A stretch of 64,000 nt of DNA from Macrostomum lignano. Lineage: Eukaryota. Location: assembly GCA_002269645.1 (NCBI GenBank), contig NIVC01004407.1, positions 1 to 64,000 of the forward strand, in the 5' to 3' direction. A program made the translations under genes and the position numbers. The notes beneath the pieces were generated by a model. That model ran no database searches. It worked only from the letters and a program-made list of their open reading frames with translations, and was not told the DNA's origin. Shown piece after piece: positions 1 through 64,000 of the stretch. Positions within the stretch are counted from its first letter, which is position 1. Each line of letters opens with the position of its first letter.

Positions 1-400
1 CCGCGAGCGGGCGGGGGGTACCGCACCTTTTCACGGTGAGCTGACAGGTGGGCGGGGGGAGGGTACCGCACCTTTTCCACGGTGAGCTGACAGGTGGGCG
101 GGGGGAGGGTACCGCACCTTTTCCACGGTGAGCTGGCAGGCGGGCGGGGGGGAGGTAACCGCACCTTTTCCACGGTGAGCTGGCAGCGGGCGGGGGGGAG
201 GGTAACCGCACCTTTTCCACGGTGAGCTGGCAGGCGGGCGGGGGGGGAGGGTAACCGCACCTTTTCCACGGTGAGCTGGCAGGCGGCGGGGGGAGGGTAA
301 CCGCACCTTTTCCACGGTGAGCTGGCAGGCGGGCGGGGGGAGGGTAACCGCACCTTTTCCACGGTGAGCTGACAGGTGGGCTGGGGGTACCGCACCTTCT
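1..400. repeat. GC-rich minisatellite, ~47-50 bp unit (GAGGGTAACCGCACCTTTTCCACGGTGAGCTGGCAGGCGGGCGGGGGG), probably in an upstream ABCC10 intron
   Basis: About 8 tandem copies visible directly in the sequence. Confidence 0.9.
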
Positions 401-560
401 CCACAGTGAGCTGGCGCGCTGCTACTACTGATTGTGTACACACCAGTAGTTGCGTACGCGTTTGAGCTTCTGAACTGCGATACTTTGCAAAAAGTGGCTG
501 CAATTGCCTTCATTCAATCGCTAAGCCGGCTGCTGATCTCCCCGCCATGCCGAACCGCAG

Positions 561-13061
<12,501 letters not shown>

Positions 13062-13094
13062 CCAGGACTTGGCTGGGTTCAACCTCTCGTGTGC

Positions 13095-13625
13095 GAAAGC
13101 GTCCTTAGCAACCCTGTCTCACGAAAGCCTCCATAGCAACCCTGTCTCACGATAGCGTCCATAGCAACCCTGTCTCACGATAGCGTCCATAGCAACCCTG
13201 TCTCACGATAGCGTCCATAGCAACTCTGTCTCACGAAAGCGTCCATAGCAACCCTGTCTCACGAAAGCGTCCATAGCAACCCTGTCTCACGATAGCGTCC
13301 ATAGCAACTCTGTCTCACGAAAGCCTCCATAGCAACCCTGTCTCACGATAGCGTCCATAGCAACTCTGTCTCACGATAGCGTCCATAGCAACTCTGTCTC
13401 ACGAAAGCCTCCATAGCAACCCTGTCTCACGATAGCGTCCATAGCAACTCTGTCTCACGAAAGCCTCCATAGCAACCCTGTCTCACGAAAGCGTCCATAG
13501 CAACCCTGTCTCACGAAAGCGTCCATAGCAACCCTGTCTCACAACAGCGTCCATAGCAACCCTGTCTCACAAAAGCGTCCATAGCAACCCTGTTTTACTA
13601 AAATGTTCATAGCAACCCTGTCTAT
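13095..13625. repeat. 28-bp minisatellite immediately 3' of the ABCC10 stop codon
   Basis: CCATAGCAACCCTGTCTCACGATAGCGT tandem units. Confidence 0.95.
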
Positions 13626-13994
13626 CGAAAGCAAAGAGCGGCCCTGTGAGCCTGGGACATAAAGTGTTTGATGTGCGCTGCCGCCGAGACTCTACAATAG
13701 GAATTTTTCCAAACTAATTCTTAGTCGTGATTCGTGATTTTGACAATTTTATTATTTACTGCTAAAATGGTCTTTCTTTTATTCTCAATTTCTTACCTGT
13801 TACTGATTCCGTCGCACTCCACACCTGCGCTGGCTCCTTGCCAAGCTTGCGTCTCTGATCCCGGTGTCTGGCATTGTTTAATTGAAACTGTCAAATGTGC
13901 TGCGAAGTACTCCGAAATATTGGTACGGTTTCTGGTCTTCTAAAAGCTGAGATCTTCAGTTGTTGAGCTGTCATTTTCCCATATATTCTCCCAT

Positions 13995-14360
13995 ATCCTC
14001 CCATACCCTCAGCTGCAGCCTCCCATACCCTCAGCTGCAGCCTCCCATACCCTCAGCTGCAGGGCCAGCCTCCCATACACTCAGCTGCAGCCTCCCATAC
14101 CCTCAGCTGCAGGGCCAGCCTCCCATACCCTCAGCTGCAGGGCCAGCCTCCCATACACTCAGCTGCAGCCTCCCATACACCCAGCTGCAGCCTCCCATAC
14201 CCTCAGCTGCAGCCTACCGCCAGCCTCCCATACCCTCAGCTGCAGGGCCAGCCTCCCATACCCTCGGTTACTGGGCTACCGCCAGCCTCCCAGACCCTCA
14301 GCTGCAGGGCCAGCCCCCCATATCCTCGGTTACTGGGCTACCGCCAGCCTCCCAGACCCG
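13995..14360. repeat. 22/28-bp minisatellite (CAGCCTCCCATACCCTCAGCTG +/- CAGGGC)
   Basis: Visible tandem units. Confidence 0.88.
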
Positions 14361-14914
14361 TGTGTTGAATTTCGCTAGCGCCCGTACAATTGCAGCCCTG
14401 TATTTTTCACAGAACTTATTGTGAAGCCCTGAGCAATTTTCTGTCGCCAATTGCCAGAACGCGAGACCCCGGGCCCTTCGCAGACTGTTTGCCGTTTCTT
14501 GATTGAAAACCGCTCACACTCGGCCTGTCTATGAATCTATGAATAAATATGCAGTACTTAACCATTTACTTGATTAATCGTACCAATTACCGTTTTGGTA
14601 TCTCACTAAATCCCAATGCTTGCATGTACAATTCCTTCATTTTGTCACCAGCGCGTGTTGTTCAGGCTCTCAGCTTTATGTTGCTTGTCCAATTTTTACC
14701 TTCATGCCAATTTCTGCTCTGATCTCAATCCTGTAATTTTCTTTCAATAGCTGCAGCACTTCCGATTGCGCATGCAGATACACGAGAGGCGGGCACTGTT
14801 TCTGATTTGTTCCTAGCAACTCGAATCCAACTGAACTCGCATTGATTGGAGTGGCCTCATTTGCACTTGCTCACCCTGCTGCGGCCTCACGGTTGCCTTC
14901 AGGTTGGCAGCGGT

Positions 14915-15592
14915 TGAGAATGGCCTCAGCTCACAGCAGGGATTGAGAATGGCCTCAGCTCACAGCAGGGATTGCATGAGAATGGCCTCAGCTCACAGCA
15001 GGGATTGAGTGAGGATGGCCTCAGCTCACAGCAGGGATTGAGTGAGGATGGCCTCAGCTCACAGCAGGGATTGAGTGAGGATGGCCTCAGCTCACAGCAG
15101 GGATTGAGAATAGCCTCAGCTCACAGCAGGGATCGAGTGAGGATGGCCTCAGCTCACAGCAGGGATTGAGAATGGCCTCAGCTCACAGCAGGGATTGAGT
15201 GAGGATGGCCTCAGCTCACAGCAGGGATTGAGTGAGGATGGCCTCAGCTCACAGCAGGGATTGAGTGAGGATGGCCTCAGCTCACAGCAGGGATTGAGTG
15301 AGGATGGCCTCAGCTCACAGCAGGGATTGAGAATGGCCTCAGCTCACAGCAGGGATTGAGTGAGGATGGCCTCAGCTCACAGCAGGGATTGAGTGAGGAT
15401 GGCCTCAGCTCACAGCAGGGATTGAGAATGGCCTCAGCTCACAGCAGGGATTGAGTGAGGATGGCCTCAGCTCACAGCAGGGATTGAGAATGGCCTCAGC
15501 TCACAGCAGGGATTGGGTGAGGATGGCCTCAGCTCACAGCAGGGATTGAGTGAGGATGGCCTCAGCTCACAGCAGGTATTGAGGATGGCCTC
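14915..15592. repeat. 33/29-bp minisatellite (TGGCCTCAGCTCACAGCAGGGATTGAGTGAGGA)
   Basis: Two interleaved length variants. Confidence 0.95.
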
Positions 15593-16327
15593 AAGATGGA
15601 GGCGGCCCCAAAAGTCCTGAATCGAGCGCGCCAAGAGGTGCCGCCCCTGAAGAGGCGCTGAACGTGCTGCGGCGTATCCGGCCGCTGGGCTGAAATCCCA
15701 CGCGAATCCATGGCCGCTGCGGTCCCGCAGCGCTCGGGGAGCCCTGCATCAATTAATCGAACTGGGAGGGCGGGGCAGCAGCTGCGGAAAGTCCTTCACT
15801 CCGACTGATAATAAAAATGGCTGCTTTTTCTTCAGCTGAAATATCCGGGGCCTGCGATGCGGGATAAATGCGCGTGGCTTGAAGGCTCACTAGACAAATC
15901 TGAGCCATTTTGCCCTCTACAGTCTTGTGGCGATGGGGAATTAGCGGCCGAGCAGCTGCTCAGCAGAGAAGAATGAGCCGCAGCCCCCCTGTTGCCGGGC
16001 CGCCAGTAGATGCCCCCGCTGTCCCTTCATCCCAGCCTCCGCTGCCTCATTAATTTTGCCCGTGAGAGCCGCGCCATCTGCTGGTCGGCAGGTCCTTATC
16101 CCGATAATCCCGATAAACTCCTCTTTTCTATGGGGAGTTTTCCCCTGCTTATCCCACTTGTCCTCGGCGCGCCCTGCCGGTCATCCGGGCCTCCTGCCTC
16201 AGGCGGCCGGCGGCTGCGGGATTGGCAGCGAAAAACTCGATACCTCAGTGGGAGAATAAACAGGGATTTGAGGTCGGGGGCTGCATCTCTCAAAGAGCAT
16301 GCTTTGCTATTCGACTCAAGCCGAACT

Positions 16328-16885
16328 GCCAGATCCTCAGTTACTGAGCTGTCTCCTTCCCAGATCCTCAGTTACTGAGCTGCCTCCTTCCCAGATCCTC
16401 AGTTACTGAGCTGCCTCCTTCCCAGATCCTCAGTTACTGAGCTGTCTCCTTCCCAGATCCTCAGTTACTGAGCAGCCTCCTCCCCAGATCCCCAGTTACT
16501 GAGCTGCCTCCTTCCCAGATCCTCAGTTACTGAGCTGCCTCCTTCCCAGATCCCCAGTTACTGAGCTGCCTCCTTCCCAGATCCTCAGTTACTGAGCTGC
16601 CTCCTTCCCAGATCCCCAGTTACTGAGCTGCCTCCTTCCCAGATCCCCAGTTACTGAGCTGCCTCCTTCCCAGATCCTCAGTTACTGAGCTGCATCCTTC
16701 CCAGATCCTCAGTTACTGAGCTGCATCCTTCCTAGATCCCCAGTTACTGAGCTGCCTCCTTCCCAGATCCTCAGTTACTGAGCTGCCTCCTTCCCAGATC
16801 TTCAGTTACTGAGCTGCCTCCTTCCCAGATCTTCAGTTACTGAGCTGCCTCTTTTCCAGATCCTCAGTTACTGAGCTGCCTCCTC
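16328..16885. repeat. 31-bp minisatellite (CAGATCCTCAGTTACTGAGCTGCCTCCTTCC)
   Basis: Direct tandem periodicity. Confidence 0.95.
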
Positions 16886-17689
16886 AACTGCTCATCCTGA
16901 CTTTGGCCAATGGCATAACTTGGCTCCGGACTCGGAACTGCTTCGGTCAACTCTAGAAATCCGTGGCCATTTGTCTCACAGAAGTCATGATGTACAAAAA
17001 TGAGAAGACCAGGCACTGACTGACGGATATGCGTGGGTGATTCGCACCGCACTGATAATTAATAATCAATTAGTCGCAGCAGTGGTATTTGATATGCCGG
17101 GGATTTCAATCGGTGACAAAACAACATCGAGGGTGCATTGCAAAATCTCAGTTAGCCTTGCTGTACACAGTTGGGGCGGTGAACTTGAAGTTTTCACGCG
17201 CATAAACAAACGATTGCAGATCGGCTGCAGGTGAGAGAACGCTTGGGACTCTCGCTAGGTTTTTCATATCGGCTTTCAGACTGACTAAGCGCAGAAAAAG
17301 TACATTCAGCGGGGAGCAGCAGCATTGCTCTGGCGCGAGTTAGAAGCAGCATTTGCGGCATTCCCTGCAGCCACTGCAATTCTTACCCGGTTTGTTTTGT
17401 TCGCTCTTTATTTGAGCTTGTTGGAGCATCTGGCAGCCTGGCTTTGGGCTGGCTGCAGACCCGCCAAGAGCAGCAATCGATAGACTGCTCCAGCTGAGCC
17501 TATAGGGCTTACACTTTTTCTTTGCTTTTAGGAGCAGAAACTTCGCAATTGTTGGAGAGCGCCCAGCCCAATTTGCTGCTGATTTCAAGCGGCAATCAAT
17601 TGCTGCTTCTCACAGCGGCCCACAGCCGAGGTCTGCGAGCAGCAGGTTAGCATTAATGTAGCGATGTGCATTCAGCAATAGCAATTATA

Positions 17690-17960
17690 ATATTCAGCGC
17701 TAAGGGAATTCGGCTGACTGCTGAGCGCATGCAAGCGCTGCACACAGGCATGCAGTCACAAACACGCTCACAGCGGCCGTGACTCCAGTCCTCAGGCATG
17801 TGCACTCTCTGTGCCTTGGGGGGTTGGCACTCACGGCTGTGCATCGCACGGAAACCCACCGGCGAATTTTTGTGCTCACGAGCCCCAAATGAATGCGGCC
17901 GCGCACGGAATCGAACCCGGGCTCGTGGCGTGAGAGTCGGACTGAGTCAGCTCTGCCCCC
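17690..17960 (-). mobile_element. tRNA-derived SINE, divergent head, shares central core with the copies at 50178 and 62267
   Basis: Perfect B-box GGTTCGATTCC (17907-17917, minus strand), followed by ATTTGGGGCT and the core GCCAACCCCCCAAGGCACAG..GTGCACATGCCT..GGCCGCTGT. Confidence 0.7.
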
Positions 17961-18037
17961 GCGCATTCAGTACTGAGTCCGCCACGCAGAGTACAGGTTG
18001 CAGTCCCTGCTCCTGCCGCCTCCGTGCTGCCGCATCG

Positions 18038-24331
<6,294 letters not shown>

Positions 24332-24358
24332 CCAAAAACAGTTGTGATGTGTAAGAGA

Positions 24359-26090
24359 CTGTCACTGGCTGTGGCTGTGTCTCAGACAGCGGGCTGTCAC
24401 TGGCTGTGTCTCAGACAGCAGGCTGTCGCTGGCTGTGTCTCAGATAGCGGTCTGTCACTGGCTGTGTCTCAGACAGTAGGATGTCCCTGGCTGTGTCTCA
24501 GACAGTAAGATGTCCCTGGCTGTGTCTCAGACAGTAGGATGTCCCTGGCTGTGTCTCAGACAGTAGGATGTCCCTGGCTGTGTCTCAGACAGTAGGATGT
24601 CCCTGGCTGTGTCTCAGACAGTAGGATGTCCCTGGCTGTGTCTCAGACAGTAGGATGTCCCTGGCTGTGTCTCAGACAGTAGGATGTCCCTGGCTGTGTC
24701 TCAGACAGTAGGATGTCCCTGGCTGTGTCTCAGACAGTAGGATGTCCCTGGCTGTGTCTCAGACTGTAGGATGTCCCTGGCTGTGTCTCAGTAGGATGTC
24801 CCTGGCTGTGTCTCAGTAGGATGTCCCTGGCTGTGTCTCAGACAGTAGGATGTCACTGGCTGTGTCTCAGACAGTAGGATGTCACTGGCTGTGTCTCAGA
24901 CAGTAGGATGTCAGCGGCTGTGTCTCAGACAGTAGGATGTCCCTGGCTGTGTCTCAGACAGCAGGATGTCAGCGGCTGTGTTTCAGACAGTAGGATGTCG
25001 CTGGCTGTGTCTCAGACAGTAGGATGTCAGCGGCTGTGTCTCAGACAGTAGGATGTCAGCGGCTGTGTCTCAGACAGTAGGATGTCAGCGGCTGTGTCTC
25101 AGACAGTAGGATGTCCCTGGCTGTGTCTCAGACAGTAGGATGTCTCTGACTGTGTCTCAGACAGTAGGATGTCTCTGGCTGTGTCTCAGACAGTAGGATG
25201 TCTCTGACTGTGTCTCAGACAGTAGGATGTCTCTGGCTGTGTCTCAGCGGGCAGCTGTTCACCAAGTCTGCGCCGAAGCGAGCTGTTCTTTGCTGTGCCC
25301 GGCTGGGTCAGGCGGCAGCCCAGTTAGGAAAGCCTCGGCTGTGTCCTCCGCCTCTCGCTGTGGCTGTGGCTGCCTATATTTGGCCTGGACATGCAGGCCT
25401 GCCCGGGCCGTGAGCAGCAGCCAATCAACGGGCTGCCCCCTGCAGTGCACAGGCCGTGACGACTGCCAATGACTGCAGGAGTATTCGGTCTGCTGCACTT
25501 TACCAGCTGGCTGGCATTAGCCGCAGCAGCGGTGGAAGTCGTGCAAAACACGAGCATGCGAGAGCGCGAAATTTTAACTCCAGCATCCTGCGAAAGGAGA
25601 GGTCAGACTTCACCTTTTATAGCAACTCGGAAAGCTATGGGAAACCTCTGAGAACTTTCTGGATTTGAGTTGTTTGGTCAATAAACAAGTTGACATTTTC
25701 GGTAAAAGTTGCTGAACATCTTGACGCCCTTGAGTGCTGTTGACGACCCACAAATGCTTTGTCTGCGACACAGCCAGTGACTCAGTGCCTGCTGTCTGAG
25801 ACACAGCCAGGGACATCCTACTGTCTGAGACACAGCCAGTGACATCCTACTGTCTGAGACACAGCCGCTGACATCCTACTGTATGAGACACAGCCTGTGA
25901 CATCCTACTGTCTGAGACACAGCCAGTGACATCCTACTGTCTGAGACACAGCCAGTGACATCCTACAGTCTGAGACACAGCCAGTGACATCCTACAGTCT
26001 GAGACACAGCCAGTGACATCCTACTGTCTGAGACACAGCCAGTGACATCCTTCTGTCTGAGACACAGCCTGTGACAGACCGCTGTCTGAG
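24359..26090. repeat. Inverted pair of 29-bp minisatellite arrays (foldback-like): left arm 24359-25247, right arm 25761-26090, ~510-bp unique core
   Basis: Left unit CTGGCTGTGTCTCAGACAGTAGGATGTCC; right arm is its reverse complement. The same variant unit (CAG/TAGCGGTCTGTCAC) occurs near both outer ends. Confidence 0.85.
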
Positions 26091-27294
26091 CAGTTGAAGA
26101 ATCATTCGGCTTTTGAGAAAGCATCTATAGCTGAGTAACCATGGATACGGCTGATAAACAAGGCGTGTTTTAAACTCGGAGGAGGCCAGCGGGCCACCCG
26201 TGCAGCTCTGAGCTCAGGTCACGCCTACCTGCCACGGCCGCCCCGGCTCCAGTGATGAATCGCTGCATGTCCCGCAGGGAGCGGCTGGGAGCCGCGGCAG
26301 TTTAGCCTGTACCAGCATTGAACTGCTGCCAGTCTAATTTCACCCTGCACTAGTCAGGGCGGCTCAGCACCGCAGCTCGCGGTGCTCGGGAAGCTTTTTA
26401 CAGAGCTCGCTAATTCCCGGTGCAAGCTCGCAGTAGATCTGCATGCCCCCAGAACGAATTGGAATATTGATAATTGCGGGCGTATAATGGCATTTCCAGT
26501 AGTAAAGACTCCCTGCCGGGCATCGGGTATAATTAACCAAATCTCCTTTTAAAATCGGTCAAAGAGTGGTAAAAAGCTCCATTCGAACTTGTGAAGCTTC
26601 CGGTCTAACCAATAAAACTCCCTAAAGTCTAAAAAATGCGTCCAGTCGAGCTCGGCAGCATCCGGCAGGAAAACATTCGCCGCAGAGCTTGGCCAGCGGC
26701 ACGAGACCGCGGCACGGCAGAGTCAGTGAAGCTGCAGGCGGCCCCACAAACTTCTCCCTCCGTGTCCAGCTTAATTAATGCAACCGGCGGCCCCCTCCCG
26801 TGCATAAATTAGCCCGGCTTCTACGCCTGACTTTGCTCTGCTGGGAGGGCAGCGAGTTCTCATCAGCGAGTCTCCATGGCGATGCGGGCTGTCCGGCTTC
26901 CTGCGCTCAAAGTTGCCGGGCCCCGGACAAAGACCGGCCAGTTCCGGCCGCTAACCCAACGCAATTTCACTAATAGCGGCCGACTTCGCCTGATTGAATT
27001 CCCTGCGACTGCCGGCTGCAGGCGCGCTGCGCAGCTGGCGCCCGGCAGGACTTCTTTACGACGCCTGGGGAATCCGCCGCCTGATGATCCCCGCCGAGCG
27101 GGAAGAATCTCCCATTCTGGGGCGGCCGGAACCGCTTCGCTAACTTTTGGAACTCTTTATGGCTTCGCCGCGACTGGCTTTGAGGACGCAAAATTGTAGC
27201 GACTGGAAGTGTGGTGGGGCATGGGGCATTGGGAACCGCCTCCTGCAGAGCGGACCCGGATCCCATTGTCACATGACCGGCCTGAGCTGCAGCG

Positions 27295-28088
<794 letters not shown>

Positions 28089-28729
28089 ACGGTTTCAGCC
28101 GTTCCGACTGTCAGGCGGGCCTGAATCTGGAAAGCACCGCCTCCCAGAAGCCGCTAAGGGCTGCCACTTTCTCCCCTGCCAGCCCACCAAGCGGTGCGCA
28201 TGGCGGAGGCAGATGAACAGTGGGTCCGCGGCCCGCTGTCAACTGCTGTCGCCCAGATGGCATACGGATCTGTTGGGGAGGGGTGGCTGGTGGCAGAGGG
28301 CGGACGGCCTGGCCGCCTGGCAGTGAAAGTCAAGCCGGGCAGGGAAATTCAGCCCAGCCCAAGCTGTTTCCAGGGGGGAAGTCTGAGCAACTTTAGGGGG
28401 GTCGATAAGCTCGTAAAAGGTGTGAACTTTTGCATCCAAACAGAAACTTATTCAATTCTTTCTGTGAAACCTTGATCTGGGACAGAAATTCCACAACTTC
28501 AGGTATCAATAAACCCATGAAAAAATCACAAAATTTCAATAGAAGCCTCAAGTTCTCCAGCTCTTCAAGTGGTTTCTTGAAAGTCCCCATGGAAACTACG
28601 CATAAGGGAATCTCCCACAGGAATCTAACACCGAAATCTTCTCCTGAACTTTACACCAGTAACCCGACAGGAAAGTTGCAAGGCAAGCTTTGCCAGGTAT
28701 CTTTCCCGGAAATTACACCAGGATGCCAC

Positions 28730-29740
28730 ATCAGAAATCTACAGTAGTAATCTTCACTGGGAATTTAATCCAGAAATCTACACCGGAAATTTACAACAGG
28801 AATCTACACCGAGAATCTACACTGGGAATCTACACCGGGAATCTACACCGGGAATCTACACTGGAAATCTACACCGGGAATCTACACTGGAAATCTACAC
28901 CGGGAATCTACACCGGGAATCTACACTGGAAATCTACACTGGGAATCTACACTGGGAATCTACACCGGGAATCTACACTGGAAATCTACACCGGGAATCT
29001 ACACCGGGAATCTACACCGGGAATCTACACCGGGAATCTACACCGGGAATCTACACCGGGAATCTACACCGGGAATCTACACCGGTAATCTGCACCGGGA
29101 ATCTACACTGGGAATCTACACTGGGAATCTACACCAGAAATCTACATCGGGAATCTACACCGGGAATCTACACCGGGAATCTACACCGGGAATCTACACC
29201 AGAAATCTACACCGGGAATCTACACTGGGAATCTACACTGGGAATCTACACCAGAAATCTACATCGGGAATCTACACCGGGAATCTACACCGGGAATCTA
29301 CACCGGGAATCTACACCAGAAATCTACACTGGGAATCTACACTGGGAATCTACACCGGGAATCTACACCGGGAATCTACACCAGGAATCTACACCAGGGA
29401 TCTACACCGGGAATCTACACCGGGAATCTACACCGGGAATCTACACTGGGAATCTACACTGGGAATCTACACTGGGAATCTACACCAGAAATCTACATCG
29501 GGAATCTACACCGGGAATCTACACCGGGAATCTACACCGGAAATCTACACCGGGAATCTACACCGGGAATCTACACCAGGGATCTACACCGGAAATCTAC
29601 ACCGGGAATCTACACCGGGAATCTACACCATGGATCTACACCGGGAATCTACACCGGGAATCTACACCATGGATCTACACCGGGAATCTACACCAGGGAT
29701 CTAATCTACACCAGGGATCTGCACCGGGAATGTTCACTGG
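28730..29740. repeat. 13-bp minisatellite (AATCTACACCGGG) with degenerate flanks
   Basis: Visible. Confidence 0.96.
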
Positions 29741-30935
29741 GAATGTACGCCGAGAATCTGCATGAAGTCTCCCTGAAAATTATCCAGAGATTCCCGCCGA
29801 GGTTTCCCTTGAGGGTCCCCTCCGAAATCTCCGCAGCTTCAAATCTCCCTGGAAGTGACTCGTGAGCAACCCGAAATTTTCCGTCACCTTTTGGTCCACT
29901 TTGGCAGAAATTTCACCGTCAATCGCCTTCCAGCAACAGTCAAGAGTCGAACCTCGGTGGCAGAGACAAGGGGAGCATTGCCTTTCTCCGTGAGCGCATT
30001 CCCGTCCGATGAGCAAACAAAACCTGCAAAAGCTGGCGATCTGCCGCAGCTCTGCTTTTCCCCACACGCGATTGGCTGCTCAATCATGCCAGCTCGATGA
30101 ACTCAAAATGATGCAGATGCTTGCAGATCCTGGCGAGGCTTGTGAAAGTCTAACTAAATAAAAGCAATTCTCAATGCGACCCCGTGCCCCTCACTTTGCA
30201 ACCATCGTTTGTGTTCTGTTTCAAAAATTTAGCATGCAAAAACACTTGAACACGTTTATTAGTTGGTATTTTTTATAAGTACTTCAGTATAACATTAGGA
30301 GTCCATACTGCAAGGCTCTACTAATAGTAAGCGGGCTAAGCAGCTTTAAAATTCTTTGTAGACACACAAATTGATCTCGCCCTTGACTTAGCAGCCGTGA
30401 CAAACCGAGTTTTTCTTGACCATAAAGACCACTTTTACCAGCTGCTGGTAGATGTAGATGTACTTACGTGAGTTTCTGGAATGCGAACTAAAAATCCTCA
30501 GACTCAAATGCGGCCATCTTTCAGATTCAACTATTTCAGAGCTGCGCTGGGGAAACAGAATATTGCTCTTTGCAGTTCAGCTTAGGGGCAGTTGACTTAA
30601 TCCAGAGTAACGGACTTATTAAGGATGCAGTGACTGTTTAATTTTGATTAGGAGTTGTCAAAACTGAAGCGGACCTTTTGGGTACACAAACCAGTGTCAG
30701 TTTTGAAGCAACTGTCAAAATGGAATCGGACTTTGCTGTCCAACTAGTCAGGCTGTTTTAGTCTATGTGTGCAAAAGGATGGAGAAAAATATTTTTTTCA
30801 ATACTTGTACATCCCAAAATCAAGGTCAAATTGAGCTGCTTTTAATTGGATTACTTTGTTACCGAGTTTTCCTAGGCGATGTTGACTAAACGTGCATTGT
30901 CTCACGCTGTACGCTCATTATTCAACGCTTGAACC

Positions 30936-32028
30936 TCCATGCCTCTGTGACTGTCTCTGTACGCACCTCCCATGCCTCTGTGACTGTCACTGTACGCACC
31001 TCCCATGCCTCTGTGACTGTCACTGTACGCATCTCCCATGCCTCTGTGACTGTCACTGTACGCACCTCCCATGCCTCTGTGACTGTCACTGTACGCACCT
31101 CCCATGCCTCTCTGTGACTGTCACTGTACGCATCTCCCATGCCTCTGTGACTGTCACTGTACGCACCTCCCATGCCTCTGTGACTGTCTCTGTACGCACC
31201 TCCCATGCCTCTGTGACTGTCTCTGTACGCATCTCCCATGCCTCTGTGACTGTCACTGTACGCATCTCCCATGCCTCTCTGTGACTGTCACTGTACGCAC
31301 CTCCCATGCCTCTGTGACTGTCACTGTACGCATCTCCCATGCCTCTGTGACTGTCACTGTACGCACCTCCCATGCCTCTGTGACTGTCACTGTACGCATC
31401 TCCCATGCCTCTGTGACTGTCACTGTACGCACCTCCCATGCCTCTGTGACTGTCACTGTACGCATCTCCCATGCCTCTGTGACTGTCTCTGTACGCATCT
31501 CCCATGCCTCTGTGACTGTCACTGTACGCACCCTCATGCCTCTGTGACTGTCTCTGTACGCACCTCCCATGCCTCTGTGACTGTCACTGTACGCACCCCC
31601 ATGCCTCTGTGACTGTCTCTGTACGCACCTCCCATGCCTCTGTGACTGTCACTGTACGCACCTCCCATGCCTCTGTGACTGTCTCTGTACGCACCCTCAT
31701 GCCTCTGTGACTGTCTCTGTACGCACCCTCATGCCTCTGTGACTGTCACTGTACGCACCCTCATGCCTCTGTGACTGTCTCTGTACGCACCCTCATGCCT
31801 CTGTGACTGTCACTGTACGCACCCTCATGCCTCTGTGACTGTTTCTGTACGCACCCTCATGCCTCTGTGACTGTCACTGTACGCACCCTCATGCCTCTGT
31901 GACTGTCTCTGTACGCACCTCCCATGCCTCTGTGACTGTCACTGTACGCATCTCCCATGCCTCTGTGACTGTCTCTGTACGCACATCCCATGCCTCTGTG
32001 ACTGTCACTGTACGCACCCTCATGCCTC
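30936..32028. repeat. 35-bp minisatellite (CCATGCCTCTGTGACTGTCACTGTACGCACCTC-type)
   Basis: About 30 units. Confidence 0.95.
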
Positions 32029-32890
32029 TATCGCGCTCCATTTAATATTTGTTTGAGCAAAAAAATTGCCCTTTCTCGCCTTCCAGCTTATCACTTCCCA
32101 AGCCACTGAAGACGACAGTTAGCTCGTAAGAGCTTTTCGTCATCATAGTGTCTATAAAAGGGGGTGGCGGTGCAGGCCCAAGACATCCAGCTGTGCTTGC
32201 TAGTGGGCCATTCAGCCGCCGGCGAGGGCCAATTGGGCTTCTCGTGTCACAGACTTTCAATTTGATGGAGCATCTGTTGACAAATCCTAAATACGAGCGG
32301 TTTCGAAACCTCTAAAGCAGCAAGGCTTTAGTCATGGCAGAAGGATCTCCCTAAACGCCATGGTAGACTTCGAGTCTGAGAGTTTGCTTTTGCAATAAAC
32401 GTGCTCTGACAAAATGCGACTCGAACACAGCAAATCAGAAGTTTTCTTTGAGAAAACTGAAAGAAACTTAAAGAAAGTTAGGAAAAATTGGGGCGGACGC
32501 AATCTTGTGCCGTTTGAGGCAACTTGTGTGTGGAAAAAATGAAGTAAACAATTAGTGACGGGTGCAAAACAATCCCAGCAGACAGGCGAAATAAAAGTGG
32601 CGAAGTCAACTCGGCGGCACAGCAATGAAAATTTCCGCTTCAAAAGAAAGCCGCTCCTGGCTGACAACGTCGATTCGCCGGGGAGTATGCAGAAGCCTGA
32701 CGATCATTTCGACAGCTACCAAAAACACAGAGCCATAAAAGTCCTCGCCGCCCGCCCCCGCCCCTATGAAGGCTTCCGGACTCTCTTTTACATTTATTGA
32801 GTTCGATTCACACCTCCGAGCTTTCTGTAACTCGCGATTTTCAATACTTTCATTTAAAGATTCGATCAAACTCCTTCAACAAGCCGAGCC

Positions 32891-33061
32891 ATGCTGAGAC
32901 TTCTGATGCTTCTCGTCGCTCTGGTTCTGGTAGGCGCCGCGCAACTGGCGGCTGGCGACTGCAGCTGCGACGCTGAGAGTGACGATGGCAGCTGTGTTGG
33001 AGAGCCTGAAAACGTGTGCAATCTCGGCTTCTGCGTTGGTCAGGGCGGCTGCATGCTATGA
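32891..33061 (+). CDS. Small secreted cysteine-rich peptide precursor (56 aa)
   Basis: MLRLLMLLVALVLVGAAQLAAG-DCSCDAESDDGSCVGEPENVCNLGFCVGQGGCML*. Good Kozak context (GCCATG), hydrophobic signal-like N-terminus, 6 Cys, AATAAA at 33120-33125. Below the 60-aa cutoff of the ORF track. Confidence 0.72.
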   Translation: MLRLLMLLVALVLVGAAQLAAGDCSCDAESDDGSCVGEPENVCNLGFCVGQGGCML

Positions 33062-33209
33062 TCGAGCGGCAGCCTCGCTTTCAAATGAACTATAGAGTCA
33101 ATAAGCTTCTTTGACTCTGAATAAATGTGATATAGCATTGCAGCTTATTACCAGCTCTTTGGGCAATGCTAGCATCCAAAAAAGCTTTGTTGTGATGTCT
33201 TAATCATTT

Positions 33210-34065
33210 CAGTCAGTCAGTCAGTCAGTCAGTCAGTCAGTCAGTCAGTCAGTCAGTCAGTCAGTCAGTCAGTCAGTCAGTCAGTCAGTCAGTCAGTCAG
33301 TCAGTCAGTCAGTCAGTCAGTCAGTCAGTCAGTCAGTCAGTCAGTCAGTCAGTCAGTCAGTCAGTCAGTCAGTCAGTCAGTCAGTCAGTCAGTCAGTCAG
33401 TCAGTCAGTCAGTCAGTCAGTCAGTCAGTCAGTCAGTCAGTCAGTCAGTCAGTCAGTCAGTCAGTCAGTCAGTCAGTCAGTCAGTCAGTCAGTCAGTCAG
33501 TCAGTCAGTCAGTCAGTCAGTCAGTCAGTCAGTCAGTCAGTCAGTCAGTCAGTCAGTCAGTCAGTCAGTCAGTCAGTCAGTCAGTCAGTCAGTCAGTCAG
33601 TCAGTCAGTCAGTCAGTCAGTCAGTCAGTCAGTCAGTCAGTCAGTCAGTCAGTCAGTCAGTCAGTCAGTCAGTCAGTCAGTCAGTCAGTCAGTCAGTCAG
33701 TCAGTCAGTCAGTCAGTCAGTCAGTCAGTCAGTCAGTCAGTCAGTCAGTCAGTCAGTCAGTCAGTCAGTCAGTCAGTCAGTCAGTCAGTCAGTCAGTCAG
33801 TCAGTCAGTCAGTCAGTCAGTCAGTCAGTCAGTCAGTCAGTCAGTCAGTCAGTCAGTCAGTCAGTCAGTCAGTCAGTCAGTCAGTCAGTCAGTCAGTCAG
33901 TCAGTCAGTCAGTCAGTCAGTCAGTCAGTCAGTCAGTCAGTCAGTCAGTCAGTCAGTCAGTCAGTCAGTCAGTCAGTCAGTCAGTCAGTCAGTCAGTCAG
34001 TCAGTCAGTCAGTCAGTCAGTCAGTCAGTCAGTCAGTCAGTCAGTCAGTCAGTCAGTCAGTCAGT
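33210..34065. repeat. (TCAG)n perfect microsatellite, ~855 bp
   Basis: Visible. Confidence 0.99.
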
Positions 34066-34469
34066 CTAGCATATGCCATAATCGAGTTAAAGTTAAACTT
34101 TAGCTGCGTTTTAGCAGAGGCCAAGGACCACTATGTACCGCTGTATATAGCTATAATGCTACAAGCCGGTGAAAAATAACTGGTTAAAACAAAGCTGGAT
34201 GCTATGTTTGCAAATTGTTTGGTTGAAAAAAAAAAGATAGGTCACTCAAAAAGAATTATGTAAATTTTCTAAGCGCATTAAAAAAGAAAACATAAATGCA
34301 GAGATGTACGACTAAAGGAAAGTTACCGTTAAAATAATAAAGAAATTACCGAAATATCCGTTATAAATTGTTGAAATAATCGTGGTGTTGTACCATTTGT
34401 TGTTAGTACTAGGCGTAGTTTAGTACAGTACGCGGATCTAGTGGTAAATGGCGTAAGTGACAGCTTTGA

Positions 34470-37380
34470 TAAAATTACTAAGTTGGTTTAGAGCTCCAGC
34501 CTTGCCACTGGACCCGATCTAAATATGAATAATACTGTAATATTGTAGCATCACCTGACACCTGTCAACTGGTTGGTTCAAGGTTGGCTGGATCAGGTAT
34601 TTATGAGGCATTTATGACTCATGAGTAGTACTTAAAATTTTGATAAGATTATTGTTACAATAATTAATGAACTAGGCCTAGTTCTCTTGATTTCAATCTT
34701 TAAATCAAGAATCTTGGATTTTTATATTTATAGGCCTATTATTAGGCCATATTAATTTTTGCTTTAGTATAATATAAAGGCCTTCTTAGAGTTAATGTTA
34801 GAGCTTTAAAAAATCTTTGCAAAGTACATTAAAATGGGTGCTTTTGAAGTTCTGCATCGCATATATATTTTTTAATTGAACAAAAATGGCTAGGCTCCTT
34901 AGTTAGTTTTGGCAAAAAGTCACTATAAACTGCAATGCCAATATAATAAACTATTTTTTTAATTTTTCTTTTTTTATTCCTACATTATAGGATTGTTGCA
35001 AAAGTTGTTAGATGTTTACTGTGGACAGCAGGATTGTTTGAATAAGATAAATTTTACCTATATTCTCTCATTTTTTAAATAGAAAATTTTGTAGCAAAGT
35101 ATATTCCTACCAAAACAAAAGTTAGCATTTAGAAACTAGACCCAAGAAATATAACACAATTTTGAAGTTTACAGAGTGGTCTTTCCATAGTGCAGAAGGA
35201 TTTCCATGTATGACAAAAAGTAAATTTTAGTTTTAGTCTTTTGTTTGTATATATGATGGTATAAATATAATAATAGAATAGTCAAATAATTTTACTTCAG
35301 CTATATAACAATGCTCAATTCTATAGACATTCCAGGAAAAAGCATAGAAATTGGTATACAAATAAATTAAGTGTTGATTAAATTAAAAAATCATAATATA
35401 AAGTAAAGACTAAAATAAAAGGTATATCAATATATATTTGCTTGGCCTAAGAATATAAATTTTATGTTTTATTGCAGCACAGTTTTAAAAACAATTGTAT
35501 TGTACAGTTTTTTATACTTAAACTGTAGAAAAAAACACATCAAAAACATATTGTAAATTTTGTTTTTAATGAGCATTCTAATGTAATTATTAAATATCAT
35601 ATAACATACTATTATATTGACTACAACTTCAAGTAATATAAATAGTAGTAATGTAGCCATTTATAAATTCATAGTCTTATTGTGAACCTGTGAATGCACT
35701 ATGCATATAATGTACAATAGTGTAGCCAACATATATAATGTTATAATATGTATGATAAAAGGCCCTGTAGTAAAAATGAATGATATACAATATATACTAT
35801 ACCTAGCCTTGGTATATGATTTCTATTTTATACCTATCCTTCTACACTATGGTGGTCTATCCATTTTTTATGGGGGTATAGTTTCTGATTTAGCTTTAGC
35901 AATTGTTGCATTGTTTACAACATCTGGTTGGCTAGCATTTCTATTTGGCTTAGATAAAAATGCTGCTTTGAGAGCCAATGGGATTGATAGACTATCTGGA
36001 TCCATGGCAATTAGTTCTGCTGCCTTTCAAGAAGTGTTTTTGATGAACTTGTACAGCTCTTTGACTTCTCTTCAATGGCTCAGTGTCTAATTTGTCATGC
36101 AGCTCAACATTGTATGGCTTCTTGGCTACCTTGCAATATGTTTTTATAAGCCTTTTGATTTGGTTCTCAAATTCAAAGAAATAAAAATTCAATTCTGTAG
36201 AGCAGAGCTCAAGAAAAGTGTCAAGCCCAAAAAAGAATGCCAAGTGCATCATTGTGTCAAGATAATATCTTTCTTTGATCTTTATGCAGAGACCCTCTTG
36301 TTTTGCTCAACAATCAAATTGATCCGATTTCAGTGATCCTGTGACAAGAAATCTCAAATTGATCCGATCTCAGTGATCCTATGACAAGAAATCTCAAATT
36401 GATCTGATCTCAGTGATCCTGTGACAAGAAATCTCAAATTGATCCGATCTCAGTGATCCTGTGACAAGAAATCACTCAACTTGTCTATCTGGCATTCTTT
36501 GCTAATTGACATGAGTCTTCTAGCCATGATGCAATTGATACTGCTCTAGCCAAGCAGTCTAGATCCAGTCCAGATTGCAATTTATAATTGCAGAAGCATA
36601 ATATAGTTGCAATATATCATTGCCAAGCTTAACATTTTCAACATTCAATAAATCCTTAGCAAGCATGTTAGATTGCAAGTCAGAATAATTTTGCTTTTTG
36701 ATCATGTGTTTCACATCACCTAATAGCTAAAGCTTGCTACATTGAGCTTTAGCACTAGTTAGCTAATTCGTAGCTGGTTTTAGCTAGATTAGAGACTGGT
36801 TCAACAGAATTCTAAGTTGCAGAAGCTGAGTCAATTGAAATCCCAGCTAGATTAGAGGCTGGTTTAATGGATATTGTAGCTGCATTAGAGGCTGATCACT
36901 ACTAATTGTAGCTGCATCAAATAGAGTCTAGTTGGAATAAAAAGCAAGTATAAGAATTTATAATAACTAATAATTATGAACAAATCAGTGATTGTACCTA
37001 TAACTATGCCCTCTATAACTTTATGCAACATGTAGAATATAGACCTATGCTGTAACTACATGCCCCTGTAACTTAATACAACATAAGAAGAAACAATATG
37101 ATTAGCAATGCTAGATAAAAGTGCACTTTCTAGGTACTGTACTTTAAACAGAACCCATTAATTATTGTTTTAGATTTATTCCTTAGCTGTAGTTCTCTTA
37201 GCTCTCTAAGTATAGGTATAATAGCATTCTTTTAGTATAGGTTTGTATTGAGTTTTATTGAGTTATTCAAGCCTTCGCAGTTAGTTATATTTAAATATTT
37301 TTATAACAAAAACTTGAGCCAATTCTAACTAAAAGAGCCTTTAAAGCAAAACTTGAGCACATTTTTTCATTGTTTATCAT
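34470..37380 (-). mobile_element. AT-rich, CpG-depleted island; candidate decayed retroelement (possibly Ty3/Gypsy-like)
   Basis: Only one CpG found between 34517 and 36324. Minus-strand stop-riddled pseudo-ORF pieces; EGLYIILKQ at 34774-34785 could derive from an integrase GPY/F 'EGPY' motif by transitions. The family assignment is weak. Confidence 0.35.
36312..36475. repeat. 40-bp tandem repeat x4 inside the AT-rich island
   Basis: TCAAATTGATCCGATCTCAGTGATCCTGTGACAAGAAATC repeated. Confidence 0.88.
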
Positions 37381-37647
37381 AAAAACAAGTTCGCGTTCCC
37401 ATGGTGTCTTTTTTGTTCTTTCTGATTTCCTGTGCATAACTGCAGCATAACTATGTTGCATAACTACTGTGCATAACTAGCATTTGCTACATTGAACCGC
37501 GCAACATTGCATGGTTATTAACTGCAGCTCCCCAAAGCAGACAGCAGAGGAAATGCAAGCCACTCGCACACTGGGCATCTAAGAGCGGCTGAGCTGCCAT
37601 CCGAGCCCAGCTATCCCACTATCGCACCTCTGCCCGCCTAGTTCGGC

Positions 37648-39061
37648 ATGACTCATCACGGCGCCAAGCATCTCAGCGGTTACTATGGTTACGAGGCCGA
37701 AGCGCAGCTGCCCTCCGACCAGCGCTATCCCGGCTTCTCAGGTGCCAACGGCATCGCCCGCTCCGCCAGCACCGCTCTCGCCACCGCCACCAGCGAGGCC
37801 GCCGTAGCCGGGACCAGCGGCGGCCTGCAGCTTCATCAGCAGCCTCTCCATCACCAGCAGCCTCAGGTGACGGCGAAGAGCCGCTTCTCGCTGCTCCGCC
37901 TGGGCAAGCCGCCGCGGCCACGCAGCGAGGTGCTGAACCTGCCGCCCGGCTACGCCGCCTACCTGGCTGCAGGTGCGGCTGTCGGCGGTGGCGAAGGCGG
38001 CCACCATCGGTGCTGCCCGCAGCGGCCCGGCGACGACCTCATGGTTCAGTCGATGAACGAGGCGCAGCTCGGCGTTGGCGCCGTTTCCATGGCAACAGGA
38101 GCTGCTCCGCTGGCTGTGCCTGAGATGGGTGAGTGCTTTCTGTGTGCTCAGTGCTTACCACTGAAATATTGGAGTGCTCTGTGTGCTCAGTGCTCACCAC
38201 TGCGATATTGGAGTGCTCTGTGCGCTCAGTGCTCACCACTACGATATTGGAGTGCTCTGTGTGCTCAGTGCTCACCACTGCGATATTGGAGTGCTCTGTG
38301 TGTGCTCAGTGCTTACCACTGCGATATTGGAGTGCTCTGTGTGCTCAGTGCTTACCACTGCGATATTGGAGTGCTCTGTGTGCTCAGTGCTCCCACTGCG
38401 ATATTGGAGTGCTCTGTGTGCTCAGTGCTTACCACTGCGATATTGGAGTGCTCTGTGTGTGCTCAGTGCTCACCACTGCGATATTGGAGTGCTCTGTGTG
38501 TGCTCAGTGCTCACCACTGCGATATTGGATATGAGCGCCATGGGGGCTGTTGGCTTGCTACACTGCAGTTTCGTTATAAAAAAATTGAAATTGCAGTCTC
38601 TTAACTCCACACGATAGGTAACTCTTGAAAAACTTGTTTAACTTTGTTAAAATCCCATTGAGATTCACATCCCGAATTGCTCCCCGCTCGCCACTCAGGC
38701 TGTCACGAGCAGCAGCAGCAGGCCGCCGCCTCCGTGGCCAGGACCGCTTCGAGCCGGGACCGGCTGAGGAGTCTGCGCTCCCGCATCTCCCTGTCCTTCT
38801 CCAAGCTGTGTGAGTGGATTAGAGTTTATAAATGGGATTCGGAATTGTAATTCTTACTGAAGGAGATTGTGTACCCAATGTAAAAATTCATGTAGCTCTG
38901 ATTGAACCGTTAACCCTCTGTAAAGCAGTTAAACAGTTATTCGTGCATCAACTATTTCAAACTCCTCCTCATCACCGCCAGCACTGCTGCAAAATGACCC
39001 GCCGTCACAACAGCTGCAGGCCAATGGATCCACGTCTGCCCTGCACGGCTCCATGTTCGGG
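37648..39061 (+). CDS. Hypothetical multi-exon protein (low-complexity, A/Q/S-rich); 3' end uncertain
   Basis: Exons 37648-38128, 38699-38809, 38937-39061 joined by GT-AG introns with consistent phases (1,1). Reads MTHHGAKH..KSRFSLLRLGKPPRPRSEVL..EMGCHEQQQQ..RLRSLRSRISLSFSKLFIRASTISNSSSSPP..SMFG. GC-rich codon usage like the other genes. A possible last exon lies near 39308-39400. Confidence 0.6.
38131..38530. repeat. ~39-41-bp minisatellite starting within the donor site (GAGTGCTCTGTGTGCTCAGTGCTCACCACTGCGATATTG)
   Basis: About 10 units. Confidence 0.93.
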
Positions 39062-39089
39062 GTGAGTTGCCTTGTGCCAGCATGCGAGA

Positions 39090-39262
39090 CCTGTCCCCAT
39101 GTCAGCTGACCAGTCCCCATGTCAGCTGACCAGTCCCCATGTCAGCTGACCAGTCCCCATGTCAGCTGACCAGTCCCCATGTCAGCTGACCAGTCCCCAT
39201 GTCAGCTGACCAGTCCCCATGTCAGCTGACCAGTCCCCATGTCAGCTGACCAGTCCCCATGC
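39090..39262. repeat. 20-bp minisatellite (CAGTCCCCATGTCAGCTGAC)
   Basis: Visible. Confidence 0.95.
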
Positions 39263-40164
39263 CCACTCAACTCGCAAGAGTTTCCCAATTTGCGTCATTC
39301 TCAAAGCGGCAGACGCAGCCAGTAATCAGCAGGCGGACCAGCTGCGGCAGCCCGTGGCATGCTAGGAAATTGCCGCTCAGGGGCGTCCCGTCATAAGCGA
39401 CTTCTTCTGCCCTCGGCACAGCTGGGCGAGAAGCGCATCCGCCTTCTGCTTGTTTCAAATCCGCCCTCCCCCATCTCAGTTTTCCTCTGCGTGCCGGTTT
39501 TTACTGCCTTTGGGCCCGGCTTAGGCTGGCGGGGGGGGGGAGGTGGGGCTCGCGGAGCTCGGCCTCGGCTCGAAGGCAAAATTCTCTCATTTCTTCCTCC
39601 TCCCTGTCCGCCGGTCTCAGCGCCTCGCCCGCAGCTTAATCCCCGATCGCTTTGGGATTTCTTGTGTGCGAGCGGCGCGACACCGCCTGCCCCTCACTGA
39701 CTGTCCGGCAGGGTGGGGAGGTCGCGAAGGTGGCTCTGTTTACACGGCTGTTTGTTTATCGGGCTTCACCGGCCCCGCTTGCTCGGCCAGTCCCCCTGCC
39801 CGTCCTGCATTCGCAAGCAGTCCATGAAGCCAATTCTGTCCGATCTGCAGTTTATGCGAGTTTCGTCTGCACCGTGTACTTTAATGTTTGCAGTCCATTG
39901 CTTTCAACTGTTGTAAATTATTTCAGTGTACTTTTCTTAAATTAGCGGTATTCACTGGGTTTATTATTATTCCATTTTAGTCTGCACCGTTTTTTATTCT
40001 TTGGATTTCCTTGAGAAGAAGGCATTTTTTTTCGTTCAGCATCCGAGCTGCACCTTGTCAGCCTCTTCAGGCTATTAACATGCCCTATCAGGACTTCTCT
40101 GTGTCCGCATTAACCCCGGTGGATATCTGGACTGGCTCAGCCACTGGCCTGACGGAACTTCGGC

Positions 40165-40492
40165 CAGTAGCCGATCGGCACATATCGGTAGCCGATCAGT
40201 ATATATCGGTAGCTGATCAGTATATATCGGTAGCCGATCAGTATATATCGGTAGCCGATCAGCACATATCGGTAGCCGATCAGCAAATATCGGTAGCCGA
40301 TCAGCACATATCGGTAGCCGATCAGCAAATATCGGTAGCCGATCAGCACATATCGGTAGCCGATCAGCAAATATCGGTAGCCGATCAGCACATATCGGTA
40401 GCCGATCAGTGCATATCGGTAGCCGATCAGTGCATATCGGAAGCGTATCAGTGCACATCGGTAGCCGATCAACACATCGGTAGCCGATCAGT
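40165..40492. repeat. 21-bp minisatellite with internal palindrome ATCGG-TAG-CCGAT
   Basis: About 15 units. Confidence 0.93.
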
Positions 40493-40647
40493 AATAATCA
40501 AAACTAATTCTCAGCACGAACTCTATGAGCTGTCCTGTTCTCTCTGCTTGCTCTGCTTCTTTTAATTCCGCCTGAAATCGCCGGGGCAGCTCAAAGTGTC
40601 CCCAGCTCGATCCTGAGCTCTCAAAGCACTCAGCCGAGCTCGAGCTG

Positions 40648-40839
40648 GGATTAGAACTGTATCACTAGGGGATTAGCGCGCACTTTTGTCACTCATATCG
40701 CTCTTGTCTCTTCTGATACGCCCCGCATTAATCCGCCTTGGGGAAGGCGTGGGGAGTTTATTCTCCATAGCTGCTCCGCCCGTCTCGGTGGGAAGCCAAG
40801 CGCTAATCAGGTCCGCTCCATGGGGCGCCGGGCTAATCC
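40648..40839. promoter_or_regulatory. Cluster of K50-homeodomain-type sites (TAATCC/GGATTA), candidate enhancer
   Basis: GGATTA at 40648 and 40670, TAATCC at 40729 and 40834, TAATCA at 40804, all in non-repetitive DNA. Confidence 0.4.
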
Positions 40840-42799
40840 AGTTTCGGACGGACAGGGGGACACGGTGCAGCGATCTGGCAGATGGGCTAATGCGTGCGAT
40901 TGCGGCTCTATTTAACTGCCGCTGCTATTATTCATATGCGCCCCGCTGCCATTCATATGCGCAGTCTCGCCTCCTTCCTGTCTCCTCTCTCATGATGAAT
41001 GGCCGCAAACTGCAGCTTTTTGTTCCCTCCGATCTCCTCAAAAATCCCGCGGGGCCCAGATACAATTTCTCCAGCAACACGGGGGTCTGGAAGCGGCCTG
41101 GCGCCCTTGAATTCCCAGCATCTGGTCCGCCTGCTGCAGAACTTGATCAGCTCTGGCCGGCACTACTTTCTCCCCTTCCTCCCCTGCTCAGAATAATTTC
41201 ATTCGCCCCGGTCTCTGCCGCGTTCCGGGCTGCGGCTTCTGAGGCGGCGTTTATTTTCTGCTTTCTCGCGTGCCTGTTGGAAAAATCTAATAAGTTTTCT
41301 TGCTGTTTTGCTGCTTCTGTGAGGCCGCCCTGGTCCCCGCCTTCTCCCAGGTCCCATTTTATATTCATAAGTCCGGCTTCCCGGTGGCTGCCGAATTCAT
41401 TAGGAATTTTTGCTTATGGCTTTCACTAATTACAACCAAGCCGAGGCTGAGCTTCTGTCCCCCCCTCCATGCCGCCGCGTTCCACCTCCCCTGCTTGCCT
41501 GCCGGATGCTGCAGGAATCCCGCGATCAGGGTGGGACACCTGACAGCCAGCGGTGGCGAAATCGCTTTTAGGCCGGCCGGATTCTCCCACACGAAGAGTT
41601 TCACATCGATCTTCCCTAGCTGAGTTATTCCTTGTTGGCAACAAGCATTCTCTATTTTGGACTGTGCAGTGGGCCGGGCAGAGCCTTGGAATTCGGTTCG
41701 AATTCGTTCCGCTGCTACCCCCCCGGCCGCGCCCGGTGCAAATGCCGATCTGCTATAAATAAAGTCGCAGCAGTTCGCGGCTACGCTGGGCAATTGGGGC
41801 TTGGGAAGGTTCGGCTGGAGGCAGCAGTGCCCGCCTGTGCCCCATCTTTGCGAGCTTGACCCGCGCTGCCTCTGGGCGCGGACGTGAAAACGCTGCGGGC
41901 TGGGGGGCTGCGACCTCCCAGTCCCAGCGGGGCTTGGCCGCTGCGGCAGCAGCGAGTGCGCAATCTCCAGGTGGCGGCGGCGGCTTGTTCGCGCCCGGGC
42001 GGCAGCGCAGGGCGGGGGTGGCTGGCTTGGGCGAACAAGGCTGAGTGACGGCCCGCATGCTGGCAGTGCTTGCGGGGCATCCGGGCAGAGAGATGAACAG
42101 ATACGAGCGCCCCGGCCAGCCTTGTTGCATTGAAAGATGATCCTGTCGGCCTCGTTCCGCTCTGCCAATTGTAGCAGTTGGCCGGCCCGCATTGTCTCCG
42201 CCTTTGTGGCGGCTCTCGCCACCGTTGCCAGCAATCTATCAGCTTTGGCTCGCTTTGCTTTAATCAACTGTCTTGAAGTGCATCTCGCTCGGCCTTCGTT
42301 TGTCCTTTTATGCGGTCAGGGGATTCGGGGCGCTGCTCAGCCAGCGCCTTCACCTGCGCCTAATTGATGATGGGTGACCGTTTTGAGGACTTTGTTCGTT
42401 CTTTCAAGTGCACTGATTTAGCGAGCTGTCAGCGAGACACTTGGCGCTGGCATTTTCCTCATTCCCTCTCAATTGCCCTCCCTGATCCCCGCTGGCAGTA
42501 GGGACGGTCCCGCTTTGACTGCCTCTTATCGGGGGGCTGACGATCCGGATGAAGCTGGTAGTGCAAGCCGGATGTGCTCAGCTTCTTGCAGCTGAGAGCC
42601 CGCAGGCCGATCCGCCAGCATTCAGCCGGCCTCACTTGATTTTCCTTTCAAATTCTACAGAGACTGACTGAGTTCTTTGCCGGGGGAGCCTTCGGGGCAT
42701 GCGGGCTGAGCTGCAGTGCGCGCCAGCTGCTTCTGAACCGAATCTCTGAATCTGTAGCGAGCCCGGCTTTCTTTTCATTTCTGTCCAACTGCTAATTTC

Positions 42800-45700
42800 C
42801 ATAATCCATTTAGTTTGGGCGATTTTAATTAATCCATTGTCCAATTTGTGAGATTTCCAAGAATCCATTTCCTAATATGGGGAGATTTCATTAATCCATT
42901 TCCCAATTTGGAGATTCATTAATCCATTGTCCAATTTGTGAGATTTCCAATAATCCATTTCCTAATATGGGGAGATTTCATTAATCCATTTCCCAATTTG
43001 GAAAGATTCATTAATCCATTGTCCAATTTGTGAGATTTCCAAGAATCCATTTCCTAATATGGGGAGATTTCATTAATCCATTTCCCAATTTGGAAAGATT
43101 CATTAATCCATTGTCCAATTTGTGAGATTTCCAATAATCCATTTCCTAATATGGGGAGATTTCATTAATCCATTTCCCAATTTGGAAAGATTCATTAATC
43201 CATTGTCCAATTTGTGAGATTTCCAAGAATCCATTTCCAATATGGAGATTTCATTAATCCATTTCCCAATTTGGAAAGATTCATTAATCCATTGTCCAAT
43301 TTGTGAGATTTCAAGAATCCATTTCCTAATATGGGGAGATTTCATTAATCCATTTCCCAATTTGGAAAGATTCATTAATCCATTGTCCAATTTGTGAGAT
43401 TTCCAAGAATCCATTTCCTAATATGGGGAGATTTCATTAATCCATTTCCCAATTTGGAAAGATTCATTAATCCATTGTCCAATTTGTGAGATTTCCAAGA
43501 ATCCATTTCCTAATATGGGGAGATTTCATTAATCCATTTCCCAATTTGGAAAGATTCATTAATCCATTGTCCAATTTGTGAGATTTCCAAGAATCCATTT
43601 CCTAATATGGGGAGATTTCATTAATCCATTTCCCAATTTGGAAAGATTCATTAATCCATTGTCCAATTTGTGAGATTTCCAAGAATCCATTTCCTAATAT
43701 GGGGAGATTTCATTAATCCATTTCCCAATTTGGAAAGATTCATTAATCCATTGTCCAATTTGTGAGATTTCCAATAATCCATTTCCTAATATGGGGAGAT
43801 TTCATTAATCCATTTCCCAATTTGGAAAGATTCATTAATCCATTGTCCAATTTGTGAGATTTCCAATAATCCATTTCCTAATATGGGGAGATTTCATTAA
43901 TCCATTTCCCAATTTGGAAAGATTCATTAATCCATTGTCCAATTTGTGAGATTTCCAAGAATCCATTTCCTAATATGGGGAGATTTCATTAATCCATTTC
44001 CCAATTTGGAAAGATTCATTAATCCATTGTCCAATTTGTGAGATTTCCAAGAATCCATTTCCTAATATGGGGAGATTTCATTAATCCATTTCCCAATTTG
44101 GAAAGATTCATTAATCCATTGTCCAATTTGTGAGATTTCAATAATCCATTTCCTAATATGGGGAGATTTCATTAATCCATTTCCCAATTTGGAAAGATTC
44201 ATTAATCCATTGTCCAATTTGTGAGATTTCAATAATCCATTTCCTAATATGGGGAGATTTCATTAATCCATTTCCCAATTTGGAAAGATTCATTAATCCA
44301 TTGTCCAATTTGTGAGATTTCAATAATCCATTTCCTAATATGGGGAGATTTCATTAATCCATTTCCCAATTTGGAAAGATTCATTAATCCATTGTCCAAT
44401 TTGTGAGATTTCCAAGAATCCATTTCCTAATATGGGGAGATTTCATTAATCCATTTCCCAATTTGGAAAGATTCATTAATCCATTGTCCAATTTGTGAGA
44501 TTTCCAATAATCCATTTCCTAATATGGGGAGATTTCATTAATCCATTTCCCAATTTGGAAAGATTCATTAATCCATTGTCCAATTTGTGAGATTTCCAAG
44601 AATCCATTTCCTAATATGGGGAGATTTCATTAATCCATTTCCCAATTTGGAAAGATTCATTAATCCATTGTCCAATTTGTGAGATTTCCAAGAATCCATT
44701 TCCTAATATGGGGAGATTTCATTAATCCATTTCCCAATTTGGAAAGATTCATTAATCCATTGTCCAATTTGTGAGATTTCCAAGAATCCATTTCCTAATA
44801 GGGAGATTTCATTAATCCATTTCCAATTTGGAAAGATTCATTAATCCATTGTCCAATTTGGGAGATTTCCAAGAATCCATTTCCTAATATGGGAGATTTC
44901 ATTAATCCATTTCCCAATTTGGAAAGATTCATTAATCCATTGTCCAATTTGTGAGATTTCCAAGAATCCATTTCCTAATATGGGAGATTTCATTAATCCA
45001 TTTCCCAATTTGGAAAGATTCATTAATCCATTGTCCAATTTGTGAGATTTCCAAGAATCCATTTCCTAATATGGGGAGATTTCATTAATCCATTTCCAAT
45101 TTGGAAAGATTCATTAATCCATTGTCCAATTTGTGAGATTTCCAAGAATCCATTTCCTAATATGGGGAGATTTCATTAATCCATTTCCAATTTGGAAAGA
45201 TTCATTAATCCATTGTCCAATTTGGGATTTCCAAGAATTCATTTCCTAATATGGGGAGATTTCATTAATCCATTTCCCAATTTGGAAAGATTCATTAATC
45301 CATTGTCCAATTTGTGAGATTTCCAAGAATCCATTTCCTAATATGGGGAGATTTCATTAATCCATTTTCCAATTTGGAAAGATTCATTAATCCATTGTCC
45401 AATTTGGGAGATTTCCAAGAATCCATTTCCCAATATGGGGAGATATTATTAATCCATTTCCCAATTTGGAAAGATTCATTAATCCATTGTCCAATTTGTG
45501 AGATTTCCAATAATCCATTTCCCAATTTAGGAGATTTCATTAATCCATTTTCCAATTTAGGAGATTTCAATTAATCCATTTCATAATTTAGGAGATTTCA
45601 TTAATCCATTTCTTAATTTAGGAGATTTCATTAATCCATTTCTTAATTTAGGAGATTTCATTAATCCATTTCTTAATTTAGGAGATTTCATTAATCCATT

Positions 45701-46932
45701 TCCCAATTTGGGAAGACTCATTAATCCATTGTCCAATTTGGGAGATTTCATTAATCCATTTCCCAATTTAGGAGATTTCATTAATCCATTTTCCAATTTG
45801 TGAGATTTCCAAGAATCCATTTCCTAATATGGGGAGATTTCATTAATCCATTTCCCAATTTAGAAAGATTCATTAATCCATTGTCCAATTTGTGAGATTT
45901 CCAAGAATCCATTTCCTAATATGGGGAGATTTCATTAATCCATTTCCCAATTTGGAAAGATTCATTAATCCATTGTCCAATTTGTGAGATTTCCAAGAAT
46001 CCATTTCCTAATATGGGGAGATTTCATTAATCCATTTCCCAATTTGGAAAGATTCATTAATCCATTGTCCAATTTGTGAGATTTCCAATAATCCATTTCC
46101 CAATATGGGGAGATTTCATTAATCCATTTCCCAATTTGGAAAGATTCATTAATCCATTGTCCAATTTGGGAGATTTCCAAGAATCCATTTCCTAATATGG
46201 GGAGATTTCATTAATCCATTTCCCAATTTGGAAAGATTCATTAATCCATTGTCCAATTTGTGAGATTTCCAAGAATCCATTTCCTAATATGGGGAGATTT
46301 CATTAATCCATTTCCCAATTTGGAAAGATTCATTAATCCATTGTCCAATTTGGGAGATTTCCAAGAATCCATTTCCTAATATGGGGAGATTTCATTAATC
46401 CATTTCCAATTTGGAAAGATTCATTAATCCATTGTCCAATTTGTGAGATTTCCAAGAATCCATTTCCTAATATGGGGAGATTTCATTAATCCATTTCCCA
46501 ATTTGGAAAGATTCATTAATCCATTGTCCAATTTGTGAGATTTCCAAGAATCCATTTCCTAATATGGGGAGATTTCATTAATCCATTTCCCAATTTGGAA
46601 AGATTCATTAATCCATTGTCCAATTTGGGAGATTTCCAAGAATCCATTTCCTAATATGGGGAGATTTCATTAATCCATTTCCCAATTTGGAAAGATTCAT
46701 TAATCCATTGTCCAATTTGTGAGATTTCCAATAATCCATTTCCCAATTTAGGAGATTTCATTAATCCATTTCCCAATTTGGAGATTCATTAATCCATTGT
46801 CCAATTATGGAGATTTCCATTAATCCATTTCCCAATATGGGAGATTTCATTAATCCATTTCCCAATTTGTGAGATTTCCAATAATCCATTTCCAATTTAG
46901 GAGATTTCATTAATCCATTTCCAATTTGGAAA
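42800..46932. repeat. 92-bp higher-order satellite of three diverged ~30-bp subunits (31+29+32), locally monomeric at ~45520-45790
   Basis: Period of 92 measured (42971 vs 43063); the array runs into the assembly gap. Confidence 0.95.
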
Positions 46933-47854
46933 NNNNNNNNNNNNNNNNNNNNNNNNNNNNNNNNNNNNNNNNNNNNNNNNNNNNNNNNNNNNNNNNNNNN
47001 NNNNNNNNNNNNNNNNNNNNNNNNNNNNNNNNNNNNNNNNNNNNNNNNNNNNNNNNNNNNNNNNNNNNNNNNNNNNNNNNNNNNNNNNNNNNNNNNNNNN
47101 NNNNNNNNNNNNNNNNNNNNNNNNNNNNNNNNNNNNNNNNNNNNNNNNNNNNNNNNNNNNNNNNNNNNNNNNNNNNNNNNNNNNNNNNNNNNNNNNNNNN
47201 NNNNNNNNNNNNNNNNNNNNNNNNNNNNNNNNNNNNNNNNNNNNNNNNNNNNNNNNNNNNNNNNNNNNNNNNNNNNNNNNNNNNNNNNNNNNNNNNNNNN
47301 NNNNNNNNNNNNNNNNNNNNNNNNNNNNNNNNNNNNNNNNNNNNNNNNNNNNNNNNNNNNNNNNNNNNNNNNNNNNNNNNNNNNNNNNNNNNNNNNNNNN
47401 NNNNNNNNNNNNNNNNNNNNNNNNNNNNNNNNNNNNNNNNNNNNNNNNNNNNNNNNNNNNNNNNNNNNNNNNNNNNNNNNNNNNNNNNNNNNNNNNNNNN
47501 NNNNNNNNNNNNNNNNNNNNNNNNNNNNNNNNNNNNNNNNNNNNNNNNNNNNNNNNNNNNNNNNNNNNNNNNNNNNNNNNNNNNNNNNNNNNNNNNNNNN
47601 NNNNNNNNNNNNNNNNNNNNNNNNNNNNNNNNNNNNNNNNNNNNNNNNNNNNNNNNNNNNNNNNNNNNNNNNNNNNNNNNNNNNNNNNNNNNNNNNNNNN
47701 NNNNNNNNNNNNNNNNNNNNNNNNNNNNNNNNNNNNNNNNNNNNNNNNNNNNNNNNNNNNNNNNNNNNNNNNNNNNNNNNNNNNNNNNNNNNNNNNNNNN
47801 NNNNNNNNNNNNNNNNNNNNNNNNNNNNNNNNNNNNNNNNNNNNNNNNNNNNNN
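46933..47854. other. Assembly gap (922 N)
   Basis: Run of N. Confidence 1.
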
Positions 47855-48180
47855 ATTGTACTTTAGACTGGTATCTTAACCATTGTACTTTAGTCTGGCA
47901 TCTAAAACTATTGTACTTTAGTCTGGCATCTAAAACTATTGTACTTTAGTCTGTATCTTAACCATTGTAATTTAGTCTGGCATCTAAAACTATTGTACTT
48001 TAGTCTGGCATCTTAACCATTGTACTTTAGTCTGGTATCTAAAACTATTGTACTTTAGTCTGGCATCTTAACCATTGTACTTTAGTCTGGTATCTAAAAC
48101 TATTGTACTATAGTCTGGCATCTTAACCATTGTACTTTAGTCTGGCATCTTAACCATTGTACTTTAGTCTGGTATTTTAA
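47855..48180. repeat. 31/32-bp intronic minisatellite (AACCATTGTACTTTAGTCTGGCATCT-type), shared with the paralog at 62184-62900
   Basis: Visible. Confidence 0.92.
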
Positions 48181-48193
48181 CCAGTGCACTTAC

Positions 48194-51100
48194 ATATTTA
48201 TTAACGAACGGGAACAGAACTCCCATTGAAAACAGTCCAAGCAATGGGGCCACAAACGAACCAGTGAAAGCAAGCGATGCCTGAAGCACCGTTCCACCGA
48301 ATCGAGTCGAAATTAGGCCCATTAATACCGCTGAGACTCCATAGCACACGACTGAAACAGATATAATAGCGGAAATATTGGTCGGAAAGCAGTACGTTGC
48401 AGCCAGCTTCCAACAGCAGTCACAGAGACATCTGTAGTTTTCGGCTGTGTCAGCTGGCGCCTTTCTGTAGCTAGCGCCTCCCTCTGTAGCTAGCGCCTCC
48501 CCTCTGTAGCTGGCGCCCCCTCTGCAGCTGGCGCCTTTCTGTAGCTAGCACCTTCCCTCTGCAGCTAGCGCCTCCCCTCTGCAGCTAGCACCTCCCCTCT
48601 GTAGCTAGCGCCTCCCCTCTGTAGCTGGCACCCCCTCTGCAGCTGGCGCCTTTCTGTAGCTAGCGCCTCCCCTCTGTAGCTAGCGCCTCCCCTCTGCAGC
48701 TAGCGCCTCCCCTCTGTAGCTGGCGCCTCCCCTCTGTAGCTAGCGCCTCCCCTCTGTAGCTAGCGCCTCCCCTCTGTAGCTAGCGCCTTCCTCTGTAGCT
48801 GGCCCCCTCTGTAGCTGGCGCCCCCTCTGCAGCTAGCGCCTCCCCTCTGTAGCTAGCGCCTTCCCTCTGTAGCTGGCGCCCCCTCTGCAGCTAGCGCCTC
48901 CCCTCTGTAGCTAGCGCCTTCCCTCTGTAGCTGGCGCCCCCTCTGTAGCTGGCGCCCCCTCTGCAGCTAGCGCCTCCCCTCTGTAGCTAGCGCCTTCCCT
49001 CTGTAGCTGGCGCCCCTCTGCAGCTAGCGCCTCCCCTCTGTAGCTAGCGCCTTCCCTCTGTAGCTGGCGCCCCCTCTGTAGCTGGCGCCCCTCTGCAGCT
49101 AGCACCTCCCCTCTGCAGCTAGCGCCTCCCCTCTGTAGCTGGCGCCTCCCCTCTGTAGCTGGCGCCCCTCTGCAGCTAGCGCCTCCCTTCTGCAGCTAGC
49201 GCCTCCCCTCTGTAGCTGGCGCCCCCTCTGTAGCTGGCGCCCCCTCTGCAGCTAGAGCCCCCCCCTCTGTAGCTAGCGCCTCCCTCTGTAGCTGGCGCCT
49301 CCCCTCTGCAGCTAGAGCCCCCCTCTGCAGCTAGAGCCCCCCTCTGCAGCTAGAGCCCCCCTCTGCAGCTAGCGCCTCCCCTCTGTAGCTGGCGCCCCTC
49401 TGCAGCTGGCGCCCCCTCTGCAGATGTAGTTTCAGCAAAGAAACTGAAGCTATTTAATTTTTTCCAACCGGGGAAAGAGCCGAAATTTTAAAGTATTTCG
49501 CGTGCATTTTTTGTTTTGCCTGCCTAATTGATGTTCATATTCAATATTCAATTCAATTGGGAAATATTCAAAGTTTTTATTTTCTGCATCCCTCGTTTTG
49601 GTTCCTGATTGAAACCTAAGTTGAAAATTAAAAATTGTTTTAAAAAATTAGACAGCCGTTTTTGGCTTTTTTGCTACGACTAGCTGAATGAATTGGAGGA
49701 CAAATCGCTATTCAGTCAGGGAAAGGGATTACAGCCCATAACTCTAGCAGTAAGCACAGCAGTCTCTTACTAAACAGGCGGTTGATCCACGTAGCTTTAG
49801 CCTCGTAGCGTTCAGGCACCAGTAGGGCTTGAAAAAATCTTCCCATGTTGTGGCAGCCAGCGCGCTCAAGGATGACGATACCGAACTGCAACACAATGGC
49901 ATCAGCAGCATTCAATGCCTAATGTTTAATGGGTGAAACTGAAAGGGAGAAAAAGCATTTAGTTTCAAGAGCTGCTCACACAAGAACCCTTCCTTACCTC
50001 AGGGCTCCGGCGAATAGCGAAGCGATGAATAGGCCAGGAACCACTGGTATGCTGAGGTTTTCCATCACATAGAATGGAACGATCTGTACTGAAAAAACAC
50101 ACGCGATCATGTTAATATGCTAAATACATATATGCTCGTATATATTATGAAGTTTATTGTTGCTTTTGTATTAAAGACAGTGCTGCGTGCACCCTGGCGC
50201 ACTTTAAGCGACATTGTCACACAACCGGCGAGAGGCATCACTGCCCATTCCGCCGACTCCCCTGAGCAGGCACACAAGCGTGCGGATACGTACGCAGTCA
50301 TACGCACAGGCACACACTCACACAGGAGTGCACAGCGGCCCTAACTTTATTTATCGTTAGGCATGTACACTTCACTGTGCCTTGGGGTTGGCCCTCAAGC
50401 TGGGCGTTAATTGCACGAGCAGAGCCAAGCCGAGATTCCAATTTAGCCGCAAATTAATGCGACTGCACTTGGAATCGAGCCTGGGTCGCTGGCACATCAG
50501 AGCGCCGCGCCAGACCACTGGGCTACGGCCCCCCCGCACATGTACCATGCCTAAAAATCATAAAAAGGCTACAGCCCCCCCGCACATGTACCATGCCTAA
50601 AAATCATAAAAAAGGCTACGGCCCCCCGCACATGTACCATGCCTAAAAATCATAAAAAAGGCTACGGCCCCCCGCACATGTACCATGCCTAAAAATCATA
50701 AAAAAGGCTACGGCCCCCCGCACATGTACCATGCCTAAAAATCATAAAAAGGCTACAGCCCCCCCGCACATGTACCTTGCCTAAAAATCATAAAAAAGGC
50801 TACGGCCCCCCCCCGCACATGTACCATGCCTAAAAATCATAAGAAATAAGACAACTCGACTGATTTCAAGATTCGGGGCCAAAGCTCACATGTGAACTGC
50901 TGTTTAGATTCAACCAGTAGATGTATAAACTTAGAGCCCTGAGTCGATCTTGTGACAATGGTCCGTCTAGTGGTAATAAAAGTAAGAAAGTGGCCACTAG
51001 GGTTGGTCCAAAAATCAACAATTTCTCTAGTTTCATACTGCTACATCTTCATTTCTATTTCTATGTTGTATACTTTTTCATCCCATATTTCTGTTGCCAC

Positions 51101-54100
51101 CCAAAGCAGTTGAAGGTTTCAAACAACTGTAAACTTTGCTGAACTTTGCAGCATGCACTTCAGGTGCTGATTTTTCGTTTTCAGTCTTTACAGCACCAAA
51201 TTCTTCCCAACGACAAATGGAGCAAGTAATCCTGTACAGTACGTGTGTTCTGTTCGATGCTGTTGTTGGTTCACTATAGTTGATCTGTGTCTGTAAATTG
51301 CTCGACTTGCCCCCTGTGAACACTAAAGCCATGCAGTTATTTTCATAGTAAAAAAGCTAGCATTGTTGGACCTGGTTCGAATCCTCGATCCAGCCAGCCG
51401 CGCTGGGGTCGCAGGCGACGTTAGCGTAATATGCGAAAATGATCAGACCCGCCAGGCACGAGGACACCACGAAGAATATGGCGCCGAGAGAGACCAGAAC
51501 GACTGACCTGTGCACAGGGTTTTAAGTAAGTTTTGTTATATTTTGTACTTAAATCTAGTCTTTTTTTCTCCTATGCATAAGCTTTACGTAAAGTTTACAA
51601 ATTTAGCTCAAGGACCACTACTAGCAGTATAATCAAAGATGGTATAACTTTTTTGGGGCCAAAAAGATGAAGATGATACGAGAGCACAGATTATTTTTTT
51701 CCTATTTCTGCAGTGTATTCTTTGACGTAAATTGGCCTTTAAAAAGTACACGATCTGTGAGTGTAGCGTGCTGGTATACTGCTAGTGGTCTATGATTAGC
51801 TGAAATTGATGTACAGCGGCCCGGACTTTCTAATCGTCAGGCTGTACACTTCACTGTGACCTGGGGGTGGCTCTCAGAGCTGTGCATCGCACCACAACCA
51901 GGGCTAGGGCTAGGTGTCATAGCGCGACAGTCAGAGACGCGTTTACTGCTGGGCTGCTGTGCCCTTCCCGCTACGCCTAGCCCATGTCTATGGCCCAAAT
52001 CACAACACAATGAAGAAGTCATAAAATTGGCCACATTTACAATTGAGCCTGCCGCATAGTTTTCACTGAGCAGTACCGCTGCACGGAGGCTTGAAACACG
52101 CCGAATGTGCTGGAGTAGGCGATGCCGTTGCCAACCACAAGACCCCAGACTGTGTGACGAACTCGTGGATCTAAGCTGAAGCTAAAAAATGATGAAGAGA
52201 GTGCACATACGCTATAGAACAAGCGGCCCGCAAAGCCTCTCTATCCGGCCCTCGAGTCCTTTGAAACTTCACAATAACAATGCGGCCTGCTCAGGGATTG
52301 CGTCTCTTCTCAGCTCTTGCTCCTCTCCTCTCCTCTCCTCTCCTCTGCTCTCCTCTCCTCTCCTCTCCTCTCCTCTCCTCTTCTCTCCTCTCCTCTTCTC
52401 TCCTCTCCTCTCCTCTCCTCTCCTCTCCTCTCCTCTCCTCTCCTCTCCTCTCCTCTTCTCTCCTCTCCTCTTCTCTCCTCTCCTCTTCTCTCCTCTCCTC
52501 TTCTCTCCTCTCTCTCTCCTCTCCTCTCCTCTCCTCTCCTCTCCTCTCTCCTCCTCTCCTCTCCTCTCCTCTCCTCTCCTCTCCTCTCCAATCATCTCCT
52601 CTCTCCTACCCCCTCTCCTCTTATCTCTCCTCTCCTCTCTCCTCTCCTCTCTCCTCTACTCTCCACTCTCCTCTCCCCTCACATGCAATACGTAGTAAAA
52701 AGTAGCTTTTAAGATTTGACATCGACATACTTACAAAAACGACGTGTATCCCATTCCATACAGTTGCCTATATTGCTTTAGTAACCAGAGGGGGGGGGGT
52801 CGGCACTGAGGGGACAGGCGGACATGTCCCCCCAGTAAAAGCTTTGGGGTGGACATACCTATGCTTTGCCCTGCACTGCCCCACCTAGTTACCCTGCCTG
52901 CGGCACCAAAATGAGTGCCTGCTGCCTCGCCAAAAACGACACCCCTTTTAGCGACAATTTCATAATTAGTCAGCGCAACTGAAGGTATAAAAACAACACT
53001 ATCGATACTCACTTGTCGAACTCGATGCGACCATATTTATACGATATCTGCCACACATTTCCAATGCCACCCAGGTCAATGAGTCCCTGTAACAGAAATT
53101 AATTGTAAACTATGTAATACAAGATCAAGTTCAAGCATTTTGTTTGATTGAAACTTTCCTATAGTAAACTTTTAACTCACCCGAATAATGATAGCCAAAA
53201 TTCCTGCCGTCATGACTACCGATTGAAATACATCAGTCCAGATCACAGCCTTGAGCCCGCCCTGATTGAAACGGCACAAAGTGAATATTAGAACTTTTTG
53301 GAATAGCGGATTTACTAATAGTGATAATGTGCAACACATATTTACACTCTCTGCGGTGGGGGGAGAGGTTGCCCCTCAGGGCGTGAATCGCATGACAACA
53401 AAGAGTCTATTAAATCTTCTTTAAATCTTCTTTAAATCTTCTTTAAACAGTGCAAGATTCGTCTGCGTCAGCTATTCATAAAAAAATAATAAAAATTAAC
53501 GATAGCGGTTATGACAGAAGTATGCATGTAGAATTACTCGTGTAGTCACTAACCCAGGCTGTGTAGAAAGTGCAGATCACACCGCTCACGGCGATTGACG
53601 CTTCAACAGGGATGGCACCGTTGGAAACTAAAAGTGTTTAACGGATTGCAAAATTATGAATGTCAATATCCATATTTCAATTAAGGTAACAAAAGTATAA
53701 GGCTACTACACATAGAAGACAGGGGAATGGCCGCCAACGAAGAGACAGGGGCGCCAACCGAGAGACAGGGGCGCCAACCGAGAGACAGGGGCGCCAACCG
53801 AGAGACAGGGGCGCCAACCGAGAGACAGGGGCGCCAACCGAGAGATAGGGGCGCCAACCGAGAGATAGGGGCGCCAACCGAGAGACAGGGGCGCCAACCG
53901 AGAGACAGGGGCGCCAACCGAGAGACAGGGGCGCCAACCGAGAGACAGGGGCGCCAACCGAGAGACAGGGGCGCCCACCAAGAGCCAGGGGTGCCCACCA
54001 AGAGACAGGGGCGCCCTCCAAGAGACAGGGGCGCCCACCAAGAGACAGGGGCGCCCACCAAAGCACCAAATAGTGGCGCCCCTAATGATTGCTACCCCCT

Positions 54101-56681
54101 ACAATAAATAAAAGTTCCCGTGTACACACCAGTTAAAAAGTTGAAAGGGTGAGATATTAGGACTTCAGTTCTATTAAGCTGAGAAATTACCATCAATCCC
54201 TACGCTATCAAGCTAATGCATTTTTTCAACGATAAACGACCTACAGTGAAATTTTGCCTAATTTGCAAGTGCAGCACCTTTATTGACTTAAACAGATGCC
54301 TGCATTTCACAATGCGACTTACCATACTGCAAGGCAGTGGCTGGAGCGTACAATGCAATTCCCATGTAGATCACCTGTAAGTTTTTGTCCAATCAGATAA
54401 ATCTATATCAGGTAATAAAGTGTACGTTTAAGATCACAGGCACCTATAAGTTTTAGTAAAAGCCACTATATACTCACGTTATTAATTAGAAGCAGGAAAT
54501 TTCCCATCAGTCGAACAAGACGAGACTTGAATCTCAGCTCGAGATACTGCAATGAAATTACAAAAATTCTTGATGAATGCTTGGCTAGAAAAACTAACGA
54601 CAGTCCCGTGACGTCAGCTATACTGAAAACTCTTAACGACAGTCCCGTGACGTCAGCTATACTGAAAACTCTTAACGACAGTCCCGTGACGTCAGCTATA
54701 CTGAAAACTCTTAGCGACAGTCCCGTGACGTCAGCTATACAGAAAACTCTTAGCGACAGTCCCGTGACGTCAGCTACAGAAAACTCTTAACGACAGTCCC
54801 GTGACGTCAGCTACAGAAAACTCTTAACGACAGTCCCGTGACGTCAGCTACAGAAAACTCTTAACGACAGTCCCGTGACGTCAGCTACAGAAAACTCTTT
54901 ACGACAGTCCCGTGACGTCAGCTACAGAAAACTCTTTACGACAGTCCCGTGACGTCAGCTACAAAAACTCTTTACGACAGTCCTGTGATGTTATAATTAT
55001 ATATTGTAAGGTCTAACTTTTGTGAACTTTTTGCAGTTTTTGATCTCGTTAATAAATGAATTTTTAGCCATAACTTCTTGTGGTTGCACCGCAATCGGCA
55101 AGGGCTACAGTTTCTCACCTCGAACGAGCTCGTCAGTCGCAGCTGATAAAACACCGGCACGAATATCAGAGCCGCCAGAACGCAGCCGATCTGCTCGCCA
55201 AATATTGACAGCACGTACATTGTGCCGTTGAAGTAGATCTCGGCTGGACCCCCGAGGATTAGTATGGCCGAGTTGAACGACACCAACAGTGACAGGGCCA
55301 CTGGGATCACCTGCTGCTTGCGGCCGCCCATTACGAATTCTTCTTTTTCGTCCGAGCCGGCGCTGCCATCTTCTGCGTTGCCTGTGTAAATATAAGTAAG
55401 TAAGTAGTAGAGTTTACTGACATTTCCGCCCAAGATTGTTTCACGAAAGAGAACTTTTTACTGAGGAGTTTGGTAGTTGCATGCTGCCAGCAGTCTTCCT
55501 ACTGTTCTAATAACCATATTATGTAAGACTAAAGCATTAGGACAGTAATCCGAAATACTTAATATTTTAAGAATGTTCAATAATAAACGGACATTCAATA
55601 GTTTCAAAAAGCCCAACTGCTCTATAGTTGTATAGCAACTTTCAAATTCCTTATCTATTCCCAATAACTAGGTCAACATTTCCCACGCTTTAACTACTCC
55701 TAGTAGGGTAAAAGCTAAAAGTAGGGTAATCTACTTAGCAATCTGCCTTATCACGTTTTAAACTTAATGTCAACTTAAGCTCATAAAAAGTGGAGTCTGA
55801 GTAATTTATATACACAAATGGTACATCATTCTGCTCACAGTGACACCAGGAATGTGGATTAGTAAAAAAGTGACAAAAATTGGACCTGGGATAGGAGAGA
55901 ACAAGCAAGGAAATACTTAGGGACTCTACCTTATATGAGCTTAAGTTTACATAATTGTCCCTAATTATCATCTTGCTTGTAAAAGGGCCTCCCCTTTTAA
56001 TTAAATACGTCGAAAAATAACGCTAACGGAATAAGTAAACAGAAAGAGAGGAGGTCAAGAGAGAACTAAAGCCTTTCAAAACGACTTACGTTTGCTTTAA
56101 TGTTAATCAAATAGTTATTATATAAAACAGAAAATACTAATTAAAAAAATTACTTTACTACTTTTGCTAGTAGTGAGTTTCGAATACTAAAGACCCAAAA
56201 AAAGCTCGAAAAAGTGCATATTAAGAACCATTGATCAAGGAAACAATTGATCGAGAAAACTACCGATTGAGGAAACTACCGATTGAGAAAACTACCGATT
56301 GAGGAAACTACCGATCGAGGAAACTATCGATCGAAGAAACTAACCGATCGAAGAAACTACCAAGAGAAAAAGCTACAGATCAGGAAACTACCGATCGAGG
56401 AAACTACCAATCCATAAATTGCATCTTCGGACTATATATGTACGTACATTTACAATCTACATCACAGCTGCAGTACCTTTTCGTCGTCCTATAAAGCTTG
56501 CTACAATCCCGACCGCCAGTGAAGCGGCCAGAAAGACGCCCAGAACCACGTAGTCGACAGGTGAAAACTGATTATTAGTCTGCTGGTGCTTGGTGAAAGC
56601 TCCAGCCCCTTGACGAGATCCCGGTAGAGAGCTCCACAGAGCTTGCGGCACCAGGTTTGACTGCCACAATGGATTGTTCAT
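48194..56681 (-). CDS. SLC5 sodium:solute symporter (SMCT/SMVT/NIS subgroup, SLC5A6/8/12-like), copy A; 3' end lost at the gap
   Basis: Exons 56681-56477, 55381-55119, 54546-54478, 54374-54323, 53627-53554, 53261-53181, 53086-53013, 52181-52041, 51507-51372, 50083-49998, 49885-49771 (1-nt frame break), 48351-48194. Motifs: DYVVLGVFL, EFVMGGR..PVALSLLVSF, GPAEIY, YLELRF, LYAPA, GGLKAVIWTDVFQ, RHTVW, QASVQRY, PGLFIASLFAGALSSVSS, PLLGLFSMG. Confidence 0.92.
48455..49425. repeat. 20-21-bp minisatellite (CTCTGTAGCTAGCGCCTCCC), shared with the paralog at 63170-64000
   Basis: Visible. Confidence 0.95.
50178..50534 (-). mobile_element. tRNA(Ala-like)-derived SINE in an SLC5 copy A intron
   Basis: Reverse complement aligns along its length with 62267-62627: GGGGGCCGTAGCCCAG head, GGCTCGATTCC B-box, shared core and A-rich tail. 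Confidence 0.85.
50519..50843. repeat. ~46-bp minisatellite whose unit contains the SINE 5' end plus flank
   Basis: GGCTACGGCCCCCCGCACATGTACCATGCCTAAAAATCATAAAAAA x7. Confidence 0.92.
51808..51890 (-). mobile_element. Headless remnant of the SINE central core
   Basis: Minus strand GTGCGATGCACAGC.CTGAGAGCCACCCCCAGGTCACAGTGAAGTGTACAGCCTGACGA..GGGCCGCTGTACA matches the core of the other copies. Confidence 0.6.
52320..52680. repeat. (CTCCT)n polypyrimidine microsatellite
   Basis: Visible. Confidence 0.96.
53735..54060. repeat. 20-bp minisatellite (GAGACAGGGGCGCCAACCGA)
   Basis: Visible. Confidence 0.95.
54596..54985. repeat. 39/37-bp minisatellite carrying a perfect CRE palindrome TGACGTCA in each of 10 units
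   Basis: TGACGTCA at 54609, 54648, 54687, 54726, 54765, 54802, 54839, 54876, 54913, 54950. Confidence 0.93.
56235..56410. repeat. ~19-bp minisatellite (ACCGATTGAGGAAACT-type) just after the SLC5 exon-1 donor
   Basis: Visible. Confidence 0.85.
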
Positions 56682-57355
56682 TTTGTTGAAGAGTTTCCTC
56701 GGTCAGACCAATAAACGGTAATCGAATGTTGAAAAAGAAATTTGAGAAAAGTTAAATATTTTATTGAAATGGCTTTAACTACTTACTTAGGCTTCTCTTA
56801 TCACTTCTTTATTTCACTTTTTTAACACAAACCGTTCTATAAAGCGTCTACACCATATGCGCAGTTAGTTTAGAGATTGATAAAGTACGATACAGATAGC
56901 TCGTCAAAAAAAGCTAACGCGTGCAAGGCAAATCAGTGTTTAAAAACTTTCTGAATTTCTGAGGACACACTTTTCTTTTCTAAAGAAAATGAAAAAGCAA
57001 TACCTTGCGTTGTTACCTGCACTTTTAACACAGTCGCTGCAGCAGGATATGAACAGACATTTTTTTTCTTCAACTGTAAACTGTAAAAAATTGAAATCCT
57101 TAAGGTTTCTCTGCCGTATAAGAAGAGTGAGTTAAAGTGACGCAAAAGTATATGCCGTAATCTGCAGTCGGTCATTGCTGAAAAAGGCAAAAACCTCTCC
57201 TTAAAGAATTGTGTCTCTTTTATAGAAATTTTATCGGAACCGAGGGTAGCATCCTAGATCTCTAATAGCTACTTTTGGTTTACCAAGATTTAATAAAAAG
57301 TATGTCTAAAAATAGTTTCTTATTCTTGCGCATACAATTCGAATTCGCGGGTTGT

Positions 57356-58326
57356 TCAAACAGAAGCAGCCACCATGCATTCAAAAGTCTTCATTGAGTA
57401 GTAGTGGTTCAGCGGATAGCCAATGCCTGGGGAAGAGAACGTAAGTCCGTCGGCCCACAACGGCTCAGACAAGTAAAAAGCTGCTGGAGGCGTGAAGTAC
57501 CGACCGTTCGGGTTGAAGCAGTGACAACTGCAGTACCACCAGGCTCCTTGGTAGGTGACTGCGCAGTTACTGGACCATGTGTCTTGATCCTTATCCTGTG
57601 TGCTGAACATCGCATTGTTCATGTAGGCACCAACGGTATGACTGCAAGTTGCAACATTCGACCGACTGACATCAGGCTCTCCGACGCTGACTCGGTATCC
57701 TTGACTGGCGTCCTGCACGGCGAAGTTAGCGTCCTCCCACCAGTAGCGAGTGCCGTTCCAGTCGCCCGGCTCCCACCTCACGCGCCTGTCTCCGGCTCGA
57801 GTGAGCTGGTGGATCGCTTCCAGACCCATCCAGTAGTTTCTGTCCTCGCCCTGTCCGAACTCAGTCAAGTAGTTTGTCCAGTTCCGGTAGAAATCTACCG
57901 AGCCGTCCACTCGGTGCTGGAAGGTTCGCCAGCAGGTTCGTCCGAGCTCGTCCAGCTGTCTCACCTGTAATATCACGGTTAGCCAAATGCATAACGATTG
58001 CAACAGACATTGGAATAAAAATGGATCGCACGGTGAGCACCTACCAGCAGCAGAGGCAGAGTCGAGTTTCTCGCATTGCGGCACTTTCTGCATCCGCTCG
58101 TTCCAAGCTGGCAGCTGTACAATCGACAAGTGTACCGCTCGCGATCGAACTTAATCGCTTGGTGCTGCGGTCTAGCGAGAGTCGCGCACTCCAAGTCGCT
58201 CCGCACGCCAGCCACCGAGCTGTCAAGCTTGTACTCGCTCAGGTCGTCTCTCTGCACGGTCCAGTTGAGCTGCGACGAAGCAGTTCTACACAGCAGAGTG
58301 ATTACTACAAGAAGTTCAGCATTCAT
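57356..58326 (-). CDS. Secreted fibrinogen-related domain protein (FReD) with an N-terminal PAN/apple-like segment, ~296 aa
   Basis: Exon 1 58326-58045 (signal-like MNAELLVVITLLC..; SDLECATL..CRLY), 80-nt GT-AG intron, exon 2 57964-57356. FReD motifs: FQHRVDGSVDFYRNW..Y..FG..YWMGLE.IHQLT, FST.D.D.D..SSNCA..YQGAWWY..CH..NPNG. Confidence 0.88.
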
Positions 58327-59562
58327 CTTCGTTTCGTAGAGCTTCTCAAGTAGTAGGGGCTGACTTTCTGCAGTTGTCTCGGCTTTGAAAATTTACAGTT
58401 AGTTGCAGTTGTTTGCTGGAATCAACTGGATGGTTTCTTTCTCAAATCGCTTTCAGACTGAGAAGCGAGAAAGAGTTTTTTATTGGCAATTTCTATCTGA
58501 CTTCGGCTAGAATTTTCCTGTCTAGGGGTTGGAAGAGAAAATTCCATTGTTATTGTAAACTGCTGCCTCCCTGCCGGGGTAGAGAGGTTAGCGCTAGTCA
58601 CATGATTCTCAAGTTTTGTTGTTAGCAACGCGACACCAATTTTCTTCCCAACTTCCAATTACGCTCGTAATTTTCCCACAAAGACTCGCATCCCCAGTAA
58701 CTGCGGAGAATTTTATGTATTGAGTTAACTGCCTGAGAAGCCTTACATGTGAAAAGTACCTGTTGCCAGGTGTGCCAGTGGCGTATTTGAGGGCTGAGTC
58801 AGGCGATACACTGCTGATACTGTGCAGGGGACGCAAGTTAGAGTACTTCTAATGCTGCTAAGGACTGCTACTCACGGGATTAGGATGCATAGTGGCTCAT
58901 GGTTAGTGCCTTAGAGACAGTGCAAGCATAAATGCTAGCCCATATTCAAACAATGCTGCATATGATTAAAACTTTCTCGATAAATAAGAAAATCGAAGCA
59001 GATTGAACTGTTAGAGTTTTTACCGTAAAAAATACTAGCTTTGTTTGCGTCTATTTTAACTGAAAGCTAAATTGTAGATACAGTGGCTTTCCACGCATTA
59101 TTTGCGTTCTCCAGGATGTTCTTTAGTAACATTTAATAATATCACGTAAAATCTTTATGTCTGCGTTTTATCTGATATTCAGCATGCCTTTTCGGGAGCT
59201 ACTTTCATAAATAGCTCAAAATTCATGTTTATTCATCTACATAACTCCCGCAAAAACAAAAATTTTAAAGGTGCAAGAGCCGCAAATCTATAAAAAAGAA
59301 GATTTTAAAAAAGATCGCTCTTTCTCGCTATCTACCATCTATTGCCAGGACCTGCACCGGAGCGGTTACGAAAATTAGATTTCTCGGTAGTTGCTCGCAC
59401 TCTTTTGCACTATTTGAGTAGTCTGATTTTCGTTCGGCATGGCTGGTTCCAGCAGGTAGTTCCTCTGGATAAAAGCGCTTACCGCGCCCATTGGCTTTCC
59501 AGCTGCCTTAATCGTTTCCGGTGATCTTGTGTGCGTGCATTCAGCTTGATTGGCTGCGGCTA

Positions 59563-59701
<139 letters not shown>

Positions 59702-60541
59702 CAATATTTTTAATAAAATTATGGATATGCAGCAGTGCAATGCTAAAATTCAATATAAACGGCAGGATTTCACAGTTTTCTGATTTCTCACAGACATCAG
59801 CAAATAACAGTGCAGAGAAAGACGGTTTGAGTCCAAAAGCTCGAGAGATTTACGGATCGAGAAATTGAGAAAGGCGATGTTCTGTCAAACAAGCCGCAGC
59901 AGGCCTACGCGGAGCCCATATGCAGATCAATCAAACCTTTAGCATATAATGTCATGAGTTTCCCGCTAAGAGGAAGCCGAACTGCATGTACCAGAGTGCC
60001 ACGGAATCCTGAAACCCATTCCAATGCGTGAATCTTATTGCTTCTTCGCCGGCTGCGATATTAAAAAATCTGTGCGTTATTAAACTCGCTGGGACGTGTG
60101 TACTTTTCAGTTTATTAACATAACTGTGAGAGAAGGATGTATAATATGCAAAGTAAATTGACTTCTAGGAAAGAAAACTGAGTTCTCTGTAATGCTAATC
60201 ATTTTATAGAGATTAGGAGCCACTAGGCTCGTGTGGTCAACGCGTCTCAAGCCAGAACCCTTGCTGGTTCCATTTCTGGAGTTTGTCCAACGATTCACAG
60301 TCATGAGGGTGTACACCCTGCGTGAATATTTATTTGACTTTCTAGATTAACAAGCCTAGGTGACAATGGTCTCCAGTTTTAATCGCCTCCATTATGGAGT
60401 GTAGGAAAGGTATCAAAAATCGAGGATTAAATTTGGATTTGAAAAAGTTATTTAGAGTTAAAGTCAACCTTGAATAAGTTTTCATGGCATTGTCTTTTAG
60501 ACTTTCTAGACATTTGTTTCTCTTGAATCACATCCCTCGGT

Positions 60542-63072
60542 CTAGTCTGTTTTCTTATCAGCAACTGGTCGATCCTCCTCTCCTGATTGGCCTTCACGCT
60601 TAGGTTCGTCAGTTACTTCTCCTGGCTGCACCTCGTCTTCTGATTGGTTGACAGGCTTAGGTTCGTCGGTTGCTTCTCCTGGCTGCACCTCGTCTTCTGA
60701 TTGGTCGACAGGCTTAGGTTCGTCATCACCCCTCCGACTCGGAGAGTTGGACTGCTTGGAAAGCTCAGACACCTCAATCGCTTCCGTGTCATCGACAGGC
60801 TGCACAGCGTTGCTGGGAGTGGCGCGCATCAGGTTTATGTTGCAGGAGCGACTTAGGAACTTGTAGAAGCGAACAAAGTACGGATTGATAAATGCTTCGT
60901 CGACTTCTTCGCGGTAGCCGCCTTAAATAAGTATAGAATTAATTAAAATTTCGAATTCGTTAAACCAGACGCAACTAGCATTAAAACAAACTGCTTACGC
61001 GTAAATAACGACACAATAAAGCCGCCAGCCGTGGTTGCAGCGGATCCGATTATGGGAAACCACACATAGGAGAGGCTGTACCAGTCGTCGAGAGGTTCTC
61101 TAAGAAGTGTCCAAGATGTAATTTAAAAAAAACGATCAAATTAGTTCAAGAGCCAATTGAATCGAAGTTCTACGACGTAGTAACAGTGTAGGTCTATAAT
61201 ATCTTTAGCGTCCCGCAAAGAGTGGTTTAATTGCGTCACACAAGACAGTGGATATGGTGTCCCACAAGAGAGTGGTTGGCATCAAATCCCACAAGAGAGT
61301 GGACATTGCGTCCCACAGCTACAAGAGAGTGGATATGGTGTCCCACAAGAGAGTGGATATGGTGTCCCATAAGAGAGTGGACATTGCGTCCCACGGCTAC
61401 AAGAGAGTGGATATGGTGTCCCATAAGAGAGTGGATATTGCGTCCCACGGCTAAAAGAGAGTGGATATGGTGTCCCATAAGAGAGTGGACATTGCGTCCC
61501 ACGTCTACAAGAGAGTGGACATTGTGTCGCATAAGAGAGTGGACATTGCGTCCCACGGCTACAAGAGAGTGGATATGGTGTCCCATAAGAGAGTGGACAT
61601 TGCGTCCCACGGCTACAAGAGAGTGGACATTGCGTCGCATAAGAGATTGGTGAGCATTACATCCAACAAGATAATGGACATTGCGTCTCACGTCTACAAG
61701 AGAGTGGACATTGTGTCGCATAAAAGATTGGTGAGCATTACATCCAACAAGATAATGGACATTGCGTCCCATAAAACGTGGACATTGCGTTCCACAATGG
61801 AATGGAATTTCATGTACTAAAATTAAGTACGTTTGCACTTCCCCCTATTCATTACTTTTGAAGCGATCGAGCGTCATTAGATAAGTCACTGCGATGCTTA
61901 CACAACAGGAGCTTGCGTAGTCCCAACTGTGGTCGGCAGCAGGGTGGTGCCGGGAGTGCCAACGTCGCAATTGCTAATATTCGTTGGCAATCCAACAAGT
62001 TGTTTTCCATTCAGATAGGAACCAATGCTGAGCCAGCTGGATATAATCAGGCCGCAAACGGAGCCAACGAGAGCACCCTATGAATTTGTTGTGAAAAATT
62101 GCGCTGTTTAAACTTTGCTATTGAATACTGAAATTTATCAACTCAACATTGCATTTCGTTTGTCATCTGACCATATTAATTGCGTCTGGTATCTTAACCA
62201 TTGTACTTTAGTCTGGTATCTAAAACTATTGTACTTTAGTCTAGTATCTTAACCATTGTACTTAGAGGGGGCCGTAGCCCAGCGGTAGAGCAGCTGCTCT
62301 GGTGTGCCAGCGACCCAGGCTCGATTCCAAGTGCAGTCACATTAATTTGGGGCTGAATTGGAATCTCGGCTTGGCTCTTCTCGTGCAATTAACGGCCTTG
62401 AGAGCCAACCCCCCAAGGCGCAGTGAAGTGTACATGCCTAACGATAAAATAAAGTTAGGGCCGCTGTACACTCCTGTGTGAGTGTGTGCCTGCGTACGTA
62501 TCCGCGCGCTTGTATGCCTGCTCAGGGGAGTCGGCGGAATGAGCAGTAATGCCTCTCGCCGGTTGTGTGCCTATGTCGCTTAAAGTGCGCCAGGGTGCAC
62601 ACAACCCCCTGCCTCTAATAAAAAAAACCATTGTACTTTAGTCTGGTATCTAAAACTATTGTACTTTAGTCGGTATCTTAACCATTGTACTTTAGTCTGG
62701 TATCTAAAACTATTGTACTTTAGTCTGGTACCTTAACCATTGTACTTTAGTCTGGTATCTAAAACTATTGAACTTTAGTCTGATATCTAAAACTATTGTA
62801 CTTTAGTCTAGTATCTTAACCATTGTACTTTAGTCTGATATCTAAAACTATTGTACTTTAGTCTAGTATCTTAACCATTGTACTTTAATCTAGTATCTTA
62901 ACCAGTGCACTTACATATTTATTAACGAACGGGAATAGAACTCCCATTGAAAACAGTCCAAGCAATGGGGCACCAAAAGAACCAGAGAAAGAAAGCGATG
63001 CCTGAAGCACCGTTCCACCGAATCGAGTCGAAATTAGGCCCATTAATACCGCTGAGACTCCATAGCACACGA
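60542..63072 (-). CDS. SLC5 sodium:solute symporter, copy B, 3' exons (5' part lies beyond the window)
   Basis: Exons 63072-62915, 62077-61902, 61099-60999, 60921-60542 (TAG), phases consistent. GALVG..WLSIGSY, PLDDWYSLSYVW, acidic repeat tail. Exon 63072-62915 is near-identical to 48351-48194. Confidence 0.9.
61240..61795. repeat. Degenerate ~26-33-bp minisatellite (CAAGAGAGTGGACATTGCGTCCCAC-type)
   Basis: Visible. Confidence 0.88.
62184..62900. repeat. 31/32-bp intronic minisatellite interrupted by a SINE
   Basis: Same unit as 47855-48180. Confidence 0.92.
62267..62627 (+). mobile_element. Full-length tRNA(Ala-like)-derived SINE, ~360 bp, with A-tail
   Basis: A-box-like TAGCCCAGCGG, B-box-like GGCTCGATTCC, AATAAAAAAAA tail, and AACCATTGTACTT on both sides. 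Confidence 0.87.
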
Positions 63073-63169
63073 CTGAAACAGATATAATAGCGGAAATATT
63101 GGTCGGAAAGCAGTACGTTGCAGCCAGCTTCCAACAGCAGTCACAGAGACCTCTGTAGTTTTCGACTGT

Positions 63170-64000
63170 GTCAGCTGGCGCCTTTCTGTAGCTAGCGCCT
63201 CCCCTCTGTAGCTGGCGCCCCCTCTGCAGCTAGCGCCTCCCCTCTGTAGCTGGCGCCTCCCCTCTGTAGCTAGCGCCTACCCTCTGTAGCTAGCGCCTTC
63301 CCTCTGTAGCTAGCGCCTCCCCTCTGTAGCTAGCGCCTCCCCTCTGTAGCTAGCGCCTCCCCTCTGTAGCTAGCGCCTCCCCTCTGTAGCTGGCGCCTCC
63401 CCTCTGTAGCTGGCGCCTCCCCTCTGTAGCTAGCGCCTCCCCTCTGTAGCTAGCGCCTCCCCTCTGTAGCTAGCGCCTCCCCTCTGTAGCTAGCGCCTCC
63501 CCTCTGTAGCTAGCGCCCCCTCTGTAGCTGGCGCCTCCCCTCTGTAGCTGGCGCCCCCTCTGTAGCTGGCGCCCCCTCTGCAGCTAGCGCCTTTCTGTAG
63601 CTAGCGCCTCCCCTCTGCAGCTAGCGCCTCCCCTCTGTAGCTAGCGCCTCCCCTCTGTAGCTAGCGCCTCCCCTCTGTAGCTAGCGCCTCCCCTCTGTAG
63701 CTGGCGCCTCCCCTCTGTAGCTGGCGCCTCCCCTCTGTAGCTAGCGCCTCCCTCTGTAGCTAGCGCCTCCCTCTGTAGCTAGCGCCTCCCCTCTGTAGCT
63801 AGCGCCTCCCCTCTGTAGCTAGCGCCCCTCTGTAGCTGGCGCCTCCCCTCTGTAGCTGGCGCCCCCTCTGTAGCTGGCGCCCCCTCTGCAGCTGGCGCCT
63901 TTCTGTAGCTAGCGCCTCCCCTCTGCAGCTAGCGCCTCCCATCTGTAGCTGGCGCCTCCCCTCTGTAGCTAGCGCCTCCCTCTGTAGCTGGCGCCCCCTC
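63170..64000. repeat. 20-21-bp minisatellite (CTCTGTAGCTAGCGCCTCCC), paralogous to 48455-49425
   Basis: Visible; runs to the window end. Confidence 0.95.

Follow-up and report, generated by a model that had tools for sequence, protein, structure and literature searches.

The window that we analyzed (the whole stretch of Macrostomum lignano DNA, 64 kb in length) very probably contains a real, so far unannotated single-exon gene that encodes a tiny acidic secreted peptide. The gene is best explained as the third, deeply diverged member of a small uncharacterized family that is restricted to Macrostomum as far as databases reach. We consider it likely that the gene is intact, that it is the third paralog in this orphan family of secretory mini-proteins, and that its product works as an extracellular effector. 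Small secreted disulfide-rich peptides are a well-known kind of molecule and are routinely overlooked in genome annotation; what is new is this gene and its family membership.

The reading frame and the encoded peptide were as an earlier note on this DNA had described them. The frame opens with an ATG in the context gagCCATGc and runs for 56 codons to a TGA. The translation of 32891-33061 is MLRLLMLLVALVLVGAAQLAAG followed by DCSCDAESDDGSCVGEPENVCNLGFCVGQGGCML, that is, a leader ending A-A-G and a mature part of 34 residues with the framework C-x-C-x8-C-x7-C-x4-C-x5-C. A composition count gave seven D or E and no K, R, or H. The C-terminus reads ..GGCML, two residues past the last cysteine, and neither a dibasic processing site nor an amidation signal is present in the peptide. 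The AATAAA that the earlier note had placed about 60 nt past the stop is 58 nt after the TGA. The features of the locus are:

32734-32739, + strand: CATAAA box, invariant; at -157 from the ATG in the window and at -148 and -177 in the other loci
32771-32782, + strand: GGCTTCCGGACT, a 12-nt promoter-proximal motif, invariant in three loci
32791-32796, + strand: TATA-like CATTTA box, invariant in three loci
32821-32890, + strand: predicted 5' UTR, about 70 nt, placed from the position of CATTTA
32891-33061, + strand: mini-gene open reading frame, 56 codons, 171 nt, single exon, ATG at 32891
32891-32956, + strand: predicted signal-peptide coding region, codons 1-22, MLRLLMLLVALVLVGAAQLAAG, with predicted cleavage between G22 and D23
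32957-33058, + strand: predicted mature-peptide coding region, 34 aa, six cysteines, net charge about -7
33059-33061, + strand: TGA stop codon, TGA also in all three paralogs
33062-33125, + strand: 3' UTR ending in AATAAA (33120-33125); AATAAA invariant, at +229 from the ATG in the window and at +213 and +219 in the other loci
33134-33170, + strand: inverted repeat or hairpin, AGCATTGCAGCT ... AGCT ... GCAATGCT, just past AATAAA and conserved in sequence
33209-34066, + strand: (TCAG)n microsatellite, 214.5 copies with a 100% match by TRF, which ends the unit in all paralogs

The coding sequence of the mini-gene is a GC island (0.60, vs 0.46 and 0.39 in the flanks), and its N-terminal segment was the most hydrophobic among the 233 ATG-initiated open reading frames of at least 40 aa in the 64-kb window.

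The peptide is probably secreted, as judged from the n-, h-, and c-regions of its leader, the -3/-1 rule, and conservation. The leader has R3 in the n-region, a 14-residue hydrophobic core from L4 to A17, and small residues at -3 and -1 (A20 and G22). Leaders of the paralogs end A-x-A ahead of D-x-C-S-C. The family as a whole has the leader pattern MLR[LF]LMLL.AL.LV..A.Q, with no variation in 17 of the first 22 columns of the alignment. Pfam searches with the paralog leaders gave sub-threshold matches only, to Defensin_propep (E 0.04-0.14) and KASH; the Defensin_propep matches show only that the paralog leaders look like secretory leaders.

The window peptide has two true relatives, both from M. 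lignano and both deposited as 'hypothetical proteins'. An exhaustive phmmer search of 1.84 billion representative proteins gave three matches, including Mlig013770 and Mlig020725 (E = 5.6e-5 and 2.7e-4, respectively), and tblastn against the paralog loci gave E values of about 1e-11 to 1e-13. A family profile search returned the same two relatives and no further members. BOX15_Mlig013770g1 (PAA93506.1) is 56 aa long and aligns end to end with the window peptide. BOX15_Mlig020725g1 is 82 aa long and recorded as 'partial'; it consists of 29 codons of 5' UTR that were read through plus an open reading frame of 53 aa. The accessions of BOX15_Mlig020725g1-g3 are PAA58764.1, PAA49576.1, and PAA47085.1, copies g2 and g3 lie in the same F-box/kinase neighborhood, and the DNA of g1-g3 is 98.5-99.1% identical. 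Because these genome copies differ by only 0.9-1.5%, we take the window gene to be an old paralog. At the protein level, the window peptide is 54-55% identical to the two relatives.

The relatives have the same overall structure as the window gene. They share the D-x-C-S-C start, six cysteines in the same order, and the Q-G-G-C end; at the level of the locus they share the leader, the cysteine scaffold, a single-exon coding sequence, the upstream blocks, AATAAA, the 3' hairpin, and the terminal (TCAG)n. The earlier note had proposed looking for stops or unconserved cysteines in homologs, and the frames of both relatives are open, with all six cysteines in place. The differences lie in the lengths of the loops, which vary by in-frame indels, in the net charge (about -3 and 0, vs -7 in the window), and in the genomic neighborhoods, which are without synteny (none was found between the window and L001 or L002, the loci of the relatives). 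Only the window copy is unannotated. The description of the peptide as strongly anionic therefore holds for the window copy and not as a family trait: with paralogs at -3 and 0, charge is not the common denominator of the family.

The cysteine framework of the family is undescribed. The possibility of a new family, raised in the earlier note, was borne out in that the relatives carry no database name beyond 'hypothetical protein', belong to no Pfam family, and are absent from the searchable literature. There was no Pfam family at E<=10 for the window peptide or its mature part, and none above threshold for the paralogs. PDB sequence and profile searches gave chance matches only (E about 1-7), a word-indexed protein search with the single window peptide gave no match, and neither did metagenome scans with the family alignment and with the 3' element. 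The exact window peptide was not found among about 15 billion predicted proteins, in protein clusters, or in any recorded gene call. No further paralogs were found within the 64-kb window or in the 20 kb around each relative. Neither the gene IDs nor the signature peptide strings turned up in searchable full texts or in the article supplements searched, and a literature search found neither a cell atlas nor a disulfide-rich peptide paper for M. lignano.

The top phmmer match, a bacterial DUF11 repeat protein (P0001), was rejected as a relative. The likeness consists of one short motif and involves the window copy only: each repeat of P0001 carries SC.G.P..VCNLG, which is near-identical to the C13-C21 loop of the window peptide and is absent from the paralogs. 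Comparison of the family profile with P0001 gave a probability of 5.3% over 19 columns, the window peptide itself having no Pfam match. We judged the likeness to be coincidence or convergence.

The three loci have in common a unit of ~0.5 kb that extends from the promoter to the microsatellite. We aligned the window locus with L001 and L002 (the latter is the locus of Mlig020725) and found no homology beyond this unit, whose upstream limit is CATAAA. The motif GGCTTCCGGACT has a single copy in the 64-kb window and a single copy in each of L001 and L002, and the three positions are homologous; the CTTCCGG within it resembles an ETS-type site. Transcription in the window is predicted to start at about 32821, ~30 nt past CATTTA. 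There is no upstream ATG within the predicted 5' UTR, and the only upstream ATG, at 32766, precedes the predicted start site. In L002, the position 30 nt past CATTTA is at -89 from the ATG, and the transcript-derived partial coding sequence begins at -87. This coincidence with a transcript-derived 5' end supports a TATA-type promoter.

Conservation continues past AATAAA. The block at 33127-33208 (~80 nt past AATAAA) is 71-81% identical among the paralogs, compared to 83-87% for the leader. For the hairpin within it, RNAalifold gave 12 pairs and -10.6 kcal/mol, with no compensatory changes. Rfam searches were negative, both at the gathering threshold for the window and at E<=1 for the locus. 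The block could be an element for 3'-end processing or termination, or the mRNA could run past the first AATAAA. The (TCAG)n that follows is 856 bp in the window, compared to 96 bp in L001 (10313-10411) and about 340 bp in L002 (10392-10731). It evidently belonged to the duplicated unit and then expanded in the window.

The remainder of the window is rich in repeats and contains several other genes or parts of genes. Tandem repeats masked by TRF make up 40% of the 64 kb, which fits the published account of the M. lignano genome as more than half repetitive, with 15% simple and tandem repeats and large-scale duplication (PMC5730564). A 33-bp minisatellite (30933-32029) lies on one side of the mini-gene and the (TCAG)n array on the other, GC content drops to about 0.30 in a block at 34-36 kb, and a six-frame scan of the non-repetitive open reading frames of 55 aa or more over 21,000-42,000 found no Pfam domain. 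A minisatellite with units of about 28-31 bp (CAGCCTCCCATACCCTCAGCTGCAG-like) is at 13997-14359 and 16326-16883 in the window and, with about 70% identity, at 850-1512 in the otherwise unrelated contig L002. An AT-rich satellite of 4.1 kb (42828-46932; 92-bp unit, about 45 copies) abuts the only assembly gap of the window, 922 N long (46933-47854). Right after this gap begins the first copy of a direct duplication (47904-49262 and 62624-63998; 14.7 kb apart, 90.7% identity) that holds a 20-bp minisatellite and a sodium:solute-symporter-like exon. At about 860-13,000 on the + strand is a gene for an ABCC/MRP-type ABC transporter, with a TMD, two ABC_tran NBD exons, and introns packed with minisatellites. 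Its exons at 860-1234 and 2364-2537 are 97.6% and 98.3% identical to an M. lignano UniRef protein (P0013), which is apparently frameshifted relative to the window over 3316-3606. This identity places the window in M. lignano or in a very close relative or genome copy; the closest ENA match to the ABCC exon is a metagenome contig, which is uninformative as to species. A gene for a fibrinogen-related protein is on the - strand at 57356-58129, as a long open reading frame with a match to Pfam Fibrinogen_C (E = 2e-36).

The mature region of the mini-gene has diverged more than the DNA around it. Identity among the paralogs was 83-87% in the DNA of the leader, 41-55% in the mature part, 71-81% past AATAAA, and 59-71% in the 5' flank, where the window is 59-61% identical to the annotated paralogs and these are 71% identical to each other. 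The mature region was less identical than the leader and 3' flank together (Fisher p = 9e-12, 7e-5, and 7e-4). In the loops, pN was 0.51-0.74, compared to a p of 0.21-0.41 in the flanks. Synonymous divergence was 0.76-1.21 in the mature part and 0.17-0.45 in the leader.

The coding frame and the cysteine scaffold were maintained through this divergence. The +0 frame is the sole frame that is open in all three loci, all of the indels among them are in frame, and the six cysteine codons and the TGA are kept throughout. Twelve mature positions are invariant, in the pattern D, C-S-C, C, C, G, C, Q-G-G-C (three more cysteines and a G lie between C-S-C and Q-G-G-C). From these comparisons, the scaffold appears to be under purifying selection and the loops appear to change at least as fast as expected under neutrality, a pattern compatible with diversifying selection. 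Because there are three sequences, the alignment of the loops is uncertain, and dS in the mature part is also high, positive selection on the loops is only suggested.

We considered whether the reading frame might be no gene, or a gene that no longer works. A frame of only 56 codons, in a window that is 40% tandem repeat and in a region overlapped by many spurious open reading frames, could be a chance frame in repeat-rich non-coding DNA. However, three dispersed loci keep the frame, the cysteines, the stop, and the flanking signals despite scrambled loop DNA, and the two relatives are transcript-supported gene models; on this comparison, a chance origin is effectively refuted. RNA-seq, trans-splice, and poly(A) reads underlie the Mlig_3_7 annotation, which holds the paralogs (PMC5730564), and since this transcript-based annotation contains Mlig013770 and Mlig020725, we read both paralogs, indirectly, as transcribed. 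Unlike these two subfamilies, the window copy is missing from every annotation searched. It could be a silent or decaying paralog that has lost expression, with an intact-looking frame kept by recent ancestry and with the two annotated subfamilies doing the work. We think this improbable. The exact window peptide is in no gene call or protein set and the two relatives were captured by transcript-based annotation, but absence from the annotation may also reflect a locus that is missing or collapsed in the annotated assembly. The window copy has the most diverged 5' flank of the three and an expanded microsatellite, and the ~20 kb in which it lies hold satellite arrays on either side of it but no other recognizable coding exons. 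Yet the divergence is old (about 22% over the unit, with loops near-randomized), and the locus nevertheless retains its ATG, frame, and stop, every one of the 12 scaffold residues, and intact copies of CATAAA, GGCTTCCGGACT, CATTTA, and AATAAA; neutral drift of a 171-nt open reading frame over such divergence would be expected to lose some of these elements. The claim of the earlier note that this DNA hides a gene for a small secreted six-cysteine peptide is probably right: the paralogs keep the frame and the cysteines, and the exact peptide is in no gene call.

As an intact gene, the locus would make a secreted peptide that binds a partner outside the cell. By homology to the paralog gene models, transcription would begin ~30 nt past CATTTA, behind GGCTTCCGGACT, and would stop after AATAAA. 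The anatomy and conservation of the 22-residue leader suggest that it would direct the product to the ER and be cleaved between G22 and D23. The 34-residue product would fold on three presumed disulfides formed by the six invariant cysteines, with the invariant C-S-C start and Q-G-G-C end. It would then bind an extracellular partner through the loops between the cysteines; these loops change faster than the surrounding non-coding DNA and would set the specificity of binding. The rate pattern is observed and the role is what we propose from it. With seven acidic residues and none that are basic, the window copy probably has a cationic partner, which could be a protein, a surface, or divalent metal ions.

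A conserved leader, a fixed cysteine scaffold, and hypervariable loops are typical of defense or toxin peptides and of reproductive (seminal-fluid) peptides. By analogy, the most likely role is that of an extracellular effector of the antagonistic or recognition type, either in defense (or as a toxin) or in reproduction. More specifically, the peptide might act in reproduction, in seminal fluid or otherwise; gland cells of the prostate or elsewhere in the genital system would then produce it, and it would be passed on during mating. M. lignano has 76 prostate-limited transcripts, of which at least 64 are predicted to be secretory (PMC5977470), and reproduction-related genes in Macrostomum are fast-evolving and hard to place in orthogroups (PMC7336406, PMC10468722). 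Given so many fast-evolving, lineage-specific, secreted reproductive transcripts, a reproductive role is a serious rival to defense, and the hypervariable loops and the lineage restriction fit that class. However, defense peptides fit the same evolutionary pattern equally well, the searched supplements of the seminal-fluid screen did not contain the signature strings of the family, and none of the supplements searched contained the gene IDs. We regard the specifically reproductive reading as rather unlikely. A further reading casts the window peptide as all or part of the releasing factor in the duo-gland adhesive system, where it would mask the Lys/Arg-rich cohesive protein Mlig-ap1 so that the worm detaches. 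In the model of M. lignano adhesion, a small negatively charged molecule releases the worm by interfering with Mlig-ap1; polyanions (heparin and fondaparinux) block attachment and polycations block release (Wunderer et al., PMC6410801). In 2022 the factor was still an 'unknown negatively charged substance' (PMC9229212). A mature peptide of 34 aa with a secretory leader, seven acidic residues, and no basic ones would suit such a molecule. However, nothing connects the gene with either the tail plate or the releasing glands, neither paralog is polyanionic and charge is not conserved in the family, and the factor may not be a peptide, the experiments of PMC6410801 having used sulfated sugars. Rapid turnover of the loops would also be unexpected for a simple charge-masking agent. 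We consider this reading a long shot. We favor an extracellular effector of the antagonistic or recognition type.

The locus is a case in which a gene for a small secreted disulfide-rich peptide can be validated purely through comparison of paralogs. If the gene is real and expressed, then together with the two 'hypothetical proteins' it defines a flatworm-specific family whose cysteine framework is new and whose loops evolve very fast, and it is a candidate for defense, reproductive conflict, or control of adhesion in a tractable model. M. lignano supports transgenesis, RNAi, and in situ hybridization, so the family is easy to test. The conserved promoter block of roughly 160 nt could serve as a compact, cell-type-specific driver for transgenesis. 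The acidic window copy also provides a concrete candidate for the adhesion-release factor, with a low prior probability; if true, the duo-gland adhesive system would have co-opted an orphan family of three-disulfide peptides.

The duo-gland releasing factor (PMC6410801) and the window peptide come from the same species and are both small, secreted (predicted here for the peptide), and strongly anionic.

Cationic defensin-type antimicrobials were rejected, as the net charge is about -7 and there was no defensin profile match on the mature part. Inhibitor cystine knots (knottins) resemble the window peptide in length (about 30-35 residues), in their number of cysteines (six), and in having a secretory leader. 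Loop 1 of knottins usually has 3-7 residues. In the window peptide, in contrast, loop 1 is a single residue (C-x-C), and CIII and CIV are neither adjacent nor close to each other. The peptide has neither the knottin loop-length consensus nor a match to a knottin family profile, with no Pfam match at E<=10.

Hirudin is, like the window peptide, small, acidic, and secreted, with three disulfides (predicted here for the window peptide), and the two have the local strings NVC and GQG in common. The acidic C-terminal tail of hirudin binds exosite I of thrombin; the window peptide differs in having no such extended tail. We rejected membership in the hirudin family: hhalign gave a probability of 4.4% over 17 columns (with HV1 as the hirudin sequence), the cysteine spacing differs, and no hirudin chain appeared in phmmer or profile searches of PDB at E<=10. 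These results agree with the earlier note, which had called the resemblance superficial.

The closest parallel in organization is to superfamilies of the conopeptide type. These and other disulfide-rich secreted families have a conserved leader, a fixed cysteine framework, and hypervariable loops. Macrostomum is not known to have a venom apparatus. The window family differs from the conopeptide type in that it has no sequence similarity to it and no propeptide, has a single-exon coding sequence, and has only three known subfamilies. What the two have in common, in organization only, are fixed cysteines, loops that outpace non-coding DNA, and raised synonymous change in the mature part.
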